A DNA stretch of 64,000 nucleotides from Myxococcota bacterium. Lineage in GTDB: Bacteria > Myxococcota_A > UBA796 > CAJQPC01. This document shows, piece after piece, positions 1-64,000 of the stretch (within the stretch, counting starts at the first letter, position 1; each line of letters starts with the position of its first letter). The notes below the pieces were generated by a model. It was not told the origin of the DNA and searched no databases. It worked only from the letters and a program-made list of their open reading frames with translations. The stretch lies in assembly GCA_036229005.1 (NCBI GenBank), contig JAZAMN010000016.1, positions 64,001 to 128,000 of the forward strand. Reading direction: 5' to 3'. The position numbers were made by a program, and so were the translations under genes.

Positions 1-68
1 TGAACATGTACGGCGACTTCGAGAGCATCCGCGTCTGCGAGGTCTTCACCGCCCACAGCGACAAGTGA
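1..68 (+). CDS. 3' end of a gene entering the window (partial, ...NMYGDFESIRVCEVFTAHSDK*)
   Basis: Frame starting at base 3 has strong GC3 bias and ends at TGA 66-68, just before the next ORF; too short to assign a function. Confidence 0.45.
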   Translation, partial: NMYGDFESIRVCEVFTAHSDK

Positions 69-69
69 G

Positions 70-924
70 TTGAGCGCTCTGCTCCGAGCGCGGGGGGGCT
101 TCGGCCTCCCCGTCTCTGCTCTGGCCCTGCTCTCTCTGGGAGCGGGGCTGGTGGGCTCTGGCTGCACCCGCGGCACACCCACTGACAGCCAGCCCGCCGA
201 CGACACCCAGAGCACCGACACCGCCGGCGAGGACACCGGTCCGCAGGACTCCGATCCGCAGCCCACCGAGGACTGCGGCAACGGCCTCGACGACGACAGC
301 GACGGCCTGGTCGACTGCCTGGACCCGAGCTGCACCCTGGAGTGCGCCGAGGACTGCGAGAACGGCAGCGACGACGACGCCGACGGCCAGATCGACTGCG
401 ACGACAGCGAGTGCGCCGACGAGCCCCAGTGCCTGGGCGGCTACACCGTGAGCGCCGAGATCACCTTCCAGAGCCTGGAGCTCTCCTACGGCCCCGGCGT
501 GCAGGCGGAGCTGGGAGAGCCCGGGACCGCCCGCGCGACCGGGACCATCGCCTTGAGCGGCGTGGCCAACGACGACCAGGGCAGCGACTTTGCGTGCTCG
601 GGCAACCTGGTGGCCGAGCCCGTCGCCGAGGGCGGCTTCTTCGGCGCCTTCGCCGCGTCGGAGGCCGCCTGCGAGGGCTGCGACTACGGCATGACCATGG
701 TGCTCACGCCCCTGTGGCCGGGCGGCTGCCCGGTGATCACCCTGCCCAGCTTCAACGTGGCCGCCCAGGACGGCAAGGCCGGCCTCTACCTGCAGGACCC
801 CGACGGGAGCTGGCGCTACTTCTTCCGGGGCACCGGCACCTGGGGCGACCAGGACGACGACCGCGTGGCGGACATCGTGGACGCCGTCGGCCGCGAGCCC
901 CTGAGCTGGGTGGGCGACTACTGA
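70..924 (+). CDS. Lipoprotein with Cys/Asp-rich repeats (EDCxNGxDDDxDGxxDCxDxxC x2)
   Basis: Hydrophobic N-terminus ending GSG-C, Asp/Thr linker, two tandem Cys-Asp repeats. Confidence 0.75.
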   Translation: MSALLRARGGFGLPVSALALLSLGAGLVGSGCTRGTPTDSQPADDTQSTDTAGEDTGPQDSDPQPTEDCGNGLDDDSDGLVDCLDPSCTLECAEDCENGSDDDADGQIDCDDSECADEPQCLGGYTVSAEITFQSLELSYGPGVQAELGEPGTARATGTIALSGVANDDQGSDFACSGNLVAEPVAEGGFFGAFAASEAACEGCDYGMTMVLTPLWPGGCPVITLPSFNVAAQDGKAGLYLQDPDGSWRYFFRGTGTWGDQDDDRVADIVDAVGREPLSWVGDY

Positions 925-934
925 GCCTGGGCGC

Positions 935-1510
935 TCAGTAGACCGGCCCCAGCACCATGCGCGGGTCCGGGTAGCGCTGCAGGGCCTGCTCGCGCTCAGC
1001 GGGGTCCACGGCGCCCGGGAGATCGTGGGTCTCGGGGCGCTCCGTGCTGAGCTGGAAGTGCAGGTGCGGCGGCCAGCCGCCGTTCTCGTGGTGGTCGCCG
1101 ATCCAGCCGATGACCTCGCCGGCGCCGAAGGAGTCTCCGGGCTGGCGGAGGCCCAGAGTGCTGGCGGTGAGGTGCCCATGCAGGGCCCACAGCAGCGCCC
1201 CCTCGACCTCATGCTCCGTCACGACCACGTGCCCATAGTCCCCGGCGGCGGGGTTGTAGCCCTGGTGCAGGACGCGTCCGTCCGTGAAGGCGTGCACGGC
1301 GGTGCCCACGGGGGCGCCCAGGTCGATGCCCACGTGCAGGGTGCGGCGGCCGGCGAAGAGCTCGGTGGTGTACATGCCGGGGCGCAGCTCGTCGTAGCGC
1401 CCGATGGACCAGGGCGTGGGCGGCGCGGGCGGCGGGCCGGGCTGGGAGAGGTCCAGCAGGGTGGCCCAGGGGGGGAGCAGGACGACGGGGTGGAACACGG
1501 GGAGCTGCAT
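935..1510 (-). CDS. M23 family metallopeptidase (peptidoglycan DD-endopeptidase-like)
   Basis: C-terminal part of ORF 935..3301 from ATG 1510 (MQLPVFHP); HxxxD (HVGID), YGHVVVTEH and HLH zinc-binding motifs. Confidence 0.85.
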   Translation of the reverse strand: MQLPVFHPVVLLPPWATLLDLSQPGPPPAPPTPWSIGRYDELRPGMYTTELFAGRRTLHVGIDLGAPVGTAVHAFTDGRVLHQGYNPAAGDYGHVVVTEHEVEGALLWALHGHLTASTLGLRQPGDSFGAGEVIGWIGDHHENGGWPPHLHFQLSTERPETHDLPGAVDPAEREQALQRYPDPRMVLGPVY

Positions 1511-1555
1511 ACGGGTCCTATGGGATTGGGGTAGGTTGCCAGAAAGGAGCGCACC

Positions 1556-2140
1556 ATGCCGCTGTGGATCTTCCTGAGCCTGGCCTGCACCGGAGAGACC
1601 GGCAACGACACCCAGCCCGCCGACACCGAAGAGGCCGACGCCGACACGGACGCGGACACCGACGCCGACTCGGACACCGACTCCGACGCGGACACCGACG
1701 TGGTCCCGCCCGGCAACGCCTACTGGCTGGTGGACACGGACGCCGGAACGCTCGAGGTCGCGCTGGAGGCCACCCAGGGCCACTACCTGGAGTGCATTCG
1801 AGACGGCGACACCCTGGAGATGGTGTTCTCCAACAGCGTCCAGACGGCCAACGCCAACGCCAAGGTGCGCATCAAGGCCTGCCCCTACGCCAGCGGCACG
1901 CAGTTCAACGCGCCCTACGACGCGGGCTGTGGCAGCGCGACCATGGACATGAGCTGGACGGGCGACGACGGCACCTGGAACGCCGACCAGGACGCCGAGG
2001 GCCTGAACTGCAGCGTCACGATCAGCGACGACGGCACGGACTACAGCGGCAGCTTCGCGTGCAGCCCCATGACACAGCCCATCGGCTCGGACGGCTCGGT
2101 CAGCGTGAGAGAAGGCAGCTTCACCTGTCGTATGCAGTGA
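1556..2140 (+). CDS. Hypothetical lipoprotein with acidic (D-A/T/S)n linker
   Basis: AAGGAG RBS, MPLWIFLSLA-C lipobox, DADTDADSDTD repeat, beta-rich C-terminal domain with several Cys. Confidence 0.8.
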   Translation: MPLWIFLSLACTGETGNDTQPADTEEADADTDADTDADSDTDSDADTDVVPPGNAYWLVDTDAGTLEVALEATQGHYLECIRDGDTLEMVFSNSVQTANANAKVRIKACPYASGTQFNAPYDAGCGSATMDMSWTGDDGTWNADQDAEGLNCSVTISDDGTDYSGSFACSPMTQPIGSDGSVSVREGSFTCRMQ

Positions 2141-2194
2141 ATGGGGTGATCCTTCGGGGGCGCGCCTGCTAGGATTGGCGCCCCGGAGGTCCCC

Positions 2195-4831
<2,637 letters not shown>

Positions 4832-4905
4832 CACCCCAGCCGACCTGATTCCAGGCACTTGCACATGGCACGCCCCTTGCTCCCCTGCGGAGCCAGGGGG
4901 ACCCC

Positions 4906-5391
4906 ATGTTCACGCTGCTCCTGGGCCTGCTGGCCCGCCCGCCGGCCGCCGACTGCCGCCACCACCACGCCCTCTGCGCGCTGCTGGGCGAGCAGACCGG
5001 CGCCTTCCTGCGCGAGCTGTGGTGGCTGCGCCAGCTCAACCTGCGCGAGCCCGAGCTCCGCGCCGCCGTGGTCCGAACACGACGCAAGCACACGCCCCCC
5101 GCGCAGCCCTGGAGCCCCACCGGCCCGCTCCAGCTCCGCAGCTACACCTGGCGCGCCCACGGCGTCTCCGAGCAGCTCATCGTGGGGCGCTCCTGGGAAG
5201 AGCAGGACCCGGGCCGCTGGACCCCCTCGGCCCACCGCCTCTGCCTGGGGGTGCAGAGCACACGCCCGCTGACCTGCGCCAACGAGGACACCCTGACCTG
5301 GTCCCGCTGGCGGCCCGCTCGCGTGGAGCGCGCCTGGCTGGTCCGGGAGGACGGGGAGACCCTGGGACTGGCGGCTACGCCCTCCGAGTGA
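4906..5391 (+). CDS. Hypothetical protein
   Basis: ATG after AGGGGG; GC3-biased 161-aa ORF; its stop codon lies inside the first 31-bp repeat unit. Confidence 0.55.
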   Translation: MFTLLLGLLARPPAADCRHHHALCALLGEQTGAFLRELWWLRQLNLREPELRAAVVRTRRKHTPPAQPWSPTGPLQLRSYTWRAHGVSEQLIVGRSWEEQDPGRWTPSAHRLCLGVQSTRPLTCANEDTLTWSRWRPARVERAWLVREDGETLGLAATPSE

Positions 5392-5638
5392 GCGAAACCG
5401 GAGGCTACGCCACCTGAATGAGCGGTCTTCTGAGGCTACGCCCCACCGGTGAGCGATCCGCCCACCGATCTGCCCTCGAGAGGCCCAGATCGGCCCCAAA
5501 TCGGGTCCAGAACGGCCCAGATCCGGGCTCTGGGGCCCAAGATCCAGCGCGAAGCGCTCACTGAGCACCCCTAGCCAAAAAACATCGCTCATTGAAGGCC
5601 GCTAGCCACCCCCCTGCGCTCATTGACCCCCCGTAGCC
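5373..5638. repeat. Convergent array of bipartite motif GGCTACG-N7-RRTGAGCG, 3 direct + 3 inverted units, 30-31 bp period
   Basis: Direct units start at 5373, 5403, 5434; inverted units start at 5555, 5586, 5617; ~100-bp central spacer. Confidence 0.85.
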
Positions 5639-5653
5639 ACCTCTGACTGGGTC

Positions 5654-5795
5654 TCAGGCATCAGGTATCAGGCGTCAGTCCGACACCCAGCGGTCCACCT
5701 GCAGCGCCGACGCCCCCACAAGTCGGCTGCCACCACCGCCCCGAGCCAGCACGCCTGCCATCGGCGGTTCCCGGTCGCCGGTCGCCGGTCGCCGC
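5654..5795. repeat. Heptamer short tandem repeats (TCAGGYA-type, CCGGTCG x3) in intergenic region
   Basis: tcaggca-tcaggta-tcaggcg near 5654-5674; ccggtcg x3 at 5771-5791; related repeats at 13361-13447, 14573-14600, 52524-52716. Confidence 0.7.
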
Positions 5796-5870
5796 GGCCC
5801 ATCATCGCGAGGCCGCTCGCCTCGGGGCCAACGCGAGCTGATCTCCGGCGGGCCGGTCACCGCCCGCCCT

Positions 5871-7700
5871 TCACTCCCCCTCCGACTCCTGCAGCGCCGC
5901 CCAGATCCTCTGCGCCGACCCCGCCCCGATCCCCGGCACCTGGGCGATCTCATCCGCGCTGGCCGCCTTCACCTTCTTGAGGCTCCCAAAGTGCGTCAGC
6001 AGCGCCTTGCGCCGCTTGGCCCCCACCCCCGGCAGGCCCTCCAGCATGCTGCCCAGCGCCGACTTGCGCCGCACACGCCGGTGGAAGCTGATCGCGAAGC
6101 GGTGGCTCTCGTTGCGGATGTGCCGCAGCACGTTGAGCGCGGGGTGGTTGTCCGGCAGGCGGATGGGCTCGTCCCAGTCGGGCAGGATGATCTTGTCCAC
6201 CGCGTCGAACTCGCCCCGGCGCTTCTCGGTGCGGGGCTTGGCCAGGCCGATCACGGGCTGGTCCTCCATGCCCAGGCCGGCCAGCACGTCCAACGCCACG
6301 TTGAGCTGCCCGCGCCCCCCGTCCACCACCAGCAGGTCGGGGAACACGCCCTCGTCGGCGGCCCGGCGGAAGCGGCGGCCCAGGACCTCGGCCATGCTGG
6401 CGTAGTCGTCCGGCCCCACGACCGTCTTGATGCGGTAGTGCCGGTAGTGCTTCTTGGCGGGGGCGCCGTCCAGGAACACCACGCAGCTCGCCACGGGGCT
6501 CTCGCCCTGGATGTTCGAGTTGTCCACGCACTCGATGCGGTGGGGGGGCGCGTCCAGCTCCAGCAGCTCGGCCAGGGCGCTCAGGGCGTAGTCCCGCCGC
6601 TCCTGGGCGCTGACCCGCCGGCGGTAGCGGTCCCGGGCGTTCTGGGCCGCCAGCTCCATCATCCGGGCCTTGTCGCCGCGCTGGGGCACCCGCACGACCA
6701 CCTTGGTGCCGCGGCGCTCACTGAGCACCTCGCTGAGGGCGTCGTGGTCCGCGGGGAGCTCGGGCAGCAAGATCTCCGGCGGTGGGAGGTCCTCGTCCGA
6801 GTAGAAGGCATTCACCCACCCGCTCAAGAGCTCGGCGGTCTCATCCCCCCGGCCCTCGAAGCGAAAGTGCGTGGGCTCCTTGATCTGCCCCTGCCGCACC
6901 GGCAGCACGCACACGTTGCCGCGGTCGCCCTCGCGGAAGAGCCCCCAGACGTCCCGCTCGCCCAGGCGCCGGTCCACCACCTTCTGCTGCTCCAGGGTGG
7001 CCTGGATCTCCCGGATCTGGTCCCGCAGCCGCGCGGCCTCCTCGAAGCGCTCGGCCTCGGCCGCCGCCAGCATGCGCTCCTGCAGGCGGTTCACCAGGTC
7101 CTGGCGCTTGCCCCCCAGCAGCAGCATGCTCTCGGCCACCAGGGCGTCGTAGTCCTCGCGGGTGGTCAGCCCCTCCACGCAGGGCCCCACACAACGGCCC
7201 ATCTGGTGCAGCATGCAGGGGGTCTTGCGGCTGGCCAGCACCTGGTCGCTGCAGGTGCGCAGAGGGAAGCTGCGCTGCAGCCAGGCCAGGGTGCGCCGGG
7301 CCTTCTGGGCGCTGGAGTAGGGGCCAAAGGTCTTCACCCCCGGCCGGATCTGACGCACCAGCGTGTAGCGCGGCCAGGGCGCCTTGGGGTCGATGGCCAG
7401 GTGCAGGAAGTTCTTGTCGTCCCGCAGCTTGACGTTGAAGGGCGGCCGGTGCTGCTTGATCAGCGAGTTCTCAAGGATCAACGCCTCTTTCTCGGTGTTG
7501 ACCACCACCACGTCGATGTCCGCCGCCTGGGCCACCATGTGGGGCACCATCACGCGCTCGTCGTTGCCGCTCAGGTACTGCCGCACGCGGGCGCGCAGGC
7601 TCTTGGCCTTGCCCACGTAGAGCACGTCCCCGCCGGCGTCCTTGAACAGGTACACCCCCGGTCGGGTGGGCAGCTTGCTGGCCTTGTCGTCCAGGCTCAC
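5871..7700 (-). CDS. uvrC: Excinuclease ABC subunit C
   Basis: GIY-YIG start (PGVYLFKD...YVGKAKSLR), Cys-rich region, UVR domain (FEEAARLRD), RNase H-like RIECVDNS/DGGRGQL, C-terminal HhH. Confidence 0.97.
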   Translation of the reverse strand: MSLDDKASKLPTRPGVYLFKDAGGDVLYVGKAKSLRARVRQYLSGNDERVMVPHMVAQAADIDVVVVNTEKEALILENSLIKQHRPPFNVKLRDDKNFLHLAIDPKAPWPRYTLVRQIRPGVKTFGPYSSAQKARRTLAWLQRSFPLRTCSDQVLASRKTPCMLHQMGRCVGPCVEGLTTREDYDALVAESMLLLGGKRQDLVNRLQERMLAAAEAERFEEAARLRDQIREIQATLEQQKVVDRRLGERDVWGLFREGDRGNVCVLPVRQGQIKEPTHFRFEGRGDETAELLSGWVNAFYSDEDLPPPEILLPELPADHDALSEVLSERRGTKVVVRVPQRGDKARMMELAAQNARDRYRRRVSAQERRDYALSALAELLELDAPPHRIECVDNSNIQGESPVASCVVFLDGAPAKKHYRHYRIKTVVGPDDYASMAEVLGRRFRRAADEGVFPDLLVVDGGRGQLNVALDVLAGLGMEDQPVIGLAKPRTEKRRGEFDAVDKIILPDWDEPIRLPDNHPALNVLRHIRNESHRFAISFHRRVRRKSALGSMLEGLPGVGAKRRKALLTHFGSLKKVKAASADEIAQVPGIGAGSAQRIWAALQESEGE

Positions 7701-7704
7701 GCGC

Positions 7705-7998
7705 TCAGCTCAGCCCCGGGCGGTTGTGCTTGTAGCGCTCGGCCAGCCAGCCCGCGTACCAGCTCGGCCAGTCGGCCCCCGGCGCCAGCGCCTTCTGGTC
7801 CAGATCGGCCTGCACCAGCAGGTACACCGTCATGCTCTTGGTGAGCTGGGCCGAAAGCAGCTCGCCCAGGCGCGGGTGCAGCAGCTCGGCCATGATCAGC
7901 GGCCACTCCAGAGGGGCGGCGCCGTGGTCCTGCTCCATCTGTTGGCTCACCTCTCTGAGCAGGCCAGCGAGCTGCGCGATCCAGGCATCGGTGTCCAT
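7705..7998 (-). CDS. Small hypothetical protein
   Basis: 97-aa ORF coupled to the upstream sulfatase gene and 4 nt from the uvrC start. Confidence 0.7.
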   Translation of the reverse strand: MDTDAWIAQLAGLLREVSQQMEQDHGAAPLEWPLIMAELLHPRLGELLSAQLTKSMTVYLLVQADLDQKALAPGADWPSWYAGWLAERYKHNRPGLS

Positions 7999-9140
7999 CA
8001 GCGAGGTGCTCCTTGCGTGGTGTAGCCCAGCGCCGCGCCCTTCTCCAAGTCGCCGGGCAGCGCGCCGGCCTCGGGTCGGGGGTAGCCCTCCAGCGCGCGC
8101 GCCAGCATGGGGTCACCATAGCCCCCGACGCCCGGCCGATCGCGGTACATGCCGCCGGCCTCGCCGAACGCCACGCGGTCCTTGCCCAGCACGCCCTCGG
8201 GGCTGCAGCCGGGCGCGCACTGCGCCTCACAGAGGCCGGACTCGCCCAGCCAGACCTCGCGGGTGGAGAGATCCAGCACGCCGCGCGTGGGGGCCTGGAC
8301 CCCAGAGAGGTGCAGCAGGGTGTCCCGAAGATCCGTCAGCCCCACCATGTCATCCCGGACCCCGGGCTGGACGCTGGGCCCGGAGACCACCATGGGCACC
8401 CGCAGGACCATGGGGCTGGAGGACACCGCGTGGCGCCAGGAGCAGGGCTCTTCGGTCAGGACCTCGCCGTGGTCGGCGGTGAGCACGATGTGCGCGCCCC
8501 GCTGTTGCGCGGCGGTGTAGAGCGGGCCCAGGATGCGGTCGGCGGCGTGGACCTCGCCCCGGTAGTTGAGGACCTCGGGGTCGGGGGCGGGCTGCTTGGA
8601 GGCGGCGGCCAGGTCGGCGGCCGGCGGCGTGTAGGGGCCGTGGGGCTCGTAGACATGCACCCAGGCGAACCACGGGCCCTGCTGCTCCGCGATCCAGGCA
8701 AGCGCCTCGTTGACGGCGAGCTCCCCGCTGCGCTCCCCCTGCTCCGGTCCGGAGAACACATCAAAGCCCTGGTCCAGGCCGGCGTCCCCGGCGACCGGGT
8801 AGGCACTCACGAAGCCCCCCGTCGCGATCCCCTGGGCCTGCAGCGTCTCCGCCACGGTCTCGAAGGAGGGAGCGAGCTGGTAGCCATGGTGGTTGTTGCC
8901 CCGAACACCGTGCACCGGGGGGAGCAGCCCCGTGAACAGGCTCGCGTGCGCCGGCGAGGTCAACCCGATGGGGCTCCACGCGTTGCGGAAGCTCAGCCCG
9001 CCGTCCGCGAGCGCCCAGGCGTTGGGGCTCCAGTCGGGGTGCAGGCTGTCGCTGCGCCAGGTGTCGACGGTCACCAGCAGCACCCCTGGGGGGGCCGGCG
9101 GGGGCTTGGGCTGGCAGGCCAGCAGCAGGGTCAGGAGCAT
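7998..9140 (-). CDS. Sulfatase-like / alkaline phosphatase superfamily lipoprotein
   Basis: LLA-C lipobox; LLVTVDTWRSD, TSPAHASLFTG, WVHVYEPHGPY, TADHGE motifs. Confidence 0.88.
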   Translation of the reverse strand: MLLTLLLACQPKPPPAPPGVLLVTVDTWRSDSLHPDWSPNAWALADGGLSFRNAWSPIGLTSPAHASLFTGLLPPVHGVRGNNHHGYQLAPSFETVAETLQAQGIATGGFVSAYPVAGDAGLDQGFDVFSGPEQGERSGELAVNEALAWIAEQQGPWFAWVHVYEPHGPYTPPAADLAAASKQPAPDPEVLNYRGEVHAADRILGPLYTAAQQRGAHIVLTADHGEVLTEEPCSWRHAVSSSPMVLRVPMVVSGPSVQPGVRDDMVGLTDLRDTLLHLSGVQAPTRGVLDLSTREVWLGESGLCEAQCAPGCSPEGVLGKDRVAFGEAGGMYRDRPGVGGYGDPMLARALEGYPRPEAGALPGDLEKGAALGYTTQGAPR

Positions 9141-9159
9141 GGGCGCTGACTAACCCGCC

Positions 9160-11016
9160 TCACTCGGCGAGGGCGCCCTCCAGCACCAGGCGCAGCTCCT
9201 CGATGTCGTGGACGTTGTTGTAGTAGAGCAGCTTGCCCTGGGCGTCGACCACGTAGGTCTGGGGGTAGGCCGCCGTGGGGAACGCCATGGTCTGCTGGTA
9301 CTGGCCCTGCACCTTGCGGCCCGGATCCACCAGGATGGGCAGCGAGAGGTCGAAGGCCTCCCGGAACTCGCCCAGGAGCTGGGGGTCCTCGTCGGAGATG
9401 GCCCAGAAGCTGACCTGATCGCCCAGCTCGGGGACCAGGATGTCGTCGATGTCCGAGACCTCGGACGGACACACCGGTCACCAGGTGGCGAAGTAGGCCA
9501 ACACCACCGGGTGGCCAAGCTGGTCGCTCAGGCTGTGGCTGTTGCCGTCCAGGTCCTGCAGCACAAAGTCGGGGGCGGGCTGGCCGATGACCGGGTCGTC
9601 CACGCCCGCCTCGATCTCGGCGGTGAACAAGGGCTGGTCGCTGTCGTTGGAGGCCACACAGAGCCCGCCCCGGAAGCCCTCGCCGCCCCCGTAGCTCAGG
9701 CGCAGCCAGCCGACCTCGCCCGGCGCCAGGCTCAGGGAAGAGGCTTCGACCGTCACCCCGCCGTCGGCGCTCGCGCCGCGCAGCTCCAGGGTGTCGCTGC
9801 CCAGGTTCTGGATGCGCAGGGTCTGGGTGCCGCCGTCCACCGGCAGGATGAAGCGGTCGCCCGGCATCTCCAGGTGGGGCGCCTTCACGCTGGGGTCCAC
9901 GGCCACGCTGCGCAGGTAGTTCCAGTCGCCCACGTAGCCTTGGGTGCCCTCGCCCAGGATGCTCAGGGCGAACTGGTCGGTGATCTCCCGGGCCACGGGC
10001 TGCGGGTCCGCGGGGTCGGACACGTCCCAGACCGCGATGCCCTCATTGTCCGCGATCCACAGCAGGCCGCTGTCCGCGCTGGTCATGACCGCGGAGCCGC
10101 CCACCGGGATCAGGGCGACCTGGGTGGGGGCCAGGGGGTCGCTGGTCTCGAACACCGCCACGCCGCCCGCGCCCACCGCGACGAACACCGCGCCGCCGTC
10201 CGCAGACACGTGCAGCGGCCCGCCGCCGTCGACCGGGACCGGCGTGCCCAGAGTGGCCGACTCGCCGCGCAGATCCAGGGGCACCAAGCCCAGAGCGGCG
10301 TCGGCGATGTAGGCCACCCCGTTGTGGGGCGCGGAGATCTCCCAGGGCGCGTCCAGCCCGGCCACGGTCTCCACCAACTCCAAGCGGTCGCTGCTCAGGT
10401 CGAACACTTCGACGCCAACGCCCCGGCGGGTGGTGTAGAGCAGCCCGTCGTGGAAGAGCAGGCCCTCGTAGCCCCAGCCGTTGGCGAAGTGCAGGGGCGT
10501 GACCGCGCTGGGGTCGCTCAGATCCACCAGCTCCAGCCCGCGGTCCCGGTGGCTCAGCACGACGCGCGTGTCCGAGGCCCACTCCGACTTGTAGTAGCGG
10601 CCCATGCGCTCGGGGAAGAAGGACGCGAACTGCGGGTCGCTGGGGTCGGAGACGTCAAAGGGCATCAGCCCGCCCTGGCCGGTGCCCAGGATCCAGTCCC
10701 CGCGCTTGTCCAGGTCCACGATCTCCGCGAAGGTCTCCCCGGGCACGTCCTGGCCCTTGTAGACCGCGGCCAGCTCCACCAAGGGGTCTCCGGCCAGGTC
10801 CGTGGGCGGCTCGCAGCCAGAGGCCAGGGCCTGCCACTGGATCGGCGTCCCGGTGTCCTCGCCGGTGTCATCCGGTGTCGAGGTGTCGTCGGGCCCACCG
10901 GTCTCGGCGGTGTCCCCACCCGTGTTGGCCGCCACGCACTCCTCCCCCACCAGCAGCTCCCCCTCTTGGCAGGGGAAGCGCTGACAGGCGGGCAGGGACA
11001 GGGCGAGCCACAGCAT
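9160..11016 (-). CDS. Predicted selenoprotein (618 aa): lipoprotein, LVIVD-type beta-propeller + Ig-like domain + redoxin (AhpC/TSA/TlpA-like) domain with UxxC motif; Sec codon at 9478-9480
   Basis: ORF 9478..11016 ends APDFVLQDLDGNSHSLSDQLGHPVVLAYFATW-TGA and the same frame continues P-V-C-PSEV... (ORF 9160..9474) completing the thioredoxin fold (AISDED, YPQTYVVDAQGKL). Confidence 0.88.
9451..9466 (-). promoter_or_regulatory. Candidate bacterial SECIS hairpin
   Basis: mRNA sense GUCCGA-GGUC-UCGGAC: 6-bp stem, loop starting with G, beginning 11 nt after the UGA. Confidence 0.7.
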
Positions 11017-11121
11017 CGTTCTGCTGATGCCTCGATCGGACGGAGGTTGCAGCCCTCATCCAAAAAGGCCGCCCATCCGATCCCCGGGTTGCGACGACCA
11101 CACCCAACACAGGAGCAGCGG

Positions 11122-11811
11122 ATGCTTGTCCTGCTTGCCGCAATGGCATGCCAGGTGGAGCCCGAGCCCGCAGCCGAGTTCCGGGACCCCACCCGGGACC
11201 TCCAGGCCGCCAGCTTGGCCCCCGCCATCGCCGCCACGGCCATTGACCCCCTGATCGAAGGGATCGTCTTTGGCGCCGTGGACCCCTCAGAGATCACCGT
11301 CACCTTTGGCGAGCCCGAAGACGAAGACGCCCTGGCCGAGCTCGAACAGACGCTGGAGCCGGAGGAGGAGATCGACCTCCACACCCGCTGGGAGGACGAC
11401 CAGCCCGCCCCCGAGCGCAAGGCCCAGAAGAAGATCAAGGCCCCGCCGGCCGCCTCCTCCAAGAGCGTCGGCTCCGTCCAGGCCAAGGATGGGCCGCAGA
11501 TCCACGTCGAGGGTGTGGAGATCAAGGCCGAGGCCAAGAAGCCCCTGAGCGTCAGCCAGGTCGTGCGCAAGCAGCGCGGCAAGGTGCAGTACTGCCACGA
11601 GACCGGCAAGACGCGCGACTCGCAGGTGCACGGGCGGATCACGGTGGCGTGGACCATCGCGGACGGGAAGGCCACCGACATCCAGATCCTGGACAACACC
11701 ACCGGCGACGACCTGATGGCCACCTGCGTGGCGCGGCAGGTGCGCACGATGCGCTTCCCCAAGGAGATGGCCGAGGAGGTCAACTACCCCTTCGTGTTCC
11801 AGCAGGGGTAG
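11122..11811 (+). CDS. Lipoprotein with C-terminal AgmX/PglI (TonB-C-like) domain
   Basis: AGGAG RBS, MLVLLAAMA-C; VVRKQRGKVQYCHE...GRITVAWTI...CVARQVRTMRFP...VNYPFVF. Confidence 0.82.
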   Translation: MLVLLAAMACQVEPEPAAEFRDPTRDLQAASLAPAIAATAIDPLIEGIVFGAVDPSEITVTFGEPEDEDALAELEQTLEPEEEIDLHTRWEDDQPAPERKAQKKIKAPPAASSKSVGSVQAKDGPQIHVEGVEIKAEAKKPLSVSQVVRKQRGKVQYCHETGKTRDSQVHGRITVAWTIADGKATDIQILDNTTGDDLMATCVARQVRTMRFPKEMAEEVNYPFVFQQG

Positions 11812-11857
11812 CGCCCCCGGCTCCGGGCGGTGTCCCAAGCACACGCCCGGAGTCCCC

Positions 11858-12418
11858 ATGGTCCTGCTCGCCCTCTCTCTGTCCTCCGCCAGCGCGATGG
11901 AGGTCCGCGACCGCTGGGACCCCGAGCACCCCATCGCCCTGGGCAGCCGCGCCGCGCTCTGGCAGGCCGACTACCGCGCCCCGGGGGTGGGCGGACAGCT
12001 CCACTACCAGCCCTGGCAGCGCCTGGGGGTCGAGGGCTTCTGGAACAGCTTCGCCCTGCCCGAGGCGGGCCTTCTGCGGCACGACCACGTCATCGGGTTC
12101 CACCTCTACAGCCCGTGGCTTGGTGGTGCTCGGCGCTGGGTCGGCCCAACATTCGGGAGCTGCGTGGACTTCCGCTTCCTGTCTCCTCTGGGCACCGACG
12201 AGGCACTGCCGGGCCAGTCCGACATCCTCTTTGGCGTGCACACCGGCCTGATGGGCATGGCCTACCTCTTTGGGGGCTGGTCCCTGCAGACCACCGTCGA
12301 GGTCTTTGGCTACTGGGGCAACCAGGCCAAGGTCGACGGCTGGGCGGCCACGGCCTCCAACCAGCTCCACTTCCAGCCGGTGCTGCAGGGCTCGGTGGGG
12401 CTCAACCATTGGTTCTGA
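11858..12418 (+). CDS. Secreted protein, probable small outer-membrane beta-barrel
   Basis: Signal ending SASA; alternating amphipathic strands; C-terminal GSVGLNHWF ending in an aromatic residue. Confidence 0.65.
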   Translation: MVLLALSLSSASAMEVRDRWDPEHPIALGSRAALWQADYRAPGVGGQLHYQPWQRLGVEGFWNSFALPEAGLLRHDHVIGFHLYSPWLGGARRWVGPTFGSCVDFRFLSPLGTDEALPGQSDILFGVHTGLMGMAYLFGGWSLQTTVEVFGYWGNQAKVDGWAATASNQLHFQPVLQGSVGLNHWF

Positions 12419-13356
12419 GCCTGCTGCTGGCCTGCGCCCCCGACTCGGTGGGCGCGCTCTCCGACCAGTGCGCCGACTGCCACGCCACCCAGGCCGACGC
12501 CCTGGCCGCCAGCACGCTCTCCCGCGAGGCCCCCACCGCGCTCTTCACCGCCCTGCAGGCCCAAGCCGCCGCCCTCCACGGCCCCTCCGCGGCCGCCCAG
12601 TGTGACGCCTGTCATGCGCCCGTCGTGGGGCACCAGGGGGGCCTGAGCTGCGCGAGCTGCCACGCCGCCGTCGGCCACCGCGCGCCGGAGAATGGAGCGC
12701 TCATCCACGAGCTCTGGGGGCCTGTGTTGGGCACGGAGAGCCTGTCCTCGCCGGCGCACAGGGTGCAGTCCAGTGTCTTCCTGGGCGACCCGGCCCTCTG
12801 CGGTACATGCCACGAGCTCCAGGGCCCAGCGGCCCTCTCCGAGACCCCCTACACCCACTGGCGGGACAGCCCCGCGGCCCAGGACGGCGTCGGCTGCGCG
12901 GACTGCCACATGCCCCAGGGCGACCACAGCTTCCCCGGCCTGAACGGCGACCGCGACACCGCCCTCTCCCTGCTCCGCGAGGCCGCCGAGCTCGAGCGCA
13001 TCCCCGGCGGCGTGCGCCTCCACAACCGCAACCCCGGCCACGCCCTGCCCGACGGCGCGGCCTTCACCCGGCGGCTGGTCCTGCAGTGGCGCTTGGACGG
13101 GCAGGTGCTGGGCGAGCACAGCCTGACCCCCAGCTACCGGGACGGCCAGGGGGAGGAGATCCACAGCCCTCTGGCCGCCGCAGCCCACCAAGACAACAGC
13201 ATCCCCGCTGGCCAATCCCGGGACTTCTTCCCCCCAAGCGAGGTCACCCCGGCGCAGGCCTGCCTGGTCTTTCAGCAGCAGGATCCGGCGCGGCTCGCGG
13301 AGCGGGGGCGGCCCGCGGCGGGGGGGGTGGGGGAGGTGGGGTGTTTGGGGTGGTGA
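12409..13356 (+). CDS. Pentaheme c-type cytochrome lipoprotein (c554/c552-like multiheme family)
   Basis: Five CxxCH motifs (CADCH, CDACH, CASCH, CGTCH, CADCH), plus HSFPG and GHALPDG; TTG start at 12409 overlapping the upstream gene; LLLA-C lipobox. Confidence 0.85.
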   Translation: MVLSLLLACAPDSVGALSDQCADCHATQADALAASTLSREAPTALFTALQAQAAALHGPSAAAQCDACHAPVVGHQGGLSCASCHAAVGHRAPENGALIHELWGPVLGTESLSSPAHRVQSSVFLGDPALCGTCHELQGPAALSETPYTHWRDSPAAQDGVGCADCHMPQGDHSFPGLNGDRDTALSLLREAAELERIPGGVRLHNRNPGHALPDGAAFTRRLVLQWRLDGQVLGEHSLTPSYRDGQGEEIHSPLAAAAHQDNSIPAGQSRDFFPPSEVTPAQACLVFQQQDPARLAERGRPAAGGVGEVGCLGW

Positions 13357-13360
13357 GATG

Positions 13361-13447
13361 GTCAGGTATCGGAGGTCAGGTATCGGGCATCACGCCCTGC
13401 GGGCTCCGGGCGTCTCGGCGACCGGCGACCGGGGACCGGGGACCGGC
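13361..13447. repeat. Heptamer short tandem repeats (GTCAGGTATCGG x2; GACCGGC/GACCGGG x4)
   Basis: Directly visible; the GACCGG-type units are the reverse complement of those at 5771 and 52635-52663. Confidence 0.7.
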
Positions 13448-13589
13448 ATGACGTTGAGGTGGGGGTGGGCGTTGGGGCTCTGACCGGGGGGGGCATCACG
13501 CGGAGCTGGGCTGAGCGTCGAGGCTCTGGGCGTGCGCGGCGTGGGCGGCGTGCGATGTTGGGGAGGACAACTTCCTCGCGCTCTTGGTG

Positions 13590-13825
13590 AGCTACGGGGG
13601 CTCAGTGCGCGCTTTCGGTGAGCTACGGGGGCTCAGTGCGCGCTTTCGGCGAGCTACGGGGGCTCAGTGCGCGCTTTCGGCTCAGAATAGGCCTCGGTGC
13701 AGGCGTTGGGCGCGCACTGACAGGCCGTAGCTCAGGAAAGGCGCGCACTCACAGGCCGTAGCTCAGGAAAACCGCGCACTGACAGGCCGTAGCTCCGGGC
13801 GGCCGCTCACTCAAACCCCGTAGCC
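13590..13825. repeat. Second convergent array of motif AGCTACG-N7-AGTGCGCG, 3 direct + 4 inverted units, exact 31-bp period
   Basis: Direct units start at 13590, 13621, 13652; inverted units start at 13711, 13742, 13773, 13804. Confidence 0.9.
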
Positions 13826-13885
13826 CCGAGAACATCGGAGCCCGGCGGCTTGTCCCCGCGCAGCGACGCGCCTACCCATTGAGAG

Positions 13886-14548
13886 ATGGACTCTCCAACC
13901 GACGCTTCCCTGTCCGACCGACTCCACCTCGCGCGCCGCTCGGCCGGTCATGCCGTCGGACGCACGGTCGCTGCGGTGGTCCTCCTGGCCACGGCCCTGG
14001 CTGGCCTGTACAGCGCCTTCCCAGACGCCCTGGAGCCCTCTGTCTGGCGTGGCCTGGTCGCCCTCGCGGGTCTGTTTGTGGTCACCAGGGGTCTGATGGC
14101 CAGCCGCCGGGTGCGGACTGCCCGCCACCTCTTCTGGGCCGCGCGCCGCCGCGCGCAGCACCGCGCCGAGGACACGCCCAAGGCTCTCCCAGCCCCCCAA
14201 AGCCGCCCCGAGTCCGCCTCGCAGCGCGCCGTTCGACTGCTGACAGCAGTCCTGGGCGACGAAGCGATCGTGCACGAGGGTCGCGCACACGGCCTGTCCC
14301 TGGCCAGCCGCCTGGATGAGCTCAAGGAGCTGCTGGCAGACCCCGAGCTCCAGCCCACCCTGCGCCGCCCGGTCGCCGAGGAAGCCACCCGCCTGGAGTC
14401 GGAGCTGGAGGGGCTGTTGGAGCTCCTGGCCCAGTACGGCCGCGCAGACCGGCAGGCCCGGCAGGACCTGGCCCAGCGGCTGGAGGCGCACATCGAGACC
14501 GAGTCGCTGGTCCCCGCTGGCCTGCTGGGCAGCGTCCCGGAGCTCTGA
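13886..14548 (+). CDS. Hypothetical membrane protein (2 TM helices + helical C-terminus)
   Basis: 220-aa ORF with two hydrophobic segments and a coiled-coil-like tail. Confidence 0.72.
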   Translation: MDSPTDASLSDRLHLARRSAGHAVGRTVAAVVLLATALAGLYSAFPDALEPSVWRGLVALAGLFVVTRGLMASRRVRTARHLFWAARRRAQHRAEDTPKALPAPQSRPESASQRAVRLLTAVLGDEAIVHEGRAHGLSLASRLDELKELLADPELQPTLRRPVAEEATRLESELEGLLELLAQYGRADRQARQDLAQRLEAHIETESLVPAGLLGSVPEL

Positions 14549-14602
14549 GGCGACCCGCCGCCTCGGCCACCCCCGATACCTGACCCCTGATACCCGAGCC
14601 CC

Positions 14603-15265
14603 TCAGAGCCCCTTCAGCTCATCATCCACCTTCGCCTCTCCCACAAAGCCGTACCCGATCCACTGGATCCGCAGGTCCGCGTCCAGCACGTAGGTCACGC
14701 TCTGCTCGCTGGGCATCCAGGCCGCGCGGTCGCTCGCGCTCATGCCGTAGAGCACCGGCTCGACGCCGTAGCTGCTGCTCCAGTCGGCCGCGTCGCTCGA
14801 GGTGGCGGCGGCCGTCTCCGGCCCGTTCACCAAGACCACCGCTGCGCTCGCCCCGCGGGTGGAGGCCACCGAGGACACCCACCCCGAGAGCTGCTGCAGG
14901 TTGCTGTCGTAGGCGTGGCCCACGGAGACCACCATCGGCCCCTCGCCGTGCTGCGCCCACAGGCTCCAGGCCGCGCCGGTGCTGTCCTTGATGGCCAGGT
15001 CACAGGCGATCTGGCCCAGGCCCACCGCGCAGTCCTCGCCGCCGGGGATCACGTCCGTGTCGGCGTCGGTGTCGGTGTCGGAGTCCGCGTCGGCGTCGCT
15101 GTCCGCGTCGGCCTCACCGCTGTCCGCCGTGTCCGCCGTGTCGCCAGAGCCGGTGTCCAGCTTCTCGAAGGCGGTGTCCAGCGTAGGCGCGATCCGCTCG
15201 CCCCCCGCGCCGAAGGGGTTTGCACGGTCCGGAAGACAGGCCAGAGTGGAAAGCAGCAGCAGCAT
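14603..15265 (-). CDS. Lipoprotein with acidic linker and degenerate redoxin-like domain (no CxxC)
   Basis: TLA-C lipobox; DADSDAD linker; GQIACDLAIKDSTGAAWSL...TYVLDADLRIQW resembles a redoxin fold. Confidence 0.7.
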   Translation of the reverse strand: MLLLLSTLACLPDRANPFGAGGERIAPTLDTAFEKLDTGSGDTADTADSGEADADSDADADSDTDTDADTDVIPGGEDCAVGLGQIACDLAIKDSTGAAWSLWAQHGEGPMVVSVGHAYDSNLQQLSGWVSSVASTRGASAAVVLVNGPETAAATSSDAADWSSSYGVEPVLYGMSASDRAAWMPSEQSVTYVLDADLRIQWIGYGFVGEAKVDDELKGL

Positions 15266-15306
15266 GGGACAACTCCGTCCCCAGTCTATCCCACCCAGGA
15301 GTCCCC

Positions 15307-15870
15307 GTGACCCTCTGGCTCGCCCTCTTGGCCTGCGGCCCCCCGGCCCCCGAGCTCACCCTCTCCCCCGCGGAGCCCACCAGCGCCGACACCCTGGTCG
15401 CCCAGACCGAGCCCGTCGACAACGGCTACGGCGACGACCTGCCCCTGGTCTACCAGTGGTCTCTGGACGGGGAGGAGGTCGAGGGGCTGGAGGGCCCCGA
15501 GCTGGGGGCTGGGTACACCGCTCGGGGAGAGGAGTGGACCGTACAGGTGTGGGCACTGGACGGCGACGTCGAGGGCCGGCGTGCGCAGGCCACCACCATC
15601 ATCCGCAACGCGCCCCCAGTGGCGACCCTGGCCGGCCAGGAGCGGCAGGCCAGCGACGAGCACCTGAGCGTCAGCGTCAACGTCATCGACAACGACGGCG
15701 ACGACGTGACCTGGTCGCTGCGCTGGAGCGTCGACGGCCAGGACAGCGGCGAGACCGCCGAGGTCCTCCCGCCGGAGCGCACCCAGCCCGGCGAGATCTG
15801 GGTGGCCACCCTGGACGCCGACGACGGCCAGGCTGCCGTGCAGTCCACCCTGGAGATCGAGATCTACTGA
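15307..15870 (+). CDS. Lipoprotein with two Ig-like beta-sandwich repeats
   Basis: AGGAG RBS + GTG; LLA-C; repeated YQWSLDG/LRWSVDG motifs with an NAPP linker. Confidence 0.75.
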   Translation: MTLWLALLACGPPAPELTLSPAEPTSADTLVAQTEPVDNGYGDDLPLVYQWSLDGEEVEGLEGPELGAGYTARGEEWTVQVWALDGDVEGRRAQATTIIRNAPPVATLAGQERQASDEHLSVSVNVIDNDGDDVTWSLRWSVDGQDSGETAEVLPPERTQPGEIWVATLDADDGQAAVQSTLEIEIY

Positions 15871-17189
15871 GCCCCTTCTTGGGCCTCGGCGCCCCGGTAG
15901 TAGGGGAACACCAGCTCCTGGGTGCCCGGGCAGGCGCTCACCGGGAAGTCGAGCTGTGAGAACACAAAGGCCAGGGCCTCCGCGCTCACGCCGTGGTCCT
16001 CGCCGGGCGCCGTCTCGTCCAGCCGCAGGTCCACCACCCGGCCGAACTGATCGATCTCCAGGCGCACGATGGCCGGCGGCCGCGGGTCCGTGGACTCGAA
16101 GGCCGGGCCCGTCTCCAGGAACTCCTGCAGCGTGCCGTCCAGGTCCATGGGCTCCCGGTTGCCCCCGCTGACCAGCCAGCGGCCCAGGTGCGCGGTGTTC
16201 AGGTCCGGGTCGCGCAGCTTGGAGGCGTTGATGCCCCCGCGCCGGCGCCAGGCGTGGCCCCAGAGGCTGTCGTTGGGGTCCTGCTCGGTGCGCTGGGCGA
16301 TCCAGCCGTTGCCGTCCAGCGTGTAGAGCGTCGGGGTGCGCGGACACTCCAGGTTGGGCTCCAGCGGCGCGCGGCACCAGCCCTGGGGGATCTCGATGGG
16401 ATCGGGCAGGCCCTGCTCCAGGCGCTCGGCGACGCTGATGGGCTGGGGCAGGTGGGCCTCGCAGGCCTGGGCGTTCGCCCACCGCATGGCCAGCACCGGG
16501 AGCGGCAAGAGCAGCCCGCCACCCAGCAGCAGCGCAGCCCCCAGCCGGGGCACCCAGGGCACCGCCCCGCGCCCCAGCCACAGGACGCCGCCCAGCAGCG
16601 CAGCCCCCGTGAGCGCCCAGGCCCCCATCGCCGCGGCGTTCCCCAGCAGGTCCGCGTCCAGGGGGGCGGCCAGCGCCAGCGCGCGCTGCTCCTGCCAGGC
16701 CCAGAAGGCCCCCACGCCCAACAGATCCAGGCCGACCACCACGCCCCGCAGGCCCCGGGTCCACGCCGCCATCTGCGGCGTGGTGCCCACCCGGAGGGCG
16801 CTCAGTCCGGCCGCGCTCCCAGCCACCAGCAGCACCAACGCGGCCCGGTGGTCGGAGACCCGCCCCAGCCCCAGGGCCACGGTGAGCGCTGCCAGCTCCA
16901 GGCTCAGGGCCGTCAGCGCCAGGGGCACCCCCCAGCTTCGGCGCAGGTTCCAGACGGGGCCGATCACCAGCCCCAGGCCAGCGCCCAGCGCGGCGGCGAG
17001 CGCGCTGGTGGCGAGGGTCAGCAGGCCCACATCGAGCGCCCCGCTCAGCCCCCAGCCCACCACGCCGCCCAGAGGAGCGAGCGCCGCGATCGCCCCGACA
17101 CGCCAAGCCTGTCCTCGTTGGCGGGTGAGGGTGAAGGCCAGTGCCAGGCAGACCAGAGGCGCGAGGGTGGGGATCCAGGTGGGCAGCAA
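15864..17189 (-). CDS. Multi-pass membrane protein with C-terminal soluble domain (weakly TonB-C-like end)
   Basis: About 8 hydrophobic segments, then IVRLEIDQFGRV...LDFP...LVFPY; start uncertain. Confidence 0.62.
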   Translation of the reverse strand: MLPTWIPTLAPLVCLALAFTLTRQRGQAWRVGAIAALAPLGGVVGWGLSGALDVGLLTLATSALAAALGAGLGLVIGPVWNLRRSWGVPLALTALSLELAALTVALGLGRVSDHRAALVLLVAGSAAGLSALRVGTTPQMAAWTRGLRGVVVGLDLLGVGAFWAWQEQRALALAAPLDADLLGNAAAMGAWALTGAALLGGVLWLGRGAVPWVPRLGAALLLGGGLLLPLPVLAMRWANAQACEAHLPQPISVAERLEQGLPDPIEIPQGWCRAPLEPNLECPRTPTLYTLDGNGWIAQRTEQDPNDSLWGHAWRRRGGINASKLRDPDLNTAHLGRWLVSGGNREPMDLDGTLQEFLETGPAFESTDPRPPAIVRLEIDQFGRVVDLRLDETAPGEDHGVSAEALAFVFSQLDFPVSACPGTQELVFPYYRGAEAQEGAQ

Positions 17190-17258
17190 GTCGGCGCTCC
17201 TCTCCTCCTGGACAGCCTACCTGGGAGGTCGGTGCCCGATTTCAGACTTCCGGGGCGC

Positions 17259-18245
17259 TCAGGGCAGGGACTCCAGGATCAACACGTCCTGGGCGGAGAG
17301 GCCCAGGTCCTGGCGGAGCTGCTCGTTGTAGGCGTCCAGGCGGGGCTGGACCTGCTCGACGGTGAAGCGGTAGCCCACGTCCTCCTGCAGGCCCCGGGCC
17401 CGGGAGGCGGGGAGGCTGCCCCCGACGAAGCCGCCGACCGCCAGCACCACACCGCCCAGGGCGGCGCCCCGGTAGAGCGCGTAGGAGTCGGCGTCGGTGC
17501 TGTTGATCTGGCCGATCACGCCCACGCCAGAGAGCACCACGCCGGCCACGCCCATGCCGTAGAGCAGCTTGGACTGGCGCTCGCTGCGCTGGATGTCCAG
17601 GAGCAGGGCCTCGGCGAGCTCCTCCTGGCCGGTGAGCAGCAGGTAGTCAGGGACGCTCAGGCGCTGGTCGCCCTCGTACACCGCCCAGGTCTGCACCGTG
17701 TAGTAGGGGTCCGTGATCACGGGCTGCATGACCCCGGTGCCGGCGGTCACCCCGTAGCCGGGCTGGTAGACGCTGGAGACGCCGCCGCCGCGCAGCTCGG
17801 TCTCCTCGCGGATGGACAGGCGCTGGGCCTTGTACTCGCGCAGAGCGGCCAGCCGCTCGGCGGCGTCGATCTCAGCCTGGGCGGCGGCCTGGGCCTGGGC
17901 GCGGCGGGCGGCCTCCTTCTCGGCGCGGAGCTGCTCGGGGGACTTGAGGCCCAGGGCGGCGGCGCGCACTTCTTCGTGGGGGGCGTCGTCGTCGTAGGCC
18001 ACGGCCAGCGCGCGGGCCAGCGCGGCCTTGACCGCCGGGGTGTCCTCGCCGGCGAGCAGCTCCAGGAGGGCAGCGCGACGGGGCTCCCCAGTGGTGTCGG
18101 AGAGGGTCGCCAGCACGGTCTCCACCCGCACCTTCTCCTCCCCCTTGAGGGCCAGAGCGGGAGCGGCGGTGGTGGCAGCGGCAGAGGGGCCCGCAGCAGG
18201 CTGGGCCTGGGCGAAGGCGAGCTGGACGCAGAGCAGCAAGTTCAT
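17259..18245 (-). CDS. Hypothetical exported/membrane protein
   Basis: Signal ending AFA; coiled-coil middle; two Gly-rich hydrophobic segments near the C-terminus. Confidence 0.72.
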   Translation of the reverse strand: MNLLLCVQLAFAQAQPAAGPSAAATTAAPALALKGEEKVRVETVLATLSDTTGEPRRAALLELLAGEDTPAVKAALARALAVAYDDDAPHEEVRAAALGLKSPEQLRAEKEAARRAQAQAAAQAEIDAAERLAALREYKAQRLSIREETELRGGGVSSVYQPGYGVTAGTGVMQPVITDPYYTVQTWAVYEGDQRLSVPDYLLLTGQEELAEALLLDIQRSERQSKLLYGMGVAGVVLSGVGVIGQINSTDADSYALYRGAALGGVVLAVGGFVGGSLPASRARGLQEDVGYRFTVEQVQPRLDAYNEQLRQDLGLSAQDVLILESLP

Positions 18246-18297
18246 GCTCTGGGCCTAACCCCCCGCAGACCGCGGCCAAGGGGGGGCGTGCGCAGAC

Positions 18298-18954
18298 TCA
18301 GGCCGGGACCTTGGTCTGCAGCTCGTTGGCGGGCATGGGCGCGACGCCGCCGGCCTGGGGGTAGCGCCGGCGCAGGGTCTCCTGGAGCACGCTCATGCGC
18401 TGGAAGGTGCGGCGGGTCATGGGCGCATCGGCGTGCACGACCTTCCAGAAGCTGTCCAGGACGTCCTGCTCCTCGCGGCTCAGGGCGCGGCTCACAAAGG
18501 GCGGCATGCTGGGGGCGACCGCCGGCAGCAGCAGGCAGCTCTCGAAGGCCTCGGCCCGCCCCAGGAACTCCAGCACCCGGCGCATGCTGGGCTCGGGGCG
18601 CGAGAGGAGGTTGTCATGAGAGAGCAGAATGAACCTGCTCTTTGTGCGCATCAGCTCACAGACCAGCGCGTAGTTGCTGAACCACCAGCTCACCTCGTGG
18701 GGGATCTCCGGCTGGGGCTCCTCTTCGGTCATGACCCCGGCCCAGGAGCGCCAGGGACGCACCAGCCCGACCACGTGGCGGGCCCGGTCGCTGACCTTGG
18801 GCAGCTTGGGGATCGGCACCGCCACCATCGATCCAGGCGGGGGAGTCGCGCCGGCCAGCACCTTCTTCCGGGACACCGTGGTCAACCCCGCGGTCTGCAG
18901 GGTGGAGGACAGGAAGAGGGTCCCGGAGTGCCGGGTGCCGGTGATGACGACCAT
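18298..18954 (-). CDS. Sulfotransferase-like protein
   Basis: N-terminal VVITGTRHSGT (PAPS-binding loop-like), VVGLVRPW, LSHDNLLSRPE...RVLEFLG. Confidence 0.6.
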   Translation of the reverse strand: MVVITGTRHSGTLFLSSTLQTAGLTTVSRKKVLAGATPPPGSMVAVPIPKLPKVSDRARHVVGLVRPWRSWAGVMTEEEPQPEIPHEVSWWFSNYALVCELMRTKSRFILLSHDNLLSRPEPSMRRVLEFLGRAEAFESCLLLPAVAPSMPPFVSRALSREEQDVLDSFWKVVHADAPMTRRTFQRMSVLQETLRRRYPQAGGVAPMPANELQTKVPA

Positions 18955-19138
18955 GCCGAACCAGAGGCCAGAGGATGAAGGGGCTCTCCAATTGAACACG
19001 AGCCGAGGCCAGAATCCCCGACCCTTCTCTTACGTGTCAGGCTTTCACTCTTTCACCCGCCGATCTCGCCGATCTGATCGGGCATCCGGCGCGTAGGGAC
19101 AGATCCATAGGGCGCGGATCCCGCGGCCAGATCCCAGC

Positions 19139-20767
19139 TCAATCCTGGGGCTCCGAGCGCTCCGGCAGCGGCCACGCCAGCCAGGTGTTCCCCTTGGACG
19201 GCAGGGGGGCTCCCAGCTCCTCCATCAGCGCCTTGCGGGCGATCCCCCAGCGCTGCAGCGGCCAGCTCGGTTGGTGCAGCGCCACCACCACAAAGCCCTG
19301 CTCCCGCAGCGCGCGCAGCTCCGGCTCCCCCCAGTCCCGCTGGGGCGGCGGGCCGGGCTCCATCAGCGCGCGGAACCAACGCAGCACGGGATCGCTCTCC
19401 ACGCGGCGGTCCAGGCTGTCGTCCCGCAGGTGGTCCAGCACCATGTTGAACAGGATGGGCCGCTCGTGGCGGATCTGCATCATCTGGTAGGGCAGGTGAT
19501 GGGCCGCGGCGGGCTGGATGGGCAGGTCCAGCACCGCACCCTCGGGCAGCGACTCCAGCACCGCGAGCTCCGGGAAGAGGGGGAGGGGATAGGTCCCCTC
19601 GGGCACACGAGGGCCCATCTCCAGGCCTGCACCCAGCACCAACACCGCGCTCAACCCCGCCCCCCAGCGAGGACCGGCTGTCTGCACCGCCACGCCTGCG
19701 GCCGCCACCGCGAGCACGCTGAGCCCCGCCAGCAGGCGCTCCGGCCAGTGGAACCACCCCAGCAGCGGCACCCGCTGCATCCAGTGGAAGGGCCCCCAGG
19801 GCGCCCCCTGGCCCGGCTCCATCAGCCCCGGCACAGGCCCCAGGGCCAGCAGCAGCAGCAGCACGGCGAGCCCCAGCAGCGGCCCCCAGCGCCGGGGCCC
19901 CCGCAGCAGCCAGGGCAGCGCGGGCAGGCAAAGCAGCGCCGCCCAGGTCGGCCGTCCGATCCCGGGCGCCAGCCACCCCAGCAGCCCCACGCTGGCCCGC
20001 TGGGCCGTCTCCAGGGCGAAGCCCCCTTCGTCCGCCGCCCGCACCCCTCCGGCGCGTACCAAGAAGAGCAACACCCAGGGTCCCCCCAGCGCGAGCGCCC
20101 CCAGCGCCCCCAGACCCAGCGCCCGCAGCCGCTCCCGCCGAAGCTGGAAGGGCAGCACCAGCGCCAGGCAAAGCACCGTCAGCAGCGCCAGCTCCCAGCT
20201 CACGAACAGCACCAGCGCGCCCAAGGCCCCCCACCCCAGCGCCTTGAGGGCCGGCGCGTCCGGGGGCAGGCGCAGCAGGCGCACCGCGGCCGCCGCCGAC
20301 AGGGCCACAAAGCCCAGCCCCACCTGCTCGGGACGGCCCCCCTGCAGGTGCAGCAGCAGGAATCCGTCGAGCTGCAGCAGCAGCCCCGCCACCCACGCCC
20401 CCCGCGGCGCATCCAGGCTGCGGGACAGGGCCGCGCCCCCCAGCCCGGCGATGAACACATAGAGCGCGATCACCACGTTGTACGCCGGAATCAAGCCGAT
20501 CGTCCCCTCCAGGACGCCCACCAGCCACACGTCCAGCCAACCCCCCAGCACCGGCAGCAGATCCAGCCCCTGCGGCCAGCCCAGCAGCTCCGTCTGCAGC
20601 AGCCCCTCCCGCCCCGCGTGCCACCCCATCCACAGGTGCCCCTGCAGGTCCACCGAGCCCATCCCCAGGGCCAGCTCCCCCCCGCGCAGCAGCAGCGCCA
20701 CCGGCAGCAGCGCCAGCACCGCCAGCTCCAGACCGCGCCACAGCAGCGCCTGCCGGTCCGGCTTCAT
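19139..20767 (-). CDS. Multi-pass membrane protein, GT-C/YfhO-like architecture
   Basis: ATG 20767 overlaps the RluA gene stop; 10 or more TM segments, WFHWPERL loop, soluble tail AVLDLP...QIRHERP. Confidence 0.65.
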   Translation of the reverse strand: MKPDRQALLWRGLELAVLALLPVALLLRGGELALGMGSVDLQGHLWMGWHAGREGLLQTELLGWPQGLDLLPVLGGWLDVWLVGVLEGTIGLIPAYNVVIALYVFIAGLGGAALSRSLDAPRGAWVAGLLLQLDGFLLLHLQGGRPEQVGLGFVALSAAAAVRLLRLPPDAPALKALGWGALGALVLFVSWELALLTVLCLALVLPFQLRRERLRALGLGALGALALGGPWVLLFLVRAGGVRAADEGGFALETAQRASVGLLGWLAPGIGRPTWAALLCLPALPWLLRGPRRWGPLLGLAVLLLLLALGPVPGLMEPGQGAPWGPFHWMQRVPLLGWFHWPERLLAGLSVLAVAAAGVAVQTAGPRWGAGLSAVLVLGAGLEMGPRVPEGTYPLPLFPELAVLESLPEGAVLDLPIQPAAAHHLPYQMMQIRHERPILFNMVLDHLRDDSLDRRVESDPVLRWFRALMEPGPPPQRDWGEPELRALREQGFVVVALHQPSWPLQRWGIARKALMEELGAPLPSKGNTWLAWPLPERSEPQD

Positions 20768-21717
20768 CGGGCCTTCCGGAGCACCCGCGCCATGTCGGCG
20801 GGCATCGGGGCCCGCACCGAGATCACCTCGCCGGTGGCGGGATGTGGCAGGTGCAGTGCGCGGGCGTGCAGGCAGTGACGGGGGTGACCCAAGCGTCTGC
20901 GTAGGCGTCGGGTCGGCCTCCCCTCCAGCAGGTTCAGGAAGACCTCCGGGTCCTGGCCGTAGAGCCGGTCCCCCAGGATGGGGAAGCCCAGGTGGTCCAG
21001 GTGCACGCGGATCTGGTGCGTGCGCCCGGTGTGGGGCCGGCAGCTCACCAGGGTCAGGTCGCGGAAGCGCTGGATGACGCGGACCTCGGTCACGGCGCTC
21101 TGGCCATCGGCGACCACCGCCTGCTTGAGGCGCACCGGAGAGTCCGGGTCCGAGCCGATCGGCGCGTTCACCAGGCGCTGCTCCCAGGGCACCACCCCCC
21201 GCACGATCGCGTGGTAGGTCTTGAGCACCGCGCGCTGCTTGAAGGCCTCCTTGATGTTCACCGTGGCCAGCTTCGTGCGCGAGACCAGGTTCACCCCGCT
21301 GGTCTCCCGGTCCAGGCGGTGCAGCAGGTGCAGGTCCTCGTCCGGGAAGGCCTCGCGCGCCAGGTTGATCAGCCCCCAGATGTAGATCCCCCCCGCCGGG
21401 TGGGCCAGCAGCCCGGTGGGCTTGTCGAAGGCCACAAAGTGCGCGTCCGCCCACAGCACCCGGGGCACCGCCGGCTTGGGCTCCACCGGCCCGTCCAGCT
21501 CGGGCAGCGTCACCGTCAGCGACTCCCCCTCCTTGAGGCCGGAGCTGGGCTTGAGGCGCCGCAGGTCGCTGAGGATCCCCCCGCCCCGGATCTCCGCCCG
21601 GATCTGCGAGCGGCTGTGGTCCGGCAGCCGCCCCGCCAGGAACACATCTGCCCTCATGCCGGCCTCTCTGGGCCCGACAAGGAAGTGGAGACCGGGTCTC
21701 TGCGGCGGGGTCTCCAA
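20764..21717 (-). CDS. RluA family (RluD-like) pseudouridine synthase
   Basis: S4-like N-terminus; DKPTGLLAHP, catalytic HRLDRETSG, TGRTHQIRVH, GDRLYG, LHA; exact start uncertain. Confidence 0.93.
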   Translation of the reverse strand: METPPQRPGLHFLVGPREAGMRADVFLAGRLPDHSRSQIRAEIRGGGILSDLRRLKPSSGLKEGESLTVTLPELDGPVEPKPAVPRVLWADAHFVAFDKPTGLLAHPAGGIYIWGLINLAREAFPDEDLHLLHRLDRETSGVNLVSRTKLATVNIKEAFKQRAVLKTYHAIVRGVVPWEQRLVNAPIGSDPDSPVRLKQAVVADGQSAVTEVRVIQRFRDLTLVSCRPHTGRTHQIRVHLDHLGFPILGDRLYGQDPEVFLNLLEGRPTRRLRRRLGHPRHCLHARALHLPHPATGEVISVRAPMPADMARVLRKAR

Positions 21718-21751
21718 TCCGATCTCCTGCGCGGGTGGCTATCCTGTGATC

Positions 21752-23122
21752 ATGCTGTTGTTGCTGCTGGCCTGCAACGCCACGCCCTTTCAGGGCTGGT
21801 CCCGCGACCCTGGGTCCGACTCCCAGGACAGCGACACCGCCGCGTCCAGCGACACCCCCCTGGATCTGGAGCGCAGCCCCCGCTGGGAGTCCGAAGAGTC
21901 CGGCGTCGCTACGGGGCTCGCCTTCGCCGACGTGGACCAGGACGGCGATCCCGACCTGCTGGTCAGCTACGGCAACGACATCCAGCGCGGCCCCATCGCG
22001 CTCTACGAGAACGTCGACGGCAAGCTCCAGGAGCGCGCAGCGTGGACCAGCTCGGGGCTGCACTACTACGGCCACATCAGCGCCGCGGACGTCAACGGTG
22101 ACGGCTTCCCGGACCTGGTCGCCAGCCGCTTCATCGGCGACGGCGGCTTCTCCGAGACCGGCGGCGTCGAGCTCTTCCTGAACCAGGGCGGCACCCTGAG
22201 CACCCAGCCCGACTGGAGCGCCGGGGGCTTCCACTCCTTCAACAACACCCTGGGCGACCTGGACGGCGACGGCGACCTAGATCTGGCCGTCGCGGTGGGC
22301 GAGCCCTACCACTCAACCCCCGCCTCCTCCCTGGTCTTTGAGAACGACGGGAGCGGGGACTTCGGCGCCTCCCAGATCTGGAGTTCGCCCCCCGGACAGG
22401 CCCTGGACGTTGGCCTGGCGGATCTCGACGGGGACGGCTGGCTGGATCTGGTGCTGGCCAACGTGGGCACACCGCACGCCATGTACCCGGGCGGCCCCGA
22501 CGGCCTCTCGGACACCCCGAGCTGGCTGGCCGCAGGCGAGGACACCCGCTTCGAGGGCAACACCCTGGACATCGGCGACATCGACGGCGACGGGCACCTG
22601 GACCTGGTCATCAGCGACAACCTGCAGCTCGGCGGCGCGGGCACCGTGAGCGTCTACTGCGGCCCCGACTGGGCGCGCTGCTGGGAGTCGCAGGACGACC
22701 CGCTCTACCAGTCGGCCGTGCGCCTGGAGGACGTCGATGGAGACGACACCCTGGACCTGGTCGCGGGCGCCTGGGGCCCCGAGGGCAGCCTGGGCGCGTC
22801 GGTGCGGATCTACCTGAACCAGGGGGAGGCCCTGGAGCCGGAGCCCTCCTGGATCTCGTCCCCAACGTCCGTCATCGAGGCCCTCGCCTTCGGCGACCTG
22901 GACGGCAGCTCGTCCACCGTCGAGGTCATCTCGGGCCAGGGCCTGCAGCCCATCCCCCGGGGCCGCGTGGTGGAGGCCTCCGGCGCCTGCACCCACGAGG
23001 GCTGGGCCTCTGGCCCCGGCGAGTGGAGCGTGAGCGTATTACTGCCCATCCGCCGCGATCTGGCGGTGAGCAACTGGGACAAGGACATCGGGAACCACCT
23101 GTATGGCCGCTCGACGCCTTGA
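21752..23122 (+). CDS. FG-GAP/VCBS repeat lipoprotein (beta-propeller)
   Basis: MLLLLLA-C; about 7 repeats of (A/G)DxDGDGxxDL. Confidence 0.88.
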   Translation: MLLLLLACNATPFQGWSRDPGSDSQDSDTAASSDTPLDLERSPRWESEESGVATGLAFADVDQDGDPDLLVSYGNDIQRGPIALYENVDGKLQERAAWTSSGLHYYGHISAADVNGDGFPDLVASRFIGDGGFSETGGVELFLNQGGTLSTQPDWSAGGFHSFNNTLGDLDGDGDLDLAVAVGEPYHSTPASSLVFENDGSGDFGASQIWSSPPGQALDVGLADLDGDGWLDLVLANVGTPHAMYPGGPDGLSDTPSWLAAGEDTRFEGNTLDIGDIDGDGHLDLVISDNLQLGGAGTVSVYCGPDWARCWESQDDPLYQSAVRLEDVDGDDTLDLVAGAWGPEGSLGASVRIYLNQGEALEPEPSWISSPTSVIEALAFGDLDGSSSTVEVISGQGLQPIPRGRVVEASGACTHEGWASGPGEWSVSVLLPIRRDLAVSNWDKDIGNHLYGRSTP

Positions 23123-23336
23123 CGGCGGAGTCATCGTCGCCCTGGTCTGGGCCATCGTCGCGGTGGCCATGACCGCCCTGATCGGCCCCCAGCTCGGCCT
23201 GCGGGGCTGGCTCTGGCTGGGCCTGCACCACGCGCTCTGCCTGGCCGGCGTCACCCACGAGCTCCGGCGCGGCTACCAGCGCCACCGAGACCGCCTCGCG
23301 GCGCGCCAGCGCCCCCCGATGGAGACCACCCCATGA
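23103..23336 (+). CDS. Small membrane protein
   Basis: 77 aa, two hydrophobic helices, overlapping both neighbours in operon style. Confidence 0.6.
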   Translation: MAARRLDGGVIVALVWAIVAVAMTALIGPQLGLRGWLWLGLHHALCLAGVTHELRRGYQRHRDRLAARQRPPMETTP

Positions 23337-24376
23337 CCGCCCTGCTGCTGCTGGCCGCCTGCGCCAGCCCCGCCAAGATCAAGCGCATCCACGTGCCCTC
23401 CGACCAGGGAACCATCGCTCTGTGCCCGGGCGAGAACGCGGCCTTCAAGGTCAACGCCCGCATGCGCAACGGGCAGCGCAAGACCACCACGGGCCGGGGC
23501 CGCAACAAGCTGCCCTGGAAGCACCTGCGCGTGGAGCTCGACGGCGTGCCCCAGCCCGCCGGCCGGCTGCTCATGCCCCAGGACCCGCACACGAGCTGGA
23601 AGCGCCCCCTGGAGCTCAAGGTCTGGCTGGACGACCGCCCCAAGGTCTCCTGGGAGGGCCAGGTCGTCGCCCGCTACGACTGCGCCTACTACCTGGACCT
23701 GCGGGGCGCCCCCGGGATGCGCGGCGACTCCGACATGTCCATCAGCGCAGAAGACGGCGAGGACGGGCGGGACCGCGGCGGTGAGCGCGGCGGGCCGGGT
23801 CGCCGGGGCCAGGACGGCCGCCACGGCGCCCACGGGGGACACGCCGGCTACGGCGCGAACGCGACCGTTTCCCTGACCCAGGGCGAGGGCAAGACCGCCG
23901 GGCTGCTGGAGGCCCGCGTGGCCTACACGATGGGGAGCACCAAGGACACGCTGTACTACCTGCTCGACCCCAACAACGGGAGCCTGTGGGTGGACGTCAG
24001 CGGCGGCGTCGGTGGCGCCGGCGAGGACGGGCAGGACGGCGGCGACGGCGGCGACGGCGGCGACGGCACGCCCAGCGGGCCGGGCGGCCAGGGCGGAGAC
24101 GGCGGAGACGGCGGCTCCGGCGGAGACGGCGGCGTGGGCGGCAGCCTGGAGCTGCTCGTGGACGCGGGCGCGGAGCGCTACGCGGACCGGATCACGCTCC
24201 AGGCGGACGGCGGCCCTGCGGGGCCGGGCGGAGCCGGAGGGGATGCCGGAGACGGAGGCGACGGCAGCCCCGAGGGCGAGCCCGGCCGCGAAGGCCGGCG
24301 CGGCAACAGCGGCCGACCGGGGCGCCCTGGCGAGCTGTTGCCTTCCCGCGTCACCCCGGTCACCCCACGTTTCTGA
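23333..24376 (+). CDS. Lipoprotein with collagen-like Gly-X-Y repeats
   Basis: LAA-C lipobox; long G-x-x tracts (GEDGQDGGDGGDGG...). Confidence 0.8.
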   Translation: MTALLLLAACASPAKIKRIHVPSDQGTIALCPGENAAFKVNARMRNGQRKTTTGRGRNKLPWKHLRVELDGVPQPAGRLLMPQDPHTSWKRPLELKVWLDDRPKVSWEGQVVARYDCAYYLDLRGAPGMRGDSDMSISAEDGEDGRDRGGERGGPGRRGQDGRHGAHGGHAGYGANATVSLTQGEGKTAGLLEARVAYTMGSTKDTLYYLLDPNNGSLWVDVSGGVGGAGEDGQDGGDGGDGGDGTPSGPGGQGGDGGDGGSGGDGGVGGSLELLVDAGAERYADRITLQADGGPAGPGGAGGDAGDGGDGSPEGEPGREGRRGNSGRPGRPGELLPSRVTPVTPRF

Positions 24377-24437
24377 GCCGAAACATTTGCGCGACGGCGC
24401 TGGCCTGGACGACCCCTGCCGGGGTTAGTCCGAAGCC

Positions 24438-25139
24438 ATGAGCGCACACATCCTCTTGGTCGAAGACGAAGCCGATCTGGTCCAGACCCTCAGCTACCGG
24501 CTGGAGAAGGAGGGCTACAAGGTCAGCGCCTGCCTCCGCGGGCTGGAGGGCCTCGAGCGCGCGCGCTCGGAGCCCGCCCCCGACCTGGTGCTGCTGGACC
24601 TGATGCTCCCCGACATCTCCGGCACCGAGGTCTGCCGCCAGCTCCGCTCGGACCCCACCACCCGCCGCATCCCCGTGATCATGCTCACCGCCCGCGGCGA
24701 AGAGATCGATCGCGTCGTCGGCTTCGAGGTGGGCGCCGACGACTACATGACCAAGCCCTTCTCCACCCGCGAGCTGCTGCTGCGCGTGCAGGCCGTGCTC
24801 CGCCGCGCCCGCCGCTCCGGCAAGGGCGCCGCCGCCCTGCGCAGCTTCGGCCCCATCCAGGTGGACGAGCCCGGCCGCCGCGTGTGGATCGAGGAGGAGG
24901 AGGTCACCCTCACCCTCATCGAGTTCGACCTGCTCCTGTACTTCCTGAACAACAAGGGCCAGGTGCAGACCCGCGACCAGCTCCTGGCCGAGGTGTGGGG
25001 CTACCGCGAGGGCGTCTCCAGCCGCACCGTCGACACCCACGTCAAGCGCCTGCGGGCCAAGATGGGCGAGACCGGCAACTACATCGAGACCCTGCGCGGC
25101 GTGGGCTACCGCTTCCGCCGCAAGCCGCCGGCGCGATGA
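24438..25139 (+). CDS. OmpR/PhoB family response regulator (PhoB-like)
   Basis: LLVEDE, DLVLLDLMLP, MLTARGEEIDRVVGFEVGADDY, wHTH RTVDTHVKRLR...ETLRGVGYRF. Confidence 0.93.
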   Translation: MSAHILLVEDEADLVQTLSYRLEKEGYKVSACLRGLEGLERARSEPAPDLVLLDLMLPDISGTEVCRQLRSDPTTRRIPVIMLTARGEEIDRVVGFEVGADDYMTKPFSTRELLLRVQAVLRRARRSGKGAAALRSFGPIQVDEPGRRVWIEEEEVTLTLIEFDLLLYFLNNKGQVQTRDQLLAEVWGYREGVSSRTVDTHVKRLRAKMGETGNYIETLRGVGYRFRRKPPAR

Positions 25140-26836
25140 GCCGCACGCACCTCGCCACCCGCCTCTTCCTCCTCAGCCTCGGTCTCCTGCTCGCCCTCGG
25201 ACTGGGCTGGGGCATCGCCCTGGACCGCAGCCTCAAGGCCCGCCTGCTCAAGGCCGAAGACACCCGCCTCCAGGAGCAGGCCCAGCTCGTCCAGCTCCTG
25301 CTCGTGGACACCCCCGACGCCGGGCTCGATGCGCTCGCGGATCTGGTCGGCGCCGCCTCCGACACCCGCCTGAGCATCATCGACCAGGACGGCTGGGTGC
25401 GCGGCGACTCCGAGCTGGACGCCCCCGCCCTCCAGCAGCTCGACCGCCACGACACCCGCCCCGAGGTCGCCCAGGCTCTGGCCGGTGAGCGCGGCCTCAG
25501 CTCCCGCACCTCGGACACCCTGAACCAGGACATGCGCTACCTGGCGCTGCCCACCGAGCACAGCGGCCAACGCTGGGTCGTGCGCTCCGCCGCCCCGCTG
25601 GACGCCATCGACTCCGCCTTGAGCGCCCAGCGCCGCACCCTGGCCTTCTCCGGCCTCTCCGCCCTGGCCGTGGCCCTCTTCATGTCCGGCCTGGCGAGTT
25701 GGCAGGCCTCCCTGCTCCTGGAGCAGGCCCTGGTCCGCACCCACGAGCGCTCCCTGGACACCCGCCCCCAGCCCGACGAGGACGCCGCCGAGGCCCTGGA
25801 GACCGCCATCACCGCCCTCTCCGCCGAGCGCGACCGTTTCCGCGCCGTGCTGGAGGGCCTGGACGTCGCCGTCATCGCCCTGGACCACGGCCACATCATC
25901 CGCGTGGTCAACTCCGCCGCCGGACCGCTGCTGCGCGTGGACCAGAGCAAGCTGGGCCAGTCCATCTTCGAGGCCATCCCCCTCCCCCAGCTCCGCGAGC
26001 TGCTGGAGGACACCGACGAGGACGACGAGGTCGAGGTCATCGAGATCGCCCTCCCTGGCGCCACCACCGTCCAGCTCCGCATGACCCCCGCCCCCGGCGG
26101 CACCGTCCTGCTCTTCCAGGACCTCACCCGCCTGCGCCGCCTGGAGAACCTGCGCCGGGACTTCGTCTCCAACGTCTCCCACGAGCTGCGCACCCCCATC
26201 GCCATCATCCGCGCCAACGCCGAGACCCTGCTGGACGAGGCCATCGACGACGGCCCCGAGCCCACCCGCATGCTGGTCGGCGCCGTGCTGCGCAGCTCCG
26301 AGCGCCTCTCCGCCCTCATCTCCGACCTGCTGGAGATCTCCCGCATCGAGGCCGGCAAGATGCCCGTGCGCCTGGAGGTCCTGGACCTCACACAGATCCT
26401 CCACCGCCTGGAGGAGCCCATGGAGGAGCTCGCCCAAAAGGAGCAGGTCGGCCTGAGCTGCAGGGTGCCCCCGGACCTGCAGGTGCTCGCGGACCCCAAG
26501 GCCCTGCAGACGGTGCTCTCCAACCTGGTGACAAACGGCCTCAAATACACCCCCTCCGGCGGGGCCGTGCAGATCATCGCCACGCTCCAGGACGACATGG
26601 TGCGCCTGGAGGTACACGACTCCGGCCCCGGCGTCGCCATTGAACACAGAGAGCGCATCTTCGAGCGCTTCTACCGCGTGGACAAGGGCCGCAGCCGAGA
26701 AGTGGGCGGCACCGGCCTGGGTCTTGCCATCGTCAAGCACATGGTGCGCGCCATGAACGGCCAGGTGGGCGTCGGCGAGAGCACTGTGTTGGGTGGCGCC
26801 GTCTTCTGGCTGGAGCTCCCCAGCGTCTCGAGCTGA
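25136..26836 (+). CDS. Sensor histidine kinase, PhoR-like (2 TM, PAS, HisKA, HATPase)
   Basis: ATG 25136 overlapping the regulator stop; DFVSNVSHELRTP, NLVTNGLKY, DSGPG, FERFYRVDKGRSREVGGTGLGLAIVKH. Confidence 0.93.
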   Translation: MSRTHLATRLFLLSLGLLLALGLGWGIALDRSLKARLLKAEDTRLQEQAQLVQLLLVDTPDAGLDALADLVGAASDTRLSIIDQDGWVRGDSELDAPALQQLDRHDTRPEVAQALAGERGLSSRTSDTLNQDMRYLALPTEHSGQRWVVRSAAPLDAIDSALSAQRRTLAFSGLSALAVALFMSGLASWQASLLLEQALVRTHERSLDTRPQPDEDAAEALETAITALSAERDRFRAVLEGLDVAVIALDHGHIIRVVNSAAGPLLRVDQSKLGQSIFEAIPLPQLRELLEDTDEDDEVEVIEIALPGATTVQLRMTPAPGGTVLLFQDLTRLRRLENLRRDFVSNVSHELRTPIAIIRANAETLLDEAIDDGPEPTRMLVGAVLRSSERLSALISDLLEISRIEAGKMPVRLEVLDLTQILHRLEEPMEELAQKEQVGLSCRVPPDLQVLADPKALQTVLSNLVTNGLKYTPSGGAVQIIATLQDDMVRLEVHDSGPGVAIEHRERIFERFYRVDKGRSREVGGTGLGLAIVKHMVRAMNGQVGVGESTVLGGAVFWLELPSVSS

Positions 26837-26857
26837 GCGCCACTTCCGGGGGGCCGC

Positions 26858-27787
26858 TCAGATCTCCACCACCTGCATCCGCAGCCCCAGCGACGCTGCC
26901 CACTCCTGGAACTCCGGCACGAGCCCCCCCACGCAGGCAACGCGGCGCCCCCGATAGCCCCCCATCCCCTCGGGGGTCTCCAGCAGCTCCGGGTGGAGGG
27001 GATCCTGGCTGTAGGACTGTGAGATGTCCACCGCGAACACCTCTGTGCCCACGTGCATCGCGAGCCCTCTGCCCAAAGACGAGGACACACTGTCCGGGAG
27101 CGCAACCCCCGGAAACCAGAAGGGCCCGATCTGTGAGCGCGACAAGCGCGTCACGCTGCCCAGGGTCTCCTCCAACTGTGCGTGCAGCGCCAGCAGGGGG
27201 ACCTCGGCGTGGCGCATGAACAGATCCACCACCCCGCTGTCCGTGGCCACCAGCCCATCCCGCTCCAGATAGATGGGCCCGATGCGCAGCCCCTGGCCGC
27301 GCAGATCCACACAGATCCGCGACCAATACCCCTGGGCGTCGATGTGGTCAAAGTGCAGCCGGATGTCCAGGGTAGGGCTGCGCCGCCGCAGGGCCCCCCG
27401 CAGGCGGCGGCGGGGCAGGACTGTGTGACGTCTCAGGAAGCGGTGCAGCGCCCGCCGGCCGGCCACGCGGTCGCCCAGCTCCGGGTCCAGCCCCTTGGCG
27501 CGCTCGATCAGCGCCAGGTCTGTGTCGGATTCATCCCGCCCCTGCTGGGCGAGCACGGTCTCCGCGTGCACTCTGGAGACCCAGGAATAGGCGGGCAGAC
27601 CCACCACAGACAGCTCCGCCGGGGCCAGCAGGGGACCGGAGCACTCGGGCGAGAGCGCGTGCAGCAGCGCCAGGCACTCGGACAGGGGCGGCCAGTCCTC
27701 GTTTGGGGCCAGCCTGTCCAGCGCCGTGGCGAGGGCCCGCAAGTAGCCCGCCACCCGCTCCGGGGGGAGGGCCGGGGTGAGCCTCAC
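26858..27787 (-). CDS. Hypothetical protein
   Basis: GTG start overlapping the stop of the upstream coiled-coil gene; globular-looking composition. Confidence 0.72.
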   Translation of the reverse strand: MRLTPALPPERVAGYLRALATALDRLAPNEDWPPLSECLALLHALSPECSGPLLAPAELSVVGLPAYSWVSRVHAETVLAQQGRDESDTDLALIERAKGLDPELGDRVAGRRALHRFLRRHTVLPRRRLRGALRRRSPTLDIRLHFDHIDAQGYWSRICVDLRGQGLRIGPIYLERDGLVATDSGVVDLFMRHAEVPLLALHAQLEETLGSVTRLSRSQIGPFWFPGVALPDSVSSSLGRGLAMHVGTEVFAVDISQSYSQDPLHPELLETPEGMGGYRGRRVACVGGLVPEFQEWAASLGLRMQVVEI

Positions 27788-28815
27788 AGCTCCTCCCCTT
27801 CCTCCAGCCACTGCTCCACCTCCGCCTCGGCCTCGATGCGCAGGCGCCGGTCGGCCTCCGCGCGGGCCTTCTCCCGGGAGAGGGCGGACACGCTGTCGGC
27901 GAGCAGCAGGTTGCGGCCGTTGACCTCGGCGGAGACCCGGCGGGAGAGGTCGGGGAGCACGTCCACCAGCAGCGCCTGGGTCTGCTCCACGTAGGTCTGT
28001 GTGACCTCCATCGCGGTGCCCAGCTCGGACAGCGACTCCTGCAGCTCGGCGACCACCAGCGGGGCGTCAGCGGCCATGCCCAAGGCCTGAATGCGCCGCC
28101 CGGCGTTGTCCACCGCGCCGCTGGCCTTCATCACATAGCCGGACATCCCCTCGTTCAGCTCCATGACTGTGTCACGGAGGGCCCGAGCGGGCTGCAGGCT
28201 GTCGGCGGCGAGCTGCTCGGCCACCCGGAAGAGCTCCATGTTCAGGCTCTCCTCCCGCAGCTCGAAGCTGAGCTGGTCGATGCGACGGGCGCGCTCCGCG
28301 TCGGTGAAGTTGCCGGTGCCGGCCTCCAGGGCCTCCAGCTCGGCCTCCACCTGCAGCACCCGCTCGGCGCTCAGGCGCTGGTTGCCCGCGGACTCCACCC
28401 GCTCCCGGTGCAGCCCGTCCACCTGCTCCTGGAGCTCCAGGGCGGTCAGGCGCAGCTCGTCCGAGAACGCCGAGGCCTGGCGCAGCCGCAGCGACGCCAG
28501 CTCGTACTGCTTGAGCAGCCCCTCGGCCACGGACCGGCGGCCCAGGATCACCCGGCGGGCGGTGAAGCGGCGCATCAGGCTGGCCAACATCGAGTCGTCC
28601 GCCTGCTGGGCCTCCAGATCGGCCAGGGCGGACTCGTGGCCCTTCATGGCCTTGAGCTCCCCGTCCAGGGCGCGGCCCAGCTCGTCCTGGGTCTTGACCA
28701 GGGCCTCGACCTTGGCCAGGGCCTCCTGGTGGCGCTTGTGGATCTCCTCGCGGCGCTGCTGCAGCGCGGCCTGGTTGGGGGGCGAAGCTCGCTTGCGGGA
28801 GGTCACAGCCATCAT
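27784..28815 (-). CDS. Long coiled-coil protein
   Basis: About 343 aa, E/L/R/A-rich heptad pattern throughout, no TM segment. Confidence 0.8.
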   Translation of the reverse strand: MMAVTSRKRASPPNQAALQQRREEIHKRHQEALAKVEALVKTQDELGRALDGELKAMKGHESALADLEAQQADDSMLASLMRRFTARRVILGRRSVAEGLLKQYELASLRLRQASAFSDELRLTALELQEQVDGLHRERVESAGNQRLSAERVLQVEAELEALEAGTGNFTDAERARRIDQLSFELREESLNMELFRVAEQLAADSLQPARALRDTVMELNEGMSGYVMKASGAVDNAGRRIQALGMAADAPLVVAELQESLSELGTAMEVTQTYVEQTQALLVDVLPDLSRRVSAEVNGRNLLLADSVSALSREKARAEADRRLRIEAEAEVEQWLEEGEEL

Positions 28816-28893
28816 CGTTGTTGTACCCCGGGCGGGAGTTCTCTGCTGGGTTTGGGCGGGCGACACCGGGTTCGGACCGCGGCGGCGCGCAGA

Positions 28894-28909
28894 TGTTCCA
28901 CGTGGAACA
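28894..28909. promoter_or_regulatory. parS: parS site (perfect palindrome)
   Basis: TGTTCCACGTGGAACA between two divergent genes. Confidence 0.92.
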
Positions 28910-28979
28910 GACCCTCTCCATTGCAAGGCGGCCGGCGTCGTGGCACAAGGGCGATCGAGCCCCCAGCCCCGGAGTGCGC

Positions 28980-29489
28980 GTGGCCATTCGACAGCGGATC
29001 AAGGATCGCCTCAAGCGCGCGCTGGGCAAGGCCCCTCAGCCTGCCTCGGAGCCCGCCCCCCAGCAGCCGGCCAGCCCGCCCAAGGCCGCCGCCGAGGCCG
29101 CAGCTCCCAAGGCCGAGACCCCCTCTCCCCAGGCCCCCGCGCCGGCGCCCCCCAAGGCCGCCGCGCCCAAGCGCCCCGCCATGCCCGAGGGCGCCGTCTC
29201 CCGCCCGGCCCCCGGCTCGCCCAAGGCCCGGGAGATCTCGCCCGAGAAGCAGCGCAAGGCGATCCTGCGGGCCAAGAAGGGCACTCTGCGCTTTGTCCAG
29301 GACAAAGGCGGCGTGGCCCACCTGGGCGAGATGCACGACAACAGCGAGCGCCGCTACTTCGTGGCCCACCGCGGCTTCTCCCGCCTGATGGAGGAGATGA
29401 CCGAAGAGGGCCTGCTGGACTACGACGAGGCCACCGGCGAGAGCCGGCTCACGCCCGCAGGCGCTCAGTGGCTGAGCGAGCAAGGCTGA
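28980..29489 (+). CDS. Hypothetical protein: basic N-terminal helix, Pro/Ala linker, winged-helix-like C-terminal domain
   Basis: GGAG RBS + GTG; C-terminal FSRLMEEMTEEGLLDY...RLTPAG resembles a wHTH wing. Confidence 0.68.
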   Translation: MAIRQRIKDRLKRALGKAPQPASEPAPQQPASPPKAAAEAAAPKAETPSPQAPAPAPPKAAAPKRPAMPEGAVSRPAPGSPKAREISPEKQRKAILRAKKGTLRFVQDKGGVAHLGEMHDNSERRYFVAHRGFSRLMEEMTEEGLLDYDEATGESRLTPAGAQWLSEQG

Positions 29490-30459
29490 AGGGCGGGGTG
29501 ACCTCCACCACCACGCTGCCCCGCGCCCCGGACTCCGCGCAGGCGTGGGCCTGGGCGATCTGCTCCAGCGAAAAGCGCGCCGCGATGGTCGGGGCCAGGA
29601 TGTCCTCGCTGGCGAGCTGAGCCAATCGCTCGGTGTTCTCGCGGTCTCCAATGGCGACGTTGAAGACGGCGTGCTTGTCGCCCACCAGCCGGCTCGCCAG
29701 CATCCAGAACAGGTGCCCGGGGCGGATCGTCAGGGTCAGGTAGCGGCCCCCGGCGTTCAGGCGCTCCCGGGCCTGGGGGAAGCTGCTGCAGTCCGCGATA
29801 TCGAACACCACGTCCCAGCGCTGCTCGGCGCGGGTGTAGTCGAAGCTGCGGTGGTCGTGGACCTGGTGGGCGCCCAGGGCCTTCATCCGCTCGTGGTGCG
29901 CCTCGCTGCCCACCGCCGTCACCACAGCGCCCAGCCAGCGGGCGATCTGGATCGCGTAGCGGCCGACGCCGCCCGAGCCGCCCAGAATCAGGACCTCCTC
30001 GCCGGGCTGCACCTGGGCCAGCTCGTCCAGGAAGTGCAGGGCGGTGCCCGCGCCGTAGCTCAGCGCAGCGGCGGCCTCCCGCGAGACCTTGTCCGGGCGC
30101 AGGGCGATGGGGCCCTCGGCGTCCACCAGCACGGCCTCGGCCCAGGCGCCGTTGTCCACCTGACCGAAGACCTCGTCGCCCACCTTGAAGCGGGTGACCT
30201 GAGCGCCCACCTCGGCCACGCGGCCGGCGAACATGGTGCCCTGCACGGGGTGACGGGGCCGCAGCACGCCCATCATCAGGCGACCGGGGAGCGCGCTGAT
30301 GCCGGGGAAGTCGGCGCTGCGCAGGCGGCGGTCTCCGGCGCTGACCACGCTGACGTGCACGTTGACCAGCACCTGCCTGGGGCCGGGCTGGGGGCGGGGG
30401 ATGGCGCGCAGCTCGAGGACATCGCTGGGACCGTAGGCGGGGGTGAAGGCGGCTCGCAT
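29449..30459 (-). CDS. NAD(P)-dependent MDR family oxidoreductase (quinone oxidoreductase/alcohol dehydrogenase-like)
   Basis: AGGAG RBS; YGPSDVL, FKVGDEVFG, ILGGSGGVG Rossmann motif, DVVFD. Confidence 0.92.
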   Translation of the reverse strand: MRAAFTPAYGPSDVLELRAIPRPQPGPRQVLVNVHVSVVSAGDRRLRSADFPGISALPGRLMMGVLRPRHPVQGTMFAGRVAEVGAQVTRFKVGDEVFGQVDNGAWAEAVLVDAEGPIALRPDKVSREAAAALSYGAGTALHFLDELAQVQPGEEVLILGGSGGVGRYAIQIARWLGAVVTAVGSEAHHERMKALGAHQVHDHRSFDYTRAEQRWDVVFDIADCSSFPQARERLNAGGRYLTLTIRPGHLFWMLASRLVGDKHAVFNVAIGDRENTERLAQLASEDILAPTIAARFSLEQIAQAHACAESGARGSVVVEVTPPFSLARSATERLRA

Positions 30460-30545
30460 GGGGTTCTCCTGTTGCCCCTTCAAGCTATGCAAGACGATTT
30501 CGCATGGGCAGTACCCAACGCCGCCTATCGGTTATGCCTTTTTGC

Positions 30546-31427
30546 ATGGAATGGTCCCTCATCGACTTTGACTGGAACCGGGCGCGCGCCTTCCTGGCCG
30601 CCGCCGAGGAGGGCTCCTTCTCCGCCGCCGCCCGCGCCCTCGGCAGCACCCAGCCCACCGTGGGCCGGCAGGTCGCCGCCCTGGAGCAGGAGCTGGGCGT
30701 CACCCTCTTCGAGCGCGTGGGCACCGGCCTGCAGCTCACCGAGAGCGGCGTCCAGCTCCGCGAGCACACCCTCAAGATGGCCACCGCCGCCCTGGGCGTC
30801 TCCCGCGCCGCCGCTGGCCGCTCCGAGCGCATCGAGGGCCTGGTCCGGGTCACCGCCAGCGAGGCCATCACCGCCTTCCTGCTGCCCCCCGTGGTCGTCT
30901 CCCTGCGCCGGGAGCACCCCGGCATCGAGCTGGAGCTGCTGGCCTCCAACGCCCTGCGGGACCTGCTGCGGCGGGAGGCCGACATCGCCATCCGGAACGT
31001 GCGGCCCCAGCACGCCAGCCTGATCGGCAAGCGCCTGCGCGACGGCAGCGCCGGACTCTACGCCGCCCCCGCCTACCTGGAGCGCGTCGGGCCCATCCGG
31101 AGCCCCGCGGATCTGGCCCGCTGCGAGATCCTGGCCTTCGACCAGACCGAGGCCATGATCGCCGGCCTCCAGCGCCTGGGCGTGGACACCCAGCCCCAGA
31201 ACTACCCGGTCACCGCCGCCAACCACCTGGTGCAGTGGTCGCTGTGCTGCGCGGGCGCCGGGCTCTGCTTCATGATGACCCAGGTGGGCGAGGCCGAGCC
31301 CCGAGTGCAGCGCGTGCTCCCCGAGCTCACCATGCCCCTGCAGACCTGGCTGGTCTGCCACCGCGAGCTCCACACCAGCCGCCGCCTGCGCACGGTGTTC
31401 GACGCCCTCGCGGACGCCCTCGGCTGA
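30546..31427 (+). CDS. LysR family transcriptional regulator
   Basis: FLAAAEEGSFSAAARALGSTQPTVGRQVAALEQELGVTLFER HTH; DLLRREADIAIR; divergent from the MDR gene. Confidence 0.95.
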   Translation: MEWSLIDFDWNRARAFLAAAEEGSFSAAARALGSTQPTVGRQVAALEQELGVTLFERVGTGLQLTESGVQLREHTLKMATAALGVSRAAAGRSERIEGLVRVTASEAITAFLLPPVVVSLRREHPGIELELLASNALRDLLRREADIAIRNVRPQHASLIGKRLRDGSAGLYAAPAYLERVGPIRSPADLARCEILAFDQTEAMIAGLQRLGVDTQPQNYPVTAANHLVQWSLCCAGAGLCFMMTQVGEAEPRVQRVLPELTMPLQTWLVCHRELHTSRRLRTVFDALADALG

Positions 31428-31439
31428 GCCTCCCGGCCC

Positions 31440-34400
31440 TCAGCTCAGGCCCAGCCGCCGCGCCAGAAGCACCTGCTGCAGCTCCGCCAGCCCCCCGGGG
31501 AGCCCAAGCTCCTCCAGCCCGCACGCGATCTGCCGGGTCACCTCCAGGAGCAGGAGCTGCCGCGCCACCCCCGGCCCCGCCGCCGCCTTCGCGACCACCG
31601 GGTGCAACCGGTTCAGCCCCAGGCTCACGCCCCCTGAGCTCGCGCGCGTCACCGCCGGCCCCCGCGCCTTCTCCAGCCAGTGCACCTGCAGCGGCACCCC
31701 CAGCTCCGCCTGCTTCCCCAGCTCCTGGATGCTGCGCACCAGCTCGCCGCTCACCCGCCGCTCCGGGAGCACCCGCCGGGCCCGAGGCAACGGGATCGGG
31801 AGCGCCGGCCGGGCCTCCGGGGCCGCGTCCAGCCAGGCGTCCAGCGTGCCCCAGCGCTGCCCCTGCGCGTCCTCCAGGACCACCCCCGCCGCCAGGAGCC
31901 GCACCGTGCCCAGGTGTCCCCGGCCCTGCTGACTGGCCAGCACGCAGAAGTGCATCGCGTAGCGCCGCGCGTGCTCCGTCTGCTCCCCAAAGCGCCGCGC
32001 CCGCAGCCCGGTGGCCAGCCGCTGGTAGAGCTGCAGCGCCGCCAAGCCCAGCAGCTCCTGCTGCGCCTCGCTCAGGGCCGGCCGGGAGTCCGTGATCCAG
32101 ACCAGCCCGTGGCAAGGCAGCCGCGCGTCCAGGTCCGGCAGCACCGCCCAGCCCCCGTCCGGGTCCCGCAGCAGCACACCGCCCGTCGCGTCGAAGGGCA
32201 CCCGCAGCCCCAGCCAGCCCCGCACTCCCGCCACGCTCAGGGGTTGGCGCAGCAGCCACTGCCCCGGCTGGGGATCCACCAGCGACGCCCACACCTCCGG
32301 CGCATCATCCAGACGCAGCGGCAGTCGCCGGCCGGTCAACCGCTCCAGGGTCAGCAGTTCGAGGGCCGGCAGCAGGATCAGCTCCGGTTGAGGCGGCAAC
32401 ACGCCCCCCGCGGCGGCAAAGCACACCGTCTCCACCTCCGTCCACGCGGACACCGTGCGGGCATCCTCGCCCATCGACGAGGTCACCACGGGATCGACCG
32501 GCCGCCCCAGCGCGGCCTCCAGCGCCCAGCGCCGGTGCGCGTGCCGCCGGGGCGGCCAGACCTCCAGCAGGGTCTCCCAGGCGCCCGCCCAGTCGGGCTC
32601 CGCGCCCCACCAGGCCCGCCAGGTCCCCGCCACCGGCCCCGGGACCACCTGCCAGCCCTCGCCGGCCTCCAGGGGCCCTGGCGCCTCTCCTGCGGCCACC
32701 CAGGCGCGCTCCCCCGCGTGCCCCGGGAACCACTGGCCGTCCTCCAGCCCCACCAGCGCCAGGAGCTGCGCCCCCTCCGGCGCGCTCCACCCACCCCCCA
32801 GGCGCTCCAGCAGGGGCCCCAGGCGCGCGCGCAGCTCGGCGGGCAGCGGGGTGACCTCGCCGGCGCCCAGAGCGTCCAGGAAGCCTCGGAGGCTCAGGCC
32901 GCGCCCGTCCAGGGGGCGGTCGACCAAGGCCAGGCCGGTGGGCCCCCATTCCGGCGGCAGCGCCGCGTGCACCTCCAGCCTCTCCTCCTCTCCCCGGCCC
33001 ACCCGGATCCGCGCCTGCTGTCCCAACAGGCTCGCCAGCAGGCCCTGGCTGCCCGGGTCCAGCGGATCCAGCGACGCCACCAGGCGCCACAGCTCGGCCT
33101 GCACCAGGCGCGTCAGCACCCCCATCCAGGCCAGCTCCTCGTCCAGGCCGCCCTGCAGGCGCAGCTCCGCGCTCACCCCGGGGATCGGCAGCGAGAAGGA
33201 GCTCAGGGACAGCGCCCGCCCGCCGCGGGACACGCACACCGGGAGCTGTCCGGGCTCGCCCCAGCCCGGCAGGGGGCCCTGGCCGTGAAAGCGCAGGACC
33301 AGCTCTCCCTGCAGCGCCTCCTCCGACACGGGGACGCTCAGCGCGTGCACCGGGTGTTCGCGGGTCAGCACCCGCTGCACGAACTCCAGGTCCGCCGCCG
33401 AGCCCAGCCGCTGCAGGGACAGCTCCGGGACCAGCCGGTGCAGCGAGCGCGCCTCGGCCTCGGAGATCAGCAGCACGCGGAAGGGGAAGCGCGCCGGATC
33501 CGCCAGATCCGCCAGCCGCCCCAGCTCCCCCGGCTCCATCCAGAACAGGGGCTCCCCAGCGCAGGCCTCCAGCAGCGACACCGCGACCCCATCCCCGGGG
33601 CCCAGGCAGGGCAGGCGCTCGCCCACCGGGGCCAGCTCGGGGGCCTGCTCCTCCTCCTCCAGCTCGCCCGCGCTCAGGGGTACGGGCACCTGCACGAGCT
33701 GGCGATCGGGGAGCTGCTCCTGCACCAGCAGCCGCACCTGGTCCTGCAGCGCCCGCAGCGCCCGGGAGAAGCGCGCGTCCCGCACCACGTCCGCCTGGTC
33801 CGCGGTCTTGCGCAGGCGGTCATCACACAAGACCCCGTGGAAGCTGCGCCGGTCGCCCTGCAGGCTCCCCACCTCGGGCAGCTCCAGGCGCACGATCTCG
33901 CAGCCACCCACCACGATCTGGAACACCGGCGGCTGATCGGGCCGGGGGTTCAGGCCCACGACCCCGCGCAGCTCCCCCTGATCGAAGAAGCGCTGGCTGG
34001 CCACCCCATAGAGCTTGAGCTTGCGCCGCGCGCTGTACCCAAAGGGCGCCTTTCCGTTGATGATGATGGGCACCGGCAGGTGGGTGCAGGCCTCCTCCAC
34101 CAGCTTCTGTTCGGGGTAGATCGCCGGCTGCCGAAGCCGCGCCAGCCAGGGCATCCGCCGCTCCATGAGCAGATAGGTTCCCGAGATGGCGTCCTGCGGG
34201 CGCCCAAGCTCCCCCTTTCCGGACGGATCCAGGTCCAGACGCACCCCGTTGTCACCGTCCCCGCTCTCCATCCGGATGCGCTTGGGCTTGCGCTGCAGCA
34301 GCGCGTTGATGCCGATCGCGATCTGTACGAGGTGTCGAAAGCGCGGGTCCCCGCGGTCCGCGAACAGGTAGTCCAGGATCGACTCCAGCTCCTCCTGCTG

Positions 34401-34640
34401 GATCACCCTGCCCCCCACAAAGGCCACCAAGATGCTCTCCGGGCGCAGATCCACGGCGATGTAGCTGGCCCCGGACAGCACGGCGGCCTGGATCAGCTCC
34501 AGGATGTACTGCTGGGGGCTGCGCAGGGCGTACTCCCGCTGCTTCTCGACCGCCTTCTCCCGCGAGAGCGTGAAGCGCTTGCGCTCCACAAAGTCCCCAG
34601 GGGCCCGACTGCGCGCCAACAGCTCCTCGAGCTGACTCAT
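31440..34640 (-). CDS. Large protein with N-terminal degenerate GHKL/HSP90-like domain
   Basis: F(T)LSREKAVEK..YALRSPQQYILELIQAAV resembles GHKL motif I without the Asn; VQIAIGINA at the expected G-box position; LGLNRLHPVV near the C-terminus; ATGA coupling to the upstream ATPase. Confidence 0.7.
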   Translation of the reverse strand: MSQLEELLARSRAPGDFVERKRFTLSREKAVEKQREYALRSPQQYILELIQAAVLSGASYIAVDLRPESILVAFVGGRVIQQEELESILDYLFADRGDPRFRHLVQIAIGINALLQRKPKRIRMESGDGDNGVRLDLDPSGKGELGRPQDAISGTYLLMERRMPWLARLRQPAIYPEQKLVEEACTHLPVPIIINGKAPFGYSARRKLKLYGVASQRFFDQGELRGVVGLNPRPDQPPVFQIVVGGCEIVRLELPEVGSLQGDRRSFHGVLCDDRLRKTADQADVVRDARFSRALRALQDQVRLLVQEQLPDRQLVQVPVPLSAGELEEEEQAPELAPVGERLPCLGPGDGVAVSLLEACAGEPLFWMEPGELGRLADLADPARFPFRVLLISEAEARSLHRLVPELSLQRLGSAADLEFVQRVLTREHPVHALSVPVSEEALQGELVLRFHGQGPLPGWGEPGQLPVCVSRGGRALSLSSFSLPIPGVSAELRLQGGLDEELAWMGVLTRLVQAELWRLVASLDPLDPGSQGLLASLLGQQARIRVGRGEEERLEVHAALPPEWGPTGLALVDRPLDGRGLSLRGFLDALGAGEVTPLPAELRARLGPLLERLGGGWSAPEGAQLLALVGLEDGQWFPGHAGERAWVAAGEAPGPLEAGEGWQVVPGPVAGTWRAWWGAEPDWAGAWETLLEVWPPRRHAHRRWALEAALGRPVDPVVTSSMGEDARTVSAWTEVETVCFAAAGGVLPPQPELILLPALELLTLERLTGRRLPLRLDDAPEVWASLVDPQPGQWLLRQPLSVAGVRGWLGLRVPFDATGGVLLRDPDGGWAVLPDLDARLPCHGLVWITDSRPALSEAQQELLGLAALQLYQRLATGLRARRFGEQTEHARRYAMHFCVLASQQGRGHLGTVRLLAAGVVLEDAQGQRWGTLDAWLDAAPEARPALPIPLPRARRVLPERRVSGELVRSIQELGKQAELGVPLQVHWLEKARGPAVTRASSGGVSLGLNRLHPVVAKAAAGPGVARQLLLLEVTRQIACGLEELGLPGGLAELQQVLLARRLGLS

Positions 34641-36418
34641 ACAGACTCCGCCCCGTCCAGGGCCCGCAGCAGCAGGGTGTCATAGACCGACTCCCGCTCC
34701 AGGCCGTCGTGGTGCAGCAGGAGCTGGGCCAGACCCAACACAGACATCTCCAGGGCCTCGGCCCCCGCGGTGACGAACAGGCGCACGCTGGGGTGGTTCC
34801 GGTTCAACAGCACGCTGCGGCCGCGCAGGAAGGCGGGGATCTGCAGCCACCGGGTCTCCGGACGCTGGAAGACCTGCCCATCCCCGGGCCCCTCCAGCGC
34901 CACCGGGCCCCGAGCCCCCGCACTCACACCCCCAAAGTCCCCCACCATCAAGCGCAGGCGGCTGCCCACGCTGTCCTGCAGCAGGGTGCGCAGGTGGGAG
35001 AACACCAGGTGCTCCCGCTCGTCCAGGCTGGCCTCCGGGGTGAGGTCGGGGATCAAATACAGTTCATCCGCCGTGAGCTGCACGCGGCCCCGCTGGTCCC
35101 AAGGCACCCACAGGGGCGGCTCCCACGCGGCGGTGAGCAGCGCACGCGTGTCCTCGCCGGCGGCCAGGAGCCGAACCCCGATGGACTCCAGGGCCTCTGC
35201 CAGGCGGTGGGCCTCACAGGCGTAGAGCACCGCTCCCTGGTCCCTCTCCTGAGACTGTATCTGGTCCAGGGTGAGCGGCCGGCCCAGGCTGTCGCGGAAC
35301 AGGGCCCGCTGCCGGTGTCGCTGGAGCCAGCGGCGGCCCTTGGGAGTGGTCACCTCCCGGGTCAGGGCCCGGTGCCAGGGGGCCAGGTCCTCCCCTGCCC
35401 GCACCGCCTCCTCGCAGCGCGTCAGCAGCCGCTCCCGGAGCCCCTCGGCGGCCTCCAGCAGCACCTGCATGGCCTTGGCCCAGTGACCGTCCTGGATGAC
35501 GTTGTCGCGGGTCAGGGTGTGCTCCAGGGCGTCCGACTTGAGCTTGAAGCCCAGATGCCCCAGGCGGGGTGCGTGCGCGCCCAGGACCTCTGGGTTTCCG
35601 GTGTTCAGCAGGGTCAGGCCGCCGTTGTAGAAGGCGTAGCGGGGCCGCTCGGAGAGGCCCACCACCACTTGGATCCGGCCAGAGGACCTGGACTCGCTGA
35701 GCAGGGTCGTCTCCAACGCCAGGGGTCGGTTGACCTGCTCCGGTCCCTGCGGGCCCGCCCTCTGTTCACCGGCGTCCGCAGGCGAGGTGCGGTCGTCCGC
35801 GAAGGCCGCGAAGGGGTCCGCGCCCAGGTCCGAAGCCTGCACCCGGGGGCGCTCCTGGCTGCGGTCCCAGAAGCTCACCGGGGTGTCGCTGTGCTCGCAC
35901 CACCACCCCAGGATCCACCGGCAGTCGCGCACGAAGCCGGGCAGCGCGGCCTTGGCCATGTGCTTGAACAGGGTGATCTGCGTGCCGCTCACCGGCTCCT
36001 GGATGCGCACCTTGTCGAAGCTGCGGTCGGGGTGGAAGAGCAGCTCCCAGGACTCGCCGTGGCGGCCGGTGCGCAGGAGCACGGCCTCGGGCTGGATGGC
36101 GAAGATGCTCGTGAAGCCGATGCCGAACTTGCCGATCTTGGTGAGATCGTCCTCCTTGGAGGAGGAGAAGAGGCGGGTCAGGTGCTCATCGATGATGCGC
36201 TCATCCATGCCCTCGCCGCTGTCGTCGACGTGGATCTCCAGCACGCCCTGGCTGTCGTCGTCCCGGTCGGGCTGCCAGCGCAGCCACACCTCGACCCGCG
36301 GGGCGCCCGCGTCGATGCTGTTCTGGACGAGCTCCCGCAGGAAGTCCAGGGGGCGCGCGAACTGGTTGACCAGGTTGGAGAGGGCCTGGTCGGCGAGGGA
36401 GTCGGGGACCTCGGTCAC
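34637..36418 (-). CDS. GHKL (HSP90/HtpG-like) ATPase
   Basis: FLRELVQNSIDA, VDDSGEGM, LFSSSK, IGKFGIGFTS, GTQITL Bergerat-fold motifs; LLNRNHP near the C-terminus. Confidence 0.9.
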   Translation of the reverse strand: MTEVPDSLADQALSNLVNQFARPLDFLRELVQNSIDAGAPRVEVWLRWQPDRDDDSQGVLEIHVDDSGEGMDERIIDEHLTRLFSSSKEDDLTKIGKFGIGFTSIFAIQPEAVLLRTGRHGESWELLFHPDRSFDKVRIQEPVSGTQITLFKHMAKAALPGFVRDCRWILGWWCEHSDTPVSFWDRSQERPRVQASDLGADPFAAFADDRTSPADAGEQRAGPQGPEQVNRPLALETTLLSESRSSGRIQVVVGLSERPRYAFYNGGLTLLNTGNPEVLGAHAPRLGHLGFKLKSDALEHTLTRDNVIQDGHWAKAMQVLLEAAEGLRERLLTRCEEAVRAGEDLAPWHRALTREVTTPKGRRWLQRHRQRALFRDSLGRPLTLDQIQSQERDQGAVLYACEAHRLAEALESIGVRLLAAGEDTRALLTAAWEPPLWVPWDQRGRVQLTADELYLIPDLTPEASLDEREHLVFSHLRTLLQDSVGSRLRLMVGDFGGVSAGARGPVALEGPGDGQVFQRPETRWLQIPAFLRGRSVLLNRNHPSVRLFVTAGAEALEMSVLGLAQLLLHHDGLERESVYDTLLLRALDGAESV

Positions 36419-36424
36419 GGCGAC

Positions 36425-36440
36425 TGTTCCACGTGGAACA
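36425..36440. promoter_or_regulatory. parS: parS site (perfect palindrome)
   Basis: TGTTCCACGTGGAACA fills most of the 22-bp gap between ORF 36441..37460 and the GHKL start codon. Confidence 0.92.
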
Positions 36441-37460
36441 TCAGTCGTTGGTGGTGATCAGGCCGCCGCATCCCCCGCAGAGGACATCATCTTCGCCCAG
36501 GGCGTGCCCACAGCTGGAGCAGCGGCTGGTGCGTAGGGTCCAGCCCCCCAGGCCGCCCGCGATGGAGCCGAAGGGCGCCAGGATCATGAACTGGGGGTTG
36601 CCCGTGGCCGCGAAGCCGATCAGCGCACCGCCCAGACCAGCGGCGAGGCCAATGGCCAGGCCCGGCATGCCCCGATGCTTCTGCACCCGCCGCACGGGCG
36701 AGGCCCCCTTGCTGAGCGCGGGCATCAGGCCGACCTCTTCGGTCTCCTCGGGGGTGAGCAGCAGCTCCATCAGGGCGCGGCGGCCCTTGCCCCGGAAGTG
36801 CTGGCGCGCGTGCTCCACCGCCTGGGCCTGGGCGGGATCCAGGGCCTCGGTGATCTGGCGGAGCTGGCGGCGGGGGAGCTCCCGGCTGGCCAGGATGGCG
36901 CCCAGGACAAAGGCCCGCTCGCTCAGGGTCAGCGAGCCCAGCGAGGTGGAGGGCTTGCCGGTGGGGGCGTCGGCCAGGGTGAGCAGGCCCAGGCCCAGGT
37001 AGATGGCGGTGATCTCAGTGAGGATCTCCTCCATGTCCGGGTCGGGGACGTTCAGGCCGTGGAAGGCGCGCCAGGCGTGGGCGACCTGATGGGCCAGGGC
37101 GCCAGGCTCCGCGCCGAAGCCCCGTCGATCCGCCCCAAAACGCGCGCGCCCGCCCTCGATGCCGATGAACCAGGTGCCCTGGTGGCGGTAGGCGGTGGCG
37201 GTGCCCTCCTGGCCGGGGAGCAGGCCGGTGGGGTGGACCTCCAGCTCGATCTTGAGCTGTCCCAGGCCCACGTGCTGGAGCAGGCCGGCCATGGCGCCCA
37301 CGAGCCCGTCCGCGTCCTGGCTGCGGGTGCGGATGCTGCCGGAGCCGGCCAGCGGGGAGGCGACCAGGCGCTCGCGGCCGTGCTCGGACTGGAGCTGGTC
37401 GAGCTGCTCGAGCAGCCAGAGCTGACGCGGGGGAGGGGGGAGTTGATGTGCCATGACCAT
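36441..37460 (-). CDS. Membrane protein with degenerate zincin motif (HQxxH), 2 TM helices and C-terminal Zn-ribbon
   Basis: LAHQVAHAW...EEILTEITAIYLGLG; C-terminal CSSC...CGGC. Confidence 0.7.
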   Translation of the reverse strand: MVMAHQLPPPPRQLWLLEQLDQLQSEHGRERLVASPLAGSGSIRTRSQDADGLVGAMAGLLQHVGLGQLKIELEVHPTGLLPGQEGTATAYRHQGTWFIGIEGGRARFGADRRGFGAEPGALAHQVAHAWRAFHGLNVPDPDMEEILTEITAIYLGLGLLTLADAPTGKPSTSLGSLTLSERAFVLGAILASRELPRRQLRQITEALDPAQAQAVEHARQHFRGKGRRALMELLLTPEETEEVGLMPALSKGASPVRRVQKHRGMPGLAIGLAAGLGGALIGFAATGNPQFMILAPFGSIAGGLGGWTLRTSRCSSCGHALGEDDVLCGGCGGLITTND

Positions 37461-37521
37461 TGGATTCTAGCCCGAGCGCGCGAGGGTTGCACAACCCGCG
37501 ACGGCATGTGGGCCCCCGGAC

Positions 37522-39054
37522 TCAAGGAGAGTCGCTCCCCGGCCCCGGATCGGCCCCCCCGCAGCGGGCGTAGACGGCCACCCGCTCGTAGGGCTCGTCC
37601 GAGAATCCCCAGGGCGCGTAGGTCTCCACCAGGGGATCCGCGTGCACCAGGAAGGCGTGCAGGTTCGCCCCGGCCAGCGCGCCGTGGGTACGGGGCCCCG
37701 GCCAGCGATCCGGGAACTCCGCGCTGCGCTCCAGAGTCAGGCACACGCTGGGATCCGGCTCCTGGGGCCAAGGCGCCTCCGCGACCGCCAGGCGCGCCAG
37801 CGGCACCCCGTCATCCTCCAGCGGCGTCCACCCCTGGGCCTCCATGTGGTGCTGCCAGCCCCAGTGCCCCGCCACCGAGCCCGGCCCCGGGCCCACCCAC
37901 AGCGCGGCCGCCTGCTGGGCCTGCGCCAGCTTGAGGTCGTCCACGCTCAGCAGCAGCGCCAGCAACGCCTGGGCCCCGACCATCGCCCCGAGCAGCCGCC
38001 GGGAGGGGCGCTGGCGCAGGATGGCCAGCGCGGGCGCCGCCAGGAAGGGGAGCCAGTAGCGGGTGGCCGAGAAGCGCAGGGCCAGCAGGAAGAGCAGCCC
38101 CCCGAGCCCCCAGGCCAGCAGCAGCCGGTCCTGCGGGGTGCGCGCCCGGAGCAGCCCCAGCGAGGCGCCCCCCGAGGCCGCACAGGCCACCGTCATCAGC
38201 GCCGGCAGCCCGCTCTGACCCGACAGGAGCACCCCCGCCACGCCCAGAGCCGCGCCCGCCAGGGCCCCCCAGATCCCGCGCCGCCCCACCGCCAGCGGCA
38301 GCAGCCCGGCCCCGCCCAGCATCGCGACGGAGGCGATCGCCTTGCGCAGCAGCTCCCGGGGGGTGTTGGAGACGGACTGGAAGCTGCCCATCGCCAGCAG
38401 GTGCACCTCTCCGTACGCGTGGAGGTCATGCAGCACCAGCGCACTGATCGGCACCAGCGAGGTCAGGCTGTCCCAGAGCCGCCCCCGCTGCCACCCGGCG
38501 AGCACGATCAGGGGGATCAGGGCCAGCCCGGAGTAGCGGAAGAGCGCGGCGCAGCCCAGCAGCAGGGCGAAGGCCCAGGACCAGCGCCGGGGGAGCCCCA
38601 CAAAGCCCCCCAGACCGCCCAGGACGCATGCGGCCAGGGGCAGGTCCGGGGTGAGCGCCTGGGCGGCCAGGACGAGCACTGGAGAGCTCCCCAGGACCAA
38701 CACCGCCCCCAGGCCGTCGCCGGCCAGCTCCCGCCCCAGCCTCCAGGCCCCCCACAGCGCCAGGGCCAGCCAGGGCAGCAGGCTCAGGTGCTGGGCCCAC
38801 ACCGGCGCGTCCGCCACCGGGGCGAGCAGCCAGCCGATCCCCGGCGGGTTGGACAGCACCTCGAACGCCGGCTGCAGGTGGCCCTGCCAGTTGATGGGGA
38901 CCGCGTGGGGCCGCCACGCGTCCAGGCGGGCTCCCTGGGCCAGGGCCAGGAAGTTCGCGTCGTCCACGTGCACCGGCTTGCCCAGGAAGGGGAGCACCAG
39001 GCCAAAGGACAGCAGCGCCGCCAGCAGGGGCGCGGATCGCGGCGCGGATCTCAC
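37522..39054 (-). CDS. ArnT/GT39-like membrane glycosyltransferase
   Basis: From GTG 39054; PVHVDDANF, SNPPG, LTPDLP, LFRYSG motifs and more than 10 TM segments. Confidence 0.75.
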   Translation of the reverse strand: MRSAPRSAPLLAALLSFGLVLPFLGKPVHVDDANFLALAQGARLDAWRPHAVPINWQGHLQPAFEVLSNPPGIGWLLAPVADAPVWAQHLSLLPWLALALWGAWRLGRELAGDGLGAVLVLGSSPVLVLAAQALTPDLPLAACVLGGLGGFVGLPRRWSWAFALLLGCAALFRYSGLALIPLIVLAGWQRGRLWDSLTSLVPISALVLHDLHAYGEVHLLAMGSFQSVSNTPRELLRKAIASVAMLGGAGLLPLAVGRRGIWGALAGAALGVAGVLLSGQSGLPALMTVACAASGGASLGLLRARTPQDRLLLAWGLGGLLFLLALRFSATRYWLPFLAAPALAILRQRPSRRLLGAMVGAQALLALLLSVDDLKLAQAQQAAALWVGPGPGSVAGHWGWQHHMEAQGWTPLEDDGVPLARLAVAEAPWPQEPDPSVCLTLERSAEFPDRWPGPRTHGALAGANLHAFLVHADPLVETYAPWGFSDEPYERVAVYARCGGADPGPGSDSP

Positions 39055-39183
39055 GGCCCGATGGTAGCCTGGACCGGCCCCGGCGCACTTTTTTGGAACC
39101 CCGGGTGCAAGCGCCCTGTCCAAGGGGGCGTTGCCCCCTTGAGGGTCTACGGCGACCCGATCTCCCCCACCTGGACGCTCCCC

Positions 39184-39927
39184 ATGCTGCTGCTCCTGTC
39201 CCTCGCCTGCGCCACCCGAGATCTCCGCCCCGTGGACGCGCTGGACTGGGACCTGCACCCGGAGCTGCCCCAGGGCACCATCACCGTGGCCCCCGTCATC
39301 GTCGTGGCCGAGGCCCCCCAGGTGAAGCTCACCGACGGCGTGGGGGAGACCCTGGATCCCTGGCTGGCCCAGGGCCGCTTCGAGCGCACCGCGGAGCTGG
39401 CCGAGCTGCCCTACGCCTTCCGCAACCAGGTGCCCATCGCCCTGCACCAGGCGCTGCCTCCCGCCTGGGAGGGCCACTTCCGCGAGGGCCGCCTGGCGGT
39501 CCCCCAGCAGCTCCAGATCGCCAACGCCATCCAAGACCCGCTGCTCTCGCAGTCCCAGGCCATGGGCCTGGCCGCCCAGAGCATGGAGGGCGAGGCCACC
39601 CTGTTCACCTGGGTGGTGGAGGCCGAGGGCTCCCCCCTGACCGACCAGTACATGGTCGGCGAGCTGGTCTGGACCGAGGGCGTGCCCGTCATGGTCGACC
39701 ACCGCAGCGAGCCCTACCAGGTCCACGCCGAGCTGGGCATCGCCCTGGTCGACAAGCACGGCCAGGTGCTCTTCCGCTACCAGGGCGACTACGGGGGCAT
39801 CCTCTCCGCCGAGCACGGCCTGCGCGACCTCTCCCGCGAGCTGGCGGAGGCCGCCGTGGCCGACATCGCCCCCCACTGGCTGGCCGAGCCCATCACCGAG
39901 CAGTTCCAGGCCGTCGCCCGCTGGTAG
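39184..39927 (+). CDS. Hypothetical lipoprotein
   Basis: MLLLLSLA-C; strong GC3 bias; directly upstream of mnmG. Confidence 0.75.
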   Translation: MLLLLSLACATRDLRPVDALDWDLHPELPQGTITVAPVIVVAEAPQVKLTDGVGETLDPWLAQGRFERTAELAELPYAFRNQVPIALHQALPPAWEGHFREGRLAVPQQLQIANAIQDPLLSQSQAMGLAAQSMEGEATLFTWVVEAEGSPLTDQYMVGELVWTEGVPVMVDHRSEPYQVHAELGIALVDKHGQVLFRYQGDYGGILSAEHGLRDLSRELAEAAVADIAPHWLAEPITEQFQAVARW

Positions 39928-39979
39928 GGCGTCCAGCGCCCCAGATCGGGTTAGCAGGCCCGCCGCTCTGGACCTCAAC

Positions 39980-41848
39980 ATGTTCGACCTCATCGTCGTC
40001 GGCGCCGGCCACGCTGGCTGTGAAGCCGCCTCCGCAGCAGCCCGCATGGGCGCCTCCGTGGCCCTGCTCACCTTCAAGCGGGAGCAGATCGCCCGCCTGA
40101 GCTGCAACCCCGCCATCGGCGGGCTGGCCAAGGGCTGCCTGGTGCGCGAGCTGGACGCCCTGGGGGGCTGGATGGGCCAGGTCGCCGACGCCACGACCAT
40201 CCAGTTCCGCCGCCTGAACACCCGCAAGGGCCTCGCCGTACAGAGCAGCCGCGCGCAGGTGGACACCCACGCCTATCCCCGAGAGATGACCCGCCGCCTG
40301 GACGCGCTCCCCAGCCTCTCCATCCTCGAGGCCGAGGTCACGGGGCTGCTCCGCGAAGGGGGAGCCATCTCCGGCGTGCGCCTCAAGGACGGCCGTACCC
40401 TGCTGGCCCCCAAGGTCCTGCTCACCACCGGCACCTTCCTGGGCGCGCTGATGCACCGCGGCACCCAGGCCACCCAGGGTGGCCGCATCGGCGAAGACTC
40501 CGCCGAGGACCTGGCCCGCGAGCTCAAGGACGCCGGCCTGCGCCTGCTGCGCCTCAAGACCGGGACGCCCCCGCGCCTGCGCCGCGACAGCATCGACTGG
40601 TCCAAGACGGAGGTCCAGGAGACTGTGGTGGGTCGGCTCTCCCACACGCCCGTCCCCAACCCTCTGGCTCCCGTGACCTGCACCCTCACCTGGACCTCTG
40701 AGTCCACCCACGAGGTCATCCGGGAGCGCTTGCACGAGTCCGCGATGTTCAGCGGTGCCATCACCGGCACCGGGGCCCGCTACTGCCCCTCCATCGAAGA
40801 CAAGGTGCACCGCTTCCCTCATCGGGACCGCCACCAGCTCTTCCTGGAGCCCGAGGGCCACGAGACCGACCGCGTGTATGTGAGCGGGCTGAGCACCTCC
40901 CTGCCCGAAGAGACCCAGGCGGCGCTGCTTCGCACAGTTCCGGGGCTGGAGGACGCGGAGATCCTCCAGTACGGCTACGCCGTGGAGTACGAGGCCGCCG
41001 ACCCCCGGGACCTGGGCCCCGACCTGCAACACAGACACATCCCCGGCCTCTACCTGGCCGGGCAGGTCAACGGCACCTCGGGCTACGAGGAGGCGGCAGT
41101 GCAGGGCTTCGTGGCCGGAGTGAGCGCCGCCCAGGACCGGCCCTTTGTGTTGGGTCGCCACCAGGCCTACATCGGCGTGCTGATCGACGACCTGACCACC
41201 CGCGGGGTGGGCGGGGAGCCCTACCGGATGTTCTCCTCCCGGGCCGAACACAGACTCCTGCTGCGAGAGGACAACGCCGACCTCCGGCTGCGCGAGATCG
41301 GCCGCGAGATCGGCCTCGTGGACGACTCGGACTGGTCCGTGTTCCAGGGCAAAGTGGCCGCCATCGCCCAGGCCAAGGCCGCGCTGGCGGCCCTGAACGT
41401 GGCCCCCAGCCGTCACACCCAGCAGCGCCTCGCCGATGCCGGCCTCCCCCCATTGAAGCGTCAGAAGACCGGTGAGGAGCTCCTGCGGCGCAAGGAGATC
41501 TCCTACGCGGCCCTCCAGCCTCTCTTCCCCTCCCTCCCCGAGCTGGACCCGGAGACCGCCGCGCAGGTGGAGACCGACATCCGCTACGCCGGGTACATCG
41601 AGCGCGAGGCCTGGCGGGCCCGGCAAGCCGCCAAGCTGCACGAGCTCCCCCTGGAGGGCCTGGACTTCACACAGATTCCGGGCTTGCGGCAGGAGGTCAT
41701 CGAGCGCCTGCAGACCGCGCGCCCTGCCAACCTGGCCTCCGCAGCCCGCCTCCCGGGCATCCCCCCGGCCGCCATCTCCGTGCTGGCGGTGTACCTGCGG
41801 CGCGCCCACGCCAAGACCCAGACCTCCAACGACAAGGTGCCCCGATGA
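39980..41848 (+). CDS. mnmG: tRNA uridine-5-carboxymethylaminomethyl(34) synthesis enzyme MnmG (GidA)
   Basis: VVGAGHAGCEAA, SCNPAIGGLAKG, LKTGTPPRL, RYCPSIEDK, AGQVNGTSGYEEAA, YRMFSSRAEHRL. Confidence 0.98.
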   Translation: MFDLIVVGAGHAGCEAASAAARMGASVALLTFKREQIARLSCNPAIGGLAKGCLVRELDALGGWMGQVADATTIQFRRLNTRKGLAVQSSRAQVDTHAYPREMTRRLDALPSLSILEAEVTGLLREGGAISGVRLKDGRTLLAPKVLLTTGTFLGALMHRGTQATQGGRIGEDSAEDLARELKDAGLRLLRLKTGTPPRLRRDSIDWSKTEVQETVVGRLSHTPVPNPLAPVTCTLTWTSESTHEVIRERLHESAMFSGAITGTGARYCPSIEDKVHRFPHRDRHQLFLEPEGHETDRVYVSGLSTSLPEETQAALLRTVPGLEDAEILQYGYAVEYEAADPRDLGPDLQHRHIPGLYLAGQVNGTSGYEEAAVQGFVAGVSAAQDRPFVLGRHQAYIGVLIDDLTTRGVGGEPYRMFSSRAEHRLLLREDNADLRLREIGREIGLVDDSDWSVFQGKVAAIAQAKAALAALNVAPSRHTQQRLADAGLPPLKRQKTGEELLRRKEISYAALQPLFPSLPELDPETAAQVETDIRYAGYIEREAWRARQAAKLHELPLEGLDFTQIPGLRQEVIERLQTARPANLASAARLPGIPPAAISVLAVYLRRAHAKTQTSNDKVPR

Positions 41849-42378
41849 CCCCTGGCGAGACACACCACCTGGAGCTGCTGCGCAAGTGGCGCAAGGCCAT
41901 GGATCTGGTGGGGCCCGGCCCCCTGGAGCCCCACTTCCAGGACGCGCGGCGGGCGATGCAGGCGCTCCCCACCCAGGACGGCGAGCTGTGGGCCGACCTG
42001 GGCTCGGGGGCGGGCTTTCCGGGCGTGGCCCTGGCGGCGCTGCACCCCACTGTGCGCGTGCAGCTCGTGGAGTCCCGGGAGCGGCGCACCGTGTTCCTGC
42101 GGCAGGTGGCCCGGAAGCTGCCCAACGCAGAGGTGCTGCACCAGCGCAGCGAGGACCTGCCCGACGGCGCCTTCCAGGGCGTGGTCTCCCGCGCCTACAA
42201 GGGCCCGGAGGGGGTGTTCGAGGACGCCCGGCGCCTGCTGGTCTCCGGCGGAAAGGTCGCCTTGATGCGGGCCGAAGAGGACGTGGAGCCTCCCGCCGAC
42301 TTCGAGATGTTCCACGTGGAACACTACCGCCTGGACGACGGGCGCACGCGCGCGCTGGTGGTCTGCAGGAAGCGCTGA
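41845..42378 (+). CDS. rsmG: 16S rRNA m7G527 methyltransferase RsmG (GidB)
   Basis: DLGSGAGFPG, LVESRERRTVFL, VSRA; coupled to mnmG. Confidence 0.92.
   Translation: MTPGETHHLELLRKWRKAMDLVGPGPLEPHFQDARRAMQALPTQDGELWADLGSGAGFPGVALAALHPTVRVQLVESRERRTVFLRQVARKLPNAEVLHQRSEDLPDGAFQGVVSRAYKGPEGVFEDARRLLVSGGKVALMRAEEDVEPPADFEMFHVEHYRLDDGRTRALVVCRKR
42308..42323. promoter_or_regulatory. parS: parS site inside rsmG coding sequence
   Basis: Perfect TGTTCCACGTGGAACA within the codons for MFHVEH. Confidence 0.9.
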
Positions 42379-42424
42379 GCGCGCCTGGAGGCTGGGGGGA
42401 GGGGGCCGGGGAACCCCCCAAGGA

Positions 42425-42440
42425 TGTTCCACGTGGAACA
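42425..42440. promoter_or_regulatory. parS: parS site upstream of parA
   Basis: Perfect TGTTCCACGTGGAACA in the rsmG-parA gap. Confidence 0.93.
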
Positions 42441-42536
42441 TTCTCTCTTGCGTCGTCAACAGCTCAGCACTATGGTTCGGGAACCTCCCGAGGTCCATCC
42501 CCGGACCTCCTCCTCCCTCCTACAGTGGGGTGCTCC

Positions 42537-43328
42537 GTGCCTCAGATCATCGCTGTCTCCAACCAGAAGGGTGGCGTCGGCAAGACCACGACCACCATCA
42601 ACCTGGCCGCCGCCCTGGCCCACAACGGCTACCGCACCCTGGTGGTGGACCTGGACCCGCAGGGCAACGCGACCTCCGGCCTGGGCAACGACCCGCGGGA
42701 GATCGTGCACGGCATCTACGACCTGATGCTGGGCGACGTCGGCTTCGAAGACGCGGTGCTGGACACCGGCATGGAGCTCCTGGAGCTGCTGCCCGCAGAC
42801 CCCAAGCTGGTGGGCGCAGAGGTCGAGCTGACCACCGCCCTGGCGCGGGAGACCAAGCTGGCCCGCGCGCTGGAGCAGGTCCCGGCCGACGTGGACTTCA
42901 TCCTCATGGACTGTCCGCCTTCGCTGGGCTTTTTGACGATCAACGCCCTCACCGCGGCGGACTCCGTGCTCATCCCTGTGCAGGCTGAGTACTACGCCCT
43001 GGAGGGCCTGGGACAGCTCCTGCGGACCATGTCCGAGGTGCAGCGCGCCCTGAACCCCCGCCTGGTGCGCGAGGGGCTGGTGCTCACCCTCCACGACCAC
43101 CGCAACAACCTGTGCAAGGACGTGGAGGCCCAGCTCCGGCAGGTCTTCAAGGGCGAGGTCTTCGAGTCCGTCATCCCGCGCAACGTGCGCCTGGGCGAGG
43201 CCCCCTCCCACGGACTCCCCGTCATCGCCTACGCCCCCACCTGCCGCGGCGCCAAGGCCTACCTCAAGCTGGCTGACGAGCTCCTCGACGGCCACATCCT
43301 CCCTGAGCACTCCCAGGAGATCGCCTGA
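42537..43328 (+). CDS. parA: Chromosome partitioning ATPase ParA/Soj
   Basis: GTG start; NQKGGVGKTTT deviant Walker A, DLDPQGNAT, DCPPSLG, IPRNVRLGEAPSHG. Confidence 0.96.
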   Translation: MPQIIAVSNQKGGVGKTTTTINLAAALAHNGYRTLVVDLDPQGNATSGLGNDPREIVHGIYDLMLGDVGFEDAVLDTGMELLELLPADPKLVGAEVELTTALARETKLARALEQVPADVDFILMDCPPSLGFLTINALTAADSVLIPVQAEYYALEGLGQLLRTMSEVQRALNPRLVREGLVLTLHDHRNNLCKDVEAQLRQVFKGEVFESVIPRNVRLGEAPSHGLPVIAYAPTCRGAKAYLKLADELLDGHILPEHSQEIA

Positions 43329-44212
43329 TGTCCCGTCGCCCCAGCCTCGGCCGCGGCCTCGCCGCCCTCATCCCCGACGACGTCCTGGACAGCGCTCCCC
43401 AGAAGGCCCCTGGCAACAAGGTCCTGGAGCTGCCCCTGGGCGAGATCACGCCCAACCCCGAGCAGCCCCGCTCCCACTTTGACGAGCAGCGCCTCAAGGA
43501 GCTCGCCGCCTCCATCTCCGAGCACGGCGTCCTGCAGCCCCTGCTGGTGCGCAGCCAGCCCGGCGGTGGCTACATCCTCATCGCCGGTGAGCGTCGCCTC
43601 CGGGCGGCCGGCCTGGCGGGCCTGGAGAGCGTCCCTGCGTTGCTCCGAGAGGGCGCCGACCACGGCGACGTCCAGCTCGAGCTGGCCCTGGTCGAGAACC
43701 TCCAGCGTCAGGACCTGGACCCCGTCGAGTCCGCCCGCGGCTACCACCGCCTCCAGCAGGACTACGGCTACACCCAGGAGCAGATCGCCCTCAAGGTCGG
43801 CAAGGAGCGCGCCACCGTCGCCAACGCCCTCCGCCTGCTGCGGCTGCCCGACAAGATCCTGAACCTGGTGCGCGAGGGCCGCCTGAGCGCGGGCCACGCC
43901 AAGGCCCTGCTCCCCGTCGCCGACGACAACGAGGTGCTGCGCAGCATCGTCGCCCAGGTCCTGGCCAAGGATCTCTCGGTGCGCGCCACCGAGGCGCTGG
44001 TGCGCGGCCGCCGCAAGGTCAAGCGCGACGCCGTGAAGAGCAAGCGCCACGACAAGGCCCTGCGCTACGTCTCCGACATCCTCTCCCGCTCCCTGTCCAC
44101 CCAGGTGGACATCAAGCCCAAGGGGCGCGGGGAGGGCGGACGCATCCTGATCGATTATTCGTCCGCCGAAGAGCTGGAGCGTCTGATCGAGGTGCTCCGC
44201 AGCGGCGAGTGA
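43328..44212 (+). CDS. parB: Chromosome partitioning protein ParB/Spo0J
   Basis: LGRGLAALI, PNPEQPR, AGERRLRA, ENLQRQDL, HTH TQEQIALKVGKERATVANALRLL. Confidence 0.97.
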   Translation: MSRRPSLGRGLAALIPDDVLDSAPQKAPGNKVLELPLGEITPNPEQPRSHFDEQRLKELAASISEHGVLQPLLVRSQPGGGYILIAGERRLRAAGLAGLESVPALLREGADHGDVQLELALVENLQRQDLDPVESARGYHRLQQDYGYTQEQIALKVGKERATVANALRLLRLPDKILNLVREGRLSAGHAKALLPVADDNEVLRSIVAQVLAKDLSVRATEALVRGRRKVKRDAVKSKRHDKALRYVSDILSRSLSTQVDIKPKGRGEGGRILIDYSSAEELERLIEVLRSGE

Positions 44213-44967
44213 GCCGCGCAGACCAGCGAGCACCCATGGACCTTGATGACATCCTGATCGTCGGCATCGCCGGCGGCACCGCCTCGGGCAAGACCACCAT
44301 CGCCAAGCGCATCGCCCAGGCCCTGGGGCCCGAGCGCTGCCTGCTGCTCTCCCACGACCGCTACTACTACGACGTCGCGGAGCCCGAGCTCTACAACTAC
44401 GACCACCCGGACGCGCTGGAGACGGCGCTGCTGGTGGAGAACCTGCGCAGCCTGCGGGCTGGGGACCAGGCCGGCCTGCCGGACTACGACTTCCCCACCC
44501 ACACCCGGCGCCCGGAGCCCGACTGGGTGCACCCGCGCCCTCTGGTGCTGGTGGAGGGCATCCTGGTCCTGGAGGACGCCGACCTGCGCTCCCAGATGGA
44601 CCTCAAGGTCTGGGTGGACTGCCCCGACGACCTGCGCCTGGCCCGCCGCATCCGCCGCGACGTGAGCGACCGGGGCCGCAACCTGGACGGCGTCCTGCGC
44701 CGCTGGCTGAGCACCGTGCGCCCCATGCACCAGCGCTTCGTGGCCCCCTCCCGCAGCTTCGCGGACCTGGAGCTGGTCGGCGTCGGCCTCATCGAGCCCC
44801 TGGTCCAGTCGGTCCTCTCCGCCGTGGAGCGCGTCCGCTATGACCGGGCCCAGGTCAGGGACGAGGAGGAAACCGGGGACTGGTCCGATCCCGTCACCAC
44901 CTACTCGGGCGTGATGGCCCAGGTGCCTGAGCTGGACTCTGCAGACGGCGAGGACACCCTCAAGTAG
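44209..44967 (+). CDS. udk: Uridine kinase
   Basis: IGIAGG-type P-loop (GIAGGTASGKTT), NYDHPDA, VEGIL, RRIRRD..RGR, VRPMHQRFVAPS; alternative ATG at 44236. Confidence 0.92.
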   Translation: MSRADQRAPMDLDDILIVGIAGGTASGKTTIAKRIAQALGPERCLLLSHDRYYYDVAEPELYNYDHPDALETALLVENLRSLRAGDQAGLPDYDFPTHTRRPEPDWVHPRPLVLVEGILVLEDADLRSQMDLKVWVDCPDDLRLARRIRRDVSDRGRNLDGVLRRWLSTVRPMHQRFVAPSRSFADLELVGVGLIEPLVQSVLSAVERVRYDRAQVRDEEETGDWSDPVTTYSGVMAQVPELDSADGEDTLK

Positions 44968-44997
44968 ACGGCCTGCGGCCCTCTCGGCGGCCGGGCG

Positions 44998-45678
44998 TCA
45001 CCCTCCGCCGTAGCGCCGCTTGACCTCGGTCTCCTGGCCCCCCTGGACGTCCAGGCGCAGGGGCCAGGTCACCTCGTCTTCCCCATCGGTGACGATGATC
45101 CGGGCGTCGTAGCTGCCGCCCGCGGCCTGCTGGCTGCCCTGGTAGATCAGGCGGCCGCTGCGGGGGTTGACGGCCAGCCCAGGCGGCCCGTCCTCCACGC
45201 GCCACTCCAGGGTGTCGCCGTCCGCGTCGCGGGCGGCCACGACGAAGCCATCCACCTTGGTGAACTGCGCGCGGGTCACGGTGAACTCCGGCGGGCTGTT
45301 CTCGACCTTGAGGGGGCTGGAGCTCAGGGTCTCCCGCTCGCTGCCCGAGCTGAGCTCGACCTGGGCCTGGACGCTGTCCCCCTTCTTGAACCAGATGGGG
45401 TCCAGGGAGCGGTTGGTGCCCCCCGCGGAGGGCGCGCCGTTGACCAGCCAGGTCACGGAGACGATGTCGCCGTCGACCTCCAGCGCGATGGGGCCCGCCT
45501 TGGTCGCCGGGCCCACCAACCGCACCGAGCCCTCGACCTTGCGGCCGCGGCGCTCGCGCACTGGGGCCGCAGCGACCTCGTGGTTGCCCACGAAGATGGC
45601 GGTGTCCATGGTGTTGGCGGCCGTCGGCAGGGGCGGCGGCGCGTCGGGGTAGTTGCAGGCCAGCAGGAGCAAGAGCAT
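44998..45678 (-). CDS. Lipoprotein with Ig-like/cadherin-like domains
   Basis: MLLLLLA-C; NSPPEF...ARDADGDTLEW..EDGPPGLAVN..SG motif. Confidence 0.78.
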   Translation of the reverse strand: MLLLLLACNYPDAPPPLPTAANTMDTAIFVGNHEVAAAPVRERRGRKVEGSVRLVGPATKAGPIALEVDGDIVSVTWLVNGAPSAGGTNRSLDPIWFKKGDSVQAQVELSSGSERETLSSSPLKVENSPPEFTVTRAQFTKVDGFVVAARDADGDTLEWRVEDGPPGLAVNPRSGRLIYQGSQQAAGGSYDARIIVTDGEDEVTWPLRLDVQGGQETEVKRRYGGG

Positions 45679-45705
45679 CGCCGCCAAGTCTACACCCCGC
45701 GGTCC

Positions 45706-46557
45706 TCAGCGCGTCTCGGCCAGGGTCTCACGTCCCAGGGTGCGCAGCATGGTCACGGACACGCCCTCAAGCCCACAGCCACGCAGCGCGCGGCGGAAGC
45801 CCGTCTCGTTGAGCAGCGCAGGGGTCCACGACGCACCATCGTCCGCCAGGTCGATCACCGTCTCGGCGACGCGCACCACGCAGGCCAGGCGCCCCAGCTC
45901 CCCCTCCAGCGCCAGGCTGTGGTGGGCAATCAGGACCTCGCGGATGGACTCAGGCAGCTTCCAGGTGCGCGCCAGCAGCCCGCTGGCGTCCGCGTGCAGC
46001 TCCTCCAGCACCGCCAGGCTCCCTTCGGCGTCCAGGTTCAGGCTGCGGTCCGAGATGATGCCCAGCACCGCGGGCTTGCCCACGTCGGCCAGCAGCCCCG
46101 CCAGGAATGCCTCCTCGGGGTCCACGCCGGTCTCCGGCATGCGGGCCAGCTCCCGGCTCATGTGCCCCATCGCCACGCAGCGCTTCTGGATGCCCGCGGC
46201 CAGCTTGCCCCAGCGGCCCGGAGGGAAGGGGATGGCACGCACCGCCGCCTCCATGACCACCGCCCGCATGCCGCGCATGCCCAGCCGAGACAGCGCCTCG
46301 CGCACGGTCCGGGGCTCCCAGCGGCGCGCATAGATCGGCGACTGGGCCACCTTGAGCACCGCGGCCGCCAGGATCGGGTCCTGCTCCAGCACCCGGCTCA
46401 GCTTGGGCAGGGTCACGTTGGTCTGCCGGGAGAGCCGCATCACGTCCAGCGCCACCCGCGGCAGCATCGGCGGCTGATAGTCCGGCTCCCGCAGCGCGGC
46501 GCGCAGCTCCAACAGGGTCTCAGCCATGACCTCGCGCTGAGCGTAGGCTACCGCCAT
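45706..46557 (-). CDS. Stand-alone HDOD domain protein
   Basis: PMLPRVA, LEQDPILAAAVLKVAQSP, AFLAGLLADVGK, WKLPESI..HH. Confidence 0.9.
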   Translation of the reverse strand: MAVAYAQREVMAETLLELRAALREPDYQPPMLPRVALDVMRLSRQTNVTLPKLSRVLEQDPILAAAVLKVAQSPIYARRWEPRTVREALSRLGMRGMRAVVMEAAVRAIPFPPGRWGKLAAGIQKRCVAMGHMSRELARMPETGVDPEEAFLAGLLADVGKPAVLGIISDRSLNLDAEGSLAVLEELHADASGLLARTWKLPESIREVLIAHHSLALEGELGRLACVVRVAETVIDLADDGASWTPALLNETGFRRALRGCGLEGVSVTMLRTLGRETLAETR

Positions 46558-46616
46558 GCTGCACACTCCTCGTTCTGCTACCGGGATCGGTACGCAGTCC
46601 TGGAACTTGAGCCCCC

Positions 46617-47552
46617 ATGCCCACCTCCCCGCTGACCCTGCTCGACCGCCGCGTCCCCCTCTGCAGCGCCCCCTCGCCCGTCCGCCCCCTCCAGGCGCTC
46701 CGGGCCGGCCTCTGGCTCAAGGACGACGGCCACCTCCACCCCCTCTACGGCGGCAACAAGGTGCGCAAGCTGGAGTTCCTGCTCCACCAGGTCCCGGACA
46801 CCCTGTGGACCGTCGGCGCCTCTGGCAGCAACCACGTCCTGGCCACCGTGCTGCACGCCCAGGCCCTGGGCATCCAGGTGCACGCCTTGGCCGTCCCCCG
46901 TCCCCGGGCCCCCCTCCCGGAGCTCTCCCTGCGCATCACCCTGGACCGCGCCGCCTCCGTCACCCTGCACCGCGATCTCACCAGCGTGCGCAACGCCCTG
47001 AGCGCCGTGGACCCCAAGGCCATCGTCCCCGCCGGTGGCAGCTCCCGCTGGGGCAGCCTGGGCTTCGTGCGGGCGGGCCTGGAGCTGGGGGAGCAGGTCA
47101 GAGAGGGGCTGCTCCCCGAACCCCGCTTCATCTTCATCCCTCTGGGCACGGCGGGCTCCGCCCTCGGCCTCGCCCTGGGCTGCTCTCTGGCCGGTCTGTC
47201 CAGCGAGGTCATCGGGGTGCGCGTCGTCCCCACCCACTGGCTCCCCCAGAAGCGCATCCGCCGCCTGGCCAGCGAGCTGGGCGGCCTGCTGGGGGTGGAT
47301 CCCCCACAGATCCGCGTGGTCGACGCCCGCCTGGGCCCCGGCTACGGCCTCCCCGGGCCCGGCAGCCTGGAGGCCCTGGGCATGGCACACAGACAGGGCC
47401 TGCTCATCGAGGGGACCTATGGCGCCAAGACCCTGGCCGAGGCCCTGGCGCACGACGGGGGGCCCGACCTCTTCTGGAGCACCTTGAACCAGCGGCCCCT
47501 GCTCCCCTTGGTGCCGGGCAGCCCCCAGGTGGGCGAGGGCTGGTTCCTCTGA
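46617..47552 (+). CDS. PLP-dependent D-cysteine desulfhydrase / ACC deaminase family enzyme
   Basis: LWLKDD...GGNKVRKLEF, GSNH, PAGGS, LGTAGS, EGTYGAK. Confidence 0.88.
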   Translation: MPTSPLTLLDRRVPLCSAPSPVRPLQALRAGLWLKDDGHLHPLYGGNKVRKLEFLLHQVPDTLWTVGASGSNHVLATVLHAQALGIQVHALAVPRPRAPLPELSLRITLDRAASVTLHRDLTSVRNALSAVDPKAIVPAGGSSRWGSLGFVRAGLELGEQVREGLLPEPRFIFIPLGTAGSALGLALGCSLAGLSSEVIGVRVVPTHWLPQKRIRRLASELGGLLGVDPPQIRVVDARLGPGYGLPGPGSLEALGMAHRQGLLIEGTYGAKTLAEALAHDGGPDLFWSTLNQRPLLPLVPGSPQVGEGWFL

Positions 47553-47561
47553 GCCCGGCGC

Positions 47562-49415
47562 CTACTGCGTGCCCAGCGTGAAGCCGGACAGCCCGTCCTC
47601 GCAGGGATCGGGGTTGTCAGGGAGGGTCTGTATCACCTGACCCCAGGGGGTGTGCCCGGGTGCCTGCAGCGCCGGGGTCTGTCCCTCTCCCGGAGGCAGC
47701 AGCGCGAACCCTGACGCGGACGCGGGCGGCCCAAAGCGCACATAGACCTCCCGAGCGGACTCCCAGCCGGTCCAAGCCACCTGCGCCACCGTCTCCAGGG
47801 GGACCCGGTGGTCCACCAGCAGCACCAGCGGCTCGCTCGAGGTGAACACCAGGGACTGGTAGAGCTGCACCACCACGCCGCCGACGACCTCGGACTCGGG
47901 GAGCCGCCCCCCGGGCATGGGCAGGCGAATGCCCCCGCTGTCCACCAGAGCCCGGGCGCTCAGGCGAAGGGTGCGGGCCTCGGTCGGGACGCTGCAGCGG
48001 CTCTGTGGGGCGGCGGGCGGCTCGAAGTCCCAGCGGCCCAGCCCCTGGGTGGCGTCCAGGGCGGTGGCCAGGCGCAGCACCCCCGCCTCCACGCTGTCCA
48101 CGCACTGCACACAGTTCTCGCGGGTGGCCTCCCAGTCGCCCTCGGCGTACCACGGCAGTCCCTCGCTGGTGGTCGGGAGCTCCAGCACGGCGGCGGGCAG
48201 GCCGCTGGCCAGAGCGGTGGGCCCGTAGGCTCCCTGGGCCAGGATCCCCTCGACCCCCGCCTCCTTCAGCGCGAGCCCCAGGCTCAGGCTCCCGCTGGCG
48301 CGGGCCAGGAGCAGCTCGGCTTCGATGGGGCCCTCCTCGGCGAATGTGACAGCGCAGGCGCGCAGGCCCCCAGGCAGCGCGGTCTCCAACCCCAGCACCG
48401 CGATACGTTTTCCCTTGCCCGGCGCGCAGTCCACAGACACGGGCACCGGGATCGCTGTCGCAGATTGCTTGGGGGGCCCCACGAGCTGTCGCAGATTCCC
48501 CGCCGGGGCCGCGCCCTGAAGCACGCTGGCGGGCGTGTGGGGCAGGGGACTCGGGAGCTGCTTGCCGCCTCCCAGGATGGGCTGCAGGAAGTCGAGCGCC
48601 GCCTGGATCATGGGCTCCGTGTAGCCGTGCGGACCGGGGATGGGGGTCCAGGTGGCGGGCCCGGGGAGGTCCGGGGGAGGGGGCCGGCCGTCTTCGACCA
48701 TCCACAGGCTGGGGTCCTGGAGGGAGGCGAGGAGCTCGGCGCTCGGTACGCCGGGGTCCACCACGTCACAGCGGCAGCCCCCGTCACTGCTGGGGTGGGG
48801 GATGGGCACCGGCGAGGCCAGGATGGCGGCGACCGGACGGGGATCCACGACGCTCAGGTAGAAGGCCTGCACCGCCCCACCGCTCGCGCCGCTGACCGCC
48901 ACCGGGCCCACATCGCCCCGGCGCTCCAGGTAGTCCAGGCCCGCCTGCAGGCCCGCGAGCTGCACCGCCATCGCCGAGCTGCCCGCGCGCGCCAGGTGCA
49001 GCCGGTTTGCGCCCCCCGCCGCAAAGTGGATCTGCCGCCCGGGGGTGTCCCCCTCCTCGACTCCGGGGGTGTCCAGCGCGAGCACCAGGTAGCCGTTGGC
49101 GGCGAAGGCGTGGGCGGGTCCCTGCACCTCGCCGGAGGACTTGCCCTCGCCGAAGTGACCATGGGCCATCAACACCGCGGGGTGGGGGCCGGGGCCGTCG
49201 GGAACGAAGAGCACCCCCGGGAGCTCGAAGTCCGGTCCGACGCCCACGCGCAGGGGCTGGACGCTGTACCCGGCGCCGGGAACGACCTGCCCCAGGTGCA
49301 CCTGGACTGGGGCGCGCTGGATGGCCTCCAGGCCCAGGCCGGGGAGCGCGCGGGCCGGGGGTGGTGCGCTCGGGCCAGACCCACAGCCCAGCAGCCCCAG
49401 CAGCAGCGGGCTCAC
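47562..49415 (-). CDS. Alpha/beta-hydrolase lipoprotein (acetyl xylan esterase/dienelactone hydrolase-like) with ExbD-like C-terminal segment
   Basis: From GTG 49415, LLG-C; PAVLMAHGH, nucleophile elbow GASGG, PHGY; tail LVLLVDHRVPLETVAQV. Confidence 0.72.
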   Translation of the reverse strand: MSPLLLGLLGCGSGPSAPPPARALPGLGLEAIQRAPVQVHLGQVVPGAGYSVQPLRVGVGPDFELPGVLFVPDGPGPHPAVLMAHGHFGEGKSSGEVQGPAHAFAANGYLVLALDTPGVEEGDTPGRQIHFAAGGANRLHLARAGSSAMAVQLAGLQAGLDYLERRGDVGPVAVSGASGGAVQAFYLSVVDPRPVAAILASPVPIPHPSSDGGCRCDVVDPGVPSAELLASLQDPSLWMVEDGRPPPPDLPGPATWTPIPGPHGYTEPMIQAALDFLQPILGGGKQLPSPLPHTPASVLQGAAPAGNLRQLVGPPKQSATAIPVPVSVDCAPGKGKRIAVLGLETALPGGLRACAVTFAEEGPIEAELLLARASGSLSLGLALKEAGVEGILAQGAYGPTALASGLPAAVLELPTTSEGLPWYAEGDWEATRENCVQCVDSVEAGVLRLATALDATQGLGRWDFEPPAAPQSRCSVPTEARTLRLSARALVDSGGIRLPMPGGRLPESEVVGGVVVQLYQSLVFTSSEPLVLLVDHRVPLETVAQVAWTGWESAREVYVRFGPPASASGFALLPPGEGQTPALQAPGHTPWGQVIQTLPDNPDPCEDGLSGFTLGTQ

Positions 49416-50266
49416 AGCTCGGGGACCAGCTTGTGAAGGTCGGGCAGGGCGAGCTCCACTTGTCGGCCCCGCTGCTGCACCGGCACACGCGCCAGGGCCT
49501 CGCTCTGGTCGGGGGGGCGCCCCAGGCGGGCCTGCAGCAGCCCGTAGCGCAGGGCCACCGCCAGTCGGCGGGCCTGGTCCCGGTCTGCGCACTTCAGCCG
49601 CGCGTGCAGGGCCAGGCCCTCATGGCTGGGGGTCACGGAGAGGCCCAGCTCCACCAGCTCGACCTGGAGCTCCGCGAGCAGGGCGGGGAGGGGGAGCAGG
49701 AGCTGGCGAAGCCCGCGCGCCTGGGGGTGAGGGGAGCGGCCCAGGCGGCGCTGGAGGTGGTTGATGGCCTCGAGGGGCTCGGGCGACCAGAGCCAGATGG
49801 GGCCTTGCGGGACCATGTCCTCGCCGGCGCGCGCGTCCAGCAGAGGCACGCGCTCCCGGGTGTGCTGCATTGCGCTGCGGTCTCCGAGGACCAGCCCACC
49901 GCCTTCCTCCTCGGCGAGCTGACGCCGGTGGCCAGCGCCCACGGACCAGGTCAGGTGGCCAGGCTGTGAGGGCAGGGCGTCCGGGCGCTCCCAGGTGGAG
50001 ACGCTGCCGGTGAGCTCCAGGAAGCAGCCCTTGCCGGCGCAGGCCAGGACCATCGGCGCGGGGTCGGGGGTGATGTTTGCGTCCGCCAGCGCCTGGCTCA
50101 GGGCCTGCGCGGCGGGATCCAGGGCGGGATCTGAGGCCAGCGCCTGCTGCTCCAGGCCGACCACCAGCGTGAGCGTCTGGGGCAGGTGCAGGTCCAGCGA
50201 CTGGCTGGGAAACAGCGGCGCGGGGGCGGTGCAGGCCAGGACCAGCAGGGGGAGGAGGGTCGACAC
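49412..50266 (-). CDS. Hypothetical lipoprotein
   Basis: LLVLA-C lipobox after GTG 50266 (start uncertain, ORF open to 50338); stop overlaps the hydrolase start. Confidence 0.62.
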   Translation of the reverse strand: MSTLLPLLVLACTAPAPLFPSQSLDLHLPQTLTLVVGLEQQALASDPALDPAAQALSQALADANITPDPAPMVLACAGKGCFLELTGSVSTWERPDALPSQPGHLTWSVGAGHRRQLAEEEGGGLVLGDRSAMQHTRERVPLLDARAGEDMVPQGPIWLWSPEPLEAINHLQRRLGRSPHPQARGLRQLLLPLPALLAELQVELVELGLSVTPSHEGLALHARLKCADRDQARRLAVALRYGLLQARLGRPPDQSEALARVPVQQRGRQVELALPDLHKLVPEL

Positions 50267-50432
50267 GCCCAGAGCCTGACCCGGCGCGCGCTGAGCCGCA
50301 AGGCCTCGGGCCAGAGCCAAGGATCCTTGAGGCATCACCTTCGAAAAAGTCTTGACAGGTCCAGACCTGCGTGTTCATCTGCACGCGATCCCCCCCTCCC
50401 CTCCCCCCTCCATCTCTCCCCCCTCCAGGCCA

Positions 50433-51302
50433 ATGACCGCCACCGATCCGATCCCCTTCGACGAGGCCCCCCGCGGCAGCGGCACCCCCCACGGGGTCAA
50501 GGGCATCGCCGACCTGCTGGAGTCCCAGGGTGTGGACGCCAGCTCCGACCTCTACGACGAGGCCGTGGTCCTGGCCCGGCAGGGACACCTGGGGCGCGCC
50601 CGCGACCGCCTGCGGATGCTGCTGTGCCTGGACCCCCACGACGCCCAGGCCCACCTGCTGCTGGGCAAGGTCTTCGGCGCCCAGAAGCGCTGGAGCGATG
50701 CCCTCAAGGAGGTCGACGCCGCCGCCGCCTGTGGCCTGCGCGTGGACCCCACCCTCAAGGGCCAGCTCGAGGCCGCTCGCGACGCCTCCCGCGATGACCA
50801 GGCCCGCAGCGAGCGCATCTCCGCCCGCACTGCGGAAGAGGTCCGCGCCCTCCGCGACGAGGCCCGCCGGCTCCGTGCCGAGAACACCCGCCTGGAGCGC
50901 CTGCACAAGGAGTCCAGCGACAAGGCGAGGCTCTGGATGAGCGCCACCGTCGTGGCCGCTGTCATCGGCTTGCTGGGCGTGGTCCTGAGCGTCGGATTCG
51001 GCAGCGCAGACGAGGTCACCGAGCCCGCTGCCGCCTCCGAGCCCACCGCTCTGGAGGCCCCCCAGGCTCCCGCCGCGCTGGACGCCGTCCCCGGCGCCGA
51101 CCGCACGCCCCCTCCCCAGCTCGCCCCTGCGCCCCCCGCGCAGTCGCGGAGCTACACCGTCCGCAGCGGAGACTCCCTGGCGGGGATCTCCCTCAAGGTC
51201 TACGGCACCGAGGCTCGGTGGAAGGACCTGCAGGACGCCAACCCCAAGCTGGGTGGGGGCACCGCCCTCCAGCCCGGCATGGAGCTGGTCGTGCCTGACT
51301 GA
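50433..51302 (+). CDS. TPR + coiled-coil + TM + LysM protein
   Basis: TPR-like helices (LCLDPHDAQAHLLLGKVF), coiled coil, one TM, Pro/Ala linker, LysM YTVRSGDSLAGIS..YG....W..L..AN...LQPGMELVVP. Confidence 0.88.
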   Translation: MTATDPIPFDEAPRGSGTPHGVKGIADLLESQGVDASSDLYDEAVVLARQGHLGRARDRLRMLLCLDPHDAQAHLLLGKVFGAQKRWSDALKEVDAAAACGLRVDPTLKGQLEAARDASRDDQARSERISARTAEEVRALRDEARRLRAENTRLERLHKESSDKARLWMSATVVAAVIGLLGVVLSVGFGSADEVTEPAAASEPTALEAPQAPAALDAVPGADRTPPPQLAPAPPAQSRSYTVRSGDSLAGISLKVYGTEARWKDLQDANPKLGGGTALQPGMELVVPD

Positions 51303-51351
51303 TTTCGAGTTGTGGAGGTGCGGGGCGATGAGCGCTCCCCTCCCCCCGGCA

Positions 51352-51504
51352 GGTCCCAGTGCCAGGGACCGCCGTGGCCGCCCGGAGGCCGACCTGGGAT
51401 TGTGCCCCCAGGTCGGCCTTCTTTCTGCGGGGCAGAAAGAAGTTGTTTTGTGGGGGACAAGGTCCCCCACACCCCCTGTACGAACTCCCCAAAGGGGGAG
51501 TTCG
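51352..51504. other. Cluster of five back-to-back inverted repeats (may include the terminator of the LysM gene)
   Basis: Stems: 51352-51370 (6 bp), 51386-51419 (13 bp), 51418-51442 (11 bp), 51450-51470 (9 bp), 51481-51504 (10 bp). Confidence 0.75.
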
Positions 51505-52375
51505 GCTCGGCCCAGGTATGGCCCTCGCGGGATTCGGGGCCGGCGCGACGGAGCTCCGACACCGGTCGGGCGCGCAGGCCACAGAAAACCAGAGCGCGCA
51601 TCCCAAGGCCCGCCTTGAGAAGCACTCTGGCCACCGGAGCCGAGGGGCCTCCAAGCCCCGCCTTGAGCAGTACGCCGGCCTCCACGGGAAAGAGTGTTGA
51701 GCCGCCGGACAAGGGCCCCCACACCCCCTGTACGAACTCCCAAAAGGGGGAGTTCGGCTCGGCCCAGGAATGGCCCTCGCGGGATTCGCGGCCGGCGCGA
51801 CGAGCTGCCGACCAGGGTCGGGCGCGCCGGCCTCCGAATCCGAGAGGGGGCACCCCAAGGCCCGCCTTGAGAAACACTCTGGCCACCGGAGCCGAGGGGC
51901 CTCCAAGCCCCACCTTGAGCAGTACGCCGGCCTCCACGGGAAGGAGGGTTGAGCCGCCGGAGTTCGGCTCGGCACAGGCATGGCCCTCGCGGGATTCGGG
52001 GCCGGCGCAACGAGCTGCCGACCAGGGTCGGGCGCGCCGGCCTCCGAATCCGAGGGGGGTCCCGAGGCCCGCCTTGGGCAGCAAGATGGCCTCCGGAGCC
52101 GAGGGGGCCCCAAGCCCCACCTTGAGCAGTACGCCGGCCACCGAATCCGGGGGACGGGCTCGGGGCAACGAAGAGGTCCATGCGGCCGGACAAGGTCCCC
52201 CACGCCGCCTGTGCGGGCTCTCCAAAGGGGGAGTTCGGCTCGGCCCAGGCAAGGGCTCTCGCGGGATTCGCGGCCGGCGCGACGGAGCTCCGACCAGGGT
52301 CGGGCGGGACGGCCTCCGAATCCGAGGGAGGCTCCCAAGCCCACGTTGAGCAGCACGCTGGCCTCCGAATCCAGG
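51455..52375. repeat. Long imperfect tandem repeat, about 4 units of 210-270 bp
   Basis: Anchor GAGTTCGGCTCGGC at 51498, 51750, 51960, 52231; TCGCGGGATTCG and GTCGGGCG recur in every unit. Confidence 0.9.
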
Positions 52376-52523
52376 TGACGGGCCTCCCGCCCGGCGAGCC
52401 ACCAGGGCGGCCCTGCTCTCGCCCCACCCGGGGAGCTATTCCTCGCTTGCAGCGGGTTCGCCTGCGGCCACACGGACGGCCCGGATCAGGGTCACGATCG
52501 CCGACCCCGGGGGCCCAGCACAC

Positions 52524-52716
52524 ACCTGACCTCCGATGCCTGATACCCGAGCCCCCCAGGCCCCTGACCTCAGAGACCCGAGCCCCCACCAAGTCGGCTG
52601 CCACCAACCCCCGCCCCCCTCTCCAAGGCCATCGCCGGTCCCCGGTCGCCGGTCTCCGGTCGCCGCGCCCCGCCCCCACCGACACCTGACCTCCGATACC
52701 CGATACCCGATACCCG
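52524..52716. repeat. Heptamer-repeat composite element (CCTGACC/CCGATAC, CCGGTCN)
   Basis: ccgatac x3 near 52693-52713; ccggtcN x4 at 52635-52663; AAGTCGGCTGCCACCA shared with ~5720. Confidence 0.72.
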
Positions 52717-52744
52717 GCGCCCCCAGGCCCCAGGCCCCCCGAGG

Positions 52745-54499
52745 CTAAACCAGCCCCTCCAACGCCTCCAGATCCGCCTCCAGCGGCGCGATCGCCTGCC
52801 ACCACACCTCGGGATCCCGCAGGTCGAGGCCCAAGGTCTCCTGGGCGAGCACCTCGCCCTGCTGCCAGCCGGTGCGGCGGAGCAGCTCGACGTAGTCGGC
52901 GTGGGCCTCCTGACCGCCCTCCAGCACGCGCCGGTAGACGAGCTGCGCGAAGAGGTAGCCGTAGGTGTAGGGGTAGTTGTAGAAGGAGCGCCCGGAGATG
53001 TAGAAGTGGAGCTTGGAGGCCCAGAAGCTGGGATCCCAACTCCTCAGGGCGCCGCGGTACCAGTCCCGCTGCAGGGACTCCATCTCACCAGCGAGGACAT
53101 CGGGCTGCAGGGGGCCCTCGCGCCGCAGGGCGTAGAGGCGCCGCTCGAACTCGTAGCGCACGGGGATGTTCATCAGGAAGGACACCCCGGCCATCAGCCG
53201 CGCGTCCAGCATGGAGCGCTTGGAGGCGACGTCGTCCGCGGCCCGCAGCGCCGCGTCCCGCACCAACGACTCCGCGAAGATCGAGGCGGTCTCCGCCAGC
53301 GTGGAGGGCACCTGGCGCCGGAAGGCGGGCAGGTCCCGGATGGCGTGGTTGTGGAAGGCGTGGCCCAGCTCGTGGGCCAGGGTGACCGTGCTGCGGAAGG
53401 TGCCGCCAAAGGTCAGGAAGACCCGCGACTGACCCACCGTGGGGGCGAAGGCACACCAGGCCCCCGGGCGCTTGCCGCCGCGGTCCTCGGCCTCGACCCA
53501 GCCACCGCCGAATGCCCCCTCGGCGAAGGCCCGGAGCTCCGGATGGTAGGCCCCGAAGTTGTCCAGGATGAAAGCCTCGGCCTCCTCCCAGGACTGCGCG
53601 GAGGACTTGGAGGGCAGCGGCGCCGCGAGGTCCTCCCAGCCCATCTGGTCGACGCCCAGAAGCCGGGCCTTGACGCCCAGGTAGCGCTCCAGCATGGGGC
53701 CCGCGCGCCGAGAGGCCTCCAGCATGGCGTCCAGCGAGGCCCGCTCCAGGCGGTTGGCGGCCAGGGTGTCGGCCAGCTCATCCACGCCCCGCCGGTCGTT
53801 GAGCACCTGCCGTGTGCCGGTGATGTGCGTGAGCGCCCGCGCGCAGTCGTCGTAGACGCCCTCCCAAGCCTGGCCCCAAGCCTCGTGGGCGCGGGTGCGG
53901 AGCGCGGCGTCCGTGCTGCCGAAGAGGTTCATGACCTGGGTCGCGCTGAGGGTCTCCCCACCCAGCTCGATCTGCAGGCGGCCGCTCAGTCGGTCGTAGA
54001 CGCGTCCCCAGGCCTGGATGCCGTCGCGGGCCAGCTCCGTCGCCAGCGCCTGCTCCCCCCGGGGCAACAGCAGCCCCGCCTGCTCCCGAGAGCGCTCCAG
54101 CATCGGCCGCATCTCCTCCAGCTCCGGGCGGGCGATCAGCGCCCCGATGGCCTCGCCGTCACCAAAGGCGATGCCGTCCTGGACGGGGACCCAAGCCCGG
54201 GAGATGCGGTTCCAGAGCGCGCCCACCCGCGCAGCCGCTCGCTCCGCCGCCTCATCAAAGGTGTCCGCAGACGCCAGGCAGTGCACGAAGGTGCTCAGGG
54301 TGTGCGTGCGCGTCGACAGCTCCTGGGCCTCCAGCATCCACTGCACCCAGGGCTCCGGGTCGGCGGGGGCGCCGAGGGCCTCCGCACGCGTGACCAGCTC
54401 CTCCGCGCGCGCCTCCAGGCCAGCGGCCTCGTTCGCGAATGCCTCGCCACCCAGTCCCCCCGGAAACAGCGCCTCCAGATCCCATCGCGGTGCGTTCAT
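52745..54499 (-). CDS. M3 family oligoendopeptidase (PepF-like)
   Basis: GGAGG RBS; WDLEALF, GKRPGAWC, TLAHELGHAFH, LAETASIFAE, KLHFY...FYNYPYTYGYLF. Confidence 0.94.
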   Translation of the reverse strand: MNAPRWDLEALFPGGLGGEAFANEAAGLEARAEELVTRAEALGAPADPEPWVQWMLEAQELSTRTHTLSTFVHCLASADTFDEAAERAAARVGALWNRISRAWVPVQDGIAFGDGEAIGALIARPELEEMRPMLERSREQAGLLLPRGEQALATELARDGIQAWGRVYDRLSGRLQIELGGETLSATQVMNLFGSTDAALRTRAHEAWGQAWEGVYDDCARALTHITGTRQVLNDRRGVDELADTLAANRLERASLDAMLEASRRAGPMLERYLGVKARLLGVDQMGWEDLAAPLPSKSSAQSWEEAEAFILDNFGAYHPELRAFAEGAFGGGWVEAEDRGGKRPGAWCAFAPTVGQSRVFLTFGGTFRSTVTLAHELGHAFHNHAIRDLPAFRRQVPSTLAETASIFAESLVRDAALRAADDVASKRSMLDARLMAGVSFLMNIPVRYEFERRLYALRREGPLQPDVLAGEMESLQRDWYRGALRSWDPSFWASKLHFYISGRSFYNYPYTYGYLFAQLVYRRVLEGGQEAHADYVELLRRTGWQQGEVLAQETLGLDLRDPEVWWQAIAPLEADLEALEGLV

Positions 54500-54640
54500 G
54501 CTCAACCTCCCTTGTCGTGGCTCGTCGCGCGCTCACCCAGTGTGACGGACGCGGAGCCGGAGAGTCGCACACTGCGGCGCCCCCTGGCGACCCGGCGGAG
54601 CAGAGCCCAGCGGACGTCGACCTCGGGGTATCCTTCGCCC

Positions 54641-55873
54641 ATGCAGCGCATCGAGCAGATCCACAGCCTCATCGAGGCCGAGATGGCCGGCCTCCCGGTC
54701 CAGGAGCACGACCCCAGCCAGGGCCTGCCGCTACAGGTCGTGAGCTTCGGCGCCGCCGAGGTCAACGCCGCCATGGACTGCCTGATCTCCACCTGGGTCA
54801 CCATGGGCGCGCAGGTCCAGGCCTTCGAGTCGGAGTGGGCCCAGTGGTGCGGGGCGGAGCACGGGGTCATGTGCAACTCGGGCTCCTCGGCCAACCTCCT
54901 GATGCTGGGGGCCCTCGTCGAGACCGGGAGGCTGCAGCCCGGCGACGAGGTGCTGGTGCCCGCTGTCGCATGGAGCACCTCATTGTTCCCCGTGGAACAG
55001 TGCGGCCTGACCCCCGTCCTGGTGGACGTGGACGCTGATACACTTTGCATCAGCCCCAGCGCCGCGGCCGCCGCGCTCACCCCCCGGACCAAGGCTGCGT
55101 TGGCCGTACACATGTTGGGTCAGCCGGCCCCCGTGGGCGCGCTGCAGGACCTGGGTCTGCTGGTGGTGGAGGACGCCTGCCCCGCTCCGGGCGCGGGCAT
55201 CGATGGGCTGGGCCGCGCCGGCGCGATGGGCACCGCGGGCAGCTTCTCCTTCTTCTTCTCCCACCACATCACCACGGTGGAGGGCGGCATCGTCGTGTGT
55301 CAGGACCGGGACCTGGCCGACGCCATGCGCAGCCTGCGGGCGCACGGCTGGGTGCGGGAGCGCTCGGACAAGGACGCGCTGATCGCCCAGAGTCCGGAGA
55401 TCGACCCCCGCTTCCTGTTCGTGAGCCGCGGCTGGAACCTGCGCCCCACCGAGATGGCGGGGGCCATGGGCCGCATCCAGCTCCAGCGCCTGGAGCCCTG
55501 GCTGGAGCGACGTCGCACAAACCACCGGGAGTGGAACGCCCTGCTCGCGCACCTGGCCCCCAAGGTGCAGACCCTGCCTCTGCACGCCGGCCAGACCCAC
55601 GCGGCGTTCGCCTACCCCCTGATCCTGGCGCCCGGCATCGACCGCGCCCGCGTCATGGCCCACCTGGAGTCCCGCAAGATCTCCACGCGGCCCATCTCCG
55701 GCTCGAACCTGGCGCGGCAGCCAGCCTTTGAGCGGGTCCCCGGGGCGCGCGTCTCGGGTGCGTTGCCCGTCTCGGACACAGTCCATGAGCGCGGCTTCTT
55801 TGTTGGAAACAGTCATGCATTTCATTTGGGCCACGGGCGACTGCTGCTCGCGGCCTTGGAGGAGATCCTGTGA
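54641..55873 (+). CDS. DegT/DnrJ/EryC1/StrS family PLP enzyme, ColD-like GDP-4-keto-6-deoxymannose 3-dehydratase
   Basis: NSGSSANLL, EDAC, SFFFSHHITTVEGG with His at the usual PLP-Lys position, LRAHGW. Confidence 0.8.
   Translation: MQRIEQIHSLIEAEMAGLPVQEHDPSQGLPLQVVSFGAAEVNAAMDCLISTWVTMGAQVQAFESEWAQWCGAEHGVMCNSGSSANLLMLGALVETGRLQPGDEVLVPAVAWSTSLFPVEQCGLTPVLVDVDADTLCISPSAAAAALTPRTKAALAVHMLGQPAPVGALQDLGLLVVEDACPAPGAGIDGLGRAGAMGTAGSFSFFFSHHITTVEGGIVVCQDRDLADAMRSLRAHGWVRERSDKDALIAQSPEIDPRFLFVSRGWNLRPTEMAGAMGRIQLQRLEPWLERRRTNHREWNALLAHLAPKVQTLPLHAGQTHAAFAYPLILAPGIDRARVMAHLESRKISTRPISGSNLARQPAFERVPGARVSGALPVSDTVHERGFFVGNSHAFHLGHGRLLLAALEEIL
54984..54999. promoter_or_regulatory. parS: parS-like site (1 mismatch) within the ColD-like gene
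   Basis: TGTTCCCCGTGGAACA, 15/16 match. Confidence 0.65.
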
Positions 55874-56808
55874 GCGATCCCAAGCGCGTTGTTGTCACTG
55901 GAGGCGCCGGCTACTACGGCAGCCTGGTCATCCGTCACCTGCTGCGCGATGGGTACAAGGTCCACGTGATCGACAACCTGACCTACGGGCCCCACGCCAT
56001 CATGGATCTGTTCATCCATGAGAACTTCTCCTTCACCAAGGGTGACGTGCTGGATGGCGAGCTCCTCAAGCGGGAGCTGGACGGCGCCTGGGGCTGCGTG
56101 CACCTGGCCGCGCTCGTGGGCTACCCGCTGTGCAAGAAGGAGCCGGAGCGCGCGGTCGCGGTCAACGTGCAGGGGACCAAGAACGTGTTGTCCTCGCTGG
56201 ACCCACAGACCAAGCTGATCTACGCGAGCACCGGATCCAACTACGGTGAGGTCGAAGGCATCTGCACCGAAGAGACCCCCCTCAACCCCCTCTCCCTCTA
56301 TGGCGAGACCAAGACCGAGGCCGAGCACCTGTGCATGGCCCGCGGCAACGTGGTGTCCTACAGATTCGCCACCGCCTTTGGACTGTCCCCCCGCCTGCGA
56401 CTGGATCTGATGATCAACGACTTCACCTGGCAGGCCCTGGTGCAGCGCTACCTGGTCGTCTACGAGAAGCACTTCCGCCGCACCTTCATCCACGTCGAGG
56501 ACATGGCGCGCTGCGTGGACTTCACCTTCCACAACTGGGACCGGATGGTGGACGAGGTGTTCAACGTGGGCGACGACTCCATGAACTTCACCAAGGAGCA
56601 GATCGTGCTGATGCTCCAGGAGCGCATCGACTTCATGTGTCACTTCGCCGAGGTCGGCAGCGACGCGGACAAGCGCGACTACGAGGTCAGCTACCAGAAG
56701 ATCCGGGACACCGGCTTCAAGACCAGCATCTCCATGGACCGGGGCGTGCGCGAGCTGGTCAACGGCCTGAGCCTGCTGGAGTTCCGCAAGCCCTACAGCA
56801 ACGTCTGA
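55870..56808 (+). CDS. NAD-dependent epimerase/dehydratase (extended SDR)
   Basis: VTGGAGYYGS, HLAALVG, YGETK (YxxxK), RFATAFGLSPRLRLDL. Confidence 0.92.
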   Translation: MSDPKRVVVTGGAGYYGSLVIRHLLRDGYKVHVIDNLTYGPHAIMDLFIHENFSFTKGDVLDGELLKRELDGAWGCVHLAALVGYPLCKKEPERAVAVNVQGTKNVLSSLDPQTKLIYASTGSNYGEVEGICTEETPLNPLSLYGETKTEAEHLCMARGNVVSYRFATAFGLSPRLRLDLMINDFTWQALVQRYLVVYEKHFRRTFIHVEDMARCVDFTFHNWDRMVDEVFNVGDDSMNFTKEQIVLMLQERIDFMCHFAEVGSDADKRDYEVSYQKIRDTGFKTSISMDRGVRELVNGLSLLEFRKPYSNV

Positions 56809-56818
56809 GGGAGTCTGT

Positions 56819-57736
56819 ATGCGTGTGGTCGTCACCGGAGGCGCGGGCTTCCTGGGCTCCTGGATCGTGGACAAGCTCCGGGCCCGGGGAGACACGGTCG
56901 CTGTCCCCCGCAGCAAGGACTACGACCTGCGCCGCGCGGAGGCCTGCGAGGCCTTGATGCGTGACACAGACCCCGAGTGGGTGATCCACGCCGCCGTGAA
57001 CGGGGGAGGGATCGGATACATGCGCAGCCACGCCGCTGGGGTCATCCACGACAACGTGTTGATGTCCACACACCTGATGGAGGCGGCTCGCATACACGAG
57101 GTGCGTCGATTTGTGGGGATCTCCAGCGTCTGCGCATACCCCCGCATCGTCCCCATCCCGATGCAGGAGCGGGACCTGTTCCAGGGCTACCCCGAGCCCA
57201 ACAACGCCGGCTACGGGCTCTCCAAGCGCCTGATGATGGAGCACGGACGCGCCCTGCACGAGCAGTACGGCATGCAGTGTGTGTTCCCCATGCCCACGAA
57301 CCTGTACGGCCCCCGCGACGACTTCGAGCCCGAGCGCAGCCACGTGGTGCCCGCGCTGATCCGCCGCTGCCTGGAGGCCAAGCAGGCCGGCGCTGCGTCC
57401 ATCACCGCCTGGGGCACCGGCGCGGCCACCCGCGAGCTGCTGTATGTGGAGGACTGCGCGGACGCGGTGATCGCGATGGCCGAGCGCTGGGAGGGTCCCG
57501 AGCCCGTGAACATCGGCAACGGCGAGGAGTTCACCATCAAGCGCCTGGTGGAGACCATCGCCCGGCACACCGGCTTTGAGGGCGAGATCCTCTGGGACAC
57601 CACCAAGCCCGACGGGCAGCCCCGCAAGTGCCTGGACACCTCGCGGGCGGCCCAGGAGCTGGGCTGGAGCGCCCAGGTGGACCTGGACACCGGCCTGCGC
57701 CGCACCATCGACTGGTACCTGGAGACCCGCCCGTGA
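56819..57736 (+). CDS. GDP-L-fucose synthase family protein (Fcl/ColC-like epimerase-reductase)
   Basis: TGGAGFLG, GGIG, SVCAYP, YGLSK, PTNLYGPRDDF, SHVVPALI, WGTG..TRE, KPDGQPRK. Confidence 0.92.
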   Translation: MRVVVTGGAGFLGSWIVDKLRARGDTVAVPRSKDYDLRRAEACEALMRDTDPEWVIHAAVNGGGIGYMRSHAAGVIHDNVLMSTHLMEAARIHEVRRFVGISSVCAYPRIVPIPMQERDLFQGYPEPNNAGYGLSKRLMMEHGRALHEQYGMQCVFPMPTNLYGPRDDFEPERSHVVPALIRRCLEAKQAGAASITAWGTGAATRELLYVEDCADAVIAMAERWEGPEPVNIGNGEEFTIKRLVETIARHTGFEGEILWDTTKPDGQPRKCLDTSRAAQELGWSAQVDLDTGLRRTIDWYLETRP

Positions 57737-58359
57737 GCCTCTGGCCCGCCGACCCCGCCCCCCGCCGCCTGGACCCCACGCAGGGTCCCCGGGCGGAGAT
57801 CTACCGCCACTTCCGCGGCTTCAGCCGGCCCCAGTTCACCCTCTGCGGGCGCATCCAGGTGGGGCTCACCGGTCGGGAGCGCTTCGGCGGGATGCTCTGG
57901 GGTGTCCTCGCCGCCGCCAACGCGGTCCCCGAGCTGCGTCAGCGCATCGTGGTGCGTGACGGTGAGGAGCGGATCGAAGAGCACGCCCAGGTCCACTCCA
58001 CCTGCACCATCGCCACGGAGGAGGGCGGGTTCGTGTTCTGCCCCTTCCCCCACAACCCCGACCGGGCCGCCTTCCTGGACGCGCTCACCCCGAGCATCCA
58101 GGCCGCCCAGGCGCGCGGCACGCTGATGCCCCAGGGCCCCCTGCCCGACAACCTGCTCTACCTGAGCACCGTCCCCTGGGTGGACCTCAGCGGCGTGGAG
58201 CACGCGTCGACCGGCGACCCCCTGGACTGCGTGCCGCGCATCGTCTGGGGGCGCGTCGAGGGCGGGAGCGTCGGGGTCTGCGTGACCGCGCACCACGCGC
58301 TGGTGGATGGGCGACACATCGGCCGCTTCCTGCAGGAGCTGGAGCGGCGCGTCAACTGA
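57733..58359 (+). CDS. CatA-like (chloramphenicol acetyltransferase fold) O-acyltransferase
   Basis: R.EIYRHF, STVPWVD, VPRIVWGR, catalytic HHALVDGRH; GTG overlapping the upstream stop. Confidence 0.85.
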   Translation: MSLWPADPAPRRLDPTQGPRAEIYRHFRGFSRPQFTLCGRIQVGLTGRERFGGMLWGVLAAANAVPELRQRIVVRDGEERIEEHAQVHSTCTIATEEGGFVFCPFPHNPDRAAFLDALTPSIQAAQARGTLMPQGPLPDNLLYLSTVPWVDLSGVEHASTGDPLDCVPRIVWGRVEGGSVGVCVTAHHALVDGRHIGRFLQELERRVN

Positions 58360-58840
58360 CCATCAGCGCGCCGATCGCGGCGGCTCCGACGACCAGCAGC
58401 AGCGTCGCCATCACCATCGCCGTGCGCGTGCGGCTGGGCTGTGCGGCGGCCCGGAGCTGCGACTCCGAGCTCAGCAGAGCCACCTGCAGCTCCTCCTCCA
58501 GCGCCTCCAGCGGCCCCTGTCCCCCAGAGCCCGCCGCGCCCATGGCCAGCGCCGCGTAGATCTGCAGCGGATCGCTGGTCTCGAAGGCCAGCCGGGGCCC
58601 GTGCCCGCCACCCCCCGGCTCCAGAACGCGGGCCACCATGTGTACCGAAGGCCCGCTGCCCAGGCGCAGACGCAGCGCGATGGGCGCGTCCGGGTCCAGC
58701 AAGGGCTCCGGCTTGTGGAGCTGCAGCCCCTCGGCGTCCACGCTCAGCTCCCGCCAGGCGCCTGCGGCGAGCCCCTGGTGCCAGGCGGCGACCAGCTCAT
58801 CTGGGCGGGGTCGGTGGGGTCTGGGCGGGCGGGGGGACAT
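58352..58840 (-). CDS. Hypothetical protein with C-terminal TM anchor (possible PilZ-like domain)
   Basis: ELSVDAEGL...IALRLRL..VHMVARV..LAF pattern; hydrophobic C-terminus. Confidence 0.55.
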   Translation of the reverse strand: MSPRPPRPHRPRPDELVAAWHQGLAAGAWRELSVDAEGLQLHKPEPLLDPDAPIALRLRLGSGPSVHMVARVLEPGGGGHGPRLAFETSDPLQIYAALAMGAAGSGGQGPLEALEEELQVALLSSESQLRAAAQPSRTRTAMVMATLLLVVGAAAIGALMVS

Positions 58841-58931
58841 CGCCCCAGAGAGCGGAACAGCGCCCCCGAGGCTTGAGGGGCGGTGGCGCCGGGAGGGCAA
58901 AAGGGTGATGCTCTCGGAGAAGGAGCCGCCC

Positions 58932-60326
58932 ATGAGCCACGCAGAACAGGTCGCCGCCCGCGCCGATCGAGCCTTCCAGGACAGCGTCGCGCGGCTCTCG
59001 ACCTACCTGGAGATCCCGGCGATCTCCTGCGAGCCCGCCCGCTTCGACGACGTCCGCGCCCTGGCCGCCCGCATCCGCGAAGACCTGGAGTCCCTGGGCC
59101 TGGAGCGCGCCCGCGTGCTGGAGCTGGAGGGCGCGCTGCCCTGCGTCGCCGCCGAGTGGATGCAGGCCGGTCCCGACGCCCCCACCGTGCTGGTCTACGG
59201 CCACCTGGACCTGCAGCCGGTGAACCTGGCCAACTGGCACACGGACCCGCACAAGGCCGTGGTCAAGGACGGCCGCCTCTACGCGCGCGGGGCCGCCGAC
59301 GACATGGGCGGCTGGGTCTCCCACATGGCGGCGGTGAAGGCCTGGATGGACCAGACCGGCGGCCTGCCCTGCAACCTGCGGCTGCTCATCGAGGGAGAAG
59401 AGGAGATCGGCTCCCCCAACCTGGAGCGCTTCATGGACGCGTTCCCGGAGGCCTTCGAGGCGGACGTGATGATCCTCACGGACTGCGAGAACCCCAGCAC
59501 CCAGGTCCCCGGCCTCACGGTCAGCCTGCGCGGCCTGCTGGAGCTGGAGGTCACCTGCAAGGCCCTGTCCGCCGACGGCCACTCCGGTCTGTGGGGCAAC
59601 ATGGTGCCCGACCCCTGCATCGCCCTGGTGCAGCTCATCGCGCGCATCGTGGACGAGGACGGCCGCCTCACCATCGGTCGGGTTGAGGTCCCCCAGGCCT
59701 GGGCCGAGGGCTCCAAGCGGGTGCCGCTCAACGACGCCGTGATCACCGAGGGCGCCCACCTGCTGGAGGGCGTGAGGCCGCTCCCCGGGAGGGGCAAGAC
59801 GCCTGCGGAGTGGATGTGGCGCCAGCCCGCCGTGACCATCGTCGCGACCACCCTGCCCAGCGAGGCCCAGAAGAAGAACGCGATCCGCTCCCAAGCCAGC
59901 GCGACCCTCTCCGTGCGGGTGCCTCCGGGGGTTGAGCCGGCGGATCTCTACGCGCAGATCTCGGCCCACCTCACCCAGACCCCGACCCCCCAAGGCGTCC
60001 TGGTCACCGTGCGCGAACGAGGACACGCTGGGCACGGCTGGCTGTACGAGCCCAAGGGCCCCGCCTTCGAGGCCGCCGACCGCGCCTACCAGAAGACCTG
60101 GGGCCACCCGCTGGTGCAGGTGGGCGTGGGCGGCTCGATCCCCTTCGTGGCGCTCTTTGGGCGGCGCTTTGGGGACCTGCCGCTGATCCTGAACGGCGTG
60201 ATGGACCCGAACACCACCGCGCACGGCCCCAACGAGTCCATGGACCTGGGCATCTTCCGCAAGGCCATCGCGGCGAACGTGCACCTGTACGCGGAGCTGG
60301 GCACGCTGGGCAAGGCCGGCCTGTGA
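58932..60326 (+). CDS. M20/M25/M40 family metallo-dipeptidase
   Basis: AGGAG RBS; YGHLDLQP, ARGAADD, EGEEEIGS, GGSIPF, AHGPNES. Confidence 0.94.
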   Translation: MSHAEQVAARADRAFQDSVARLSTYLEIPAISCEPARFDDVRALAARIREDLESLGLERARVLELEGALPCVAAEWMQAGPDAPTVLVYGHLDLQPVNLANWHTDPHKAVVKDGRLYARGAADDMGGWVSHMAAVKAWMDQTGGLPCNLRLLIEGEEEIGSPNLERFMDAFPEAFEADVMILTDCENPSTQVPGLTVSLRGLLELEVTCKALSADGHSGLWGNMVPDPCIALVQLIARIVDEDGRLTIGRVEVPQAWAEGSKRVPLNDAVITEGAHLLEGVRPLPGRGKTPAEWMWRQPAVTIVATTLPSEAQKKNAIRSQASATLSVRVPPGVEPADLYAQISAHLTQTPTPQGVLVTVRERGHAGHGWLYEPKGPAFEAADRAYQKTWGHPLVQVGVGGSIPFVALFGRRFGDLPLILNGVMDPNTTAHGPNESMDLGIFRKAIAANVHLYAELGTLGKAGL

Positions 60327-61243
60327 GGGCAGCGGTGGCCACCCTGGGGCTGCTGTCGCTGGCCGGCTGCCTGGAGCGCACCACCGGCGAGCCGGCGGCG
60401 CTGGATCCGCGCTTCACGGCGGGGGAGAGCGAGGGGCCCACGCAGATCGAGCACGACCCGAACGCGGGGCCCACGGCCCCCTTCGGCCAGGTGGAGGGGC
60501 CGACCGTGGTGGTCCGGGGCAGCCTGACCTCGTCGATGGAGGGATCTGTTGATCTTGACGTGATGACTCTGGCGCCCGGGACGGAGGCCGGGGTTGAGCT
60601 CGTGGGCAAGATCCTCTTCCCCTCCCTGGGAGACTTCGAGCTGGAGCTGCCCCAAGGGGAGGGCACGGTGATCCTGCAGTTCTTCCAGGACATCGGCCCA
60701 TCGGGGCCCGACGACGGCGACCCCTTCCTGGGCACGCAGGTGGTGGTGGAGGACCAGGATCTGGACCTGGGCGAGCTGGAGCTGGTGGTGGGGGCCCGGG
60801 CGACGACCACGGTGGCGGCGGCGCGCAGCCACGTGTTCCCGGACCACGACGGCGCCTGGACGCTGCTGGAGGGCGAGGTGGTGGCCGAGCGCAAGCTCCC
60901 CATCGCGGTGGACCTGCGGCGGCCGGACCCCAGCAGCCAGACCGGCGACGCGTTCATCGGGAAGGAGCAGCTCCCGGCGCCTGGACGCTTCGCGATCCCG
61001 GTCCCCCAGGGCAGCGGCAGGCTCACCCTGCAGTTCTTCCAGGACGCCGGCGGGGACGGGCCCAGCCCGGATGACCCCTTCGCGCAGGTCCAGGTCGAGG
61101 TGGATGACCAGGACCGGATGGAGCTGGAGGTGGTGCTGCAGAGCATGGCGAGCACCGCGCCCACCCCCGGGCAGCCCGGGACCCCGACGCAGCCGGCGCC
61201 GGGGACCCCAGAGCAGCAAGGGGCCGCCGAAGCGACCCCTTGA
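60323..61243 (+). CDS. Lipoprotein with a duplicated beta-rich domain
   Basis: LAG-C lipobox; two copies of GK...G.F....PQG.G...LQFFQD.G..GP...DPF. Confidence 0.78.
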   Translation: MRAAVATLGLLSLAGCLERTTGEPAALDPRFTAGESEGPTQIEHDPNAGPTAPFGQVEGPTVVVRGSLTSSMEGSVDLDVMTLAPGTEAGVELVGKILFPSLGDFELELPQGEGTVILQFFQDIGPSGPDDGDPFLGTQVVVEDQDLDLGELELVVGARATTTVAAARSHVFPDHDGAWTLLEGEVVAERKLPIAVDLRRPDPSSQTGDAFIGKEQLPAPGRFAIPVPQGSGRLTLQFFQDAGGDGPSPDDPFAQVQVEVDDQDRMELEVVLQSMASTAPTPGQPGTPTQPAPGTPEQQGAAEATP

Positions 61244-61275
61244 ACGGGTCCGGAGACCCGCGACCGAGCGGAAGC

Positions 61276-61554
61276 TCAGTCCTTGAAGACGGCGTTGAGG
61301 AACTCGAGGCCGTTCTCGTTCTCACCGATGGACTGGCCGCTCTGCAGCTTCTGGCCGAGCAGGTAGGCGTCGTAGGCGGTGATCAGGGGAATGATGAAGC
61401 CGATGCCGATGCAGCTCAGCACGATGGTGGCCACCAGGGAGATGATGCCCTTCTTCTGCTGACCCATCATCAGGTAGCCGACGCCACCCAAGAGGAAGAA
61501 GTTCAGCGCTGCGGGGACGATGGGGTTGGTATCGGGCTTGGAGATCTCACCCAT
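61276..61554 (-). CDS. Small TM2-like membrane protein
   Basis: AGGAG RBS; AALNFFLLGGVGYLMMGQQKKGII...AYDAY. Confidence 0.78.
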   Translation of the reverse strand: MGEISKPDTNPIVPAALNFFLLGGVGYLMMGQQKKGIISLVATIVLSCIGIGFIIPLITAYDAYLLGQKLQSGQSIGENENGLEFLNAVFKD

Positions 61555-61718
61555 GGGACTCGCTCCTGTCGGGGGGTTGCGGGGCGGAGTTTCCCCCGCG
61601 TGCGCCGAGACTATGCCAGGGAGATTCAGCGGGCAAGGGGGAGAGCCACCAAACACGGGGAGAGCTGCGGATGATAGACTTGCGCTCGCTCTGCCCAAGG
61701 CAGATGGAAGGAGTCAGG

Positions 61719-63341
61719 ATGCGACGCCCCGAATCCCCTCTCATGGGGGCCATGTTGCTGGGCCTGCTTGGCCTGGCGGTCTCGCCGGACGCGCAGGCGG
61801 CACGGGTCGCCAACCGACAGGGTGACGTGGTCATCACCGAGATCATGGTGAGCCCGGAGAACGGCATCGCCGACTACCGCGGCCAGTGGTTCGAGATCCG
61901 CAACGTGTCCGATGAGCTGCTGTTCCTGGAGGGCCTGCTGATCGAGGACTCGGACGGCGGCTCCATCAGCCTCCCCCCCAGCACGGGCCTGCAGCTCGCC
62001 GTGGGGGACCACCTGGTGCTGGGCGTGAACGACCAGAACACCGACTCGAGCGCCAGCGACTTCAACGGCGGCATCGAGATCGACATCCTCTACAGCTACT
62101 TCTCCGACCTGTCCCTGCAGTCGGACGCCGACTCCCTGACCATCACCCACGTGGGCTCGGGCGCGGTGCTGGACACGGTGGTCTGGGACAATAGCTGGGG
62201 CATCCCCTCGGGGGCCAGCCTGCAGGCCGGTCCCCAGGCGCTCTACGAGTGGCCCAACGACCTGGCCCACAACTGGTGCGCGTCGGCCAAGTACATCCCC
62301 CCCAAGGGGCTCAAGGGCACCCCCGGCGAGGACAACGAGCCCTGCAGCGGCGCGGGCGACGACACCGACGGGGACGGCTACTCCGAGAGCCAGGGCGACT
62401 GCGATGACACCGACCCGGACATCCACCCTGGCGTGATCGACGGCGCGGGCGACCAGCAGGTGCGCGGCCTGGACACCCCCGGGGACACCAGCGATGACGT
62501 CTACGCCTACCTGAGCGACCCCGACGACGACGCCGACTGCGACGGCATCCGGGACGACGGCCTGACCGACGACGACGGCGACGGCTACGCCGAGGTCGAT
62601 GGCGACTGCGACGACGAGTACTTCTACGTGAACCCCGGGCAGTCCGAGGGCAAGAACGCCGACGGCGTGGACGACGACTGCAACTGCTGGATCGACGACG
62701 TGGACCAGGACGGGGACGGCTTCACCACCCTGGAGGCCTCCACCTACGACATCACCGGCCTGAACGAGGCCATGTGCCAGACGGCCGCGGAGACCGACTG
62801 CCTGGACGCCTCGGACGACATCGGGGTGACCGGCAACCCCAAGCTCATCAACCCGGACGCCGAGGAGATCCCCTACGACGGGATCGACCAGGACTGCGAC
62901 GGCGAGGACCTCTGCGATGTGGACGGGGACACCTACGACTCCGAGGAGTGCGGGGGCCTGGACTGCAACGACGACAACGACAACGTGCACCCCGGCGTGC
63001 CGGACGCGAGCGCCGACCCTGACGGCGTGGACAACGACTGCGACGGCATCATCGACAGCCCCGACCGCGACGGCGACGGCTTCGGGGTGAACGAGGGCGA
63101 CTGCGACGACGAGGACATGGACATCAACCCCGGCGTCGAAGAGCGCTGCGATGACATGGTCGACAACAACTGCGACGGCTGGATCAACGAGGGCTGCGAC
63201 TACCCCGCCCTGACCGCCTCCATGTCGGGTGGCTCGCTGATCCCCTGGGGCTGCTCGGTCAGTCCGGGCTCAGCGGGGGGAGGGGCCTTTGTGATGGCCC
63301 TGGCACTGGCCGCGGCGCTGCGTCGCCGGAAGGAGGGCTGA
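61719..63341 (+). CDS. Cell-surface protein: lamin-tail-like domain + MopE-type Cys/Asp repeats + MYXO-CTERM sorting tail
   Basis: AAGGAG RBS; signal ..AQA; GDVVITEIM..P....QWFEIRN...GTPGEDN; repeated DCDD..P....DGxDNDCDG; GCS...hydrophobic...LRRRK tail. Confidence 0.85.
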   Translation: MRRPESPLMGAMLLGLLGLAVSPDAQAARVANRQGDVVITEIMVSPENGIADYRGQWFEIRNVSDELLFLEGLLIEDSDGGSISLPPSTGLQLAVGDHLVLGVNDQNTDSSASDFNGGIEIDILYSYFSDLSLQSDADSLTITHVGSGAVLDTVVWDNSWGIPSGASLQAGPQALYEWPNDLAHNWCASAKYIPPKGLKGTPGEDNEPCSGAGDDTDGDGYSESQGDCDDTDPDIHPGVIDGAGDQQVRGLDTPGDTSDDVYAYLSDPDDDADCDGIRDDGLTDDDGDGYAEVDGDCDDEYFYVNPGQSEGKNADGVDDDCNCWIDDVDQDGDGFTTLEASTYDITGLNEAMCQTAAETDCLDASDDIGVTGNPKLINPDAEEIPYDGIDQDCDGEDLCDVDGDTYDSEECGGLDCNDDNDNVHPGVPDASADPDGVDNDCDGIIDSPDRDGDGFGVNEGDCDDEDMDINPGVEERCDDMVDNNCDGWINEGCDYPALTASMSGGSLIPWGCSVSPGSAGGGAFVMALALAAALRRRKEG

Positions 63342-63344
63342 GCC

Positions 63345-64000
63345 ATGCTGATCACGCTGCTCATGGGCGCCGCGACCGCCCAGGATGGAAGCCTGGACAT
63401 CGACCAGTTCAAGCCGGCCTCCGACCACTACGGCTACACCACCACCCACTCCGCGGAGACCCTGGGCCACCTGCAGCTCGGCGTGGGCATCTGGGCCAAC
63501 TACGCCAACGACCCCCTGGTGCTGCGCGACTCCGCCGGCAACCGCGTGGGCATGCTCCCGGACGGCAGCGGCTCCCCCATCGAGGGCCGCTTCGCGGGCA
63601 ACGCCCAGCTCGGCATCGGCATCACCAACTTCGCGTCGATCTCCGCGGACCTGCCCATCGTGCTGTGGCAGGAGGGCTACGAGATCTCCGGGCTCAACGG
63701 GCTGCAGGACCCCACCTCCATCAAGTCCTCCGGCCTGGGCGACCTGCGCATCGTCCCCAAGATCGCGCCCCTGGACCGCGCTGAGCAGCCTCTGGGCGTG
63801 GCGCTGGTGGTCCCCGTGACCGTCCCCACCGGGGCGACCGAGGGCTTCCTGGGCGAGGGCGGCGTGACCGCCACCCCCACCGTCGCGGTCGAGTTCTCCG
63901 ACGCCGCCATCTGGGACCGCAGCTACACCTGGAGGGCCGCGGTCAACCTGGGCTACCTGATCCGCCAGGGCGACCGCATGCGCGACGTCGAGGTCCCCTC
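63345..64000 (+). CDS. Outer-membrane beta-barrel protein, myxobacterial OmpA-family/TraB-like N-terminus (partial, runs off the window)
   Basis: Not in the ORF track; manual translation MLITLLMGAATAQDGSLDIDQFKPA...SAETLGHLQLGVGIWANYANDPLVL...GLGDLRIVPK...PTGATEGFLGEG. Confidence 0.75.
   Translation, partial: MLITLLMGAATAQDGSLDIDQFKPASDHYGYTTTHSAETLGHLQLGVGIWANYANDPLVLRDSAGNRVGMLPDGSGSPIEGRFAGNAQLGIGITNFASISADLPIVLWQEGYEISGLNGLQDPTSIKSSGLGDLRIVPKIAPLDRAEQPLGVALVVPVTVPTGATEGFLGEGGVTATPTVAVEFSDAAIWDRSYTWRAAVNLGYLIRQGDRMRDVEVP

Follow-up and report, generated by a model that had tools for sequence, protein, structure and literature searches.

In bacteria, selenocysteine (Sec) is inserted when SelB binds an RNA hairpin and delivers Sec-tRNA at a UGA codon. 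The closest described relatives of the protein analysed here belong to Prx-like 3, or "Redoxin family protein", which comprises predicted UxxC selenoproteins of Pfam family PF08534 (PMC2398784 Table 2 and Dataset S1; PMC13188914 Table 1). In the parts of PMC2398784 consulted, two GOS reads of 2008, JCVI_READ_1093018267852 and JCVI_READ_1093017166979, carry the peptide AYFATWUPVCPSEVSDI. Both stand just before the "Prx-like UGC-containing" header, and their assignment to Prx-like 3 is by this position (PMC2398784). The catalogue in PMC13188914, as far as covered, holds 119 selenoprotein families, including Prx-like and Redoxin-family UxxC proteins. The locus described below shares the redoxin part of these proteins and places it at the end of a much larger architecture.

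Results

A gene interrupted by an in-frame TGA

A sequence-only reading of the window (the whole stretch of DNA that was analysed, 64,000 nucleotides) had proposed a hidden selenoprotein gene at 9160..11016. The location is real, and the strand, which that reading had left unstated, is minus. The gene begins with an ATG at 11016 and has 512 codons up to ...GHPVVLAYFATW, with VVLAYFATW as the last residues of the first frame, followed by a TGA at 9480–9478. Past this codon the same frame continues with CCG GTG TGT, with 105 codons before the terminal TGA at 9162–9160, and GC3 is 0.96 upstream of TGA513 and 0.97 downstream. The read-through product, supported by the sequence and by homologue alignments, is a 618-residue protein with W512-U513-P-V-C516. 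Pfam models match across the TGA: AhpC-TSA covers residues 477–598 (83 bits against a cut-off of 26) and Redoxin PF08534 covers residues 478–606 (62 bits against a cut-off of 26.6). TGA513 occupies the first-Cys position of the W-x-P-V-C site of TlpA/ResA-like proteins. Both the stop at the first Cys of a redoxin and the continuation into W-U-P-V-C had been described correctly from the sequence.

Assembly error does not account for the TGA. In public run X1, a contig is identical to 9269–9599 with 0 differing letters, and it shows TGA rather than TGC or TGT; X1 may itself be the source sample. Two further studies supplied runs X2 and X3, in each of which a single contig covers the whole gene; they show 43 and 35 differences, respectively, and among the 40 differences listed none falls on the TGA codon. 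The three best-matching public runs are labelled marine or seawater metagenomes; among the public runs listed, no RNA run carried the gene.

Homologues of the family include 30 loci (L023–L052). The alignment of L051 stops short of residue 513, and 31 alignments, those of 30 homologues and of the gene itself, span it. All 31 carry TGA at this residue in a W-U-P-x-C context, with identities of 35–59%, and so the codon is not there by chance. The GTG that follows the TGA could start a 104-aa ORF (9474..9160). In that alignment column 21 codons encode Val and just two of them are GTG, and no conserved start codon follows the TGA in the aligned homologues. The possibility that homologues are consistently two genes, raised as a refutation of read-through, was thus answered by homologues that form one frame and by Cys forms that are continuous.

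Cys homologues and database truncation

Scanning 185,579 species genomes with a Cys pattern yielded 25 loci, among which L053 alone is full length. The L053 protein carries W-C-P-V-C and shows 33% identity, and its genome also has TGA copies and selA. We also searched 1.84 billion representatives with an HMM and examined the best 150, of which 84 are shorter than 800 aa and therefore of family size. Among these 84, 74 end at the residue before 513, eight are full length with W-C-x-x-C and two are full length without the redox motif; the other 66 of the best 150 are long LVIVD-repeat proteins. The 74 truncated proteins, known from their protein sequences, agree with the expectation that standard gene callers would split the gene in two. 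The two members that lack the redox motif keep the propeller, which indicates that redox chemistry is not essential in every copy. Full-length Cys forms emerged from the HMM search and from the Cys-pattern scan, whereas two word-indexed protein searches missed them.

The genome carrying the window (G000) encodes a distant paralogue with G-C-P-V-C on contig C25 (34247–35945, minus strand). It has a lipoprotein-like start, a diverged propeller, an Ig domain and a redoxin, and lacks the family hairpin described below. Its best match is L118 in genome G018 (33%), which has TGA at that site. The Cys/TGA pairs that had been suggested as a check are represented by L053, the eight representatives and the C25 paralogue on one side and by the 31 TGA alignments on the other. 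On a quick tree of 65 rows, built from the part before the codon and rooted at the midpoint, nine Cys rows need five changes, and well-supported branches force at least four Sec/Cys changes, with the Cys forms scattered. Repeated change from Sec to Cys would be the simple reading of this tree. Based on the homologue alignments and the Cys homologues, the TGA at 9478..9480 (minus strand) very probably encodes selenocysteine 513.

A SECIS-like hairpin within the coding region

We identified a bSECIS-like hairpin at 9451..9466 (minus strand), with a 6-bp stem and a GGUC loop (9460–9457) that begins 17 bases past UGA513. The bSECIS model, as set out in the part of PMC13188914 consulted, has a loop of 3–9 nt with a G within its two leading positions, a stem of 4–16 bp, a distance of 16–37 nt from the UGA and an MFE of at most -7.5. 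The hairpin agrees with this model (4-nt loop, 6-bp stem, 17 nt, and an MFE of -24.7 over 60 nt). Its folding energy compared with shuffles gave z values of -0.3 to -1.7 and, for one folded segment, +0.5, none of them significant. Because stability does not exceed that of shuffles, the case for the hairpin rests on conservation and covariation.

In 29 sequences, 174 of 174 stem cells are paired, and two pairs show two-sided changes. Slid controls pair at 17–51%, and 0 of 500 shuffles scored as high, a count that is not a probability because related sequences are not independent. Codon usage is restricted in the same region: V520 is GTC in 29/29 sequences, whereas Val codons elsewhere have a mean diversity of 0.54, and S518 and S521 have codon diversities of 0.20 and 0.13, compared with a Ser mean of 0.72. 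Subfamily B comprises 14 distant paralogues selected for a different downstream peptide. Here 83 of 84 cells are paired. Two-sided changes occur at four pairs, in some cases altering amino acids; the stem has a different sequence and is shifted by one base, and the G remains at the same position 21. The two Cys forms for which DNA is available, L053 and the C25 paralogue, lack the family stem sequence, and all eight Cys proteins show a relaxed S-E-V-S-D peptide. We infer that the residues after the active site are fixed by RNA structure more than by the needs of the protein.

Selenocysteine machinery in the genome and the order

Genome G000 (6.4 Mb, 70% GC, 94% complete) encodes selA (478 bits), selB (340 bits) and selD (280 bits), all above cut-off. 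It also has one tRNA-Sec(TCA) (64.7 bits), which is the only tRNA with a TCA anticodon among 52. All four components that had been named as a check are present. Together with the conserved TGA, the covarying hairpin and the Sec/Cys homologue pairs, they bear out the proposal of a hidden selenoprotein.

Across the order, a selA match was found in 58 of 61 genomes, 57 of them above cut-off. With selA near-universal, its co-occurrence with the family discriminates little. Genomes G055 and G060 have neither selA nor tRNA-Sec, and their redoxin matches are generic only. In G018, selA was not found; it is probably unassembled, because this genome has tRNA-Sec and TGA copies. On G018 contig C56 (L104), some 2 kb separate the tRNA-Sec at 6595–6695 from a family gene. 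This adjacency occurred in one of six family loci scanned and was treated as incidental.

The SelD encoded at L010 (G000 contig C35), in an open frame of 770 aa, is a Cys-type protein with a C-G-G-C motif. Cys-type SelD of this kind is described for Ndh-SelD fusions in the portion of PMC2398784 consulted. Further candidate in-frame TGA codons in G000 include three U-x-x-C redoxins on the minus strand (C59 15418, C4 17214 and C46 17998), a T-x-x-U peroxiredoxin-like protein (C31 141973, plus strand) and a protein of unclear type (C20 145132, plus strand).

Domain architecture

An AlphaFold2 model of residues 58–618, calculated with a 29-row alignment, reached a pLDDT of 92 and a pTM of 0.92 and consists of a propeller, a beta-sandwich and a thioredoxin fold. 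Together with the Pfam matches and the homologues, it agrees with the architecture originally proposed, an LVIVD propeller followed by an Ig-like domain and a Sec-redoxin.

The protein starts with a short hydrophobic signal leading to L-P-A-C11 (10984..11016, minus strand), a likely lipoprotein anchor without a basic n-region that is recognised from the sequence and from similar homologue starts. Cys11 is preceded by a 10-residue signal that includes nine mostly hydrophobic residues, and L-P-A-C is non-canonical with respect to the lipobox consensus. A loose regular expression detected a lipobox in 83 of 134 truncated homologues. Lipid anchoring at Cys11, from an unusually short signal, appears plausible. 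Short lipoprotein-like starts without a basic n-region also occur elsewhere in the window, for example at 1556, 2195, 9140 and 15265. In G000 as a whole, 506 starts match a regular expression for Met, 5–10 hydrophobic residues and Ala/Gly/Ser-Cys, a raw count without a shuffle control. The signal is followed by a small Cys16–Cys27 loop and an acidic tether rich in D, T and G (10846..10983, minus strand), seen in the sequence and variable in length and letters among homologues.

Residues ~75–375 (9892..10794, minus strand) are predicted by Pfam and the model to form a seven-bladed LVIVD beta-propeller. LVIVD matches the N-terminal half at 31 bits (cut-off 20.2), and the modelled propeller superimposes on seven-bladed propellers with Z scores of ~30 and an rmsd of 2.3–2.5 over ~275 residues. 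These fold matches are generic, at 10–15% identity. We sought a function through the fold search, which chiefly addressed the propeller part, and set this approach aside when only generic propellers matched. Conserved residues in this domain are E98, G113-Q-G-G116, R140, R157, W225, D239, T346 and D364-W365. In the model they appear to be localised at inner-strand starts or in d-a/b-c loops on the top face, which is the face that usually binds ligands.

The propeller is followed by an Ig-like beta-sandwich of the ASH/HYDIN type, indicated by the model and the homologues (~residues 380–472; 9601..9879, minus strand). It contains an invariant Cys453, and the conserved C68 and C453 may form a disulfide. 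The C-terminal TlpA/ResA-like redoxin (residues 477–618; 9163..9588, minus strand), identified by Pfam and homologues, has U-P-V-C, Glu519 and Pro585 as invariant features.

Distribution, copy number and neighbourhood

A match at E < 1e-75 is present in all 21 genomes of the same family. In the other families of the order, 21 of 39 genomes reach E < 1e-20, with 0 of 8 in family f3. A strict DNA pattern, which detects subfamily A only, occurs in 24 of 60 genomes within the order; outside the order it occurs in 0 of 18 genomes of the class, and outside the class in 1 of 323 genomes of the phylum. Genomes can carry several copies: G008 shows 12 matches with one TGA among the matches listed, seven of them confirmed by the exact DNA pattern, and G015, G019 and G021 contain tandem pairs. 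Two homologues carry the NCBI name Myxococcota bacterium, and this multicopy family of one order probably belongs to Myxococcota. The three domains recur, with W-U-P-V-C and a long C-terminal tail, in metagenome locus L124, and relatives thus extend further. Its frame at 32–2449 encodes the propeller, the Ig domain, the redoxin and ~370 more residues, the end of which we take to resemble a secretion-sorting domain. ESM Atlas clusters with like features point to Fidelibacterota besides Myxococcota.

Clustering the neighbours of the window and 53 loci, we looked for a conserved operon and found only genus-level or pairwise synteny. The same set showed no conserved substrate, metal, cytochrome or cytochrome c maturation genes nearby. 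A sulfatase-like lipoprotein gene, identified by Pfam and neighbour clustering, lies 20 nt downstream (7998..9140, minus strand). It recurs only in the three loci of the same genus and in a single further locus, and is therefore probably not a functional partner. The encoded protein carries T-S-P-A-H at the site where sulfatases have C/S-x-P-x-R, and it is possibly not a formylglycine enzyme. Elsewhere the window appears to encode an 878-aa protein with repeated C-D-G-x-D-N-D-C motifs (2195–4831, plus strand), a UvrC-like gene (5871–7700, minus strand) and an ORF with several putative C-x-x-C-H haem-binding motifs (~12300–13356, plus strand).

Discussion

Our analysis leans towards an exported, anchored disulfide reductase or isomerase, in which Sec would be the attacking residue and the propeller would select the substrate. 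This role is favoured because the nearest solved sequences are of the ResA/TlpA type, the motif differs from that of peroxiredoxins and a DsbD-type domain is encoded (DsbD/CcdA-type PF02683, above cut-off on G000 contig C20). Following the established pathway, SelB would bind the GGUC-loop hairpin and bring Sec-tRNA to UGA513, and the protein would undergo export by the Sec pathway and lipidation at Cys11. By likeness to ResA, TlpA and Etrx, U513 would attack and C516 resolve, and a membrane protein of the DsbD/CcdA type would re-reduce the Sec–Cys pair. This pair would reduce or rearrange disulfides of envelope substrates bound by the predicted propeller. The most speculative elements are that the charged and aromatic conserved top face of the propeller would select the substrate and that paralogues with diverged propellers might serve different substrates. 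No conserved neighbour gene points to a substrate, which counts against a reductase role, as do the two members that lack the motif but retain the propeller.

The scattered Cys forms, with their four or more forced changes on the quick tree, and the two members that keep propeller and Ig without the redox motif would also fit a selenoprotein whose propeller–Ig part acts independently as a surface adhesin or sensor. The redoxin would then be a housekeeping protector or switch, and Sec supply would set the ratio of the 512-aa to the 618-aa product. LVIVD propellers do occur in many non-redox proteins, and the top Foldseek matches include sensor ectodomains and an S-layer protein. Set against this, conservation within the family is strongest in the redoxin and the hairpin, and a stop at 512 would leave a quarter of a redoxin domain; we consider an adhesin or sensor rather unlikely.

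An exported peroxidase, or a protein that binds or delivers Cu or Hg through its Sec–Cys pair, is improbable. AhpC-TSA is the best Pfam domain score, there are weak matches to PrxQ and MauD models, and TlpA-like proteins can reduce copper chaperones. The site itself argues otherwise: F-A-T-W-U-P-V-C is a U-x-x-C site and not the P-x-x-x-T-x-x-U motif given for peroxiredoxins in the part of PMC13188914 consulted. The PrxQ score is 31 bits against a cut-off of 260, and the neighbourhood shows no conserved metal or cytochrome genes.

That the TGA is a true stop, separating two genes or marking a pseudogene or sequencing error, or is read as Trp or Gly, is highly improbable, for although gene callers split the frame there and a GTG-started ORF follows, TGA persists in 31/31 alignments down to 35% identity without a conserved start after it, a split would cut through the active site, continuous homologues have Cys rather than Trp or Gly, the sole TCA-anticodon tRNA is tRNA-Sec and a public contig agrees letter for letter.

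Beyond the favoured role as an anchored disulfide reductase or isomerase, a broader picture can be drawn, which as a whole we regard as doubtful. In it, a surface selenoprotein has multiplied within an uncultured order, probably of Myxococcota, reaching up to a dozen copies in a genome, and every copy combines a variable, ligand-binding propeller with a Sec redox head. A SECIS within the coding region would dictate the residues after the active site and be lost upon the change from Sec to Cys, and UGA read-through would serve as a selenium-dependent switch for the redox head.

The family offers a natural experiment on bacterial SECIS elements, with two stem sequences, a loop G at the same position, compensation that alters amino acids and scattered Cys members. 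It makes testable the requirements of SelB and the constraint that an RNA signal places on an active-site helix. It also exposes a systematic annotation gap, since 74 of the 84 family-size proteins among the best 150 end at the position of the TGA codon. Selenium chemistry in the envelope of marine bacteria would, in turn, bear on the near-universal Sec machinery of the order (selA in 58/61 genomes).

The redoxin resembles ResA, TlpA and Etrx, which are its best solved sequences (E 1e-12 to 1e-9). Common to them are the W-C-x-x-C register, a Glu three residues after the second Cys (Glu519 here), the conserved Pro loop and an N-terminal anchor. In contrast, the present protein has Sec for the first Cys and a 400-residue propeller–Ig insert between anchor and redoxin, and its neighbourhood has no conserved cytochrome c maturation genes. 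Its NCBIfam scores lie far below the cut-offs for ResA (58.9/170), TlpA (21.5/230) and DsbE (26.8/123), and on these scores it resembles ResA, TlpA and DsbE but is not filed as any of their equivalogs. No NCBIfam model of June 2026 is above cut-off for the read-through protein. Proteins that combine LVIVD (PF08309) with an ASH/HYDIN-type Ig domain share features and fold with the N-terminal part in ESM Atlas clusters of 463–509 aa from Myxococcota and Fidelibacterota. These clusters are unnamed and without assigned function, no selenocysteine appears in the names shown, and they are probably the truncated form.

With Prx-like 3 the present redoxin shares the fold and the UxxC motif. The GOS reads, as they appear in the parts of PMC2398784 consulted, cover the redoxin only, without upstream domains, and the fusions in its Figure S1 join other domains. 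In the covered parts of PMC2398784 and PMC13188914, no propeller, Ig domain, lipoprotein signal or paralogue expansion is given for such selenoproteins. The terms "propeller", "lipoprotein" and "Myxococc" are absent from the part of PMC13188914 consulted, as is a propeller–lipoprotein fusion from its 119-family catalogue, and terms for such a fusion are likewise absent from the portion of PMC12013277 covered. Our search of the openly available literature returned no paper joining a selenoprotein with LVIVD and none on the fusion. The suggestion of an undescribed selenoprotein family therefore stands for the whole architecture and not for its Sec-redoxin domain, which the 2008 dataset already contains (PMC2398784, in the parts consulted). 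The lipoprotein–propeller–Ig fusion, its expansion and the two covarying SECIS types appear undescribed, and they add a large, multidomain and probably exported architecture to a catalogue of mostly small-domain bacterial selenoproteins.
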